This document shows positions 1 to 64,000 of a stretch of DNA of 64,000 nucleotides, one piece after another. Origin of the DNA: a phage. The stretch is taken from NCBI GenBank assembly GCA_033648345.1, contig GCA_033648345.1_4121.1. One strand, 5' to 3'. Below the pieces are notes generated by a model. The model made no database searches. It was not told where the DNA came from and was given only the letters and a program-made list of their open reading frames with translations. The first letter of the stretch is position 1, and each line of letters starts with the position of its first letter. Position numbers and translations under genes: made by a program.

Positions 1-17
1 TTGACTATAATTGGACA

Positions 18-749
18 TTAGATAAATCCTCCATTACGTAATAGTTCACCACGCTTAAATGCATTTAGGTTGAACTTTTTAGTCATGTAATCAGATGTTG
101 GTTGTTCTTCAAGTTGAAGCATTACAGATATTTTCTGTGGAACCCATACCTCATCTTGTGGATTCATATATCCAGTACTTCTAAGCTGTTCGAAGAATTT
201 ACGACTATCCATATCAGATAAATTAAAAGTACTATCACTACTATTCAATGGAACCTGAATGTAAGAAACATCATTTGGATATGTAAAATTATATGCTTTC
301 AAAATAACAGGAATATCATTATATGTATAACGACCATACCCACTTAATAGTAAAATTGGCGGTGGTGCACCTGCAATTGCTAGTTCGGGATTATTAGCAG
401 ATGCTGCTTGACGACCAAAGTCCATTAAGGACACGGAACGAATAAAATGAACACAAGCCAATGCATACATTGCTTCAGCAGCAGTGTTCGCATAAAACTC
501 ACCTTGAATAGTGAAAACAGTGTTTGTTGTATTCTTGTAGTTGTTGTAGATACTGTTAGTATGTATAGGGGACTGTGTTTCATATTGAACCGACCTTTGT
601 TCAGTTACAGTTGGGGTTACAGTCCAAACCAAACCATTTGTTGGACGCAGAAACGATAGCAATGTTGGCTCTGAACTGTTGCCAAAATCACCATACACAT
701 AGTTAGCACCTGCGGTTTTAGGTCTTAATCGGATTCTACGATCAATCAT
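18..749 (-). CDS. hypothetical protein, possibly a late-expressed virion (baseplate/tail) component
   Basis: ORF 18..839 trimmed to ATG at 749 preceded by GGAG-type RBS; no recognisable motif; divergent from gp55 gene. Confidence 0.5.
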   Translation of the reverse strand: MIDRRIRLRPKTAGANYVYGDFGNSSEPTLLSFLRPTNGLVWTVTPTVTEQRSVQYETQSPIHTNSIYNNYKNTTNTVFTIQGEFYANTAAEAMYALACVHFIRSVSLMDFGRQAASANNPELAIAGAPPPILLLSGYGRYTYNDIPVILKAYNFTYPNDVSYIQVPLNSSDSTFNLSDMDSRKFFEQLRSTGYMNPQDEVWVPQKISVMLQLEEQPTSDYMTKKFNLNAFKRGELLRNGGFI

Positions 750-793
750 CTTTTTGATTCTCCATAAGAAGGGAACATTTGATGTATTTATAC

Positions 794-823
794 GTGGGAC
801 AAAGACGTTTTTGGTGCTATAAT
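794..823 (+). promoter_or_regulatory. early-type promoter (GTGGGA -35-like, TGnTATAAT extended -10) upstream of gp55
   Basis: gtgggacaaagacgtttttggtgctataat. Confidence 0.5.
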
Positions 824-880
824 AACATTGATGGTACAAGGAATGTACCTATTGGATTTAAAACATGGAGAGTTGAAATA

Positions 881-1720
881 ATGACAAATAGGCCGAAGCG
901 TAAAAAGTATCTTAACAATGCTGATTTACTTCGTGAGATACAAAAAAGTAAAATCTCATATTGCTGGTTACTTGATAAGTGCTACAGTATGTACGATTAT
1001 ATCGTTTTTGATGAATCCGAAATCACAGCAGAACTTTTAGATAAAGCTAAAGCAGCACGTATTAAACGTCTCAACAATGAAATGCTTGATGCAATTCGTG
1101 AAAAAGAAGGTATGAGTGCGAAGAAAGCGAAGGAATACGCAGATGAGCACAATTTAGTACTGACTGATGTACCTATCGATGAGGTGGTTATTCGTGTAAT
1201 TACCGATGAACATATCCCAGCAGATACAAGAGTTAATTTTGAACCATTCAAACATTACATTGTAGATGAAGAAGGTATTCTGTACGAAGTCGTTCGTTCT
1301 CACTGGAAAGGTGATCTTGAAGACGGAGAATTCAGTACTGTTCATGGTAAAATCACTAATGAACTAGGTAAAATGTTCATTAAACTGGCAGAGGAAATCT
1401 CACACAAATCCAACTATAGAAACTATACATATTTGGATGAAATGATGGGTGATGCCAGAATACAATTAGTTAAAAACGCACTTCTCTTTAAAGAGAGTAT
1501 TCTTTACAAAAAAGATAAACCAGCAGTACAGTTGAATCCTTTCTCTTACTATACTTCGTTCGTTAACAATAGTTTCCGTTCTATTCTTAATAGTGAGAAA
1601 AATGTTCGTAACATCCGAGACGATTTACTTGAGATGCATGGTTTTACACCATCACACACTCGTCAAATCGAAATTGAAATGAACATGATTGAAAGGAAAA
1701 ACGAAGATGGCTCTATTTGA
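881..1720 (+). CDS. 55: late-transcription sigma factor gp55-like
   Basis: N-terminus RKKYLNNADLLREIQ resembles T4 gp55 N-terminus (YNYVNNKELLQAI); ATG at 881 with GGAG RBS; lies next to genes 47/46 as in T4; longer than T4 gp55. Confidence 0.7.
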   Translation: MTNRPKRKKYLNNADLLREIQKSKISYCWLLDKCYSMYDYIVFDESEITAELLDKAKAARIKRLNNEMLDAIREKEGMSAKKAKEYADEHNLVLTDVPIDEVVIRVITDEHIPADTRVNFEPFKHYIVDEEGILYEVVRSHWKGDLEDGEFSTVHGKITNELGKMFIKLAEEISHKSNYRNYTYLDEMMGDARIQLVKNALLFKESILYKKDKPAVQLNPFSYYTSFVNNSFRSILNSEKNVRNIRDDLLEMHGFTPSHTRQIEIEMNMIERKNEDGSI

Positions 1721-2738
1721 TAAAGCAATTACATTTACTGATATTCATTTAGGATTAAAGAATAACAGCAAGCAGCACAACGAAGATTGTTTGAACTTCA
1801 TCAAGTTTATGATTGAACTTGCTAAGAAAAATGGTATTACTGTATGCGTGTTTATGGGAGATTACTTCCATAACCGCAGTAATATTAACATTCAAACATT
1901 AAACTATGGTTTACAAATTCTACAATTACTAAATGACAACTTTGATAAGGTTTACTTCTTAGTTGGGAACCATGACATGTATCATAAAAATAAACGTGAC
2001 ATTACTAGTATTAATATGGCACAAGTTTATGAGAACATCGAGTTCATTAATGAAATCACAACATTTGATGATTGTACTTTCATTCCATTTATGATTGAAG
2101 ATGAATACAAAGTTCTACCTCAACTTAAAAGCAAGTATGTTTTTGGTCACTTAGAGTTACCTGGCTACTTGCTTAATAAAATGGTTGAGATGCCAGATCA
2201 TGGTAAAGAGACTGAAGGTTCTTTTGGTGGTTGTGAGTATGTTTTTAGTGGACATTTCCATAAGAGACAAGCAAAAACAACATCAAAAGGAACTCGTGTA
2301 ATTTACACAGGTAACTGTTTCCCACATAACTTTTCTGATACTTGGGATGATGCAAGAGGTGTGATGATTTTAGAACATGGCAAAGAACCAACTTTCCATT
2401 CTTGGTCAGAAGCACCAAAATATAGAACATTTACACTTTCAGAACTATTAACAGATCCAAGTTATTATCTTCAAGACAATACTATTTCAAAGGTTCAAGT
2501 TGATATTGCTATCACTACTGATGAGATTAGTTTTATTCGTGATACTTTTACTAAACTTTATAACATTCGTGAGTTTAACGTTGTTACTAGCAAGCAAAGT
2601 ATCAAAGAACTTATTGAAGATGGTGAAAGCTTTGAAAGTACTGAGTCAGTTGATGAGATTGTGTTACAACAAATCATGGAAATTGATTCACCTATGTTCG
2701 ATAAAAATCTTCTAATCCAAATTTACAGATCACTATAA
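1707..2738 (+). CDS. 47: recombination endonuclease subunit gp47 (Mre11/SbcD-like phosphoesterase)
   Basis: Phosphoesterase motifs (TDIHLG, GDYFH, GNHD, GHFH); ATG at 1707 with AAGGA RBS; listed ORF start 1689 is a TTG. Confidence 0.85.
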   Translation: MALFDKAITFTDIHLGLKNNSKQHNEDCLNFIKFMIELAKKNGITVCVFMGDYFHNRSNINIQTLNYGLQILQLLNDNFDKVYFLVGNHDMYHKNKRDITSINMAQVYENIEFINEITTFDDCTFIPFMIEDEYKVLPQLKSKYVFGHLELPGYLLNKMVEMPDHGKETEGSFGGCEYVFSGHFHKRQAKTTSKGTRVIYTGNCFPHNFSDTWDDARGVMILEHGKEPTFHSWSEAPKYRTFTLSELLTDPSYYLQDNTISKVQVDIAITTDEISFIRDTFTKLYNIREFNVVTSKQSIKELIEDGESFESTESVDEIVLQQIMEIDSPMFDKNLLIQIYRSL

Positions 2739-2750
2739 GGGAAATTTATT

Positions 2751-4898
2751 GTGCTAAACATTACACGTATATCAATGAGGAACTTCTTTTCATTTGGCAA
2801 TGCACCACAAGTAATTGATTTGTCTGGTGCTGATATATCGTTAGTTCTTGGTCAAAACAATGATGCAGTTATTGAAGGTGGTGATAGTTCCGGTCGCCGT
2901 AATGGTGTTGGTAAAAGTGCCATCATTCAAGGTTTAGTTTTTGGTTTGTTTGGAAAAAGTATTGGTAACGATATCAAAATTCCAAACTTAGTTAATAAAA
3001 CTAATGCTAAAAACTGTGAAGTATCTGTTGAGTTCGAGAAAGATGGTGTACAATATCTCGTCGAGCGTGGGAGAAGTCCCACGTATTTCAACTTTATTAC
3101 ATTAGGTAAAGATAATAAGGTCGAAGATGAGTCAAGAGGGGAGAAGAAAGATACACAAGAAGATCTAAACGAGATTCTTGGGATTTCTCAACTACTATTT
3201 GAACATATTGTAGTACTTAATGCTAACGTAGAGCCGTTTCTTGCATTATCATCACAGAAACAACGTGATATGATTGAGGAACTTCTGGGTATCACACAAT
3301 TAACAGAGAAAGCTGAACTATTAAAGGATATGTATAAAGATTCTAAACGTTTAGCTGAACAAGAAAAGTTCAAAATTGAAACTGTGGCTGCAAGTAATGA
3401 ACGTATTCAAAAAAGTATTGAATCATTACAAGAACAAGCTAACCAATTTGAGATTGATAAAAATAATAGAGTATCTAAGTTGACTGAAGAATTGAATATC
3501 TACAAAACTTTAGACTTCAACGATCTCTATGATTTGGCAGAAGTGAAAGAGAAAGCTCTTATTCATAATGCTGCTCGTGATCAAATAGAAAGACGTGTAC
3601 AAGAGTTAGCTTTGAAGTATGATGCATATGACCGTGAACTGGCAACAGCAAAATTAGCATTAAATGTAAGTATTGATAAGCTAAAAACTATTGATATCAG
3701 TACTGAATTAGAAAATCACAATGAGTTGGAGATATGGAAACAGTTGGAGGGTATTCTAAAAGAGAATAATAACCAAAAACGTTTCAAAGAACAAAAACTT
3801 AACGCATTAAAGGTGGCTTTAAATGGTCATGAGAGTTCGTTACGTGCTGAGGTGGACAAATTAGCAACAGTGGAGAGTAGTAAATGTCCACTTTGTATGT
3901 CCGAATTAGAACATAATGAACATACTTCGTCTATTAAAGATAAAATTCAAAATACTATTAATGAACTTCAATCGAAAATTGATAGTTCCACTTCTGAAAT
4001 TGAAACATTACTTCAGGAAATTGATAGTATTGAGATTTTTGATATGCCACCTAAGCCTGTGACATTCTATTCTACACTAACTGAAGCACAAATGCATGAG
4101 CATAAGCTTCAAGAACTTATTAAAAAGAGTGAAGAAGAGCAAATTAACATCTATGCTAATGAACTTATGTCATCATATGAAGAACTGAACGCACATGTTC
4201 TTCAAGAAGTACCAGATACATTGAATAAATCTGAAGTAAAAGAGTTAGAAATGACAGTAACTTCATTATCACAGCAATTAGATCGTGAATTGAAAACTAC
4301 TAACACATTTATTGGACAAATTAATACACTTACGACCGATTCATTAGTACCAATCGACTATAGTGACTATAATAACCTTGATAAGATGGCAAATCACCAA
4401 GATTTCTTGGTTAAATTGTTGTTAAACAAGGATTCTTATGTCCGTAAGCGTATTATTGAACAAAACATTTCGTATCTGAATACACGTCTTCAATATTACA
4501 TTGATATGTGTGGTTCTGAACATAATGTTGTGTTCTTGAATGATTTGAGTGTAGAAATTGAGAAAAGTGGTCAGTACTTTGACTATAAACAGCTTAGTCG
4601 TGGTGAGCGTACAAGGGTAAACATTGCTTTATCTTGTGCTTTCCGTGATACATATGAGTCATTGTATCAAAGTATCAATATTCTTATCATTGATGAGATG
4701 ATTGACCAAGGTCTTGATTCAAGTGGTGTTCTTCGCGTGTGGTCTATCTTCCAAGATATGGCTGCTGTGCGTGGTAAGAATGTATATGCCATTTCTCACA
4801 GAGAAGAATTGCTTTCTAAGACTGAGAAAATCCTAAAAGTAGTTAAAGAGGATGGTTTCAGTACTGTTGAGTATACAACTCTTGATGATGTATTCTAA
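2751..4898 (+). CDS. 46: recombination endonuclease subunit gp46 (Rad50/SbcC-like ATPase)
   Basis: N-terminal P-loop GRRNGVGKS, long coiled-coil middle, C-terminal signature region (LSRGERTR, LIIDEM); GTG start supported by alignment to T4 gp46 N-terminus. Confidence 0.85.
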   Translation: MLNITRISMRNFFSFGNAPQVIDLSGADISLVLGQNNDAVIEGGDSSGRRNGVGKSAIIQGLVFGLFGKSIGNDIKIPNLVNKTNAKNCEVSVEFEKDGVQYLVERGRSPTYFNFITLGKDNKVEDESRGEKKDTQEDLNEILGISQLLFEHIVVLNANVEPFLALSSQKQRDMIEELLGITQLTEKAELLKDMYKDSKRLAEQEKFKIETVAASNERIQKSIESLQEQANQFEIDKNNRVSKLTEELNIYKTLDFNDLYDLAEVKEKALIHNAARDQIERRVQELALKYDAYDRELATAKLALNVSIDKLKTIDISTELENHNELEIWKQLEGILKENNNQKRFKEQKLNALKVALNGHESSLRAEVDKLATVESSKCPLCMSELEHNEHTSSIKDKIQNTINELQSKIDSSTSEIETLLQEIDSIEIFDMPPKPVTFYSTLTEAQMHEHKLQELIKKSEEEQINIYANELMSSYEELNAHVLQEVPDTLNKSEVKELEMTVTSLSQQLDRELKTTNTFIGQINTLTTDSLVPIDYSDYNNLDKMANHQDFLVKLLLNKDSYVRKRIIEQNISYLNTRLQYYIDMCGSEHNVVFLNDLSVEIEKSGQYFDYKQLSRGERTRVNIALSCAFRDTYESLYQSINILIIDEMIDQGLDSSGVLRVWSIFQDMAAVRGKNVYAISHREELLSKTEKILKVVKEDGFSTVEYTTLDDVF

Positions 4899-4909
4899 TT
4901 AAAAGGAAA

Positions 4910-4932
4910 GGGAGCCTTAGCTCCCTTTTTTT
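4910..4932. terminator. bidirectional intrinsic terminator between gene 46 and Endo VII-like gene
   Basis: gggagc-ttag-gctccc hairpin flanked by A-run and T-run. Confidence 0.6.
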
Positions 4933-5408
4933 ATATCTACCATATTTAATTTACCTTCCTTGATAAGCTTTCTGGCTTGCTTAACACGAGCAGCATTGTT
5001 TGCACCAGGGATAACACCTAACTCTTCCAGTATTGCATTCTGTTGTCCTGCTGGAAGCCTTTTAAACTTATTCGTATCGATTGTTAGTGCAGTGTGATGT
5101 ATAACTTGCTCATCTTCAGGAATGCTGTTATTACGCTCCAGATAATCCGCAAGATTTCGTAGTACCTCGTATAAGGGTTTATCGGTTAAGTGCTTCATAT
5201 AGCGATTAAAGCTGTTCTGTACTTTACCTTCCCATGCGTTCACTTCGTTCTGGAGAACTTCACGACAGTGTTGATTCTCGAAGTGATAGTGATCAAGTAC
5301 TGGCTTAGTTATTGGTTCCTTAATTATAGGATCAATTCCTTTTTGCTTCTTTAGTAATTCATTTCGATAGTTTGCAGCTTCTTTACTATCTTTTAATCTT
5401 TTCTTCAT
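4917..5408 (-). CDS. endonuclease VII-like (HNH-superfamily) nuclease
   Basis: Core LDHYHFENQ...NAWEGKVQNSFNRY resembles T4 Endo VII (gp49) LDHDHE...NAAEGQMKHKFNRS; late-promoter-like ATAAATA upstream on minus strand; N-terminal Cys pair of T4 Endo VII absent. Confidence 0.45.
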   Translation of the reverse strand: MKKRLKDSKEAANYRNELLKKQKGIDPIIKEPITKPVLDHYHFENQHCREVLQNEVNAWEGKVQNSFNRYMKHLTDKPLYEVLRNLADYLERNNSIPEDEQVIHHTALTIDTNKFKRLPAGQQNAILEELGVIPGANNAARVKQARKLIKEGKLNMVDIKKGS

Positions 5409-5500
5409 AAATCCCCACTAAACTAATTCTTATCAAAATATTTATGCGTTACTTCAATGTTCAAGAATTATGTACTTTTTATAAATTTTTTATCATAATA

Positions 5501-5530
5501 GTGAGACACTTTTGAATTTGGTGCTATAAT
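5501..5530 (+). promoter_or_regulatory. early-type promoter of the ORF-free candidate RNA locus
   Basis: gtgagacacttttgaatttggtgctataat. Confidence 0.5.
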
Positions 5531-5535
5531 GTTAA

Positions 5536-5992
5536 TTGTAGTGATGACAATCCTGTTGAATGCAGAAATGCATATAAATTAGAACCTGATCCTATCGAAA
5601 ATGTAGATGGCAGATGAGCAGTTCAACAGTGCGATGAGCAGAAGAAACCCGTTAGATGTGGGCATAGTTTGAACCCCTCACGGCGACACGGCTCAATAAA
5701 GAACTCCGATAAGCATACAGAGAGTTCCTCGATAGATGTATAAGGATCGCACCTTACCAGATTTGCTAAGGGAGTTTATTAAGTGATTTAATAAACAGCC
5801 TGAAGTTTGATTGTATAGACTTTCAGGTGAGTGTCAGGATGATTAAGACTGACGACCGTTGCACATGACTGCGATAGAGAGAAACAGAGCAACCCGCTTT
5901 CGTTCTTAATGAATTTTAAGAAATTCGCAATACAATAAATGCTGAAACCATCAGCGTCAAGAATTAAGAGACTTAATTGTCTCTTTTTTATT
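5536..5992 (+). ncRNA. candidate structured non-coding RNA (unclassified)
   Basis: ORF-free on both strands, visibly higher G+C than flanks, several stem-loops, bracketed by promoter 5501..5530 and terminator 5967..5991. Confidence 0.3.
5967..5991 (+). terminator. intrinsic terminator ending the candidate RNA locus
   Basis: agagac-ttaatt-gtctct followed by TTTTTTA. Confidence 0.5.
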
Positions 5993-6202
5993 GTCTTCAT
6001 TCCCCTGCGGGGGGATGAAAATGTCTTCAACAAATCCCGTCAAGTATTAAATCTTTTAAAGTTCTTTATAATTAATTATAAGAAATGAATATGAGTTACG
6101 TAGTAACGAATATTCTTCAGCTAACGAATGAAATGAGTTAGATGAGTTCACTATAAAATAATTAATTCCTTTCATAATTCAATTCAATCAATTCTGTAGT
6201 TT

Positions 6203-6233
6203 AAAACCAAAAAAACCAGCAACAATGTGCTGG
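6203..6233 (-). terminator. intrinsic terminator after minus-strand genes 6245..7290
   Basis: ccagca/tgctgg stem with U-tract on minus strand. Confidence 0.5.
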
Positions 6234-6244
6234 CTCCTTGTGAG

Positions 6245-6454
6245 TTAGTGCTTCTCGTTTTGTTTTTTAATTTTCTTATTAAAAGACTTAACTAATAAGT
6301 CTCTATCAATTAGTGGCATATTAAGTAGTGTTCCGTAATCAACACTTTCCATATAAACAGAACACTCCATTAATGCAGTTTTAATATCTGACTTATTCAA
6401 CTCAAATTCCTTAAGTACTTCTTGTATTTCTTCAGGAGATGAGTGGAGAAGCAT
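6245..6454 (-). CDS. hypothetical small protein
   Basis: 69-aa ORF immediately downstream of 6454..7290 on the same strand, followed by a minus-strand terminator. Confidence 0.4.
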   Translation of the reverse strand: MLLHSSPEEIQEVLKEFELNKSDIKTALMECSVYMESVDYGTLLNMPLIDRDLLVKSFNKKIKKQNEKH

Positions 6455-7290
6455 TATGCGAAAAAATGACTTGGGTCATATTTCAGTCCATTAATTTCCC
6501 ATTGATGATTACAGTCACTGCATTCAACTTCCATAGTATGGGAAACACCAATTTCAAGTACTTCATCCATTTTTTCACGAATTATTTTAAGTGTTCCTTT
6601 GGACTGCTGACCTAGCCATTCAGAAATGAATTCATTTTCAGTTACTTCATCACCTTCAGGTGTAATTACCTTAGCAATAACTCCTGCGATCATATCAAAG
6701 TTGAGTTGTGCCATACTTTCAAATACTTCACCAAACACTTTAACTTTTTCTTCCTGCTCCATTTCGGCAGTTTCAAGGAATTTAGTTTTTTGTTGTTCTG
6801 TAAACATTCTTTCTGCGAAGTTAGAATATTCCTTCCAAGTAAGTGGTCTAAACTCTAAACTTAGTCCATTATCCAATTGTACAGTAGGAACTTCACTGAA
6901 AGTTTGTGCTGTTTCTAGTAGATATGATAAGCTACGCTCAAAACGACCTTCTTTGTTACATTCAGGGCATGTCACATTAATATCATATGATTCTTCTTTA
7001 GAAGCTACTTTAATAGCGATAAGTAGTTGCTCTACGTCATTTACATAAAGTTCATCTGCATCAAGTACGTTAGGTACGCAGTTTTCAATAACACGAGCAA
7101 TTGCATCACCATTTAGAAGCATATCTGGTGTATTGAGTGTCATTTCATCACGTGCACTACGAGCACAAATGCCACATTTGATACCTTTAGAGCCAAGAAC
7201 TCCTTCTTTATAAGGAATCACGCCATTTGTGACCAATTTTGTACCAAGTTCTTCAATTTTAGTATACTTAGCTAGTGGGTTCATTGCCAT
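6454..7290 (-). CDS. hypothetical Cys-rich protein with zinc-ribbon-like motifs (possibly baseplate-associated)
   Basis: CxxC pairs CGIC, CPEC and CSDC; start MAMNPL at 7290 with GGAG RBS; divergent late-promoter-like sequences in 7291..7435. Confidence 0.5.
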   Translation of the reverse strand: MAMNPLAKYTKIEELGTKLVTNGVIPYKEGVLGSKGIKCGICARSARDEMTLNTPDMLLNGDAIARVIENCVPNVLDADELYVNDVEQLLIAIKVASKEESYDINVTCPECNKEGRFERSLSYLLETAQTFSEVPTVQLDNGLSLEFRPLTWKEYSNFAERMFTEQQKTKFLETAEMEQEEKVKVFGEVFESMAQLNFDMIAGVIAKVITPEGDEVTENEFISEWLGQQSKGTLKIIREKMDEVLEIGVSHTMEVECSDCNHQWEINGLKYDPSHFFA

Positions 7291-7435
7291 TTTATTAAAT
7301 CTCCATGTAATAAATGTCTTTGTAGTATTTATTACCAAAAAATGGGACAAATTGGACAAATGTTATAGATGGGTCTTTTTTATTCGTTATAGATTCATAA
7401 ATATTTCTATAATACATCTATTAAAAGGGAATGTT

Positions 7436-9634
7436 ATGGCTGTCAATACAAGTGATTACCTACTACAGCAGTTGGTTAATCAAACTAAAGATAACAATGA
7501 TAGTTTGACTGCTATCCGTGAGTTATTAGCTGAAAATATAAAGAATGATAAGAAAAAATCAGGTTCAAATAGTAAAAAGAATGGTTCCAGTTCCAGTTCT
7601 TCCAGTAATCGTGGAAATCGTGGAAGTGCACAAGCCGATGACGGGAAAGCATTTGGTAAATTGTTCAAATCACTATCTTCTGAAGTTTCTAATGTAAGCA
7701 AAACAATGATGAACTCCAGTACCAACGTAAGTACTGTAGTAAACTCATTAGGCGTTAGTGCATCATCATTTGCTGGTTCATTAGCAATGATGCCAGGTCC
7801 AATTGGTGCAGCGGCAGCAGCATTTAAACTCGTTACTGGTGCTGGTCTTGCTGTATATAACGCACTTAATGCACAATTGGAAGTATATACCAGAATTAAC
7901 AGTGCTGGTGTTGCATTGGCTGAAGGTTATGGTTCAGTACTGAAAGGTGCAGGTGCATCTATGTTGAGTATGGATGCATTCAGTGAAGCTCTACAAACAC
8001 ATAGTTCTGTAGTAGCTCAATTGGATGGGGCATATGGTGATGGTGTTGCTACCTTTGGTAAATTATTAGGAACTGTTCAACAAGCTCAAAATGAACTTGG
8101 CCTTTATGGTATTTCTCAAAAAACATTAACTGATTTAACTGCAAGAAACATTAAGTTCCAAAAACAATATGGTGGTCGTGAAGCTCTTCGTAGTATGGAC
8201 CAAGCTAAAAGTACTGAACAATTCATCATGAGCATGACTAAATTCAGTAAAAGCATGGGTGAATCCGTTGATGCATTACTAAACAAAACACAAAACCTAG
8301 ATAAATCACTCGATACGCGTTCTATGCAAATTGCATTGCAGAACTACTCTGGACTATCCAGTAAAGCTGCTGTAGCAACATCTAAGGCGTTCAACGAAGC
8401 TGCGGGTGCAATGGGTGATGCAGGTGCAGATTTCCTCCGTTTGATATCACACAGATTGTCTATTGGTGGCGTACCGGATGACCTACTCACTCCAGTACTG
8501 AACCAGTTCGCTGATTTAGGTGAAAATCTTGTGCGTAGTGGTGTAACTGATTCACAAGAAATTCGTCGCCAACAATTAGAATTCGTTAAAAAGAATAAAG
8601 AATTAATTAAGCAAGATTTGCTTAACCAGATTCAATTAGGAAACACAACTGCTGCAACCTTCTACCAACAACTATTGGATATGGAAGCAACCGTAAATGA
8701 ACCTAAAAATAATCCCGCTGATAAATTAACTCAATTTACTAACCGCTTCAATATGTGGATTAGTAAAGAATTCACTGAACCATTTAATACAATGTATGCT
8801 AATACACAAAATTCAATTGTGGATTATCTTTCAGACATTGCAGACAGAACTGATGGTGCATGGGAGTTTATTGGGGAATTGGCTCTTGATGGATTTGGGT
8901 TAGTACCTATTGCTAAAGATGCAATTGCTTACCTTGATCGTATTGGTGCTGAATTTACAGCTTGGTTGGATGGATTGGGTGCAGATATATTCGGTTCAGG
9001 TTACTCTAAAGTGTCAGAAGCATTTGATACCTTTATGAATAACTTAATGGATTTACCTGGTAACCTATGGAATTCTGTTAAAAGTTGGTTCGGTGGTGGT
9101 TCTGATAATGATATAAAACTCAATAACAGTACTGAAACCCCAGCAGAAAGCGTAAACAACATCATTGACAACGGTGTAAATAGTGTTAGTGATTATTTTG
9201 CAGGGATGTGGGATAAGTTCAACAAATGGAACACCTCACGTAACTACAAAGAACCAAAACCACTACCATCTGATTATGCTGACAGTTTATTCAACCGTCC
9301 AGGAGTAGAACGTATTCGTCCTGTTATTGAAAAAACCAATAACGTTGCTCCAGAAATAACTGTATCTCGTAAAGATTTTGATAAAACTGCATGGGCACCA
9401 GGTGAACCACCAGTTCCACCAAAACCTGACGATACAGAGGCAATTAAGAAGATGATAAATAATGGTAGTGCAGTGACATCGAGAACTGGACCACCAGCAC
9501 CGATTTCTGATGAAATGAAAGAAATACTCAAAAAGCTTGCCGATGTTAATGAACAATCACTATCTGCTGTACAACAGACAAATAATTATCTAAGAACTAT
9601 CTCTGAAAACACCCAAGGTGAGAGAAACAGTTAA
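7436..9634 (+). CDS. putative virion structural protein, possibly tail tape-measure/baseplate hub (gp29-like)
   Basis: 732 aa from ATG 7436 (RBS AAAGGGA); Ser-rich low-complexity N-terminus, Ala/Gly-rich segments; late-promoter-like CATAAATATTTC upstream; sits immediately before portal gene. Confidence 0.4.
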   Translation: MAVNTSDYLLQQLVNQTKDNNDSLTAIRELLAENIKNDKKKSGSNSKKNGSSSSSSSNRGNRGSAQADDGKAFGKLFKSLSSEVSNVSKTMMNSSTNVSTVVNSLGVSASSFAGSLAMMPGPIGAAAAAFKLVTGAGLAVYNALNAQLEVYTRINSAGVALAEGYGSVLKGAGASMLSMDAFSEALQTHSSVVAQLDGAYGDGVATFGKLLGTVQQAQNELGLYGISQKTLTDLTARNIKFQKQYGGREALRSMDQAKSTEQFIMSMTKFSKSMGESVDALLNKTQNLDKSLDTRSMQIALQNYSGLSSKAAVATSKAFNEAAGAMGDAGADFLRLISHRLSIGGVPDDLLTPVLNQFADLGENLVRSGVTDSQEIRRQQLEFVKKNKELIKQDLLNQIQLGNTTAATFYQQLLDMEATVNEPKNNPADKLTQFTNRFNMWISKEFTEPFNTMYANTQNSIVDYLSDIADRTDGAWEFIGELALDGFGLVPIAKDAIAYLDRIGAEFTAWLDGLGADIFGSGYSKVSEAFDTFMNNLMDLPGNLWNSVKSWFGGGSDNDIKLNNSTETPAESVNNIIDNGVNSVSDYFAGMWDKFNKWNTSRNYKEPKPLPSDYADSLFNRPGVERIRPVIEKTNNVAPEITVSRKDFDKTAWAPGEPPVPPKPDDTEAIKKMINNGSAVTSRTGPPAPISDEMKEILKKLADVNEQSLSAVQQTNNYLRTISENTQGERNS

Positions 9635-9646
9635 GGACGAACAATA

Positions 9647-11383
9647 ATGAGTTGGAAACGACATATGACAATGGGGAGATCGAAGTTATCGGTCGTCCCT
9701 AATCAGTCCAGTAATAGCAACAAATCAACAGGAACGAAAACCAATTTCGCTTCCTATCTTCCAGTAGTATACAATGGTTTAGCTAACCGTACTGAACGTT
9801 ATAGTCAGTATGAACAGATGGACCAAGATCCTGAAATTAGAACAGCACTTAATATCATTGCTGACTTCTGTACACAAAGTACTGAAGATTTTGGTCTTCC
9901 ATATAAAATCAAATATAAAGATGATATTGGTGATACAGAAGTAACTACTATTGAAGACCGTTTGGATGCATGGACTGAACAAAATGATTTTAAAACCAGA
10001 ATGTATGAAATTGTACGTGGCCTATTAAAATACGGTGACCAATTCTTCATTCGTGACCCAGAAACATTTGACTGGTACTGGGTAAGCCCAAAAAACGTTG
10101 AACAAGTATTCGTTAACGAAGCAACCGGAAAAACCCCTGTAATTTATTATATCCGTGACGTATCTTTGAATCTTAAAGATAAAGTGTTTAGTAACTTGCA
10201 AGTTGGTTTTGACAAAACTGCATATCCTGGTGCAATCCCTACCACATTAGGTGGCGGTGGTTCAGTAGCAGCAGGTGGTGCATCTGGCTTTACTAACCAA
10301 GGAAACTCTGCTGACCCATTCAGTACTAACGGTCGTCTTGATGTTATTCCAGTTGGTGCAGAACACGTAATTCATCTAACCCTAAATACAGGACAAGATG
10401 GAGTTTGGCCTTTTGGTACTAGTATACTTGAAGATGTTTTCAAAGTCTATAAACAAAAAGAATTACTTGAAGATAGTATTATTATCTATCGTGTTCAACG
10501 TGCTCCAGAGCGTCGTGTATTTAAAATCGACGTTGGTGATATGCAAACTCACCAAGCAATGGCATACGTAGAACGATTCAAAAATGAAATTCACCAAAGA
10601 CGTATCCCTTCAAATAAAGGTGGCAGTACTTCTCTAATGGATGCAGCATATAATCCATTAAGTATTCTAGAAGATTACTTCTTCCCACAAACTTCTGAAG
10701 GTCGTGGTTCAGATGTACAAACACTTCCTGGTGGTGATAACTTAGGTCAGATTGATGACTTGCGTTACTTCAACAATAAATTGATTCGTGGATTGCAAAT
10801 TCCAGCTTCATATCTACCGCAAGGTCCAGATGATGGTGGTGTATCACTATTTGGTGATGGTGCAACACAAGCAATGGCAAGTGAATTACGTTTTAATAAC
10901 CAATGTATGCGTTATCAACGTTTGGTTGCAAAACTATTTGATGCAGAATTTAAACGTTTTATGGTTAAAAATGGATATAACATTAGTACTTCATCTTTTG
11001 AAGTAATTATGAATCCACCTATTAACTTGGCTTCTTATCGTAAAGCGGAACTAGATGCTAAACTAATTAACACCTATCTCCCACTTAACGATCTGCCATA
11101 TATGGCAAAACAAACTATTCTTGAAAAAATGGGCTTCTCTAAAGCTGATATTGTTAAGAATGAGCAAATGTGGCTCCAAGAAAATCCACAAGATGGTTCT
11201 GCTCCGTCAAGTGGTGAAGAAGATGCTGCTGGGTTGCAATCTGTTGGTATAGATGCTCCTAACGATCCTGGTATGGATTTGGGTATTGATGGTGACGGTA
11301 ACTTAGAAAGTGCCGATGCTGAATACCAAGAACAACAAGGAAGTGCAGGTTTTAACCCGAATAATTTAGGCGATTCTTTTTAA
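9647..11383 (+). CDS. 20: portal vertex protein gp20
   Basis: Blocks IYRVQRAPERRVFKIDVGDM and TLPGGDNLGQIDDLRYF match T4 gp20 ([37 protein letters not shown]). Confidence 0.85.
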   Translation: MSWKRHMTMGRSKLSVVPNQSSNSNKSTGTKTNFASYLPVVYNGLANRTERYSQYEQMDQDPEIRTALNIIADFCTQSTEDFGLPYKIKYKDDIGDTEVTTIEDRLDAWTEQNDFKTRMYEIVRGLLKYGDQFFIRDPETFDWYWVSPKNVEQVFVNEATGKTPVIYYIRDVSLNLKDKVFSNLQVGFDKTAYPGAIPTTLGGGGSVAAGGASGFTNQGNSADPFSTNGRLDVIPVGAEHVIHLTLNTGQDGVWPFGTSILEDVFKVYKQKELLEDSIIIYRVQRAPERRVFKIDVGDMQTHQAMAYVERFKNEIHQRRIPSNKGGSTSLMDAAYNPLSILEDYFFPQTSEGRGSDVQTLPGGDNLGQIDDLRYFNNKLIRGLQIPASYLPQGPDDGGVSLFGDGATQAMASELRFNNQCMRYQRLVAKLFDAEFKRFMVKNGYNISTSSFEVIMNPPINLASYRKAELDAKLINTYLPLNDLPYMAKQTILEKMGFSKADIVKNEQMWLQENPQDGSAPSSGEEDAAGLQSVGIDAPNDPGMDLGIDGDGNLESADAEYQEQQGSAGFNPNNLGDSF

Positions 11384-11456
11384 TCATAAATAACAATGTA
11401 TAAGAATGAGGGTACATTAGTTGCCCTCATTATAATGCATATTCAAAGGAGATGAA

Positions 11457-11684
11457 ATGTTAAAGGACATCTTTGAATCTAGCAGTGATTCTTTATACGA
11501 CCCTGAAGATGATCAGAACGTATATAAAATTACTGATTCCAGAAAACCAAAACTAACATTACAAGTACTTAATAATTTAAGAAAGTACCGTGAATTTAAA
11601 GCTAATGAAGAACAACGACGCAAAAATGTTGTCGCTGTTGTTTATGCAGCAGCACCATCCGGTGATGGTTCAGGATTAATGTAA
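11457..11684 (+). CDS. small prohead core protein-like (gp67 position)
   Basis: 75-aa ORF between portal and protease genes, the position of gp67 in T4. Confidence 0.4.
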   Translation: MLKDIFESSSDSLYDPEDDQNVYKITDSRKPKLTLQVLNNLRKYREFKANEEQRRKNVVAVVYAAAPSGDGSGLM

Positions 11685-11721
11685 ACAAAAATCGCACTTT
11701 TTAAAGCTTTTAAAAATGGCG

Positions 11722-11752
11722 AAATTTTTCAGTACTAAATAATATCATACTT
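11722..11752 (+). promoter_or_regulatory. conserved late-promoter block (copy 1)
   Basis: aaatttttcagtactaaataatatcatact; near-identical copy at 14474..14505. Confidence 0.5.
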
Positions 11753-11784
11753 TATATGAATGTAATATATCTATGGAGGATATA

Positions 11785-12615
11785 ATGGCGAATTTAAAAC
11801 TACTACAAGAAGCAATTGAAGCGTTTGCAAACGGCGAACAGGATGTTGCTGATAAAAAAATGCGTAAGTACTTTGTTGAGCAAGCTCAAGAAATCAATAA
11901 AGAACTAGAAGAAAGCATGGACGAAGAAGAATGTGAAGTTGAAGTCAAAGACGAAGAAAAACTTGACGAAGACTTTGATGTTCAACCAGACGCTGGTCTA
12001 AATGCTGAAATCGAATACACCCTAGGTGAAGAAGATGAAAGTGCCGAAGAAGAAGTTGAATTCTCTGCTGATGCTGATGGCGAAGAAGTTGACGCTGAAG
12101 CAGAAGTTGGTGCAGAAGTTCCTTCCGAAGACCAATGGGAATCTATTCAAGATGCTTTCCGTGGCCTACAACAAATGTTTGACGAAATCGGCGGTGATGA
12201 AGTTGACCTAGGTTCTGAAGACGAAGTTGAAGTTGGTGCGGAAGAAGAATTCGGTGCTGATGGTGAAGAATCTGAAGACGAATTTGCTGATGTACAATTC
12301 GGTGATGAGAAAGTTGGTGAGTCTTTCAAACTTAAGCAAGTTGCTGCGGTTGATAAGAAAGAAAAAGCTGGCGTTAATACCAAGTCTCCAGTTGCTCCAG
12401 AAGCTAAATCTCCAGTTCAAGGTGTTGCTCCAGTGAAATTCGCTAAAGCTTCCGAAAAACAAGTAGATTATGATTTTGAAAACGAAGATGCTATGTCTCA
12501 CACTGATGAAGACCTAGGTAAAAATGCTCGTGGCGAAATGAAAGATGTTGCGAAGCCAAAAAATACCGCTTCTAAATCTCGTTCTCCACTACCAAAATCA
12601 CAACCAAAAATCTAA
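11785..12615 (+). CDS. highly acidic prohead core/scaffold-associated protein
   Basis: Extremely Asp/Glu-rich; ATG 11785 preceded by GGAGGA; conserved late promoter block upstream; between gp67-like and gp21. Confidence 0.45.
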   Translation: MANLKLLQEAIEAFANGEQDVADKKMRKYFVEQAQEINKELEESMDEEECEVEVKDEEKLDEDFDVQPDAGLNAEIEYTLGEEDESAEEEVEFSADADGEEVDAEAEVGAEVPSEDQWESIQDAFRGLQQMFDEIGGDEVDLGSEDEVEVGAEEEFGADGEESEDEFADVQFGDEKVGESFKLKQVAAVDKKEKAGVNTKSPVAPEAKSPVQGVAPVKFAKASEKQVDYDFENEDAMSHTDEDLGKNARGEMKDVAKPKNTASKSRSPLPKSQPKI

Positions 12616-12646
12616 CACTAAATAAAGAAAAGGAAAGGAGATCATT

Positions 12647-13267
12647 ATGAGTATGATTCGTGAATGGTCTTCATTCAATGATTCTAAAGTTGTTTTGGAA
12701 CATCGTGATAATGGACTTGGTGGGCGTGATTGCTATCTTCGTGGTATTGCTATTCAAGCCGATCAAAGAAATTTAAATGAGAGAATTTACCCTTTAGCCG
12801 AAATTACTAAAGCTGTTAATAATATGGCTCAACGTTTGGCTAAAGGTGAAAGTATTCTAGTTGAATGTGACCACCCCGAAACACTAACAATTAACCTTGA
12901 CCGTGTAGCAGCAATGATTACTAAGGTCTGGATGGAAGGTGCTAACGGCATGGCAGAAATCAAACTACTTGATACTGCTCATGGTACTAATATTCGTAAA
13001 ATGCTAGAAGCTGGTGTGAAACTTGGTGTAAGTTCTCGTGGTTCCGGTAACGTGGATTACAATGGAATAGTTTCTGATTTTGAAATTATCACAATTGATA
13101 TTGTTGCTCAACCTAGTGCTCCAGAGGCATACCCTACTGCGGTTTTTGAATCTCTGATGAGTAAGTACGGATCACCTTGTAATAGTCCTAAAAAAATCAC
13201 AGAATCTAAAACAGTAAATAATGTAGATTCTGAAATTTACGATTTTTTCAAGAAATTAAAAGGTTAA
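12647..13267 (+). CDS. 21: prohead core protease gp21
   Basis: 206 aa, size and position of T4 gp21; motifs VECDHPE and GVSSRGSG. Confidence 0.7.
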   Translation: MSMIREWSSFNDSKVVLEHRDNGLGGRDCYLRGIAIQADQRNLNERIYPLAEITKAVNNMAQRLAKGESILVECDHPETLTINLDRVAAMITKVWMEGANGMAEIKLLDTAHGTNIRKMLEAGVKLGVSSRGSGNVDYNGIVSDFEIITIDIVAQPSAPEAYPTAVFESLMSKYGSPCNSPKKITESKTVNNVDSEIYDFFKKLKG

Positions 13268-13278
13268 CATTTTAAAAA

Positions 13279-13286
13279 TATAAATA
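13279..13286 (+). promoter_or_regulatory. T4-type late promoter core TATAAATA upstream of scaffold gene
   Basis: Exact TATAAATA about 48 nt upstream of ATG 13334. Confidence 0.5.
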
Positions 13287-13333
13287 TTTGTATGTTGAAG
13301 TACAGATATTTCAGTACTTAAAGGAGAGAACGA

Positions 13334-14449
13334 ATGTCTAAATTAGAAAAGCTTCTAAAAGAATCATCTCTTTCTGATGAGGCAAAACAGCTAATTCAGG
13401 AAGCATGGAATGAAGAAAAAAACACACTTGCCGCAGAAATGCGTGAAGAAATGAAAGGCCGCTACAAACAAGATTTGTCTGAGCTAACCGAAGGTCTAAA
13501 TACTATGGTTACTCAAGTTATCGCTGAAGAAATGGGTGCAGTATATGAAGAGAAAAAACGTCTTGTAGAAGATCGTGTAACTCTCCGCAAAACCCTAAGT
13601 AATTTCTCTGCGTTTTCTAACTCTGTTTTGGCTGAAGAAGTTAAACAAATGCGTAAAGAACGTAAGCATCTTCAAGAATGCATGGGTAAATTCGTTAATT
13701 TCTCTAACGGTATCCTAGCAGAAGAGCTAAAAGAATTCCACATCGAGAAACGTCAACTAGTTGAAACTCGCGTTAAACTACTAGCTGAAGGCTCCCGTCA
13801 AATTGCTGAAGCACGTAACAACTTCATCAAACGTACATCTGAAAGTGCTGCTAAATATATTGCAGAAACTACTCAGAAAAACCTATACGCTTTGAAAGAA
13901 GATCTTGTTGAAGCAAAACAAAATATGTTTGGTCGTAAAATCTTTGAAGCATTTGCTCAAGAGTTTAATGTCAAACAATTTAATGAGAATTCACTACTAC
14001 GTTCCCTAACTGAATCAATCAAGTCTAAAGAAGACGAAATTGCTCAAGTTAAGAAAGAACTAAATGAAACTGTAAGTGAAGTTAAAGCTGCTAAAACCAA
14101 ACTACGTATTATGGAAGATTCACAAGCTCGTAATGCGATTATGTCTGAACTAGTTAAGCCACTAACTACACAACAGAAACAAATTATGGAATCCCTTCTA
14201 GCTACTTCTCCTACAGAAAAGCTTAAAGACGATTTCAGCAAGTACCATAAGTCAGTACTTAACGGTACTAAAGTAAATGAATCTGCTACCACTCGTCAAG
14301 CAGTTCAGTCTTCCGCTAAGAGAACTCTTGCAGAAGGTAAAGTAATCACTGGCAACCGTCAGGCTATTGTTGAAAGCGAAGAAATGACCGCTGACGATAT
14401 GGCATTCCTAAAAGAACTCGATGTTCTTTCTGGTATCAATAAAAAATAA
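13334..14449 (+). CDS. 22: prohead scaffold protein gp22-like
   Basis: Glu/Lys-rich predicted coiled coil; perfect TATAAATA late promoter at 13279..13286; immediately upstream of major capsid gene. Confidence 0.6.
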   Translation: MSKLEKLLKESSLSDEAKQLIQEAWNEEKNTLAAEMREEMKGRYKQDLSELTEGLNTMVTQVIAEEMGAVYEEKKRLVEDRVTLRKTLSNFSAFSNSVLAEEVKQMRKERKHLQECMGKFVNFSNGILAEELKEFHIEKRQLVETRVKLLAEGSRQIAEARNNFIKRTSESAAKYIAETTQKNLYALKEDLVEAKQNMFGRKIFEAFAQEFNVKQFNENSLLRSLTESIKSKEDEIAQVKKELNETVSEVKAAKTKLRIMEDSQARNAIMSELVKPLTTQQKQIMESLLATSPTEKLKDDFSKYHKSVLNGTKVNESATTRQAVQSSAKRTLAEGKVITGNRQAIVESEEMTADDMAFLKELDVLSGINKK

Positions 14450-14473
14450 ACATTTTAAAGCATTTTAATAATC

Positions 14474-14505
14474 AAATTTTTCAGTTCTATAAATAATATC
14501 ATACT
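14474..14505 (+). promoter_or_regulatory. conserved late-promoter block with TATAAATA (copy 2) upstream of major capsid gene
   Basis: aaatttttcagttctataaataatatcatact. Confidence 0.6.
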
Positions 14506-14539
14506 GAAAAACGAATATAACATCTTTAAGGAGATAATA

Positions 14540-15715
14540 ATGTCACAACTACTAAATGAATCCAAATGGGTAGCAGTTAAAGAGAAACTAGTTGAAGGTC
14601 TACAAGGTACTCGTAAGTCCGTAATGGAAACCGTACTTGATAACCATCGTAAACTAATGCTAAACGAATCTGCTACTTCTGGTGCAACCACCGCTGGTAA
14701 CATCGCTACTCTAAACAAAGTGATTCTACCAATTATGCGTCGTGTTATGCCAACCGTAATCGCTAACGAAATCATCGGTGTTCAGCCAATGACTGGCCCA
14801 GTTGGTCAGATCCACACCCTACGTGTTCAATATGCTGACAACGCTCCTGGTGTTATCGCTGGTGAAGAAATGCTTTCTCCATACAAAATCGCTAAGTCTT
14901 ATACTGGTGACCTAAACGCAGACAACAGCAACCCACAAGCTGCTCCTACTAGCCAACTAGAAGGTACTATGGGTCGTCGCGTTAACATCCGTATTCTACG
15001 TGAAACTGTTGAAGCGAAATCTCGTCGTCTATCTGCACGTTGGACTGTTGAATCTGCACAAGATGCACAATCCCAACATGGTATCGACGTTGAAGCTGAA
15101 CTAATGGCTGCAATCGCTCAAGAAGTTACCGTTGAAATCGACCAAGAGCTACTAAGCCGTCTACGTGCACTACCTGGTGCTGCTGCTGTAACTTATGACC
15201 AATCTAAAGTTACTGGTGTTGCGACCTTCGTTGGTGACGAGCACGCTGCTCTAGCTACCCTAATCAACCGTCAAGCGAACGAAGTTGCTCGTCGTACCAA
15301 ACGTGGTGCTGCGAACTGGGCTGTTGTTTCTCCAACCGCTCTAACCATTCTACAGTCTGCAACTACTTCTAGTTTTGCACGTACTACTGAAGGTACTTTC
15401 GAAGCTCCAACTAACGTTAAATTTGTTGGTACTCTAAACAGCACCATGCGTATCTTCGTTGATACCTATGCAAGTGATGTTGAAGATATCCTAATTGGTT
15501 ACAAAGGTAACGCTGAAACTGATGCTGGTGTGTTCTATTGCCCATACATCCCACTAATGGCTTCCGGTACTGTAATGGACCCTAACACTGGAGAACTCGT
15601 TACAACTTTCTTAACCAGATACGGGTATGTTCAGTTGACCGATAGCACCAGTTCACTAGGTAACGCTGCTGACTACTACAGTAAAATCGCTATCAAAAAC
15701 GTTACTTTCATGTAA
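14540..15715 (+). CDS. 23: major capsid protein (gp23-like, compact form)
   Basis: gp23/gp24-family sequence throughout; TATAAATA late promoter at ~14488; strong terminator downstream; codon usage differs from neighbours. Confidence 0.85.
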   Translation: MSQLLNESKWVAVKEKLVEGLQGTRKSVMETVLDNHRKLMLNESATSGATTAGNIATLNKVILPIMRRVMPTVIANEIIGVQPMTGPVGQIHTLRVQYADNAPGVIAGEEMLSPYKIAKSYTGDLNADNSNPQAAPTSQLEGTMGRRVNIRILRETVEAKSRRLSARWTVESAQDAQSQHGIDVEAELMAAIAQEVTVEIDQELLSRLRALPGAAAVTYDQSKVTGVATFVGDEHAALATLINRQANEVARRTKRGAANWAVVSPTALTILQSATTSSFARTTEGTFEAPTNVKFVGTLNSTMRIFVDTYASDVEDILIGYKGNAETDAGVFYCPYIPLMASGTVMDPNTGELVTTFLTRYGYVQLTDSTSSLGNAADYYSKIAIKNVTFM

Positions 15716-15738
15716 TAATAAAGAATTTAAATATACTA

Positions 15739-15767
15739 GGGACTCTTCGGAGTCCCTTTTCTTTTTT
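15739..15767 (+). terminator. intrinsic terminator after major capsid gene
   Basis: gggactc-ttcg-gagtccc followed by TTTTCTTTTTT. Confidence 0.75.
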
Positions 15768-15779
15768 CAGAAAAAAAGC

Positions 15780-15808
15780 TTGACAAGTAGATTTTAATTA
15801 TATATAAT
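15780..15808 (+). promoter_or_regulatory. consensus sigma70 promoter TTGACA-17-TATAAT
   Basis: Exact TTGACA, 17-nt spacer, exact TATAAT; 36 nt upstream of ATG 15844. Confidence 0.7.
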
Positions 15809-15843
15809 TACCACATACCAAAAATCACAAAGAGACAAATAAA

Positions 15844-16950
15844 ATGCCAAAAGTAAGTATCGACAAAGAAAAATTCATTGAAGAGATGAACAACAAGTAT
15901 GGAGCATATGGTGAATTTGATTTCAGCACTTTAGTATTCAAAGCCAGTAAGACAACAGTTAAATGTAATAAATGCGGAAAAGAAAATACTAAACCTGCAC
16001 TACGTCACATTTCATGTACATGTTCTTCATGTTATTCAAACATGTCACAGCGTTCGAACAACGAAAAATTTATCAGCACGGTAGAAACTAAATTTGGAAA
16101 AGATAAATTCAAATTTGATAAACTAAATTACATTAACGCTATAACAAAAGTAACCATACTCTGCACAGACGAAGAACATAACGATTACTTTGAAATTACA
16201 CCAAACAAATTTCTTACTGGTAAGGGATGTCCTATATGTAATAAAAATGAAGCATACAGTACTGAAGAATTCGTAGAAAAAGTAAAAGAAAATTATGGTG
16301 ATTCATTAGATTTAACTAACACAGTATATGTAAATCAAAAAACTAAAGTAACTGTGTATTGTAAAGCGGGTAACCATGAATGGACAGTTGATCCGAAAAC
16401 TTTACTTGTTGGTAAGACTGGTTGTGGTACATGCTCCGGTAAAGGTGGTCGCAGTACTGAACGTTTCATTGAACTGGTATCACCTATCCATAACCATAAG
16501 TATGATTATAGTTTGGTTGAATATACTATAAGCGAGAATTATGTTGATATTGTATGTCCAACTCATGGTGTTTTCTCCCAACAACCAAAAGCACATATGG
16601 CTGGTAAAGGATGCCCATCATGTGGTGAATATGGATATCAGCCATCAAAACCTGGATATTTCTATGTTCAAAAACTAACTAATAAAGATAAGACAGTGTA
16701 CAAGTATGGAATCACTGGTGATATGAAACGCCGTGTAAATGAGCAAAGTCGTCATTCTGGTTTTGAACACACAGTACTGATAGAACGTTACTTTGAAGAT
16801 GGAAATCAACCATTACTGTTGGAAAAGTTCATAAAGAAATACATTGAAAGTGGTGTTGTAAGTACTGAAGAGTTGCCATCAGGATTTACTGAAACTTTTG
16901 ATGCTAAGTATCTTGAAAGTGTTTTAGAAATTGTAAATACTTTTAAGTAA
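15844..16950 (+). CDS. T5orf172/GIY-YIG-like domain protein with N-terminal Cys-rich repeats (homing-endonuclease-like)
   Basis: Repeated CxxC modules (KCNKCGKEN, GKGCPICNK, GKTGCGTCSGKGG, GKGCPSCGE); C-terminal YFYVQ...YKYGIT...R...E motif; own TTGACA-17-TATAAT promoter. Confidence 0.5.
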   Translation: MPKVSIDKEKFIEEMNNKYGAYGEFDFSTLVFKASKTTVKCNKCGKENTKPALRHISCTCSSCYSNMSQRSNNEKFISTVETKFGKDKFKFDKLNYINAITKVTILCTDEEHNDYFEITPNKFLTGKGCPICNKNEAYSTEEFVEKVKENYGDSLDLTNTVYVNQKTKVTVYCKAGNHEWTVDPKTLLVGKTGCGTCSGKGGRSTERFIELVSPIHNHKYDYSLVEYTISENYVDIVCPTHGVFSQQPKAHMAGKGCPSCGEYGYQPSKPGYFYVQKLTNKDKTVYKYGITGDMKRRVNEQSRHSGFEHTVLIERYFEDGNQPLLLEKFIKKYIESGVVSTEELPSGFTETFDAKYLESVLEIVNTFK

Positions 16951-16973
16951 ACAACCATAAGGAGTTGACACGG

Positions 16974-17324
16974 ATGTTAACTGTATACATTTTTAAGAAA
17001 GAAGAGTACTTAAAGAGTCAGTACTCAAAAATTGAGATTAACGTTCCATACGGGACTTTAGTTGGTTATGATGAAGCTAGTGAAACTTTGTATTATAATG
17101 ATGATAGACTGGACTATAGTATTGATTCATTTATTGAAGACATACTTAATAGTAACACTGAAGATATGTTGTATGAAGAATACTTAGATAAGTACAAAGA
17201 ACGTATGTCAAAGTTACATGCTGATGCTCCAGTACTGAACATTTCAAAAACTCCTTCTGAATTCGAGCCACAAAACCCATTCCAACGCCTAATTGATGCT
17301 GGGGTAAATTTCCGAATTACTTGA
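16974..17324 (+). CDS. hypothetical protein
   Basis: ATG 16974 with GGAG RBS; listed ORF start 16965 is a TTG. Confidence 0.45.
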   Translation: MLTVYIFKKEEYLKSQYSKIEINVPYGTLVGYDEASETLYYNDDRLDYSIDSFIEDILNSNTEDMLYEEYLDKYKERMSKLHADAPVLNISKTPSEFEPQNPFQRLIDAGVNFRIT

Positions 17325-17363
17325 TTAATAAATATCTTCATATTACTGATGGAGATATTTTCT

Positions 17364-17672
17364 ATGTCACAGATATGTTATGTTATAGTAAATGATGCAT
17401 GGCCTGATTATGTTAAGATAGGATTTACCAGTAAATCTGAAATGACAGAACGTTTAAGGACATATCAAACTGCTACACCTTTTAGAGATTTTGTGGTATA
17501 CCATGAAGTACACTTTGAAGATGCACGTTTAGCAGAGAAAGAAATTCACAAAAGACTAAAACAAATGAACGCAGTAAGGCAACCTAACACCGAGTGGTTC
17601 AAGATGCCTAAGAAGATAGCAGCGAACATCGTTGATTCTGTTCTTGACGATATGGAAAACGACTTGCTATAG
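17364..17672 (+). CDS. T5orf172 (GIY-YIG superfamily) domain protein
   Basis: Motif CYVIVNDAWPDYVKIGFT...R...HFEDA...TEWF; ATG 17364 after GGAG. Confidence 0.5.
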   Translation: MSQICYVIVNDAWPDYVKIGFTSKSEMTERLRTYQTATPFRDFVVYHEVHFEDARLAEKEIHKRLKQMNAVRQPNTEWFKMPKKIAANIVDSVLDDMENDLL

Positions 17673-17713
17673 TAATAAATATAGTATATATTAATCATTA
17701 AAGGGATTTATAC

Positions 17714-19426
17714 ATGAGCATAAGTTTTAATAACCCACTGGATACTATGACTAGTACTGGTGCTAATGGATCTTTAGAACTAATAGTGCTTGGTGGTACA
17801 CCAACTAATCCAAGACCTATTCGTTTTAATTCATCTTCTGTCATTTTACCAGTACAGGCATTGCCAGCAGGTGAGCAAGGTGCTATGGTATTTGATAGAA
17901 ATGAGTTGGTGTTAAAATACCACAACGGGACAAGTTGGATTGCAGTATACGATACTGATACAATTCTTGAACCAATCCGTATTTCACTCGATGAAGTGAA
18001 CCGTAAACTGAATTTAAAAGTTGAAACAGTAACATATAGTAGTAGTGCTGTTCCAAGTGCGAGCATTAGTGGTACGAATTTAAATATCGTATTCCCTACT
18101 CCATCAAGTAGCGGTAGTGGCCCAACAGGTCTTTACACTTCAATGAAGCCTGGTGCAATTACCCAGTACTCATTGACTTCTGGACAAACTGTTGCTAGTA
18201 TTCGTGAACAGATGTCTGGAGTAACTAATGGTCAAAGTGGTCGTAATGGTACACAAGGTTCTCCGTGGAAAACTTCTGATGGTTGGTGTTTTGCTGATGG
18301 AATGTGGTGGCAATGGGTTGGTGAAAATGGTACAATCACTAAACAAGTTCCAAATCTTAACCAAGAAGCATACTTGAAAGGCATTACCACATCAGGCGTA
18401 ACTAAAACTGATAGTGTGATTGCAAGTAGTGCATCAATTAGTGGTACTGCGATATCAATTGCTCAACTTCCACCGCACTCATTTAGTTTCAGTGGAACTA
18501 CTGGTGCTGCTGGTCGTCATGGTCATAGCCAAGCACTAAAAGGTATGGACAGAAGTGGTCTTAATGCGTTAACATCCAGTAACGACAACGGAATCCCAAC
18601 TGTAATTAATAACATTAACGAAGCACCTGATCACGTGCATAGTTTCAGTGGTTCTACGAATACTGTTGGTAGTGGTCAAGCACACAGCCACGGAATTAGC
18701 AATATTGACGTACCACACTTTAATGTGGCATACTTATATAACATTGCAGAGTCTAACGTTGCATTGAGTGAAAAAGTTGCAAACACCCGTTATGTACTGA
18801 AAACTGGTGATACAATGTCTGGTTCATTGACTATTGCTAACAGTGCAACAATTCGTTCGAATGATACTTCATTAGTACTTTACTTCCGTAACGCTACTAA
18901 TGGTGAACGTGCAGCAATTTATCATAATTCATCTAACAATACATTACGTTTGAGAAGTAATGGTGGTTCTGAAGTTTCTATCAACTCTTCAGGTGTACTA
19001 ACTTCCCCATCGTTAGTTGTTAGTTCTAACTCTGCAACAGTTTCTGGTAAAAACATTGTACGTTCAGTTAACGGTACTGCGGCAGATGCAAGTGGTAATG
19101 TAACTATATCTACCACAACAACTTCTGCGTCATTGACACAAAATGGCTGGCATAAAGATAACAATACTGGTATGATTACCCAGTGGGGATACTTAACTGT
19201 TGGTGACGACTCTTATGTTACTGTAAACTTACCAGTTGCATATCCTAATGCTTGTTTAAATCTACAAGTAACTGGTAGAGTATCCAGAGCACCAGGTAAC
19301 CGTACTTCATTTGCTGGTCATGGTAACATTTTAAGTAACTCACAAATTGCTGTTGGTGCAGCTAACCCTGGTAGTGACGGTGACCACAATGGGCTAGGAG
19401 TGTACTGGACAACAATTGGTTATTAA
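17714..19426 (+). CDS. putative tail fibre / receptor-binding protein
   Basis: Ser/Thr/Gly/Asn-rich 570 aa with HxH motifs (HGHS, HVHS, HSHG) as in T4 fibre tips; late-promoter-like AATAAATA upstream. Confidence 0.5.
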   Translation: MSISFNNPLDTMTSTGANGSLELIVLGGTPTNPRPIRFNSSSVILPVQALPAGEQGAMVFDRNELVLKYHNGTSWIAVYDTDTILEPIRISLDEVNRKLNLKVETVTYSSSAVPSASISGTNLNIVFPTPSSSGSGPTGLYTSMKPGAITQYSLTSGQTVASIREQMSGVTNGQSGRNGTQGSPWKTSDGWCFADGMWWQWVGENGTITKQVPNLNQEAYLKGITTSGVTKTDSVIASSASISGTAISIAQLPPHSFSFSGTTGAAGRHGHSQALKGMDRSGLNALTSSNDNGIPTVINNINEAPDHVHSFSGSTNTVGSGQAHSHGISNIDVPHFNVAYLYNIAESNVALSEKVANTRYVLKTGDTMSGSLTIANSATIRSNDTSLVLYFRNATNGERAAIYHNSSNNTLRLRSNGGSEVSINSSGVLTSPSLVVSSNSATVSGKNIVRSVNGTAADASGNVTISTTTTSASLTQNGWHKDNNTGMITQWGYLTVGDDSYVTVNLPVAYPNACLNLQVTGRVSRAPGNRTSFAGHGNILSNSQIAVGAANPGSDGDHNGLGVYWTTIGY

Positions 19427-19523
19427 AAAATATTGAGACAACTTTTAAAGTAGTGATACAATGTAGTCATCTTACAGCGGTTGTGAGATGACATTTTTTC
19501 AAAACACATGGAGAAGCAAACAA

Positions 19524-19829
19524 ATGGCAAAAGCTAAAAAAGAAGTTAAAGTTGAAATTCGTGACCTAAATGATGAACAACGTAAACGTCTAGGTGATGC
19601 ACTAAACAACGCAGTAGTACAACTTACTTTTATTGACGACACCAAAGCATCCTATGCAGATTTCATTAGTTCCATCTCTGATGAACTAGGTATTGATGCA
19701 TCCGATATCAAACAAGCCGCTCAACGTATCTACAAAGGCGATTACTTTGATAAACAAAACAAACTCGATAACATCGAAACTATCCTAAGTGTTACTAACA
19801 ATTTACCACAAGCAGATGACGATTACTAA
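19524..19829 (+). CDS. hypothetical protein
   Basis: ATG 19524 after GGAG; early-type promoter at 19432..19461; terminator downstream. Confidence 0.5.
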   Translation: MAKAKKEVKVEIRDLNDEQRKRLGDALNNAVVQLTFIDDTKASYADFISSISDELGIDASDIKQAAQRIYKGDYFDKQNKLDNIETILSVTNNLPQADDDY

Positions 19830-19911
19830 TAAGTACTAAAAACTAAACTTTATAGCCTCCAATGAATGGGGGCTTTATTTTTAACTTAATAAACGTAAAG
19901 GAATACAAACG

Positions 19912-22900
19912 ATGTATATCGATGCTTATATGGAACGTAAACGTACTGGTGATATTTTGCACGTAGCAGAACGTAAAAACGGTAAACGTATTCTACGTCA
20001 GTTGGACCCAGTATATGAATATTATGTTGAATCTCCTACTGGTGAACACAAAACAATTTATGGAACCAACGCAAAGCATTTGGAGTTTGAAACTCAATCA
20101 CAGATGAATAAAAGCGTTGAGCAACATAAAAATGAAGGTCTACGTATTTTTGAAAGTGATTGCAACATTACCTTCAAAACGTTGGCTAGAGAATACATGG
20201 GTAAAGGTTCGCCGGATTTGAACGTAGCATTTTTCGATATCGAAACCGACTTCCATAAGAAGTTTGGTTATGCTCCACCATCAGATCCATTCAACCGTGT
20301 AACTGCAATTTCTCTATATCAATCATGGACTGGTAAGGATTATGTACTTACTTTGCCACCAACTGATATGGAAATGTACGAAGCACAAGATATTGTTCGA
20401 CAGTTAAACGAAGAAACTAACGACCCTAACAGTACTGTCATCCTTTATACGGATGAGAAAGAAATGTTTATGGAGTTCTTTAGTCTAATCGATGACTCTG
20501 ATGTAATTTCAGGTTGGAACAGTGAATTCTTTGATATTCCATATATGGTAAACCGTACCAAGAAAATCTTCAACGAAGCAACTACTGCTCGTTGGTGTTT
20601 GTGGAATAAAAAACCAAATGCTCGTGAAGCTGATAACTTTGGTAAAACTGTAGTAACATATGATCTTATTGGTCGCGTACACTTAGACTATCTTGCTCTT
20701 TATAAGAAACATGCTGGTCAAGTTGAACAGTCGTACAAACTAGATTATATTGCTGAAAAAGTAACTAAAGAAAACAAAGTATCCTATGAAGGTTCATTGG
20801 ATAAACTATACCGTGAAGATTACATTACATTCTTGCGTTATTCTAAGCAGGATAGTATTCTTCTAAAGAAAATTGATGCTAAATGTGACTTTATCAACCT
20901 GCACAACCGTCTTGCTCATAAAGAATGTGTACTAATTAGTACTACAATGGGTTCGGTTGCACTAATCGACACTGCTATCATCAACCTTGCTCACAGTCGC
21001 GGTGAAGTTGTTTTTAACAAAGCACCGAAGGATGATTTTGAGTTAGATCCAGAGATGGAGTACTATGGTGAAGAAGGTGATGAAGAAGATGAGAAAATCA
21101 GTGCAAAAGCTGCTGGTGCATGGGTTCAAGATCCAGTTCTTGGCCTTGTTAGCGATTTGGGATGTACAGACTTTAACTCATTGTATCCAACTGTACTACG
21201 TACACTTGGCATGAGTACTGAATGTATTCTTGGACAACTTCGTCAAGACTACACTGATGCATATCTTGCTGCTAAAGTACAAGAGCAAAAAGCTAAATCC
21301 AAATCTAAAGCGTTTGAACCTGATTGGACCGCTGCATGGCATGGTTTATTTGCTGCTGTAGAATTTACAATGGTTCATGAAAAATCTGACAAAACTTTGA
21401 TTGTTGATTTAGAAGATGGTAGTTCGTTCAATGCAACTGGTAAAGAATTGTATGATATTATCTTTGCTGAAGACAGTACTATTGTACTAAGTGCTAACGG
21501 AACACTTTTTGATAAGTCTAAGTATGGTGTAATTCCAGATATTCTTACTCAATGGTATTCTGAGCGTAAAGCACAACAAAAAATGGTAATCGACTACAAA
21601 CACATGTACAGTGATGGGTGGGAATTCAATGGTTCTGAGAAGGTTGAACCTTTGCTATCTAACTACACAAGTGGTACAATGTTCCGTACAAACTTACATG
21701 ACAATGATCCTGTTTACCTATTACGTATTGCTATTGGTAAAGGTCAATGGGAAGAAGTTGCAAAACTCATTGTGGAAAATGGTTTAGTACTGAAAGATGG
21801 TCGTATTTTCTGTGCAACGGAAGATAAGAATTACTTCAAACAGCAAAGTGCATTCTGGAAACAGAACCAGCAAATTCGTAAGATTCTTCTAAACAGTCTA
21901 TATGGTGCACTATTGAACAAAGGTTCACGTTTCTTTGATAAGCGTTTAGGTCAGTCCGTTACCTTAACTGGTCGTTCTATGACTAAACATATGGCAAGCC
22001 GTATCAATGAAATCACTACTGGTGTTTATAATCACCAAGGTGGCTCTGTAATTTACGGTGATACTGACTCCGTTTACTTCAGTGTAACTCATTACCTGAA
22101 AGAACAAGGTATTCCATATAATCTTTCGAAAGAAGAAATCGTTGACATGTATATCAAAATCGGTGATGAAGTTGGTGAATCATTCCCTTCATTCATGAAC
22201 GAAATGTTCAATACTGGTATTGAGAAAGGTAAGATTGTTGGTGCAGACCTAGAGATGGTCGGTTCCCGTGGTCTATTCCTGAAGAAAAAGCGTTATGCAA
22301 TTCTCAAGTACTGGGAAGATGGTTTCCGTAAAGATGTTGATGGAAAGCCTGGTGAAATTAAAGCGATGGGTCTTGAAATTAAACGTTCAGATACGCCAAA
22401 ATACATCCAGAACTTCCTAGAAGAGACTCTAATTGCATTGCTGGTGGGTGAGTCTGAAGCTCAACTTAAACAGCGTGTACGTGACTTTAAAGAGGTATTT
22501 AAAGACATGCCTGTACACGAAAAGGGTTCACCGAAAACTGTTAAGAACTATACCAACTTAGAAGCAGAATATGAAGTTTCTGGTAAATGTAAAGTTGGTC
22601 ACGTATTAGCAGGTATTCAATGGAACCGTCTACGTGAAGTATATGATGACAAAACTGTACCTGAAGTAACTGACGGTACAAAAGTAATTGTATGTAACTT
22701 AAAAGATAACCCGATGGGTATCAAAGCAGTAGGTTATCCAATTGACTGTGTGGAATATCTACCTGAATGGTTCTTAGAACTACCATTTGATACAGAGAAA
22801 ATGGAAGAAATAGTTCTAACTAAAAAATTAGAAAACATTTTTGGTATTCTGGATATGGATATTGGTATTCATGAGAAAAGTACAGCAGCCGTTAATAACG

Positions 22901-22917
22901 GATTCTTCACCTGGTAA
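19912..22917 (+). CDS. 43: DNA polymerase gp43 (family B)
   Basis: Exonuclease motif FDIETD, FDIPYMVNR, KILLNSLYGAL, YGDTDS; colinear with T4 gp43. Confidence 0.92.
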   Translation: MYIDAYMERKRTGDILHVAERKNGKRILRQLDPVYEYYVESPTGEHKTIYGTNAKHLEFETQSQMNKSVEQHKNEGLRIFESDCNITFKTLAREYMGKGSPDLNVAFFDIETDFHKKFGYAPPSDPFNRVTAISLYQSWTGKDYVLTLPPTDMEMYEAQDIVRQLNEETNDPNSTVILYTDEKEMFMEFFSLIDDSDVISGWNSEFFDIPYMVNRTKKIFNEATTARWCLWNKKPNAREADNFGKTVVTYDLIGRVHLDYLALYKKHAGQVEQSYKLDYIAEKVTKENKVSYEGSLDKLYREDYITFLRYSKQDSILLKKIDAKCDFINLHNRLAHKECVLISTTMGSVALIDTAIINLAHSRGEVVFNKAPKDDFELDPEMEYYGEEGDEEDEKISAKAAGAWVQDPVLGLVSDLGCTDFNSLYPTVLRTLGMSTECILGQLRQDYTDAYLAAKVQEQKAKSKSKAFEPDWTAAWHGLFAAVEFTMVHEKSDKTLIVDLEDGSSFNATGKELYDIIFAEDSTIVLSANGTLFDKSKYGVIPDILTQWYSERKAQQKMVIDYKHMYSDGWEFNGSEKVEPLLSNYTSGTMFRTNLHDNDPVYLLRIAIGKGQWEEVAKLIVENGLVLKDGRIFCATEDKNYFKQQSAFWKQNQQIRKILLNSLYGALLNKGSRFFDKRLGQSVTLTGRSMTKHMASRINEITTGVYNHQGGSVIYGDTDSVYFSVTHYLKEQGIPYNLSKEEIVDMYIKIGDEVGESFPSFMNEMFNTGIEKGKIVGADLEMVGSRGLFLKKKRYAILKYWEDGFRKDVDGKPGEIKAMGLEIKRSDTPKYIQNFLEETLIALLVGESEAQLKQRVRDFKEVFKDMPVHEKGSPKTVKNYTNLEAEYEVSGKCKVGHVLAGIQWNRLREVYDDKTVPEVTDGTKVIVCNLKDNPMGIKAVGYPIDCVEYLPEWFLELPFDTEKMEEIVLTKKLENIFGILDMDIGIHEKSTAAVNNGFFTW

Positions 22918-22927
22918 GGAAAATATT

Positions 22928-23068
22928 ATGATTATTGCAGACGAAACTAAACTAAAATATGACGAAGTAAATGACGTATTCTCTGATGAATCACTAGCAC
23001 TGTCTGAGGACAGTGTTAACGAGGCGTGGGAACAGTACGTTTTATGGAGTGCATCCCAAGGAGAGTAA
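22928..23068 (+). CDS. hypothetical small protein
   Basis: Short ORF with AAGGA RBS in the gap after gp43. Confidence 0.3.
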   Translation: MIIADETKLKYDEVNDVFSDESLALSEDSVNEAWEQYVLWSASQGE

Positions 23069-23069
23069 T

Positions 23070-23372
23070 ATGGAAAATATATATAAGCGTGTTGGTGCAG
23101 TACTGGAAGATAGTACTATCGTAAATTCAGTACTTGCATACAATAATGATGATGAAGTTGTTCTAATGTCTGCTGGTTTCACCAGAACTGGCTCTGTTGA
23201 AATTGACGGTGAGATTGTTGACGTCTATTCTATTGAAAAGAAACGCAAAGTTGTCATTGTTGAAGATGTTAACACGTTAAAAGACTTAGAACATCTACGT
23301 TACAAATTCAACATTGGTGCAGGTGCAAACGCTGATAAGCCGTACCTTAAACGTTGGAACACAAAATACTGA
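23070..23372 (+). CDS. hypothetical protein
   Basis: ATG 23070 after GGAGAG. Confidence 0.45.
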   Translation: MENIYKRVGAVLEDSTIVNSVLAYNNDDEVVLMSAGFTRTGSVEIDGEIVDVYSIEKKRKVVIVEDVNTLKDLEHLRYKFNIGAGANADKPYLKRWNTKY

Positions 23373-23476
23373 TAAAAAATTGAGACAAGCATCATTCACG
23401 AGATATAATGGTGCTTGTAGTAATCTGAAGCATACAAAAACATTTTTGATTAACAAATAAAACGGAGAATTATATA

Positions 23477-24208
23477 ATGGATCTACGCAACGTACTACGT
23501 GACCTAGTTAACACTACCAACGGCATCGACTTTTCTTGTATCGCAGTTAGCAGTGAAGACCGTGGTGATGGACAGCGTGTTTACATGGAAGCATACACCG
23601 ATGACCGCACCCTAGTTATGCGTGCTCACACTAAAGAAGACGTACCAGAAGTTCAAGGTCGTTTTGGTCTTGGTAACCTAGGTCTTCTACAGGGTCTAAT
23701 GTCTCTAAAAACTTATAGTACTGAAGGAACTACTATCACTTCTAATTTGAAAGATGGTGCAGTTAAGAGCCTAGCATTCAAAGCAGAAGATGCAAGCACT
23801 ACTTTCATGGTTCAACCAGAAAAACTAATTCCAGCCCAGCCTCGTTTCCATGAACAACCATATGACGTACAGGTTACACCTAGTGCAGCTAAAGTTCAGG
23901 AACTAAAAAGTTTCTCTGGTGTGTTTAAATCTTTCAGTTCTCTAGTAACTCCATACACTGAAGGTGATACTCTTTACTTCCACGTTGGTGAGAAGAATAA
24001 AAGTAACCACGTTGGTGCACTAGCATTCTCTAAAACTGAAGGTGAACTAGGTCTTGGTTTTGGTTATAACATTGACCGTGTTCTACAAGCTCTATCCCGC
24101 GTTTCTAACGCAGAATCTGTTACCCTTGGTATTACCAAAACTGGTATGCTAAACGTAACTCTAGACACTGGTATTGCGGTATACAAGATTTACGTAACAG
24201 GTTGCTAA
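23477..24208 (+). CDS. 45: sliding clamp gp45-like
   Basis: 243 aa, size and N-terminal pattern compatible with T4 gp45; early promoter 23380..23409. Confidence 0.55.
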   Translation: MDLRNVLRDLVNTTNGIDFSCIAVSSEDRGDGQRVYMEAYTDDRTLVMRAHTKEDVPEVQGRFGLGNLGLLQGLMSLKTYSTEGTTITSNLKDGAVKSLAFKAEDASTTFMVQPEKLIPAQPRFHEQPYDVQVTPSAAKVQELKSFSGVFKSFSSLVTPYTEGDTLYFHVGEKNKSNHVGALAFSKTEGELGLGFGYNIDRVLQALSRVSNAESVTLGITKTGMLNVTLDTGIAVYKIYVTGC

Positions 24209-24274
24209 TATAAATAATGGGGAACATGGAGTTCCCCAAATTTTTGATTTAAAAATAAGTAAAGGAAGACAAAA

Positions 24275-24481
24275 ATGCCATTATATACATATCGTTGTGA
24301 AAAAGAAGAATGTAAACACAGTTTAGAAAAGATTGTAAAAATTGCCAATCGTGAAGAACCTCATGATTGTCCTCAATGTAATGGTGAGAAGACTATGAAG
24401 TTGGAAGTTTTTACCCCAGGTGATAAAGGTGCAAATCTTTATTTCCGTGGTAAATGGTTTGCAAACACTGGAGGTTACTGA
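24275..24481 (+). CDS. FmdB-like zinc-ribbon protein
   Basis: YTYRCEKEEC ... CPQCNG four-Cys ribbon. Confidence 0.5.
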   Translation: MPLYTYRCEKEECKHSLEKIVKIANREEPHDCPQCNGEKTMKLEVFTPGDKGANLYFRGKWFANTGGY

Positions 24482-24482
24482 T

Positions 24483-24785
24483 ATGAAAATTAAAATGATT
24501 AACGATTATGTACTGGTTCGTCAAATTGAAGCACAGAATAAAAGTACTGGTGGTATTATCCTAGGAAACGTTGAACCACCATGTGTTGGTATGGTGATTT
24601 CAGTTGGTGAAGGTAAAGTACTACCTAATGGGCAAATTGCAGAACATAATATTTGTGTTGGTGATATGGTTGTATTCGGTCGTTCATCACTAAACACTCC
24701 TATCACTGAAGATCTTGGTGGTGGTGAAGACACATATTATGTGATGAAAATTGAAGAAATTTTTGGTAAGAAATCAAATGGCTAA
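24483..24785 (+). CDS. GroES-like co-chaperonin (gp31 functional analog)
   Basis: 100 aa; VLVRQ...KSTGGIIL, VISVGEG and VGDMVVF match GroES/Cpn10 signature. Confidence 0.7.
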   Translation: MKIKMINDYVLVRQIEAQNKSTGGIILGNVEPPCVGMVISVGEGKVLPNGQIAEHNICVGDMVVFGRSSLNTPITEDLGGGEDTYYVMKIEEIFGKKSNG

Positions 24786-25503
24786 AAAAAGGTTTATTCC
24801 TTTCTGGATGGTCCCCGCTCATTGGGGACTTTCTGGTAAAGCGAAAGAGATTGCGAAAGCATACTACTATAACGATGATTATGAAGCTGATATGTTAGTT
24901 GCAGAACTTACATATCTAACACCATATGAAGTTGATGTAGCACAGTTGGATATCAAAAAGAAATACAATGTATTAGAAACTCTTGATTATCTAATAGCAC
25001 AGGCAGATGTACAATTGAAGTATTCCAAGATTACCCGTGATGAGTATAATGTAAAATTACTTGATGCTAAATTAAGTACTGGTGCAATTACTCAAAAAGA
25101 GTATGATATGGAAGTAATCGAACTAATGCCTGATGGTGATGACAAACGTCTTAAAGCTATCGAGTTTGCATATCGTTATGAAGAGATTACACAACAAGAG
25201 TATTCAAAGGAAATCTTTACTTTACGTAAAGAACCTTGGATTGATTTGGATGTAGTACTTAATCCAGAAACAAATGAAGTTGAATTTGTTTTTGATTATA
25301 ATGAATACTTTTGGAAAAAGTTAAAAGCGGAAGGTCATCCAGGTAATGACGAAGAAGAAATTATTGACAACTTCGTTAGAGACATGGGGCGTAAACTAGC
25401 TACGGATGATTTCAGTGATGATTATGACGTAAAGCTAGTGAATGCGAACGAAGGGTTAGAGAATCTACCTGGTTTACCTGAAGGGTTCCGTTCATACAAA
25501 TAA
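24778..25503 (+). CDS. hypothetical protein with short ITxxEY repeats
   Basis: Start overlaps GroES-like stop (ATGGCTAA); followed by bidirectional terminator. Confidence 0.45.
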   Translation: MAKKRFIPFWMVPAHWGLSGKAKEIAKAYYYNDDYEADMLVAELTYLTPYEVDVAQLDIKKKYNVLETLDYLIAQADVQLKYSKITRDEYNVKLLDAKLSTGAITQKEYDMEVIELMPDGDDKRLKAIEFAYRYEEITQQEYSKEIFTLRKEPWIDLDVVLNPETNEVEFVFDYNEYFWKKLKAEGHPGNDEEEIIDNFVRDMGRKLATDDFSDDYDVKLVNANEGLENLPGLPEGFRSYK

Positions 25504-25508
25504 AAAAA

Positions 25509-25536
25509 GGAGAGCAAAAGCTCTCCTTTTCTTTTA
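25509..25536. terminator. bidirectional terminator between convergent genes
   Basis: ggagagc-aaaa-gctctcc flanked by A-run and T-run. Confidence 0.65.
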
Positions 25537-25547
25537 TCTTTAATTTA

Positions 25548-26237
25548 TTAAACCATCGCTGGGATGAATTTGAATAGTTTGATACCGAAGTCACCAGCAG
25601 CATCAGCAGCTTGGGAACGTAGAACAACTTCAGTAACACCATCTTTAGCGAGTAGTGGAACTGCGGTTAGGTCATCAATTAGTAGACGGCCTTCTTCGAT
25701 CTCAGTACTTGGAACGCCTTGGAAAGATTGAATATCTTTATCAAATACGTTAGCACGTTCAACGAGGAAAGTAACTACTGAAGCACTAGCGATATCAACA
25801 GACCCAACACTTAGGATACCGTCAGCAGCGTTGGTAAAACCAGTAACTGCAAATGGCTCAGCGTCGTTGCCAGCGATTTCGGAAGTAGCGATGATAACTG
25901 CACGTTGTTGAACAACATCAACGATACGTTTAACGTTAGTTTGTGCAGCGTAAGCAGCGTTATAATCAGCTTCTAGAGTTGCTGCTTCAAATGGAGTACC
26001 ATCGACACGGATGATACCTTTTTCGTTTAGATATGCAACGATTTCATCAGCTACGTCAGTGTTTAGGAAACGTTGTAGACCAGCGAAAGAACCAACTGCA
26101 CCAGTAACACGCACGTTAACATTACCAATTTTACTAATTGCGATAGATGCTAGGGCGTTTTTACCACAGAAGTAACCTAGAATTTTATCAAAGGAATAAC
26201 CATTGATACGTTCAAAAGAAGTATTAGTATTAGACAT
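25548..26237 (-). CDS. putative virion structural protein (paralog A)
   Basis: Ala/Val/Gly/Thr-rich; paralogous to 26253..26852 (shared QQRAV...TS...VFDK); higher G+C than surroundings. Confidence 0.5.
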   Translation of the reverse strand: MSNTNTSFERINGYSFDKILGYFCGKNALASIAISKIGNVNVRVTGAVGSFAGLQRFLNTDVADEIVAYLNEKGIIRVDGTPFEAATLEADYNAAYAAQTNVKRIVDVVQQRAVIIATSEIAGNDAEPFAVTGFTNAADGILSVGSVDIASASVVTFLVERANVFDKDIQSFQGVPSTEIEEGRLLIDDLTAVPLLAKDGVTEVVLRSQAADAAGDFGIKLFKFIPAMV

Positions 26238-26252
26238 ATTGTAGTCCCCCTA

Positions 26253-26852
26253 TTATAGTTGTACTGGTAGAGCAGCACGAACTTTAATTGCAACAGCGTC
26301 AGCGGCAGCAGCATCACCAACACCATCAGTACCTAGAGCAACATAAGATTTGGTACGGAAGAATTTAGCTTGTGCAATAGCTTTAGCTAGTTCAACAGTT
26401 GGATCAACTGGAACAGAGTAAGCAGCACCTGGGCGAACTTCTTGTTTGTCAAATACGTCTTGACGTTCACAGATGAAGGTTAGAGCAACAGAACCAGCAC
26501 CACCTGTAACATCAGCACCACTAGTACCAAACGCGATTACGTTACCACCAACGGTTTTAAAGTCAGCAGGGATAACAACAGCGGTGTCTAGAGCTAGTAC
26601 GGAAGTAGTAACTAGTACTGCACGTTGTTGTAGTAGTTGGGTAATCATGAATTGGTTGTATTGAGCATTGCTGATTGCAGTTTGTAGTGCTTCATCTTGA
26701 ATTTCGGAACCGTCAGAAGTAACAGCGGTAGTACCAACTTCAACATCTGCTGGTAGATCAACAACGATGGTTACGAAACCATTGTTACCACCCCAGTATT
26801 CACGAGCAGTAGCAGACATACCATAGTTACGGTTAAAAGAATTAAGACTCAT
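26253..26852 (-). CDS. putative virion structural protein (paralog B)
   Basis: Paralog of 25548..26237; two late-promoter-like blocks upstream on minus strand. Confidence 0.5.
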   Translation of the reverse strand: MSLNSFNRNYGMSATAREYWGGNNGFVTIVVDLPADVEVGTTAVTSDGSEIQDEALQTAISNAQYNQFMITQLLQQRAVLVTTSVLALDTAVVIPADFKTVGGNVIAFGTSGADVTGGAGSVALTFICERQDVFDKQEVRPGAAYSVPVDPTVELAKAIAQAKFFRTKSYVALGTDGVGDAAAADAVAIKVRAALPVQL

Positions 26853-26884
26853 AAAAATCTCCTTGTCAAATTTTGTGCAGGAAC

Positions 26885-26945
26885 ACCCTGCTTAATATTA
26901 TTTATCAAAAAATATAAACCACATTTAAATTTAAGGCAATATTCC
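26885..26945 (-). promoter_or_regulatory. two late-promoter-like blocks (GATAAATAATAT) upstream of structural paralog genes
   Basis: Reverse complement reads gataaataatatcatagag and gataaataatattaagc. Confidence 0.45.
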
Positions 26946-26973
26946 CTGATCTCTATGATATTATTTATCAAAT

Positions 26974-32220
<5,247 letters not shown>

Positions 32221-32276
32221 GTGATATAATGATGTTTGTCAGGGCAATGAGCCTTGACAAACAGAGTAAAAAAACC

Positions 32277-32306
32277 TTGGGACGGTTAAAAATCCCATGA
32301 TATAAT
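32277..32306 (+). promoter_or_regulatory. early-type promoter upstream of gene 32
   Basis: ttgggacggttaaaaatcccatgatataat. Confidence 0.45.
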
Positions 32307-32392
32307 GTAAATTGTTGATGAGTCAATGAAGACAAATCAACGTTAATAGCCCGTTAAACTTAACAAACAAACTAATGACAAGGAAGCCCAAT

Positions 32393-33442
32393 ATGCAAAC
32401 TCTAGCTGAAATTCGTGCAAAACTAAAAGCTGAACAAGAAAAAGCAGAAGCACAGAAGAATGGTACATTTACAGGTGAACGTAAAGCCGATTCTTTCCTA
32501 GCTTTCTGGAATGTCCCTTACAATGAACCACTAAACCTACGTTTTCTACCAGATGCTGATGAGTCTAACCCATTCTTCTGGCGTGAACGTGATATGATCA
32601 ACCTAACGTTCCAAGGTATTGTTGGTATGCACACCGATAAAGTTACCGTTCAAGTACCATGTAACGAAATGTGGGTTCCTAAATCATGTCCAATTCTTAA
32701 AGAAGTACGTCAATGGTTCCAAAGTGCGAATGAAACTGGAAATGAAGAACTGAAAGCAATGGCTGGTCGTTACTGGAAAAAGAAAACCTATCTAATGCAA
32801 TGTTTCGTTGCTCCTGATAGCGTAGCAGTAAAAGACGATATTGCTCCAGAAAACCCAATCCGTCGTATCCTAGCTAACAAAGATATCTTTGATAAAGTTA
32901 AATCTATCCTGCTAAACCCAGGCATCAAAGAACTACCAACTCACTACATTCACGGTCGTGACTTTGGTATTGTTAAAACTAAGAATGGTGGTGGTTACAA
33001 TAGCTATGACATGTCTCAATTCTCCATGTCCGAGCGTCCACTCAATGAAGAAGAACTGGCAGCGATTGAAAAGTTTGGTCTATATAATCTAAATGATTTT
33101 ATGCCAAAACAACCAACTCCAGAAGAACTAAAAGCTATCGAAGAAATGTTCGAAGCATCTGTTGATGGTAAACCTTATGACCCTGCACGTTGGGCTTTCG
33201 CTTACCGTCCAGCAGGTGTACAAAAACCAACAACTGGTACTATTAGTGAAAACAAACCTGCTCCACAAGCTCCAGTACAACAACCTGCTCCTGCACAAAC
33301 TCCTGCACCGCAAGCACCAGTAGCTACTCCTACTCCTGCTGCTGAACCAGTAGCTGCTGCACCAGCACCAGTAGCTGAAGCTCCAAAAGAACAACTTTCT
33401 GCATCTGCACTAGTTGCTCGTTTGAAACAACAAGGTAAGTAA
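32393..33442 (+). CDS. 32: single-stranded DNA-binding protein gp32
   Basis: LRFLPDADESNPFF resembles T4 gp32 RFLPSKNDEQAPFA; Cys/His zinc site; Pro/Ala-rich acidic C-terminal tail; AAGGA RBS at ATG 32393. Confidence 0.8.
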   Translation: MQTLAEIRAKLKAEQEKAEAQKNGTFTGERKADSFLAFWNVPYNEPLNLRFLPDADESNPFFWRERDMINLTFQGIVGMHTDKVTVQVPCNEMWVPKSCPILKEVRQWFQSANETGNEELKAMAGRYWKKKTYLMQCFVAPDSVAVKDDIAPENPIRRILANKDIFDKVKSILLNPGIKELPTHYIHGRDFGIVKTKNGGGYNSYDMSQFSMSERPLNEEELAAIEKFGLYNLNDFMPKQPTPEELKAIEEMFEASVDGKPYDPARWAFAYRPAGVQKPTTGTISENKPAPQAPVQQPAPAQTPAPQAPVATPTPAAEPVAAAPAPVAEAPKEQLSASALVARLKQQGK

Positions 33443-33460
33443 TAGTATTTGAAAAGTTAA

Positions 33461-33490
33461 GGGGCAACGGAGTTTGCCCCGTTTTATTTC
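33461..33490 (+). terminator. intrinsic terminator after gene 32
   Basis: ggggcaa-cggagt-ttgcccc followed by GTTTTATTT. Confidence 0.65.
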
Positions 33491-33511
33491 ATAAAATTCA
33501 AGGAGCGAATT

Positions 33512-34630
33512 ATGAAAATGACAAGTGGTTTTGCAAACATTCTAAAAAATAGTACTGGTAGCGTTAAAAAGAATACTGGTGTTAGCGTAGGCTTTCATGA
33601 TCCTGATACATGGATTAGTACTGGTAACTTTGCTTTGAACTATCGTATTAGTGGTTATTTTGACCGTGGTATCCCACTGGGTAAAGTAACAATGTTTGCT
33701 GGTGAATCTGGTTCTGGTAAATCATTTATCGTTTCTGGAAACATCGCCCGTGAAGCACAACAACAAGGTATCTTTGTTGTTATGATTGATTCCGAGAACG
33801 CATTGGATTCAGATTGGCTACAAGCACTAGGTGTAGACACTTCAGAAGAAAAACTACTAAAAGTAAACATGGGTATGATTGGTGATGTTGCTAAATTTAC
33901 CTATGAGTTCATCGAAGGGTATCGTAAAGAATACGAAAATACTCCTAAAGAAGAACGTCAAAAAGTATTATTCATTATCGACTCAATTGGTATGTTGAAT
34001 ACTGAAGTTGCTAATGACCAGATGAAAGCTGGTAACTTGAAAGGTGATATGGGTCACAAACCTAAACAGCTTAAAGCTTACATCACCAACTGCGTAAACT
34101 CGATTGGTTCACTTAACATTGGTATGGTTTGTGTAAACCATAGTTATGAATCCCAAGATATGTTCAACCCTGATCCAAAAGTATCTGGTGGTAGTGGTTT
34201 GATTTATGCATCTTCTATGGTTATCGCAATGGGTAAACTAAAACTTAAAGAAGATGAAGAAGGCAACAAGACTTCAGATGTAAGTGGTATTCGTTCTAAA
34301 TGTAAAGTCATGAAGACTCGTTACAACAAACCATTTGAAGATGTTGAGATTAAAATTCCTTGGGATAAAGGCATGGACCCACGCAGTGGTCTACTAGATA
34401 TGTTCGAGAAATATGAACTTATCGTTAAATCTGGTAACCGTCTAATGTACGTTGATATTGACACTGGTGAACAGATTCTAAAATATCGTAAAGAATGGAT
34501 GCGTAATGAAGATTCTTGCCTTGATTTAGTTATGAATCAATTCAAACGTCACCCTTTGATTGAAGAAGTCAAAGAAGAAGAAAAAGGTGATGAATCATTT
34601 GGTACTGATATTGGAAGTAGTGAGGAATAA
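33512..34630 (+). CDS. uvsX: RecA-like recombinase UvsX
   Basis: Walker A GESGSGKS; C-terminal DPRSGLLDMFEKYELIVKSGNRLMY matches T4 UvsX DPYSGLLDMALELGFVVKPKNGWY. Confidence 0.9.
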   Translation: MKMTSGFANILKNSTGSVKKNTGVSVGFHDPDTWISTGNFALNYRISGYFDRGIPLGKVTMFAGESGSGKSFIVSGNIAREAQQQGIFVVMIDSENALDSDWLQALGVDTSEEKLLKVNMGMIGDVAKFTYEFIEGYRKEYENTPKEERQKVLFIIDSIGMLNTEVANDQMKAGNLKGDMGHKPKQLKAYITNCVNSIGSLNIGMVCVNHSYESQDMFNPDPKVSGGSGLIYASSMVIAMGKLKLKEDEEGNKTSDVSGIRSKCKVMKTRYNKPFEDVEIKIPWDKGMDPRSGLLDMFEKYELIVKSGNRLMYVDIDTGEQILKYRKEWMRNEDSCLDLVMNQFKRHPLIEEVKEEEKGDESFGTDIGSSEE

Positions 34631-35091
34631 TGAAACCTTGGCATTGGATCATCAAAGATGATAAATCTAAAATAATCGACATGATTGAACACTTCGAAAA
34701 AGAAACTGAAGAAGCTCGTCGTGAAGTTAAAAAGATTGGCATCATTGAAAAGATTGCTCAGGAGATTCCAGGCTGGCATGAGACTCGTCTCAGTCAGCTT
34801 CAAGAACTAGAAGCGGTACTTGAAATGCTAGAAATTGAAATGCGTCAACTACAAGCTGAAAAGTTTAAATATTTCCTTGAAGCATATCGTCGAGCACTAT
34901 CATCTTCTGACTGTAAAAAGTATGTTGAAGGTGATAAAGAAGTTTGTGAATTATCCGAACTAATAAATGAAGTATCATATATCCGTAATACGTTTTCCAG
35001 TATTGTTAAATCCTTAGAGATGAAAGCTTTTCAGTTAAACAATATTGTGAGACTACGTGCTGCTGGTATTGAAGATGCACGTTTAGAATAA
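34630..35091 (+). CDS. hypothetical coiled-coil protein, possible UvsY-like recombination mediator
   Basis: C-terminal KSLEMKAFQLNNIVRLRAAG weakly resembles T4 UvsY C-terminus; adjacent to uvsX. Confidence 0.3.
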   Translation: MKPWHWIIKDDKSKIIDMIEHFEKETEEARREVKKIGIIEKIAQEIPGWHETRLSQLQELEAVLEMLEIEMRQLQAEKFKYFLEAYRRALSSSDCKKYVEGDKEVCELSELINEVSYIRNTFSSIVKSLEMKAFQLNNIVRLRAAGIEDARLE

Positions 35092-35100
35092 CTATCCATA

Positions 35101-35126
35101 AGGACGCATTACGCGTCCTTTTTCTA
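35101..35126 (+). terminator. intrinsic terminator
   Basis: aggacgc-atta-cgcgtcct followed by TTTTT. Confidence 0.7.
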
Positions 35127-35138
35127 TGCGAGAATAAA

Positions 35139-35957
35139 ATGACAAAATTAGATGAGTTCCTATCAAACGTATCAGTACTAGACACCGAAACAACTGGTGT
35201 CGAAAGTGAAGATGATATTATTGAATTTAGTATTTCATATCCTCACGATGCACATGAGAATATTGATACTATTGATAACTACACTTTGCGTTATAAACCA
35301 CTAAAAGATATACCACCAGAAGCAAGTGCTGTGCATTTTATCAGTACTGAAGATGTAGCAAACTGCATTGGTTATAAAGATGACTTAGAAAACATTGACG
35401 CACTAATGGGGTGTCGTAATTATTTTATTGGACACAACGTTCAATTTGACCGCCGAATGATGGTAGATAACGAATATAAATATCGTAACTCAGTTTCGCA
35501 GTACTTGCTCGATGAAGATAAATGGATTTGTACCCTTCGTTTAGCTAAGAAGATGTTTGCAGAAGACACTGAATTCAAAAACTTAACTCTAAGTTATTTG
35601 TGGTATAAATTTGGTTGCTATCGTGATGTACATCGTGCAGTCAATGCTCACGCAGCAAAAGATGACGTGTTTATGTGTTATCAAGTTCTAATCAAATTGA
35701 TTGAAGTTGCGATTGAACGTGGACATATTGACCCTAATGGTGACATTGGTGAACAAATCGTAACATTCTGTAATACACCAATGCGTTATAAATTCATGCC
35801 ATTTGGTAAACACAAAGGCGAACCAATGGAAACTGTTCCATTGAACTATATTGAATGGATGATTACTAACAGTGATATTCTTGATGCAAGTAACCCAAAC
35901 TGTGATAAAGATTTAGTATATACATTTGAGTACGAATATAATACTCGAACTAATTAA
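35139..35957 (+). CDS. DEDD-family 3'-5' exonuclease (DexA-like) with C-terminal FGKHKG (DUF3820-like) segment
   Basis: LDTETTG exo I motif, HNVQFDRRMM; C-terminal KFMPFGKHKGEPMETVPLNYIEWM. Confidence 0.6.
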   Translation: MTKLDEFLSNVSVLDTETTGVESEDDIIEFSISYPHDAHENIDTIDNYTLRYKPLKDIPPEASAVHFISTEDVANCIGYKDDLENIDALMGCRNYFIGHNVQFDRRMMVDNEYKYRNSVSQYLLDEDKWICTLRLAKKMFAEDTEFKNLTLSYLWYKFGCYRDVHRAVNAHAAKDDVFMCYQVLIKLIEVAIERGHIDPNGDIGEQIVTFCNTPMRYKFMPFGKHKGEPMETVPLNYIEWMITNSDILDASNPNCDKDLVYTFEYEYNTRTN

Positions 35958-35972
35958 TAAAGGTATTCATGG

Positions 35973-37457
35973 ATGAAAACTTGTAAGCTAACCTTACTGG
36001 ACGAGGTTAATTGTAAATTTGAGGGACTAGATCCCTCAATTCGTCAGAAGATGATTCGTGCAACAGAATATGTACTTCCATACGCTAAGTTCACCCCTGC
36101 TGGTCGTATTGGTCGTTGGGATGGTAAGGTACAGTTTATGAACTTAGGTGGTAGTACTTACTACCACATGTTGGATAAGTTGTTGCCAATCTTAGATGAA
36201 GCAAAAATTGATATTGAACTTGAAGATCATCGTGTCAATTACGGATTCAATTTTGAACCAATTGATGAAGATATTTTTAGTGATGTTGTGTTTGGTGCTG
36301 GACACCACATGGAAGGTAAGTCAATCAAGCTCAGGGAGCATCAGGTGAACGCAGTTAATGCTTGCCTTGCAAACCCACATGGTTTATTATTAGCAGCTAC
36401 AGGGGCTGGTAAAACGCTCATCACAGCGGCATTATCCAAGAAGGTACAGGAGTATGGACGTTCTGTGATTATCGTACCCAGTACTGATTTGGTGCAGCAA
36501 ACATATGATGACTATGTTATGTGTGGTCTTGACACTGGAGTGTTCTATGGTGCACAGAAAGACTTTGGTCACCAACACACAATCACTACCTGGCAGTCAT
36601 TCAACTCTTTGTGGAAGAAAACAAAGAAAGGTGAAATTGAACTGACTGAACAAGACGTTCATGACTTTATTGATGGTGTGGTTTGTGTGATTGTCGATGA
36701 GTGTCAAGGTGCTGGTGGTGATGCATTAGTTCAAGTACTCTCTAAAGTTATGAATAACGTCCCACTTCGCTGGGGATTAACTGGTACAATCCCTAAAGAC
36801 CAAGTTGTCGCAGCGAAGATTAAATGTAACGTTGGTGATGTGATATTTAAAATCACAGCTAAAGAATTACAAGATAAAAAAATACTAAGCACATGTAATG
36901 TGAACTGTATTAAACTTAAAAGTAATTTAAAGTTCGCGTCATATGCAGAAGAATTGAAGTACTTAGTTACTGACCGTGATAGAATGGCATATGTAGCATC
37001 ACTGATAGGTGCGTTAGCAGAATCTGGAAACACGTTAGTACTGGTTGATAGACTTGAAGCTGGTGAATTGCTTTGTGAATTTTTGGGTATTCCTAAGTCA
37101 GAATTTGTTCGTGGGGAAACCAAAAAGAAAGACCGTGAATCTTCATATGGTGAAATTCGCTGGGCTGATAACAAAATACTCATTGCAACCTATGGGGTAG
37201 CAAGTACTGGTATCAGTATTTCTCGTTTGTATAATGTCGTTCTAATCGAACCAGGAAAAAGCTTCGTTCGTACAATACAGTCCATTGGTCGTGGGTTGCG
37301 TCGTGCAGAAGACAAAGACCACGTGGAAATCTTTGATATCAGTGGTACAAACAAATATAGTGCAAAACACTTACGTGAACGTTTACAATACTATAAGGAA
37401 GCACAATATCCTCATAGTATCATAGATGTTAAGGATTGGGAAAATACAGCGGGATAA
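35973..37457 (+). CDS. uvsW: UvsW-like SF2 DNA helicase
   Basis: Walker A ATGAGKT, DECQ box, SIGRG; N-terminal GRWDGKV like T4 UvsW. Confidence 0.8.
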   Translation: MKTCKLTLLDEVNCKFEGLDPSIRQKMIRATEYVLPYAKFTPAGRIGRWDGKVQFMNLGGSTYYHMLDKLLPILDEAKIDIELEDHRVNYGFNFEPIDEDIFSDVVFGAGHHMEGKSIKLREHQVNAVNACLANPHGLLLAATGAGKTLITAALSKKVQEYGRSVIIVPSTDLVQQTYDDYVMCGLDTGVFYGAQKDFGHQHTITTWQSFNSLWKKTKKGEIELTEQDVHDFIDGVVCVIVDECQGAGGDALVQVLSKVMNNVPLRWGLTGTIPKDQVVAAKIKCNVGDVIFKITAKELQDKKILSTCNVNCIKLKSNLKFASYAEELKYLVTDRDRMAYVASLIGALAESGNTLVLVDRLEAGELLCEFLGIPKSEFVRGETKKKDRESSYGEIRWADNKILIATYGVASTGISISRLYNVVLIEPGKSFVRTIQSIGRGLRRAEDKDHVEIFDISGTNKYSAKHLRERLQYYKEAQYPHSIIDVKDWENTAG

Positions 37458-37513
37458 TCCCGCTGTACATGATATAATGTGTCGTATGACAACAACAAGG
37501 AAGTAAAATAAAA

Positions 37514-37942
37514 ATGGAATTAAGATCTAGTATTGCTTTTATCTGTGACCAAGAAACGTTAGATGTAATTGATGTATTGTTGAATGATGATGGTATTATG
37601 GATGACATGGTATCTTCACTTGACTATATACCTGAACTAGAAACTGACGATACTAATGTTTGGAGATGTAATATTGACACTAATTCATGGATTAATATCT
37701 ATGAATTGCAAACCAGAATTGACTCGAAAGTTGAATCATTAAAATATGATATCATCTATGCAAGTACTGATACTACAACGTTTATTGATGTTGTTAGTCT
37801 TAGTGGTAATTTTGATTCTTACTTAGATACCGATGTTGATAAGATTCAAGAAATGTGTGAAACGTATGGTCTTGAATTCTATGGTACATCCGATGAAGAT
37901 GAAGAAGATTACTACGATGAAGATGAAGATTCCCAGTACTAA
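37514..37942 (+). CDS. hypothetical acidic protein
   Basis: 142 aa with poly-acidic C-terminus. Confidence 0.45.
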   Translation: MELRSSIAFICDQETLDVIDVLLNDDGIMDDMVSSLDYIPELETDDTNVWRCNIDTNSWINIYELQTRIDSKVESLKYDIIYASTDTTTFIDVVSLSGNFDSYLDTDVDKIQEMCETYGLEFYGTSDEDEEDYYDEDEDSQY

Positions 37943-37951
37943 GGAGATGAG

Positions 37952-38449
37952 ATGAACGTATTAACCCCAGAAAATAATTCATTTGATATGGATTTAGTAA
38001 CTGAACACATTCCATCAGAAATGTATTGTGTTTTAGATTTGAGTCCAAACGGTGACTCTGACTTTTATTTTCGCCACATTTTGAACACTGTATCATTTAA
38101 TAGTATCAGTGCTGATTTGCAGATTGGTGAAAAGGTTATCCAAGTACCATTGGGTTGGCAAATCATGTTGGGTGATGAAGAGACTGGTATGGTTGAGATG
38201 TGTACCATTGAAAACATTCTTAATATGAAAGAACCAAAAGCTTTTGTTTACAATCCAATCCGTTCGATGTATCCTAAGTTCGAACCTGTAAAAGTACTGC
38301 GTGTATTCGCACTCACTACTAAGTGGCAGATCCCTATGCTGCCTAAGAAGAACTTACTATGTGTTCCTCTGCACAGTGGTGATAATCCACCTTGTGTTTA
38401 CTTTGCAGATGAGAACGAGAAAATTCAAGATTTGTATCTAGGAGTGTAA
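37952..38449 (+). CDS. hypothetical protein
   Basis: 165-aa ORF in early gene array. Confidence 0.45.
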   Translation: MNVLTPENNSFDMDLVTEHIPSEMYCVLDLSPNGDSDFYFRHILNTVSFNSISADLQIGEKVIQVPLGWQIMLGDEETGMVEMCTIENILNMKEPKAFVYNPIRSMYPKFEPVKVLRVFALTTKWQIPMLPKKNLLCVPLHSGDNPPCVYFADENEKIQDLYLGV

Positions 38450-38451
38450 TA

Positions 38452-39297
38452 GTGTTAGATTTCAGTAATATTAAAGCTAAGTCAGTAGACGAAAACGATA
38501 AACCAACCCAGCATACATTTTCTATTGCTGAATTTCTAAAACATATTGACCGTGCAGATTACAAATACTATAATGACATGACCGAAGATGAGCGTAAGGA
38601 ATTTACGCCTTATACTGTACTTCGTTGGGTAAGTTCACTTGATGACTCACTTCAAGTAACTTTCCCTAGTAGTAAAGTGGAAAACGTATTTGGTAAGTGG
38701 AAAGCTGGTGGCAAAGAAGCACTCACTGAACTTGTCAAAGAACTCAATAGTACTGGTGTTAATGTAACATCAGTTACTAAGTACTGTCACAGTGACTATG
38801 ATTGGCGTATCAAGTTTGCCGTACAAAGTAATGATGATGCTAACAAGTTGATTGCAGCAATGACCGAATTTAGTATTGCTGGTGGACAGATTATCTCATT
38901 GGTTGACAGTGACGTTGTACGTTATCAGTTGATTATGTTGAATGATATGGTTAATGATGGGTTCTGGGATATGAAAGAACACCCTGAACTTGTATATCAA
39001 CTACTATGTTCTGTTCATGATATGTTGGGTGGTAAGGAATTGCCACGAAACTGGTTAAACTTTTCCAAGAGTTTTAAGCGTGCTAACAATGAATTATTTG
39101 AACTCATTAAAAGTACACAGCCAGATTCAATCGCAACTCAAATGAACGAAGATGAATATAAAATTGTTTTGTTGCAATATAACAAAAAAACATTCGAGTC
39201 TTTCCTTGAAGACATAGGTTTGCAAGAGAAAGAAATGAAATCAATGATGAAATTATTTAAAGAAGAATGTAAGAAATATGGCAAAGAAATCAAGTAG
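38452..39297 (+). CDS. hypothetical protein
   Basis: 281-aa ORF, probable GTG start. Confidence 0.45.
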   Translation: MLDFSNIKAKSVDENDKPTQHTFSIAEFLKHIDRADYKYYNDMTEDERKEFTPYTVLRWVSSLDDSLQVTFPSSKVENVFGKWKAGGKEALTELVKELNSTGVNVTSVTKYCHSDYDWRIKFAVQSNDDANKLIAAMTEFSIAGGQIISLVDSDVVRYQLIMLNDMVNDGFWDMKEHPELVYQLLCSVHDMLGGKELPRNWLNFSKSFKRANNELFELIKSTQPDSIATQMNEDEYKIVLLQYNKKTFESFLEDIGLQEKEMKSMMKLFKEECKKYGKEIK

Positions 39298-39988
39298 TCC
39301 CGTATACAAATGTAAGTTCTGTGATAAGGAATTTAAACGCGAAGACACAGTTAACACACATAAGTGTGTTAAACGTGACCGCTACGAAGATCGTGATAGC
39401 CGCCCCATGAGGGAGGCTTTTCGCATTTATATGCAATTCATGGAGTTAAACCATTTCCCTTTCAAGAAGGGAGTTGAACCATTAATGGCTTTTATAAAAT
39501 CAAAGTACTTTAGTGATTTTTATGATTTTGCAATTTATTATTTGAACAACCGTGATATTTTAGATATTGATGGTTTTGTAAAAAGTCTAATTGTAAGAAA
39601 CCGTCCTATTATGGAATGGAGTACTTATAAAGCAAAGGATGAATGGATATTAGATTGTATTCGTTCTGAATCTCCCAATGCTGCGGTTTCCCGTAGTGTT
39701 GTTGCGATGGTGGAATGGGGTCAGAATCTGAACTTGGAGTGGAATAAGTTTTTTTCCAATGTTAGTTCTGCCCGTGCAATTGCATGGATTGAGAGTGGTA
39801 AGATTTCACCTTGGATTATCTGGTTAGCACCAAAAGAAAGTACTAATAAGTTTTTCAAGAATCTCTCTAACTCTGAAATCGAGTATATACTTAAATACAT
39901 TGATCCTAGTTACTTTGAGGTTAAAACTATAAAGTACAAAAAGGAATGTGATGAAATAAAAAGTATGCTACGTGAGGCTGGATTATGA
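39278..39988 (+). CDS. hypothetical protein with N-terminal C2H2-like zinc finger
   Basis: YKCKFCDKEFKREDTVNTHKC. Confidence 0.45.
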   Translation: MAKKSSSPVYKCKFCDKEFKREDTVNTHKCVKRDRYEDRDSRPMREAFRIYMQFMELNHFPFKKGVEPLMAFIKSKYFSDFYDFAIYYLNNRDILDIDGFVKSLIVRNRPIMEWSTYKAKDEWILDCIRSESPNAAVSRSVVAMVEWGQNLNLEWNKFFSNVSSARAIAWIESGKISPWIIWLAPKESTNKFFKNLSNSEIEYILKYIDPSYFEVKTIKYKKECDEIKSMLREAGL

Positions 39989-40314
39989 ATGGAAAAAGTA
40001 TATATAATAAAATACCAGAAGGGTATGTACCTGTGCCTAAAGCAGATAAATCTAAATCTTTATCATTGCTTAGACAGGGTTCTATAACTGAAATTACACT
40101 TGATGGTAAAACCTTTCAGGTGCACGATCCTGTTCGTGTAGAAAAAATTATCAGTATGGTTGAAAGACATGAGGAAAGATTCTTTGGTCTAAGTCAAGAG
40201 TTGTCAAAGACCAAACAAAAGTGTACAATGTTAGAAAATCAGGTAACCAAATTATCTAACACTGTAAACAAATTGCAGGAGCAAATCAAAAATGCAGGAT
40301 TCGACAAATTCTAA
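39985..40314 (+). CDS. hypothetical coiled-coil protein
   Basis: 109-aa ORF overlapping neighbours. Confidence 0.4.
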   Translation: MNGKSIYNKIPEGYVPVPKADKSKSLSLLRQGSITEITLDGKTFQVHDPVRVEKIISMVERHEERFFGLSQELSKTKQKCTMLENQVTKLSNTVNKLQEQIKNAGFDKF

Positions 40315-40930
40315 TTCGTACCGTAAAGCACGAACAGATATCGACATTGACTTCAAAGATAGTAAGTCAGTGATTGCACAGCTTCCTTGTGTGCGAAGTA
40401 CAGAAAAAATTACGGAGGATGGTTTAATCCCCCATAACAGTGGTGTTCATTTTGATAATATACCAATTGACCCTATCACTGGTTTAGCCAGCATACAATA
40501 TAAAGAAGCCGAACGCTTGGGATATCAAAAGGTAGATATCCTGTCACAATCGGCTTACCAGTATGTTCGTGATAGAGCACATTTAAAAGAACTAATGAAT
40601 CAGGAACCTAATTGGGATCTTCTGTTAGAACCAGAAATAGTTGAACATCTTTCACAGATTAAAAAACACGTTACATTATTAAATGTGTGGAAACCTAAAT
40701 CCATTGATGAACTTGCAATGTTTATTGCAATGATTCGTCCTGGAAAAAGGCAGTGCCAAAGTATGAATACATGGAGTGAAGTTGAATCCACTATATGGGA
40801 TTACAGTACTATTGGCACAGACCAAGCAGGAAATAAGTTACGATATTTCAAAAAGCCACATGCTTATGCATACAGCTTAATGATTGTAGTTCAACTTAAC
40901 GCTTTAGTTGAACATCTTACTTCTTCTTAA
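40292..40930 (+). CDS. small protein with DNA polymerase III alpha (DnaE) palm-like motifs
   Basis: Ordered blocks DIDIDF, HNSGVHF, LGYQKVDILSQ, ELAMFIAMIRPGK parallel DnaE PDFDVDF, HAGGVVI, AGLVKFDFLGL, ALVALFRPGP. Confidence 0.45.
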   Translation: MQDSTNSNSYRKARTDIDIDFKDSKSVIAQLPCVRSTEKITEDGLIPHNSGVHFDNIPIDPITGLASIQYKEAERLGYQKVDILSQSAYQYVRDRAHLKELMNQEPNWDLLLEPEIVEHLSQIKKHVTLLNVWKPKSIDELAMFIAMIRPGKRQCQSMNTWSEVESTIWDYSTIGTDQAGNKLRYFKKPHAYAYSLMIVVQLNALVEHLTSS

Positions 40931-41270
40931 GAGCCACATTACGACGCTTGATGCGTTTTTGTGGTAAATCACTTAAAGAAACTACTGGACCACAAACGAA
41001 ATTCACCGCAGGGGTATCGAATCTCTGTGTGTAAGGTTCAAATTTCTCCATCTCTTCTTGGAAGAATAGACAGACTGGAATTGACCTGTTGCTTTGCCAC
41101 CACCAATCATGTGCTATACCCAACAATTCATCTTGCATTGGTTCATCCATATCATCAAAGCAGTAAAGAGTAGTATACTGTTTACTTTTTATCTTGATAA
41201 TACCAATGAAAGTTTTACCATTACACTGAACTACCGTGATAAATGGTGGAATAGTATTATATTGATTCAT
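40917..41270 (-). CDS. hypothetical protein (lone minus-strand gene)
   Basis: 117-aa ORF, Trp-rich with basic C-terminus; divergent from a late-promoter-driven gene. Confidence 0.4.
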   Translation of the reverse strand: MNQYNTIPPFITVVQCNGKTFIGIIKIKSKQYTTLYCFDDMDEPMQDELLGIAHDWWWQSNRSIPVCLFFQEEMEKFEPYTQRFDTPAVNFVCGPVVSLSDLPQKRIKRRNVALKKK

Positions 41271-41327
41271 ATGAGTTCCATAAATATTAGTATAAATTTA
41301 TACCTATTATTTATGGAAGGAAAAACT

Positions 41328-42305
41328 ATGGCTCATCACGGCGTGTTTATGTACCCTTATAACCAAGAAGTATCATTGGGCAATTTTAATATGCCATATA
41401 GCAATGAGAAACTTACAATATACAGAGGTGCAAATAACAATTTATCATTCACAGTGCATAACGCTGATGGAAAATATACATTACTAAAAGATAACGAATA
41501 TCTAACATTCATGATTTTTGATGCTAGAAACAATACTAAATTATTCGATGTAGTTTTGGATAAACAAAAACCATCATGGCTATCAGAAAGTGGACAAGCA
41601 AGACAAACATTAGGTAATAGTAAAAAAGTATATTATGGATGTATTGTTCCTGCTGGTGTAATTCAGGATACTAGTCCTGGTTCAAAATATAGATGGAGTA
41701 TTACTAAAGTAACAATGGATGGTTCCTTGATTGAACCTACACAGTACTTATACACTGGTCTTGATTATGAAGCCTCTGCTGAATTGATAATTTCCGACCA
41801 AGCTGCTCCTGTGTTTGTGCCAAGTATTGAAGTATCTGTTAATAAAAACCCAGCATGGACTACCATCAAACGCTTGTATCATGAACCAATCGCTCGTGGC
41901 GTTATTGGTGAATTTGATATAATGGCAACATCTCCCCTTCCTGCACAAATGCAGTACGGATTAGTTGATGGTCTTAGTACTATTGCAATGTACTTTGATA
42001 AATTCATTGGTAGAATTCAATTACAAGGATGTTTGTGTAATAACGTACCAACTGATAACGAAAACTATAAATGGTTTATTGTTAAATTGGATGGTAAAGA
42101 ATATATCGAAAATGATATTGATGAAAATGGATTCCCTAAAGCGTTAGATGGGATTCAAGCATTTAATTTTAAAGGTAATTACATGTGGTTGCGATTGGTT
42201 GTTTGTATTCATCCTAAGATCGTTCCAGTTCCTTATGACTATGCGGCAGTAAGAAAAGTCTATGACCCACTACTGTCAGTTCCTAAAATTTTGATTCGCA
42301 GGTGA
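41328..42305 (+). CDS. putative late-expressed structural protein
   Basis: ATG 41328 with GGAAGGA RBS; TATAAATT late-promoter-like upstream. Confidence 0.45.
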   Translation: MAHHGVFMYPYNQEVSLGNFNMPYSNEKLTIYRGANNNLSFTVHNADGKYTLLKDNEYLTFMIFDARNNTKLFDVVLDKQKPSWLSESGQARQTLGNSKKVYYGCIVPAGVIQDTSPGSKYRWSITKVTMDGSLIEPTQYLYTGLDYEASAELIISDQAAPVFVPSIEVSVNKNPAWTTIKRLYHEPIARGVIGEFDIMATSPLPAQMQYGLVDGLSTIAMYFDKFIGRIQLQGCLCNNVPTDNENYKWFIVKLDGKEYIENDIDENGFPKALDGIQAFNFKGNYMWLRLVVCIHPKIVPVPYDYAAVRKVYDPLLSVPKILIRR

Positions 42306-42330
42306 GACAAAACAAGTGTTTGTGCTATAA
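42302..42330 (+). promoter_or_regulatory. early-type promoter upstream of primase gene
   Basis: gtgagacaaaacaagtgtttgtgctataat. Confidence 0.5.
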
Positions 42331-42360
42331 TCATTTGTGAGAAATAACAAGGATTAAATT

Positions 42361-43416
42361 ATGAACGCTGTACAAAACATCATGGCACAAATCATGAATG
42401 ACCCAGTACCAGGAATTGGTATGTGGACACATCACAATTGTCCTGCTTGTGTGTTCCGTGGTCATTCACGCCCCGATACTAAAAATCGCGGCAATCATAT
42501 GTTTAATGCAGATGGTTCTGTTTCTTATAACTGTTTTAACTGTAGTCTAAAAACTGGGTGGCAACCTGGAAAATATATGAGCAAAGATATGGAGTCTTTG
42601 CTCATTTCTTTTGGTGCACAGGATAAGGAAATAGAACTAGCTAAATTTTACATTAAAGAAATGGTTGATAGTGGAGACTTTGCAGAACAAGAAACTACTG
42701 CATCTAAACTATATCAACGTGTAACTGTTCGTGAATTACCACCGAACTCAAAAACATTCTGGGAATGGGCATCGTTACCAGAAGAGCAAATACCACAAGA
42801 ATTTATTAGTGTTCTGAATCATGTGAATGAGCGAAATCCATATCTATTAGATTTAGAATTGTATTGGAGTCCAGCTAAAGAACATAAAATGTATGACCGA
42901 TTTATCATACCATACGTTATGAACGGTAAAATTATCGGATATACTGCTAGACACAAACTTAAAGACCCAGGAAGTACCTATCGTTTTATTAATCAGGTCA
43001 GTACAAATATTCTATATAATTATGATCTGTTACAAGATGAACGAATTAAAACTATATTAGTTTGTGAAGGTCCAATGGATGCAGCACTAATGGGTGGTGT
43101 TTCTGCAAATAACTTTAAATTGTCAGCAGTACAAATAGATGTACTTAAAGCTGCACAAGAAAAAGGTAAAAAGATTGTTATCGTACCAGACCGTGATAAG
43201 GATGGGTTACAAACAATCGAACAAGCACTAGAATATGGATTTAGTGTTTCTTTCCCAGATTTTGGGGCAGTACGTGTTGGAAGTACTATACGTCACATTA
43301 AAGATTTTGACGAAGCATGTGCTAGATTTGGAAGATTATTTTGTTTACAACTGATACATGATAGTATAGTTGACGAGCCTTTCTATATTAAAGCACAAAC
43401 GGATAAGTGGATGTAA
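42361..43416 (+). CDS. 61: DNA primase gp61
   Basis: N-terminal Cys/His zinc-binding region; TOPRIM motifs CEGPMDA and VPDRDKDG. Confidence 0.85.
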   Translation: MNAVQNIMAQIMNDPVPGIGMWTHHNCPACVFRGHSRPDTKNRGNHMFNADGSVSYNCFNCSLKTGWQPGKYMSKDMESLLISFGAQDKEIELAKFYIKEMVDSGDFAEQETTASKLYQRVTVRELPPNSKTFWEWASLPEEQIPQEFISVLNHVNERNPYLLDLELYWSPAKEHKMYDRFIIPYVMNGKIIGYTARHKLKDPGSTYRFINQVSTNILYNYDLLQDERIKTILVCEGPMDAALMGGVSANNFKLSAVQIDVLKAAQEKGKKIVIVPDRDKDGLQTIEQALEYGFSVSFPDFGAVRVGSTIRHIKDFDEACARFGRLFCLQLIHDSIVDEPFYIKAQTDKWM

Positions 43417-43442
43417 CACAGGATATAAATGAGGGAACATAA

Positions 43443-44963
43443 ATGATTCAAAGCACAGTGGACGTCAAACAGTATGGGATTAATGCACAACAATACTTAC
43501 TATCCCAAGTTTTCAGTAATCCAGATTTATTTGTACGTTGTAAAAATATTCTAAAGCCAGAATATTTCGATAAAACATTTCATGAAAGTATTCAGTACGT
43601 TCATGATTATGCAGCAAAATATAGTTCATCCCCTACACTGAAAGATATCGAAGTGAAAGGTGGTTATCAGTATGATCAGTATGAAGTACAAGAACTTCAT
43701 AAACAGGCAGTACTGGATACCTGTAGTGAGTTTTGCCGTCACAAAGCTCTAGCTCTAGCAGTAGAGAAAGGTATGGAATTAGTACATCAGAAAAAATATG
43801 GTGGCATCGAAGAACTCATTCGTGAAGCTATGTTAGTATCTGTACAGAATGAGTTGGGTCTTGATATCTTTGAAAATCCAGAAGATACAATTCGTTCATT
43901 GAGCACTATGCAAGGTTCATTCAAGAGTGGATGGGAAACCCTTGACTATAAACTATTCGGTGGTTTTGGTCGCCGTGAACTTGAAATCTTTGCAGCCGCG
44001 TCTGGTGGTGGTAAATCAGTAGTACTACAGAACTTAGCAGTTAACTTTGCTAAGGCTGGTATGAATGGTGCATACATTTCACTAGAACTAGCAGAAGAGT
44101 TGGTAGCCGTTCGTATCTATGGTATGATGACTGAATCTAAGCTAAGTAACGTTAAGAACGAAGCTGAAAAGATTGGTCTACGAGTTCAAATGGAAGGCAA
44201 GGATAGTGGTATATTGCGTATTAAACGTTTACCAGAATCCGTAACAACCACTGATGATATTGAAAGTTATCTTCGTGAATTGCAAATTAAAATGGAAGTC
44301 AAATTAGATTATGTTTGTGTGGACTACCTTGACCTATTAACATCAAATCGTCTTGGTCCTAATGATAAATCTAATACATTTACAAAAGATAAATTTGTAT
44401 CTGAAGAATTGCGTGCACTAGCAACCAAAATGGATTTGACCGTATTCACTGCGTCACAGTTTAACCGTAGTGGTATGGATGAAGATAAGAAAAGTCAAAG
44501 TCAGATTGCTGGTGGTATTTCTAAAATCTATACTGCGGATAACGTTATCTACATTGAAGCACGTAAAGAAACTGGCGAACTTTGGTTTGACTTCCAGAAA
44601 ACACGTAACAGTAGTGCAGTTGGTTCACGTTTGCGTATGTCATATGATATCGATTCACTTCGTGTACTAGACCACGCAACCACAATCCAACAATTCGAAA
44701 CTGATGGGTCAGGATTCCGTCACAGTGGCATCTCTAAGGTCGGCGGTGGTAACATGGCAATGCCACCAAGTACAATGCAAACACTGCGTCATACGCTTTC
44801 TGGTGCTCCTAAAACAAGCACTACACCGAGTGTTGAAAGCGTAACACTAAATACAGATAGTGATCCAATCACTTCTACACAAACTGAATCCCAGCCTCAA
44901 CAGCCACACATTGGAACTGATCGTGTAAATGCAATGAAGCAATGGTTAAATCAAAGGAAATAA
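43443..44963 (+). CDS. 41: replicative DNA helicase gp41 (DnaB family)
   Basis: Walker A AASGGGKS, Walker B-like CVDYLDLL; 506 aa. Confidence 0.88.
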   Translation: MIQSTVDVKQYGINAQQYLLSQVFSNPDLFVRCKNILKPEYFDKTFHESIQYVHDYAAKYSSSPTLKDIEVKGGYQYDQYEVQELHKQAVLDTCSEFCRHKALALAVEKGMELVHQKKYGGIEELIREAMLVSVQNELGLDIFENPEDTIRSLSTMQGSFKSGWETLDYKLFGGFGRRELEIFAAASGGGKSVVLQNLAVNFAKAGMNGAYISLELAEELVAVRIYGMMTESKLSNVKNEAEKIGLRVQMEGKDSGILRIKRLPESVTTTDDIESYLRELQIKMEVKLDYVCVDYLDLLTSNRLGPNDKSNTFTKDKFVSEELRALATKMDLTVFTASQFNRSGMDEDKKSQSQIAGGISKIYTADNVIYIEARKETGELWFDFQKTRNSSAVGSRLRMSYDIDSLRVLDHATTIQQFETDGSGFRHSGISKVGGGNMAMPPSTMQTLRHTLSGAPKTSTTPSVESVTLNTDSDPITSTQTESQPQQPHIGTDRVNAMKQWLNQRK

Positions 44964-44966
44964 TGA

Positions 44967-45239
44967 ATGTCTAGTAAATCCAATAAAAAGAATCTACTTG
45001 ATAGTATAGTTGACTATACACCAGAGAAAGATACATTACAGAGTTTTGGTAATCGTGCAGATCATGCAATCAACTCTGTTATTCATTTATTGGAGAGTAT
45101 CGAAGATGAATTTAACCAAACTGATGCTGAAGATTTGAAGAAACGTTTATTTCTTAGTATTAAGAACCGAGATTATAAAAAGTTTCAGAAGGGCTTGGAG
45201 AACATAGCACTTGATGAAAAACGTAATAAAGGGAATTGA
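44967..45239 (+). CDS. hypothetical protein
   Basis: 90-aa ORF. Confidence 0.4.
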   Translation: MSSKSNKKNLLDSIVDYTPEKDTLQSFGNRADHAINSVIHLLESIEDEFNQTDAEDLKKRLFLSIKNRDYKKFQKGLENIALDEKRNKGN

Positions 45240-45404
45240 TATGAAGAAGAAAACTAAACTAAAAGAAAATGCTTCTGCTGGTGCAACATCAGCAGGTGCA
45301 GTAGCATCAGTCAGTACTGGATTAAATTACCCATTACTTCGAAGAATGCCTCCTACAAATTTCTTTGGATATAAAGTTGTTGAGACTAAAAATAAGGATA
45401 ATGA

Positions 45405-45797
45405 ATGAAACCATATACTTTCTACACAATTAATACTGTTGTAGATATAGGTGATGGTACAACTCCAACAATCATCGATTCTAAGTTCACAGGTGCTATG
45501 AATTTGTCGAGGTTGTTGGAGGCTATTATGGTACATGATTATCCCATGATGGTAAGTGTAGTAAAAACTGAAATAGATCTATATAAAGATAACAACGCAT
45601 CTTTCTATAATCTTCCAGTTTCATGGGGTAAATGTACTCTTAGTACTTTCAAATTCGCAATACCAATGGATGTTGATTTGCGTTTGAATGGAATACCATT
45701 AGTTTTACCTACAGAATTAAATGGTAAAAGAATTACAAAATTTATCACAACAGGTAATGATACAAATATTAGCATCAGCAAACAGACCTTTTCTTAA
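45405..45797 (+). CDS. hypothetical protein
   Basis: 130-aa ORF. Confidence 0.4.
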   Translation: MKPYTFYTINTVVDIGDGTTPTIIDSKFTGAMNLSRLLEAIMVHDYPMMVSVVKTEIDLYKDNNASFYNLPVSWGKCTLSTFKFAIPMDVDLRLNGIPLVLPTELNGKRITKFITTGNDTNISISKQTFS

Positions 45798-45854
45798 TTG
45801 TGATAAATATCATAAAGCAAGACAGAGGTCTTTTTTATTTTATATGGAGTAATT

Positions 45855-46817
45855 ATGGATATAAACCAAACAGCAGCGGAGCTACAGAAGTTTGCTGACG
45901 CACATAATTTGAATGTTGATGTTTCTGTTGTACTGGATAATATGGATGCGGGTGATTTCATCACACTAAATGCCGCTATGGATAATTCAGATAACCGTGA
46001 AATTTTTCAAATTCTACAAAAGTACAAAGCACAAATGAGTGAAAGTTTCTCATACTTCAGTACTGACAATGTAACTAAACATATTGTTGAAAGTTCTGAT
46101 TGGCATAAGACAGTTGATTCTATGACAATGAAAGACTTAGTTGAAGCATACAAAAGTAACTTCACATACTCTGATGTTTCTAAGTTGAGTATTCAAGAAT
46201 TAAAAACTATTGTGTTTGAAGATTTATCCTCTAACTTGGAAAATCCTGAAAACCAATTGAAATCTACACAGATTGCTAAGATGAATGTGTCCCAGCAACA
46301 ACAGCAAGTTAATCCACAAACCCAAGCAAAACTTAAACAAGCAGAACTACAACGTAATGCTAATAACATTAAAGTTAGTGTTCCTGGTAGTCAAAGCGGT
46401 ACTGATTCAATTGAACCAGTTGTTGGTATTGATGCTGGACAAAATCCACAACAATCATTAGTAGTAACCAAAAGTGGCACTAAGCCAAACGAATTGAATG
46501 TTTTCCCTTTGGATGATGTAACTCCAGTTGACAATCAAAATCAAAGTACTACAATTCGTGAAGAGAAATCACCACAAGAAATTAATAGTGAAGTGATGGG
46601 TGAGCCTGGTATGGAACCAGACGGTAATCCAAATTCACCATCTCCACTAACACAACACGCACCAGGTATGGGTGAAATGATTCATGCAATCGCTGATATC
46701 GAAAAAGAAGATGATATCTATGGTGATGAAAGTGTAATGGCAAACTCTGCACAACAAGAGAATGATGAGATGGTAGATCAAATCATTGATTTCTGTCACC
46801 GTATGCGAGGCCGATAA
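45855..46817 (+). CDS. hypothetical protein
   Basis: 320-aa ORF, Gln/Asn-rich middle. Confidence 0.45.
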   Translation: MDINQTAAELQKFADAHNLNVDVSVVLDNMDAGDFITLNAAMDNSDNREIFQILQKYKAQMSESFSYFSTDNVTKHIVESSDWHKTVDSMTMKDLVEAYKSNFTYSDVSKLSIQELKTIVFEDLSSNLENPENQLKSTQIAKMNVSQQQQQVNPQTQAKLKQAELQRNANNIKVSVPGSQSGTDSIEPVVGIDAGQNPQQSLVVTKSGTKPNELNVFPLDDVTPVDNQNQSTTIREEKSPQEINSEVMGEPGMEPDGNPNSPSPLTQHAPGMGEMIHAIADIEKEDDIYGDESVMANSAQQENDEMVDQIIDFCHRMRGR

Positions 46818-47035
46818 TGAGAACTGTACCTAATGTTCATGGTCACAACACTATGGTTTCCAACGAAGAATACAGACTATTACAGAAAATTAAGGCACGA
46901 GGTTCCGTGCCAGTTGAAAAAGTAAACGAATACTATCAGGAACTAGCGGATAAAATGGTATCTCGTGGAGTCCTAAATATTGTTGAGAAAGATGACGGTA
47001 CTGAAGAGTATTCAACTGTTAGGAGTAATAAATGA
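46817..47035 (+). CDS. hypothetical protein
   Basis: 72-aa ORF with overlapping start/stop. Confidence 0.35.
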   Translation: MRTVPNVHGHNTMVSNEEYRLLQKIKARGSVPVEKVNEYYQELADKMVSRGVLNIVEKDDGTEEYSTVRSNK

Positions 47036-47709
47036 ATTACGAGTACGATCAACAATCAGTTAATCAGATGGCTGATTTGTTAAGCGGTTTGAATGACATT
47101 GAAGCTGGTGCAACCCATAATGCGTCTGGTGTTCCTTACAAGTCAGGTGGTGATATCGGTGCAATGACCGACATATTGACATCATTAAATGAAGCTGGTA
47201 TGAATTATGGTGTTGATCCAGAACAGACACATCCACATGTTGTTCCATTCCACGCCCCATACAATGAACACATGCTTGGTCACCAACCAGCACAACCTGT
47301 TGTACAACGTGCACCTGCTAAACCTAAAACTAACTGGAGTTTAGTAGAAGAAAAAATTCAAGGTACTAAATCAACAAAAGTATACAGTGTTAAATGTAAT
47401 CATAGTTCTCAAGTTATCATGAATAATATTATGATGTATGAAGCTGCACTAACACTAGTAAACCTTCTAAACGAAGGAAGAATGTTGACAGATGCAAAAG
47501 TTCTTGGTATCATCAGTTCCGGTTTACAATACACCAATGTAATTACCGAAGCATTGAAGGCTGCACAGAAACGTCAACGTGTTCTGAATGAGTCGAAGTA
47601 CGATGAAGCAAAAGATTTAGATATCATCATCGCTGAAAAGAAAGCTGAAGCATACAAACTCAAAGAGCGTGTACTGAACTTTCTAAAGAGTGAAGGTTAT
47701 ATAAAGTAA
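47032..47709 (+). CDS. hypothetical protein
   Basis: 225-aa ORF. Confidence 0.45.
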   Translation: MNYEYDQQSVNQMADLLSGLNDIEAGATHNASGVPYKSGGDIGAMTDILTSLNEAGMNYGVDPEQTHPHVVPFHAPYNEHMLGHQPAQPVVQRAPAKPKTNWSLVEEKIQGTKSTKVYSVKCNHSSQVIMNNIMMYEAALTLVNLLNEGRMLTDAKVLGIISSGLQYTNVITEALKAAQKRQRVLNESKYDEAKDLDIIIAEKKAEAYKLKERVLNFLKSEGYIK

Positions 47710-47742
47710 ATAAATTTAGTGATATTTTATAAGGAAATTCAA

Positions 47743-48375
47743 ATGTCTAACTACAAAAAACTAATGGAATCTGCTTCACGTGTTGAAGCAATGAAGTTCA
47801 TCAAATTGAACGAATCTAACATCGAGAAAGCTGAAATCGTTCTCTCTGTTAAAGGTGAAATCGTTGACAAACTACAACGTCAGTCTGAAGTAATCAATAA
47901 CATGGGCGTTGACGTTCTAGGTCCACTACTTGACCGTATCAAAGCGGAACAAGGTCTTGATGCTGCACAGAACTTTAGTGATAGCGTTCGCCACCTACTT
48001 CAACATGCAGTTACTACTCTAATGGATGTTAAAGACAAAATCAGTACTGAAACTTTAAAACTAACTGGTGATATCACTGATGGTCCAGCAGTTTCTGATA
48101 TTGGTAGTGAAGATGTTGATATCGACATTGCTGCTGACACCCCAACGTTCGACATGGGTGCTGATGCTGATTTCGAAGAAGATATTATTTCTGAGCCAGT
48201 ACCAACTGAGCGTGAAATGAAAGAATCTGTAAAACCAACTCAAATTGGTATTAAGATGGAAAGTGTTCGCGGTACTGTAGGTACTAAATTCTTCAAAAAC
48301 AAAGAAGAAATGAAAACTTGGCTATCTGAGAACGAGAAGAAAGTTAAACGTGTACTAGGATACGTTAAAAAATAA
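47743..48375 (+). CDS. hypothetical acidic protein
   Basis: ATG 47743 after AAGGAAA. Confidence 0.45.
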   Translation: MSNYKKLMESASRVEAMKFIKLNESNIEKAEIVLSVKGEIVDKLQRQSEVINNMGVDVLGPLLDRIKAEQGLDAAQNFSDSVRHLLQHAVTTLMDVKDKISTETLKLTGDITDGPAVSDIGSEDVDIDIAADTPTFDMGADADFEEDIISEPVPTEREMKESVKPTQIGIKMESVRGTVGTKFFKNKEEMKTWLSENEKKVKRVLGYVKK

Positions 48376-48391
48376 TTAAGGATGAATCTAA

Positions 48392-48721
48392 ATGAGATTT
48401 CAAGATCTTACAGAAGAGGCTCCTGGTAAAGACATACGCAATATGATTACTACTATTGCGTTGTCTTTAGTATCATCGGGTCGCGAAGAAGTGAACCTAC
48501 AATCTTTAATCGCTGAAATCAAAAAGCGAACCAACATTGATGTTCCTTATAATGTTATGATGGATATTCTAAACTCTTTGCCATTTGTGCAAGATGCGAA
48601 TTCGGATGTTGTAACATTTACTGGTAATGATTCAGAAAGTACTGGTGAAGTTGAACAGAACTCTGAAGACCAAGTTGAAGATTGGGCAACAAAAGCTGCT
48701 GTTGCAGCAAATAAGCAATAA
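48392..48721 (+). CDS. hypothetical protein
   Basis: 109-aa ORF. Confidence 0.4.
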   Translation: MRFQDLTEEAPGKDIRNMITTIALSLVSSGREEVNLQSLIAEIKKRTNIDVPYNVMMDILNSLPFVQDANSDVVTFTGNDSESTGEVEQNSEDQVEDWATKAAVAANKQ

Positions 48722-48724
48722 AAA

Positions 48725-48753
48725 CTGAGACAAACAAAAATACGATGCTATAA
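48725..48753 (+). promoter_or_regulatory. early-type promoter upstream of RecB-like nuclease gene
   Basis: ctgagacaaacaaaaatacgatgctataat. Confidence 0.45.
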
Positions 48754-48767
48754 TTAGGAGTACACGG

Positions 48768-49487
48768 ATGTACACACCACCAATTGTTAGCAGATATACA
48801 TACGTTGATTACAAAAGAATTGAAGGCGGCCCCGAAGGTCGCCTTTATTCAACTCCAACAGGGAATCTGCCGTCAGTAACAACAATTCTTAGTGCCACCT
48901 CTGACAATGAGGGGTTGAAAAAATGGAGAGAATTTGTTGGTGAAGAGAAAGCTAATGAGATTACATTAGAAGCATGTACTGTTGGTACTTTTATGCACGA
49001 GAACTTAGAATATCGTCTGGATGGAAAGCCAGACCACCAAGGTGGTATGCCGATACGAGTTCTGGCCCGTAGAATGGCTGACAAAATTCAAGAAGAAGCA
49101 TGGCCTAGAATCAATGAAGTGTGGGGTCAGGAAGTTCCATTATTCTATGAAGGATTATGGGCTGGAACAACTGACTTAGTTGGAGTTCATGATGGTATTC
49201 CTTCTATCATGGACTATAAGAATTCCCGTAAATTAAAGACATGGGAACATATCGAAAATTACCGTATGCAAATCGCTGCATATGCACTATCGCATAATCA
49301 AATGTTTGGAACAAATATTGAGCGTGGTGTAATTTTCATCTGTGTAAGAAAAGATCCTAACAATTTACAATATCAAGAATTCGTTATTGAAGGAAAAGAC
49401 TTCAAAGATGCGGTTGATATGTGGATTGGTAGAGTTGAACAATACTATATTTTACGTGGAGAAATTGAATCAAATGGAACAGCATAA
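48768..49487 (+). CDS. PD-(D/E)xK nuclease, RecB/Cas4-like family
   Basis: TDLVGVHDG...IMDYKNSRK and QIAAYAL arrangement typical of RecB-family nuclease domains. Confidence 0.5.
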   Translation: MYTPPIVSRYTYVDYKRIEGGPEGRLYSTPTGNLPSVTTILSATSDNEGLKKWREFVGEEKANEITLEACTVGTFMHENLEYRLDGKPDHQGGMPIRVLARRMADKIQEEAWPRINEVWGQEVPLFYEGLWAGTTDLVGVHDGIPSIMDYKNSRKLKTWEHIENYRMQIAAYALSHNQMFGTNIERGVIFICVRKDPNNLQYQEFVIEGKDFKDAVDMWIGRVEQYYILRGEIESNGTA

Positions 49488-50031
49488 ACAAATGAAACAA
49501 GACCTATATACAATTCGTGCACTAGAAAGTAAAGGCTACATCTTAGATGAAGTAATCAAACTAAGTGATGAAGAAATTGACAAACTACAACTTTCAAATA
49601 AACTTCTAGTTAATATTAAAGATTACAAATCTCGCGGTGCAAAACCAGTAGAAGTAATCAAAGAGAAAATTGCTGAAGATATTAGTGTTGACGAAGTATC
49701 TCGTAATGTTGCACCAGAAGTAATTGAAGCATATGTAGTAGATACTGAAGAACAAATTAAAGTATCTGAAGAAGTACAAGTAATCGCTGAAGAACTAGCA
49801 CCTGTTGTTGAAGAAGAAGACGTTGTTGTTATTGAACGTGTTGAAGCTTCAAAAGAAGATTTGGATATTATCAAAGAAGCACTAAAAACCAAAGAACTAA
49901 AAAGTGTTGCAAACTATGTAAAACACTTGAAATCCCTAGTTCCTGAATCAATTCTTTCTTCCGTTGATAGCTCTGTTGTATCTCAACTAATCAATGAGCG
50001 TATTGCTGAAGTTAAAGAAAACGCTAAATAA
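49474..50031 (+). CDS. hypothetical acidic protein
   Basis: ATG 49474 after GGAG. Confidence 0.4.
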   Translation: MEQHKQMKQDLYTIRALESKGYILDEVIKLSDEEIDKLQLSNKLLVNIKDYKSRGAKPVEVIKEKIAEDISVDEVSRNVAPEVIEAYVVDTEEQIKVSEEVQVIAEELAPVVEEEDVVVIERVEASKEDLDIIKEALKTKELKSVANYVKHLKSLVPESILSSVDSSVVSQLINERIAEVKENAK

Positions 50032-50059
50032 TCCTATAATACTATAGGAGATAGTTTTT

Positions 50060-50641
50060 ATGGCACAACAACAAATTGCGTTACAGCAAGTAAGAACTGG
50101 TAAGCAACGTGACTTACCAGACGCGTTGGAAAAAGGCCAGATAGGATTCAGTACTGATGTGGGTCGTGTATTCATCGGCCTACCTTCCTCATCAGACCCA
50201 GCAAGCTTAGTTGCTGGGCGTACATGGGAAACTGATCCAAACTCTGGTAAAGAGAACGTGGAAATAATTACCGAATTCTCACCGTGGAGAACGGTATCCA
50301 AAATCATCAACCGTCCATTTGAAGTAGACATTCCACAAAACCAAGAGAGTGTTGAAGTTATTATTGAAAGTGAAAGTCGTGTATTCATCGACTACATCGC
50401 GTATAATAGCAATGAGACTATTTTAGAATCAGGTACAGTGCAAATTGTTGCTGCTGGTTCTTCAACAATGATTGCACAGTCGAATAACACAAGTCGTACT
50501 GATGCAATTTTATCTATTCTGTTTAGTAATCCAGTTTATGATTCAAGTACTGGAAATATGCAATTTGACATAGTTAATGCGGATTATTTAAATTCAGGAT
50601 ACCACATAGAATTTGTATATCGTGGGTGGGACAAACCTTAA
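50060..50641 (+). CDS. hypothetical protein
   Basis: 193-aa ORF followed by terminator. Confidence 0.45.
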   Translation: MAQQQIALQQVRTGKQRDLPDALEKGQIGFSTDVGRVFIGLPSSSDPASLVAGRTWETDPNSGKENVEIITEFSPWRTVSKIINRPFEVDIPQNQESVEVIIESESRVFIDYIAYNSNETILESGTVQIVAAGSSTMIAQSNNTSRTDAILSILFSNPVYDSSTGNMQFDIVNADYLNSGYHIEFVYRGWDKP

Positions 50642-50707
50642 AAGGCGTCCCGCCTTTTTCTTCCACAAAATTTAAGAACTGTATAAACAAAATAACAAGG
50701 ATGACAC

Positions 50708-53026
50708 ATGATTAACGTAACCAAGCGTAATGGAAAAAAAGAACCGTTATCTTTGGATAAGATCCATCAAATTTTATTTTTTGCTGCCGAAGGGCTGAGT
50801 GGTGTATCTGTTTCCGAAATTGAAATTCGTGCACAACTTCAATTCTTTGAAGGTATTGAAACCAATACTATTCATGATATTCTGATTAAATCAGCAGCAG
50901 AACTTATTTCTGAAGATACACCAAACTACCAATACGTTGCTGGTCGCTTACTAAATTATAGTATCCGTAAGCAAGTGTATGGCGACTATGACCCTATCAA
51001 ATACACTGCACATCTACAAGAAATGGTAGATACAAAAATCTATGATCCAGAAATTCTTGAGAAATACACACTTCAAGAAATTGAAGAGCTTGGACGTTAC
51101 ATCAAACATAAACGTGATGATAAATTCACTTATGTTGCTATGCGTCAGTGGGAAGGAAAGTATCTATATAAGAATCGCGTAACTAAGAAAATCTACGAAA
51201 CTCCACAAATGGCATATATGACCATTGCAGCAATCATCTTTATGGAGTATGATCGCTCTGTACGTATGTCTTATGTTAAGAAGTTTTATGATGCTGTTAG
51301 TAACTTTGATATCAGTCTCCCGACTCCTATCATGGCGGGTCTACGTACCAATACACGTCAGTTTAGTTCTTGTGTAGTACTAAACGTTGGAGATAGTCTA
51401 GATAGTATTGGTTCTTCTAACCACGCTATCCTACGTTATATTTCCCGCAAAGCTGGACTTGGTATCAATATGGGCCGCATTCGTGCTCTGGACTCCGAGA
51501 TTCGTTCAGGTGATGCAGTACACACTGGTTTGATTCCTTTCATTGCATCAACTGCTAAGACCGTTAAAAGCTGCTCTCAAGGTGGTGTGCGTGGTGGTGC
51601 AGCAACCGTCCACTTCCCATTGTGGCATTTGGAATTTGACAATCTTGTAGTACTGAAAAATAACAAAGGTACTGAGTTCAACCGTGTTCGACAACTTGAC
51701 TATTGTTTCCAAGTGAACAAAACACTATATCAACGTTTAGTGGATGGCAAGAATATTACATTCTTTAGTCCTAATGAAGTTCCTGGGCTATATGAAGCAT
51801 TCTGTTCTAACCAAAAAGAATTTGAAAAGCTGTACAAGAAGTATGAAGCTGATCCAAGCATTCGTAAAAAATCTGTATCTGCTGTTGAAGTATTCAGTAC
51901 TCTAATGACTGAGCGTGCAGAAACTGGTCGTATCTATATTCAAAACATTGACCATGCAAACACACACTCAACCTTTATTGAATCAATTGCACCAATTGAA
52001 CAATCCAACTTGTGTCAAGAAATCGCACTACCATCTGTGCCATTTGATGATATTAATACTGGCGAAGGTTTGATTAGTCTATGTACTTTGAGTGCAATCA
52101 ACTGGGGTAACTTTGATCGTCCAGAAGATATGGAAACTGCATGTGATCTTTCTGTACGTGCTCTTGATTCTCTATTGGATTATCAAGACTACCCAGTAGT
52201 TCATGCTGACCGTGCAACTAAAATGTATCGCCCATTAGGTGTTGGTATAATTAACTTTGCATACTTCCTTGCTAAACGTGGTTTGCGTTACAATGAAGCT
52301 GCATTGGAAACAGTTAACGAGTGGGCTGAAGCATGGTCTTATTATCTAATTAAATCTTCTGTACAGCTTGCTAAAGAGAAAGGTAAGTGTGAAGGTTTTG
52401 ACACACTAAAATATGCTAAAGGTATTCTACCAATTGATACCTATAAAGAAGATATTGATGCGTTGGTATCTCCTGAACTAAAACAAGATTGGGAAACATT
52501 GCGTCAGGATATCAAACAATATGGTATTCGTAACGCAACAACTATGGCACTGATGCCAGCAGAAACTAGTGCACAAATCAGTAACAGTACTAATGGTATT
52601 GAGAAACCTCGTTCACTTGTAACCAAGAAACTATCTAAAGATGGTATTCTTAAACAAGTCGTTCCTGAAATCAATAAGTTGAAAAACAAATATGATTTAC
52701 TATGGGATCAGAAAGATAACATCGGTTATCTACAAATCTGTGGTGTTCTTCAGAAATACATTGACCAAAGTATTAGTGTGAATACCAGTTACAATCCAGC
52801 ACACTTCCCTGATGGTAAGTTGCCAATGTCAACACTACTAACTGAACTAATGTATGCATACAAAGTTGGTTTGAAAAATCTGTACTATCATAATACTAAT
52901 GATGGTTCTGATGAAGTTGATGTTGAGAAAGTACTAAAAGAAGCTGCAAAACCAGAATCAGGACAGTTTGTGTTGCCTACACTACCTGACTTAGATGAAG
53001 GTGATTGTGATAGTTGTAAGATCTAA
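50708..53026 (+). CDS. nrdA: ribonucleotide reductase large subunit NrdA (class Ia)
   Basis: N-terminal ATP-cone (VTKRNGKKEPLSLDKI), catalytic NLCQEI and C-terminal Cys pair. Confidence 0.93.
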   Translation: MINVTKRNGKKEPLSLDKIHQILFFAAEGLSGVSVSEIEIRAQLQFFEGIETNTIHDILIKSAAELISEDTPNYQYVAGRLLNYSIRKQVYGDYDPIKYTAHLQEMVDTKIYDPEILEKYTLQEIEELGRYIKHKRDDKFTYVAMRQWEGKYLYKNRVTKKIYETPQMAYMTIAAIIFMEYDRSVRMSYVKKFYDAVSNFDISLPTPIMAGLRTNTRQFSSCVVLNVGDSLDSIGSSNHAILRYISRKAGLGINMGRIRALDSEIRSGDAVHTGLIPFIASTAKTVKSCSQGGVRGGAATVHFPLWHLEFDNLVVLKNNKGTEFNRVRQLDYCFQVNKTLYQRLVDGKNITFFSPNEVPGLYEAFCSNQKEFEKLYKKYEADPSIRKKSVSAVEVFSTLMTERAETGRIYIQNIDHANTHSTFIESIAPIEQSNLCQEIALPSVPFDDINTGEGLISLCTLSAINWGNFDRPEDMETACDLSVRALDSLLDYQDYPVVHADRATKMYRPLGVGIINFAYFLAKRGLRYNEAALETVNEWAEAWSYYLIKSSVQLAKEKGKCEGFDTLKYAKGILPIDTYKEDIDALVSPELKQDWETLRQDIKQYGIRNATTMALMPAETSAQISNSTNGIEKPRSLVTKKLSKDGILKQVVPEINKLKNKYDLLWDQKDNIGYLQICGVLQKYIDQSISVNTSYNPAHFPDGKLPMSTLLTELMYAYKVGLKNLYYHNTNDGSDEVDVEKVLKEAAKPESGQFVLPTLPDLDEGDCDSCKI

Positions 53027-53030
53027 TTAA

Positions 53031-53057
53031 AGATCCCGCTTCTGCGGGATTTATTTC
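53031..53057 (+). terminator. intrinsic terminator after nrdA
   Basis: gatcccgc-ttct-gcgggat followed by TTATTT. Confidence 0.6.
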
Positions 53058-53071
53058 ATAGGAGTGATATA

Positions 53072-53845
53072 ATGAAAGTTGACTATCGTAGTCCAATAGA
53101 TATTGGATTCATAGAAGAATTTTGGGATGATCTTGATATGGATATGATTGTTCGCTATCAAAAACTCCCACAAGACTTTATAAAAAAACATTTTGATAAA
53201 ATGAACCCTAATATGTTAGCTCGATATCAAACAATGACAACTGATTTTCTTAAAGAAAAGTGGGAGTGGTTTGATAAAAATGTTATTGCACAATATGTAG
53301 TCATGCCAATGGAATTGATTATGGAAAAATGGAATGACTTCAAAGATAACTTTCTGGATACTGTTGCTAAGTATCAAAAACTAACACAAGATTTTATTCA
53401 AGACAAATGGAATGACCTTGTTGAATTTAGAGATGGTGTAATGTCGGAAATTTCCAGATACCAAAAACTAACACTTGATTTCATTAAAGATAAATGGGAT
53501 TATATTGATAAGAACTATATTTCATATTATCAAACTTTAACGGTTGATTTTATCAAAGATAATATTACTGCATTAAATGTTGCAGCAGTATCCGCATTTC
53601 AAATACTATCGGATGATATACGCTCATCGATGGGGTTAGAAGCACCAGCAAAAACTATTACGGGTAATCAAATACTCGCGTTGGACCCATGTGCCGATGG
53701 TATGGCTCGATACAATGCTCATACACCTGACAATAATACAGTTTTGACATGGAATGAACTACTTACACTACACTTGGGTTCACAAGAAGGAATTAGTGAT
53801 ATCCATTGGCTATCATATAAATTGGGTCATAAAATTAATACATAA
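53072..53845 (+). CDS. tandem-repeat protein (about six ~25-aa YQxLTxDFIxxKW repeats)
   Basis: Repeats RYQKLPQDFIKKHF / RYQTMTTDFLKEKW / KYQKLTQDFIQDKW / RYQKLTLDFIKDKW / YYQTLTVDFIKDN. Confidence 0.55.
   Translation: MKVDYRSPIDIGFIEEFWDDLDMDMIVRYQKLPQDFIKKHFDKMNPNMLARYQTMTTDFLKEKWEWFDKNVIAQYVVMPMELIMEKWNDFKDNFLDTVAKYQKLTQDFIQDKWNDLVEFRDGVMSEISRYQKLTLDFIKDKWDYIDKNYISYYQTLTVDFIKDNITALNVAAVSAFQILSDDIRSSMGLEAPAKTITGNQILALDPCADGMARYNAHTPDNNTVLTWNELLTLHLGSQEGISDIHWLSYKLGHKINT
53153..53582 (+). repeat. in-frame tandem repeat array (~75 bp units) inside CDS 53072..53845
   Basis: Periodic YQ-LT-DFI-KW at protein level. Confidence 0.5.
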
Positions 53846-53857
53846 AGGAATATATAT

Positions 53858-54982
53858 ATGTCAGTTTTCAAAATTAATGAGAAGTCTCACCTAGAAAAGA
53901 ATATGTTTTTTGATGAAAGTGTTGATATTCAACGATTTGAAAGTAACAAATACTCTGCACTTGAAAAACTAACTGAACAACAGAAAAGTTTCTTCTGGAC
54001 ACCAGGTGAAGTTGACGTATCTAAAGATAAAATTGATTTTGCTAACCTCAATGATTCTGAGAAGCATATCTTTACATCAAACTTAAAACGTCAAATCCTT
54101 CTTGATTCAGTTCAAGGTCGTGGTCCTAATCTAATGCTACTGCCATATGCATCTCTACCTGAACTTGAAAACTTTATTGAAACATGGGCGTTCTTTGAAG
54201 GTGCTATTCATAGTAAATCATATACACATATTATTCGTAACATTTATCCTAATCCATCTGAAGTTTTTGATACTATGTTGGACATTCCAGAAATCACTGA
54301 TTGTGCTGCTGATGTTTCAAAATACTATGATGACCTTGATGAACTAGGAACATTGTATCGTGCATTAGGTGAAGGCACTCATACTGTTAATGGGAAAACT
54401 ATTGAAATTAATATGTATGATCTAAAGAAAAAACTATGGTTATGTTTGAATAGTATTAACATTCTTGAAGGTGTTCGTTTTTATGCTAGTTTTGCTTGTT
54501 CATGGGCATTTGCAGAGAACAACCTCATGGAAGGTAATGCAAAGATTATTCGTCTAATTTGTCGTGATGAAAACCTTCATCTCGCAGCAACACAAATGAT
54601 TTTACGTCTTCTAAAGAAAGAAGATCCAGATATGGTAAAAATTGCCGAAGAGTGCTATGATGAAGTACTGGAAATGTTTATGTCTGCTATTCGCCAAGAA
54701 GAAGCATGGGCAGATTTCCTCTTTAAAGATGGTTCTATTATTGGATTGAACTCTGAAATTCTTAAACAGTATGTTCGCTGGATTGGTTCTAAGCGTATGA
54801 CTGCACTTGGTATCAAATGTCCATATACTGTATCCAAGAGTAACCCACTACCGTGGACTGAACACTGGGTAAGTGGTAGTTCTGTACAGGTAGCACCACA
54901 AGAAACTGAAATCAGTTCTTATATCATTGGTGGTATTGTGAATGATATCCAAGGAGATACATTCTCGCCATTTAAACTATAA
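53858..54982 (+). CDS. nrdB: ribonucleotide reductase small subunit NrdB
   Basis: Di-iron ligand motifs (FFEGAIHSKSYTHII, RDENLHL). Confidence 0.92.
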   Translation: MSVFKINEKSHLEKNMFFDESVDIQRFESNKYSALEKLTEQQKSFFWTPGEVDVSKDKIDFANLNDSEKHIFTSNLKRQILLDSVQGRGPNLMLLPYASLPELENFIETWAFFEGAIHSKSYTHIIRNIYPNPSEVFDTMLDIPEITDCAADVSKYYDDLDELGTLYRALGEGTHTVNGKTIEINMYDLKKKLWLCLNSINILEGVRFYASFACSWAFAENNLMEGNAKIIRLICRDENLHLAATQMILRLLKKEDPDMVKIAEECYDEVLEMFMSAIRQEEAWADFLFKDGSIIGLNSEILKQYVRWIGSKRMTALGIKCPYTVSKSNPLPWTEHWVSGSSVQVAPQETEISSYIIGGIVNDIQGDTFSPFKL

Positions 54983-54995
54983 AATAAAACTAACA

Positions 54996-55018
54996 GGGAT
55001 TCTATGAATCCCTTTTCT
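54996..55018 (+). terminator. intrinsic terminator after nrdB
   Basis: gggattc-tat-gaatccc followed by TTTTC. Confidence 0.6.
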
Positions 55019-55030
55019 TATGGAATTTAT

Positions 55031-55198
55031 ATGAGTGATATTTTTACAATTGAGCGTAATGTTATCTATGACTTCTACCTAACTGGTGGATTTAAGGTAA
55101 CTGGTGCAGTATCTGATGTTTGTCCCAATGGTCTTGTACTGGTAGATGGTACTAGAGTCGTTCAGGCACACATTGTCATGTTTGTACCAACCGAATAA
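55031..55198 (+). CDS. small protein with Sm/Hfq-like sequence pattern
   Basis: FYLTGGFKVTG...LVLVDG...QAHIVMFVP resembles Hfq Sm1/Sm2; upstream ATG 55004 lies inside terminator hairpin. Confidence 0.3.
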   Translation: MSDIFTIERNVIYDFYLTGGFKVTGAVSDVCPNGLVLVDGTRVVQAHIVMFVPTE

Positions 55199-55201
55199 AA
55201 T

Positions 55202-55231
55202 TTAGGACAAACACCAGAACTGTGCTATAAT
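55202..55231 (+). promoter_or_regulatory. early-type promoter
   Basis: ttaggacaaacaccagaactgtgctataat. Confidence 0.45.
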
Positions 55232-55233
55232 GA

Positions 55234-58094
<2,861 letters not shown>

Positions 58095-58171
58095 AATCTT
58101 ATTGTTATTTTTATAAAGTATTTACCCAAATTTACGTTTTTTTGATAGTTTATATGGAGTTAAAGTAATAA

Positions 58172-59480
<1,309 letters not shown>

Positions 59481-59502
59481 AGTGTAATAATCAGTCGAGG
59501 GA

Positions 59503-60846
59503 ATGATGAGTAAAATCAAGCTTACGGATAAGCAACAAGAAATTTTTGATAATTTTGTAGATCGTGTTTATAATTATGCAGGTAAAACTATATCTGTACT
59601 GTCAGCACCAGCGGGTACAGGTAAAACTTTCACTACTGCTGAGATTGTTAAAGCACTATGTAAAAATTACAATATTGCAGTAACATCGCCAACACACAAG
59701 GCAAACTCTGTTATTCGCAATATGCTAATCAACAATGCTGGGTTAACTAAAGAAGATGCACAGGTTAGTACTATTCACTCATTTCTAGGTTTAAAACTAG
59801 TATATGAAAAGAATCGTCAAGTACTGAAGCATGACCCACAAAGTAAAGTTAGTAATACTAATGTTGATATTCTAATTGTCGATGAATGTAGTATGATTTC
59901 AGAAGAACTGTTTCAACACATTCAGGATCAATTGTGGCGTGTTCGCCGAGCGGTTTTATTCATCGGTGATCGCTGTCAGTTGCCTCCAGTTGAATCAGAA
60001 GGAACAATAGGAGAAACTAAGCTTTCCCCTACTTTTGATGTTCCAGTACAATATGAATTAACAGAAGTTTTACGTCAAGCGTTGGATAACCCTATACTTG
60101 CAATTGCAACTGCAATTCGTGAGTGTATAGGTACTTCCAAGAACCCGTTTGATATTATGCACCAGACACATGGTTTGAGTACTATTACACCAATTGAAGA
60201 TGAAGATCTTTTCTTGGAAGTTTACCGTGAATTTATTATGGAGAACAAAGGTTCAGCTAAGAAGATATTTGATTTTGTTAATGAAAATAAAATTTTGGCA
60301 TACACTAACTACCGTGTGAACTTGGCTAACATCTACATTCGTAGCCAATTGTTCGAAGTACCAGATGAATTCACAAAAGGTGAACCGATTGTCTTTGAAA
60401 GCATCACTGAGAACAGTCCATATGTGGTTCAGCAAATCATCCAATGTCCTGATGTGAAAACCGAAAGTTTCATGGGTATTGATTGTTGGCAATTCCGTTT
60501 ACCAAATGGTAGCTACATCTTAGGTGTAGGACCAGAAACGAGAATTGCAATGGAAGCTAAACTCGATGAACTAGTTAAAAACATTGAGAAAAAAGAAATC
60601 AACCCATTGACAAAGAAACCATATATGTGGCAAGATTACTATGTGATTAAAAACAAATTACATATTATCAACTATCCTTATGCAACAACTGTTCACAAAT
60701 CACAAGGAAGTACATTCGATAACATCTGGTTTGATACTGATTTTATTGAGCGTATTGGCACTAATGATACAAAATGTAGAATCCTATATACTGCAATGAC
60801 ACGACCGCGTTATAATGTTATGTTGCGTCAAAATGCACGATTCTAA
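59503..60846 (+). CDS. dda: Dda-like SF1B DNA helicase
   Basis: Walker A APAGTGKT, Walker B LIVDECSM, C-terminal VHKSQGSTFD and TAMTRPRYN. Confidence 0.85.
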   Translation: MMSKIKLTDKQQEIFDNFVDRVYNYAGKTISVLSAPAGTGKTFTTAEIVKALCKNYNIAVTSPTHKANSVIRNMLINNAGLTKEDAQVSTIHSFLGLKLVYEKNRQVLKHDPQSKVSNTNVDILIVDECSMISEELFQHIQDQLWRVRRAVLFIGDRCQLPPVESEGTIGETKLSPTFDVPVQYELTEVLRQALDNPILAIATAIRECIGTSKNPFDIMHQTHGLSTITPIEDEDLFLEVYREFIMENKGSAKKIFDFVNENKILAYTNYRVNLANIYIRSQLFEVPDEFTKGEPIVFESITENSPYVVQQIIQCPDVKTESFMGIDCWQFRLPNGSYILGVGPETRIAMEAKLDELVKNIEKKEINPLTKKPYMWQDYYVIKNKLHIINYPYATTVHKSQGSTFDNIWFDTDFIERIGTNDTKCRILYTAMTRPRYNVMLRQNARF

Positions 60847-60929
60847 TAGACTAAATGATATACACAAATAATTTTGATTCTTAACAATAAATAATCAAAA
60901 GTGTTTTGTATTATGGAGAAGAATATACA

Positions 60930-61496
60930 ATGAACAATTTACTACAAGTATTCAAAATTGAAGTTGCAGGGACAAATCTAGATAATATTCCTTATTATAT
61001 GTATGAAGATTATGATTCATCTTCCCCAACAACTGCACCAACCGACCAACAAACAATTGACAAGTCTGTAGCACTACTACGTTACCTACAGGTTACACGT
61101 CTACTATCAACATATTCTGTTCCAGTGTATTGTACTGTTGAATTTGCTACCCCAGGCACAGCAGCAACTATTCCAACTGGTGCAACCATCAATGTTGGTT
61201 ATATCAGCTACGAGCCATTCCTAAGCACTCTAAGTGTTGAAGAACAAGCTGCACTAACCACTGTTGATCTTAAAACTGCTAAAGCAGCAGAAGTTATTCA
61301 AGAGTTGCTAAACGAATCCCTAAAAGGTGACGGTACTAACGCAATTGAGAATGAAGAAATTTCTGTTCAGAAAACAATCCAACGTGTTAAAGATGCACTA
61401 TCTACCACCACTGTTGATTTCATTGAGTACGAGAATGTGTACCTAAACGTACCTTCTATTACTGATGCTTCTGTAGTTTCTTACGTAAAATTATAA
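60930..61496 (+). CDS. hypothetical protein
   Basis: ATG 60930 after GGAGAAG. Confidence 0.4.
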   Translation: MNNLLQVFKIEVAGTNLDNIPYYMYEDYDSSSPTTAPTDQQTIDKSVALLRYLQVTRLLSTYSVPVYCTVEFATPGTAATIPTGATINVGYISYEPFLSTLSVEEQAALTTVDLKTAKAAEVIQELLNESLKGDGTNAIENEEISVQKTIQRVKDALSTTTVDFIEYENVYLNVPSITDASVVSYVKL

Positions 61497-61519
61497 TTTA
61501 ACCACATGGAGTTCTTGAC

Positions 61520-61714
61520 ATGACTGACAAAACCTTTTATGATCGTATTATTGAAGACAAGGGTGTTTTCGATAAAGTTGTTTATGACTTAGAACTTATG
61601 ATCAAAGACGCACCAAATCCACGCGTGCGTACTCAAGCAGAGTTTGCTAAAACTTATCTAGTGCAAGTTCAAGCAATCTGTGAAGCAATTAAAAAACATA
61701 ATGATAGTGCTTGA
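61520..61714 (+). CDS. hypothetical small protein
   Basis: 64-aa ORF; stop overlaps -35 of downstream promoter. Confidence 0.4.
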   Translation: MTDKTFYDRIIEDKGVFDKVVYDLELMIKDAPNPRVRTQAEFAKTYLVQVQAICEAIKKHNDSA

Positions 61715-61739
61715 CAGAACATTAGTTCTTAACTATAAT
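61711..61739 (+). promoter_or_regulatory. consensus sigma70 promoter TTGACA-17-TATAAT upstream of IF3 homolog
   Basis: ttgacagaacattagttcttaactataat. Confidence 0.65.
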
Positions 61740-61783
61740 TACTATCGAATTGAACATTAAAACCATATCGGAGCTTTTATTAC

Positions 61784-62846
<1,063 letters not shown>

Positions 62847-62858
62847 CAGTATATAACC

Positions 62859-64000
<1,142 letters not shown>

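Follow-up and report, generated by a model that had tools for sequence, protein, structure and literature searches.

A tryptophan-repeat protein gene between nrdA and nrdB in Rak2-like jumbo phages

We examined the ribonucleotide reductase locus in a 64-kb window, the whole stretch of phage DNA that was analysed. The window belongs to an Asteriusvirus, that is, a 121Q/PBECO4/Rak2-like jumbo phage of E. coli, and is 99.4% identical to Ecwhy_1 and BF17; the label "T4-like" given in a preliminary description does not fit in the strict sense. Between nrdA and nrdB lies a gene for a repeat protein, for which we use the working name X (Table 1). The open reading frame is real and placed as first described, with both neighbors identified by Pfam: the nrdA product matches ATP-cone, Ribonuc_red_lgN and Ribonuc_red_lgC (E 2.4e-120), and the nrdB product Ribonuc_red_sm (E 2.9e-48). 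Neither Rfam nor tRNA scans picked up anything significant in the region.

The hairpin that follows nrdA also appears in the terminator scan, where its stem is reported on the minus strand, and the UE-S1 annotation marks it as a terminator. Every relative, whether it has X or not, shows a homologous hairpin after nrdA, and the hairpin therefore belongs to nrdA rather than to X. The Shine-Dalgarno sequence of X is kept in its orthologues as GGAG or GGAT. At the other end, 12 nt separate the TAA of X from the ATG of nrdB, and TAAGGA or TAAAGGA stands at the position of the nrdB Shine-Dalgarno sequence in all orthologues and also in phages that lack X. Since the stop codon overlaps the ribosome-binding site of nrdB, X is probably made together with nrdB. 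The gene had been called bracketed by terminators, which has to be corrected: there is one hairpin upstream only, and it is the next one, beyond nrdB, that forms the terminator-like 3′ end of the X-nrdB unit. X would sit within the nrdA-nrdB transcription unit, downstream of the post-nrdA hairpin. A candidate promoter lies in the 3′-terminal part of X, 23 nt upstream of the nrdB ATG; the region has no excess of sigma-70-like sites (8 vs 13.8 expected), and the sole reason for including this one is that T4 mobE has a middle promoter for nrdB in its own 3′ end (PMC2790892).

Table 1. Features of the nrdA-X-nrdB region, in window coordinates.
Feature	Position	Strand	Remarks
nrdA, class Ia ribonucleotide reductase large subunit	50708..53026	+	772-aa ORF; upstream neighbor
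GC-rich hairpin ATCCCGC-TTCT-GCGGGAT, then TTATTTCA	53033..53050	+	terminator- or attenuator-like, 3′ end of nrdA
Shine-Dalgarno AGGAG of X	53060..53064	+	7 nt before ATG; read from sequence
Repeat-protein gene X	53072..53845	+	ATG-to-TAA ORF, 257 aa; TAA at 53843-53845
Repeat array, aa 6-189	53087..53638	+	from motif positions, family profile and AlphaFold helix pairs
C-terminal non-repeat domain, aa 190-257	53639..53842	+	68 residues; from orthologue conservation
Candidate sigma-70-like promoter TTGGCT-18-TAAAAT	53806..53835	+	9/12 consensus matches
nrdB Shine-Dalgarno AAGGAA	53845..53850	+	overlaps final base of X stop codon
nrdB, ribonucleotide reductase small subunit	53858..54982	+	374-aa ORF; downstream neighbor
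Hairpin with T-run	54995..55013	+	8-bp stem, on both strands in terminator scan; 3′ of nrdB

The repeats of X were previously put at about six, of some 25 residues each; they are real, but number 7-8 units of 23 aa. The unit boundaries are aa 6-28, 29-51, 52-74, 75-100, 101-129, 130-152, 153-175 and 176-189, the first unit being an N-terminal cap and the last a degenerate cap, and two units are extended beyond the basic period, to 26 and 29 aa. Their consensus is YQKLTxDFIKDKWxxhDKNxISx. A profile of three units, made from other family members only, scores X at 201.5 bits (E 5e-65), while the best of 200 shuffled versions of X reaches 9.1 bits against the same profile. Tandem Repeats Finder detected nothing in the DNA of X; the repeats exist at the protein level only.

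X belongs to the 23-residue "tryptophan repeat" family, PHROG 3532; it is a catalogued hypothetical protein and not a new kind of system. phrog_3532 covers the whole repeat region (aa 2-229, E 2.9e-36), and tblastn with X finds gp045 of Bacillus phage BpSp (7e-12), annotated as "tryptophan repeat gene family protein", gp559 of Bacillus phage G, and 13 sites in Listeria phage LPJP1; the annotation "tryptophan repeat" is also carried by gp556/560 of phage G. We collected 1472 family representatives at E<=1e-3, 206 of them at E<=1e-10. A period of 23 dominates (525 spacings; next commonest 33), and the family consensus is YQKLSEDFIEKHxDKLDWxxISx. Five of the eight units of X have tryptophan, at unit position 13 rather than at the usual family position 18; across the family W13 occurs in 39 units vs 448 for W18, with a single unit having both, such that the two are nearly mutually exclusive. 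X thus appears to use a minority register of the family for its core tryptophan. It also has threonine in place of serine at unit position 5. Multi-copy tandem arrays are found in LPJP1 (at least 7 adjacent genes), phage G (gp556-563) and contig L022 (4 copies), where a paralogue also matches phrog_3532. A homologue search with the repeat profile returned only metagenome proteins, none longer than 121 aa.

Scans of X against Pfam, NCBIfam, PADLOC and PDB sequences gave no match above threshold. The preliminary description recognized no common family; this is borne out as far as curated Pfam models go, yet the repeat had already been annotated and catalogued. The related PHROGs (11920 and 27418) have no annotated function, as with 3532, and membership therefore tells nothing of function. 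Because the family has no known function, the profile searches leave X outside any well-characterized repeat family; placement in such a family is what would have spoken against the first description. The gene is not discussed in the papers on CBB, UE-S1, fEgEco12 and LPJP1, nor in the jumbo-phage comparative review.

The small C-terminal domain, which would cap the solenoid, carries the motifs PCxDG..RY, TWNELL and DIHWL and is strongly conserved, with 12 orthologues agreeing at 36 of its 68 positions. The predicted order of its elements is strand-helix-helix-strand-helix-helix (model pLDDT 82-94). A profile search found no Pfam or PDB sequence match for it, and its 10 matches among 5.8 billion proteins all lie downstream of such repeats. 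phrog_27418 matches this part of X (aa 178-249, E 4.6e-6). Among 149 family representatives only a few have the domain, to which four tandem paralogues in L022 can be added; alternative C-terminal domains occur elsewhere in the family, DUF7666-like in 39 of the 149.

The AlphaFold2 model of X, built with 14 sequences, has pLDDT 92.8 and pTM 0.82. An earlier run with 6 orthologues was left out of the fold search because its pLDDT was only 59.5, and an alignment of 134 sequences, short repeat proteins among them, was set aside because in it the C-terminal domain had been misaligned by MAFFT. X is predicted to be an alpha-solenoid with two short helices per unit; the helix pairs run from H11-16/H23-29 through H158-164/H170-176 at pLDDT of about 90-96. 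Foldseek against BFVD matched the model to AMV029 (2.7e-10, TM 0.61), MySEV (6.2e-10), MSV027 (1.3e-9) and MSV205 (2.1e-9), the MySEV protein being annotated "tryptophan repeat gene family"; other matches were Pithovirus proteins and gp558-563 of Bacillus phage G. The likeness to the entomopoxvirus members is one of predicted structure, from Foldseek, rather than a direct sequence-profile match. Against the PDB, Foldseek gave nothing below E 0.78, with no solved structure close to X, and sequence searches with the orthologue profile and with a canonical family member gave nothing significant.

In 16 jumbo phages, from three genera or more, an X orthologue occupies the same nrdA-nrdB slot; the slot is filled in this way in members of Asteriusvirus, Eneladusvirus and Mimasvirus, as well as in unclassified jumbo phages of Xanthomonas and Erwinia. 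X is present in seven phages at about 99% identity. Checking the junction among close relatives, as had been proposed, showed that presence varies, with sister phages lacking X in each clade: vB_Ec-M-J, TH47 and CMSTMSU (98.5-99% identity) are without it, as is the entire 121Q group, and tblastn with X found no match anywhere in the X-negative genomes (25 records in all). Orthologue length is fixed at 254-257 aa, even where amino acid identity in the flanking nrdA fragment is down to 69%, and the identity of X tracks that of its flanks across genera. All orthologue pairs give dN/dS of 0.04-0.16, at saturated dS, and X is under strong purifying selection. Turkey5, which lacks X, retains the leader, the ribosome-binding site (remnant Shine-Dalgarno GAGATGATATAATA), the start codon in mutated form and ~30 nt from the 3′ end of X; this remnant is a deletion scar.

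Taken with the constant slot and the flank-matched divergence, the Turkey5 scar makes X look like an old resident lost repeatedly rather than a mobile insertion. X was originally described as inserted; if that means a recent or mobile gain, it is contradicted by the same-slot orthologues across genera, the flank-tracking divergence, the purifying selection and the scar. X would have been kept in place by vertical descent in Rak2-like jumbo phages, tightly constrained in sequence and length where kept, but dispensable, sister lineages having repeatedly lost it by deletion. Descent with loss requires no fewer than five or six independent losses, a count that speaks against it. Related phages infecting the same cell may also have passed on the "empty" allele, or X, through homologous recombination. 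vB_Ec-M-J and 121Q have similar empty sites. When the surroundings of the vB_Ec-M-J indel were searched for recombined patches, most differences proved window-specific, and the only positions to segregate together with X were two in nrdB, 70-76 nt downstream. In the X tree WIN, UE-S1 and JNE01 are about equidistant, whereas in the nrdA fragment WIN and UE-S1 are close, a mismatch indicating that some mosaicism exists.

The nrd region is a documented hotspot, and the remark that this position often holds mobile or accessory genes stands for the region, but X itself is not mobile. T4 mobE lies between nrdA and nrdB (PMC2790892). In GAP32 the endonuclease GAP32_299 occupies the exact same slot, and in the related metagenomic contig L018 nrdA and nrdB are each split by endonuclease genes (HNH, DUF723). 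A relationship between X and GAP32_299 was considered and rejected (BLASTP E 2.1). This setting, together with the clean indel of about 790 bp against 99%-identical phages and the slightly low GC content of X (32.3% vs 36.3% for the window), is what could be expected if X were, or traveled with, a selfish cassette invading the intergenic region in the manner of T4 mobE. We find that very hard to credit: no HNH, GIY-YIG, LAGLIDADG or other nuclease domain is found in X by Pfam, PHROG or NCBIfam, the predicted fold is a helical solenoid, GC3 is similar to that of the neighbors, the gene has neither repeats nor target-site duplications at its borders, X and its flanks diverge together across genera, and Turkey5 shows loss through deletion and not an ancestral empty site.

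The best explanation overall is probably that X is a genuine, vertically kept tryptophan-repeat solenoid gene encoding a non-enzymatic, protein-binding adaptor, and not a homing element. Pfam, NCBIfam and PADLOC detect no nuclease or other enzyme domain, and with no catalytic domain an adaptor is the most likely role, one that we draw only from fold class and analogy. The analogy is with AMV254 of the entomopoxvirus family, which carries an F-box (PMC7728225), with P0276, a short family member that has a Pfam F-box-like match, and with the alternative C-terminal domains seen among family members. The solenoid surface and the C-terminal domain would each bind a partner, of host or phage. CBB_304 is not in the CBB virion mass-spectrometry table; X is not a virion protein. 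A DNA mimic was also considered, but X is only mildly acidic (pI 4.7-5.4), which does not suggest mimicry.

Two other readings compete with the adaptor. X could be a host-directed anti-defense or takeover effector, whose solenoid sequesters a host protein and which is needed on some hosts only, hence easily lost in the laboratory or on other strains; this is unlikely, though worth keeping in mind. X is patchily present within every clade, yet under strong selection where retained, and the tandem arrays of the family in large phages are typical of arms-race families. The array in L022 lies 2 kb from a protein with an Acb2_Tad1_hairpin match, but this match is sub-threshold (26.0 bits vs a cut-off of 27) and comes from one contig only. 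The entomopoxvirus repeats form a multi-copy gene family too, of which one member, AMV254, carries an F-box (PMC7728225). Against an effector, X has no PADLOC or other anti-defense match (best PADLOC E 0.017, not significant), and in Rak2-like phages it is single-copy and conservative, without a diversifying arms-race pattern. Rather improbable, in our judgment, is a scaffold or regulator of ribonucleotide reductase that binds phage NrdA and/or NrdB, or ties them to the replication or dNTP-synthesizing machinery. It would explain why X is retained exactly between the subunit genes and coupled to nrdB, with the slot invariant and the stop/Shine-Dalgarno overlap present in 16/16 phages despite about 30% NrdA divergence; the strong constraint on length and sequence and the absence from the virion are in keeping with it. 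However, close relatives with identical NrdA and NrdB fragments, vB_Ec-M-J for one, manage without X, family members of phages G, BpSp and LPJP1 are unlinked to nrd genes, and the same repeat-plus-C-terminal-domain architecture occurs away from nrd genes in L022, with its four tandem copies near the Acb2/Tad1-like gene, and in L020, whose neighbors are SMC_N-like and thioredoxin-like genes. X is also unlike NrdI, NrdH and YfaE, as Pfam and NCBIfam show no flavodoxin, glutaredoxin or 2Fe-2S ferredoxin domain; it has a single cysteine. We give little credence to the bolder proposal that X, kept in the nrdA-nrdB operon since the Rak2-like ancestor, is a dedicated partner of the phage class Ia ribonucleotide reductase or shields the phage dNTP supply against host nucleotide-depletion defenses; if true, it would provide the first function for the tryptophan repeat family and for an undescribed C-terminal domain.

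Otherwise an ordinary accessory gene, X shows that residents of the nrd hotspot are not all selfish elements. It links an E. coli jumbo-phage "hypothetical protein" to a very large repeat family not covered by any Pfam model, with members in bacteria and their jumbo phages as well as in giant or insect DNA viruses, and shared by jumbo phages, entomopoxviruses and pithoviruses. New here are a confident structural model for the family (an alpha-solenoid of two-helix, 23-residue units) and the definition of the rare C-terminal domain. Natural pairs with and without X at about 99% local identity (fEgEco12 or Ecwhy_1 vs vB_Ec-M-J) are a ready-made system for finding the function of the family.

The structural neighbors considered for X were LRV (PDB 1lrv) and the HEAT-like or PBS-lyase alpha-solenoids; membership in the leucine-rich repeat variant or HEAT-like groups was rejected, there being no profile match and no close superposition. 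The best structural matches are the entomopoxvirus tryptophan-repeat proteins MSV027, MSV205 and AMV029 (E 2.7e-10 to 2e-9, probability 1.0, TM about 0.6, 19-26% identity), which share with X tandem 23-residue units, hQxLSxxFIxxhxDxhxW..IS, and paired short helices without an enzymatic domain. Whereas the members in poxviruses and in jumbo phages of Gram-positive bacteria form multigene families, X is single-copy with a fixed position, and it differs from the family at large in ending in a specific 68-residue domain present in few phage and metagenome proteins only. With T4 mobE and GAP32_299, X has in common the slot, the upstream hairpin and a variable presence among relatives, and with mobE-type genes a 3′ end that carries signals for nrdB expression (PMC2790892). 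Its distribution is likewise sporadic, but from the Turkey5 scar and the flank-tracking divergence this does not stem from invasion of empty sites. Unlike mobE and GAP32_299, X has no nuclease domain, and its inheritance is one of descent with loss rather than invasion.

We found X, the repeat-protein gene under study, to be a W13 variant within the 23-residue 'tryptophan repeat' family (PHROG 3532), on the basis of profile and structural matches. The preliminary description saw about six repeats of some 25 residues making up most of the protein; the tandem repeats are real, but with a basic period of 23 residues and insertions of 3 and 6 residues in two of the units, and the last 68 residues are non-repeat. 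The motif [YF]Q.[LM][TSP]..F[IL] occurs at aa 29, 52, 101, 130, and 153, with divergent copies at aa 75 and 176 and a partial unit at 6-28. The repeats are far above chance: a three-unit profile made solely of other proteins scores 201.5 bits (E 5e-65) against X, and 9.1 bits against the best of 200 shuffled versions. No DNA-level repetition was found in X, so the units are old.

The repeat type had been called unrecognised, which stands for curated libraries, since Pfam, NCBIfam, PADLOC, and PDB sequence searches gave no significant match, but not for PHROGs, where aa 2-229 match phrog_3532 (E 2.9e-36) and aa 178-249 match phrog_27418, both families without an assigned function. When 1.84 billion representatives were searched exhaustively with a profile, 1472 proteins passed E<=1e-3, 206 of them also E<=1e-10. 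Among the best 149 family representatives the 23-residue spacing dominates (525 observations; the runner-up has 33), and the unit consensus is Y-Q-K-L-S-E-D-F-I-E-K-H-x-D-K-L-D-W-x-x-I-S-x. Five of the eight units of X have their tryptophan at position 13 ('KW'), not position 18; across the 149 representatives (P0006-P0154), the two positions almost exclude each other, W13 alone occurring in 39 units, W18 alone in 448, and the two together in one. This suggests that W13 and W18 may be two alternative fillings of one core position. By tblastn against phage genomes, distant relatives include Bacillus phage G gp559 and Bacillus phage BpSp gp045, the latter annotated 'tryptophan repeat gene family protein,' a family name also carried by phage G gp556 and gp560 (PMC12484599). 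Listeria phage LPJP1 was matched in 13 places, with at least seven adjacent paralogous genes. In these adjoining LPJP1 genes (L005:4993-10983), all of them annotated hypothetical, the profile matches 3-11 times per gene, and the C-terminal domain of the X type is absent throughout.

Conservation in X is highest over its last 68 residues: in 12 orthologues, 36 of these 68 positions never vary, and the protein's single Cys is one of them. The motifs here are P-C-x-[DES]-G-x-x-R-Y, [TS]-W-N-x-L-L, and D-[IV]-x-W-L. This domain is rare and was seen only downstream of 23-residue repeats. Searching 5.8 billion proteins with its profile turned up ten, all unnamed, and it has no detectable relative in Pfam or PDB sequences. 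Of the 149 representatives, only five have this domain complete and one more (P0102) has it in part, while 39 have a different C-terminal domain of ~110 aa with a weak DUF7666 match. Given such alternative domains after the repeats, the family looks modular, probably a repeat array with exchangeable C-terminal heads. A 6.1-kb contig (L022, Logan SRR19753085; features at 1-3607 and 5471-5827) encodes four tandem paralogues of X architecture (23-aa repeats plus PCxxG/TWNELL/DIxWL domain), the fourth broken in two by a frameshift at an A8 run (near position 3455). Lying 2 kb downstream of that array is a gene for a 118-aa protein matching Acb2_Tad1_hairpin (Pfam) at 26.0 bits, below the cut-off of 27, and also phrog_2428.

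An AlphaFold2 model from six close orthologues reached a pLDDT of only 59.5. Adding eight short metagenome proteins that share the last repeats and C-terminal domain of X (alignment A5) raised this to 92.8, with pTM 0.82. Each unit is modeled as two short helices, so residues 11-187 would stack about eight helix pairs into an alpha-solenoid; the compact domain modeled for residues 190-257 runs strand-helix-helix-strand-helix-helix. The predicted fold class, a short-helix alpha-solenoid, is clear. Among predicted viral structures the best Foldseek match is entomopoxvirus AMV029 (E 2.7e-10, TM 0.61, 24% identity), and other best matches are MSV027, MSV205, a MySEV 'tryptophan repeat gene family' protein, Pithovirus proteins, and phage G gp558-563. 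Foldseek against PDB gave nothing below E 0.78, so that no solved structure is close, and no member of the 'tryptophan repeat' family has a solved structure. Weak BFVD matches (E 2e-4 to 2e-3, 13-15% identity) were to Rak2-like proteins of CBB (A0A1L2CVN3, 264 aa), GAP32 (K4FBA1, 254 aa), and fHe-Yen9-04 (A0A2C9CY59, 264 aa), which may represent another helical-repeat paralogue that has diverged very far; the repeat profile detected no second repeat protein among the window ORFs.

Features of the nrdA-X-nrdB locus (positions in the window)
Feature	Position	Strand	Product	Remarks
nrdA, upstream	50708-53026		772-aa ORF	ATP-cone, Ribonuc_red_lgN, Ribonuc_red_lgC
Hairpin	53033-53050			ATCCCGC-TTCT-GCGGGAT, then TTATTTCA; directly 3' of nrdA; sole hairpin adjoining X
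X	53072-53845	+	257 aa	ATG to TAA
Putative sigma-70-like promoter-like site	53806-53835			within 3' end of X, 23 nt 5' of nrdB start
nrdB, downstream	53858-54982		374-aa ORF	Ribonuc_red_sm
Next hairpin	54995-55013			3' of nrdB

The domain matches of both flanking ORFs bear out nrdA and nrdB as the neighbors of X. Bracketing by terminators, also claimed, applies upstream only, as no hairpin lies between X and nrdB. All relatives, whether or not they carry X, have a homologous hairpin after nrdA, and the upstream hairpin is therefore nrdA's own. The X stop codon lies 12 nt from the ATG of nrdB and runs into the Shine-Dalgarno sequence of that gene; since the next hairpin comes only after nrdB, X is embedded in the nrd operon. 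The putative promoter matches 9 of 12 consensus positions, with no local enrichment of such sites, and recalls the nrdB middle promoter inside T4 mobE. The phage is not strictly T4-like but an Asteriusvirus of the 121Q/PBECO4 group of Rak2-like jumbo phages. Over the X region the window is 99.3-99.4% identical to Escherichia phages Ecwhy_1, BF17, EC.P1, fEgEco12, WPEC3, WPEC5, and Turkey3.

Sixteen distinct phages carry an orthologue in the identical nrdA-X-nrdB slot: the seven almost identical Escherichia phages named above; UE-S1 and JNE01 (82-83% aa identity); and, at 64-69%, EJP2, Yersinia phages fHe-Yen9-03 and fHe-Yen9-04 (Eneladusvirus), Pectobacterium phage CBB (Mimasvirus), Xanthomonas phages XaC1 and XbC2, and Erwinia phage Kaldavass. 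All are 257 aa except that of EJP2 (254). Identity drops in step with the flanking NrdA and NrdB fragments, and dN/dS ranges over 0.04-0.16 at saturated dS. X is missing from some members of every clade: vB_Ec-M-J, TH47, and CMSTMSU (flanks 98.5-99% identical), the whole 121Q/PBECO4 group, Turkey5 and A4, the Salmonella 7t3 group, Erwinia phage Hallingskeid, and Serratia phage BF, of the same genus as fHe-Yen9-04. By tblastn (25 matching records in all) these genomes have no copy elsewhere. Three pieces of X survive in the 94-nt Turkey5 spacer (L007:824-923): its leader with the ribosome-binding site; its start, mutated to ATA (GATGATATAATA, where the window has GGAGTGATATAATG and JNE01 has GGAGATATAATG); and its final ~30 nt (ATAAATTTTGTAATAAATGATTAAACATACATAA vs. 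ATAAATTGGGTCATAAAATTAATACATAA). The pieces meet at an ATAA microhomology, and 23 of 2000 shuffles reached the similarity seen in the tail. Judged by its sequence, this spacer is a deletion scar from secondary loss of X, decisive for the direction of change. A metagenomic orthologue (P0005, 169 aa) has an in-register internal deletion of five units. We conclude that X is probably an old resident of its lineage, dispensable and repeatedly lost. The empty sites of vB_Ec-M-J and 121Q are alike, two nrdB sites co-segregate with X presence, and X and nrdA distances are not fully congruent, so full and empty alleles may have been exchanged by homologous recombination between co-infecting relatives.

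That the slot receives mobile genes, as the preliminary description proposed, was confirmed. In T4 this place is taken by mobE, and the nrd region of T-even phages has been described as a hotspot where endonuclease genes insert (PMC2790892). GAP32, the closest CBB relative, has where CBB carries X a 245-aa endonuclease, GAP32_299 (L017:21148-21885; MUG113/T5orf172 (Pfam) 23.9 bits; DUF723 below threshold). In a Rak2-like metagenomic contig (L018:1041-7020, Logan SRR21707705), a NUMOD4/HNH_3 gene interrupts nrdA and a DUF723 gene interrupts nrdB, with P0005 lying between nrdA and nrdB. The fHe-Yen9-04 nrdB (LT960551.1 ~223358-225220, partly in L014), just downstream of the X orthologue, is in pieces g298 and g300 with hypothetical g299 between, suggesting a possible intron or endonuclease insertion. 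That X is itself an inserted mobile element did not survive comparison and is most improbable, hotspot or not: it has no detected nuclease domain and no flanking repeats, its GC3 is like that of its neighbors (overall GC is slightly low, 32.3% vs. 36.3 +/- 2.7% for the window), and its inheritance is that of an old resident repeatedly lost. A homing endonuclease was rejected for want of a nuclease domain, and kinship with GAP32_299 was ruled out (BLASTP E 2.1).

X is under constraint and non-enzymatic, an alpha-solenoid whose C-terminal head is conserved. Its CBB orthologue, CBB_304, was not detected in the CBB virion proteome, whose table passes from CBB_298 and CBB_299 to CBB_320. X would be expressed together with nucleotide-metabolism genes in infection. 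Alpha-solenoids generally bind proteins, and X would probably act through binding one or more. Among family members, entomopoxvirus AMV254 has an F-box (PMC7728225), and P0276, a short metagenome protein, has an F-box-like Pfam match. A known RNR accessory protein was rejected as an identity for X. The fixed slot could point to an RNR-linked factor, but X is absent from phages with identical NrdA and NrdB fragments and same-architecture proteins elsewhere are not nrd-linked, which weakens this reading and leaves it quite unlikely. Also unlikely, though slightly less so, is a host-directed effector or anti-defence protein, a reading favored by the ready loss of X, the tandem family arrays of LPJP1, phage G, and L022, and the nearness of the four X-headed L022 copies to the sub-cut-off Acb2_Tad1_hairpin match; against it, X is conservative and single-copy in Rak2-like phages.

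X is annotated 'hypothetical protein' in every deposited genome and is not discussed in the genome papers searched. It is a better-described addition to the known but uncharacterised 'tryptophan repeat' family; the W13 register, the previously undescribed C-terminal domain, the confident model, and the evidence of an ancestral slot with repeated loss are minor novelties. Because this family is common to bacterial and eukaryotic viruses and no member has an assigned function, a partner for X would raise interest. LRV is closest to X in period, the likeness of LRV and HEAT-like solenoids being in fold class only. With the entomopoxvirus and PHROG 3532 'tryptophan repeat' family X has the 23-residue repeat in common, but differs in tryptophan register.
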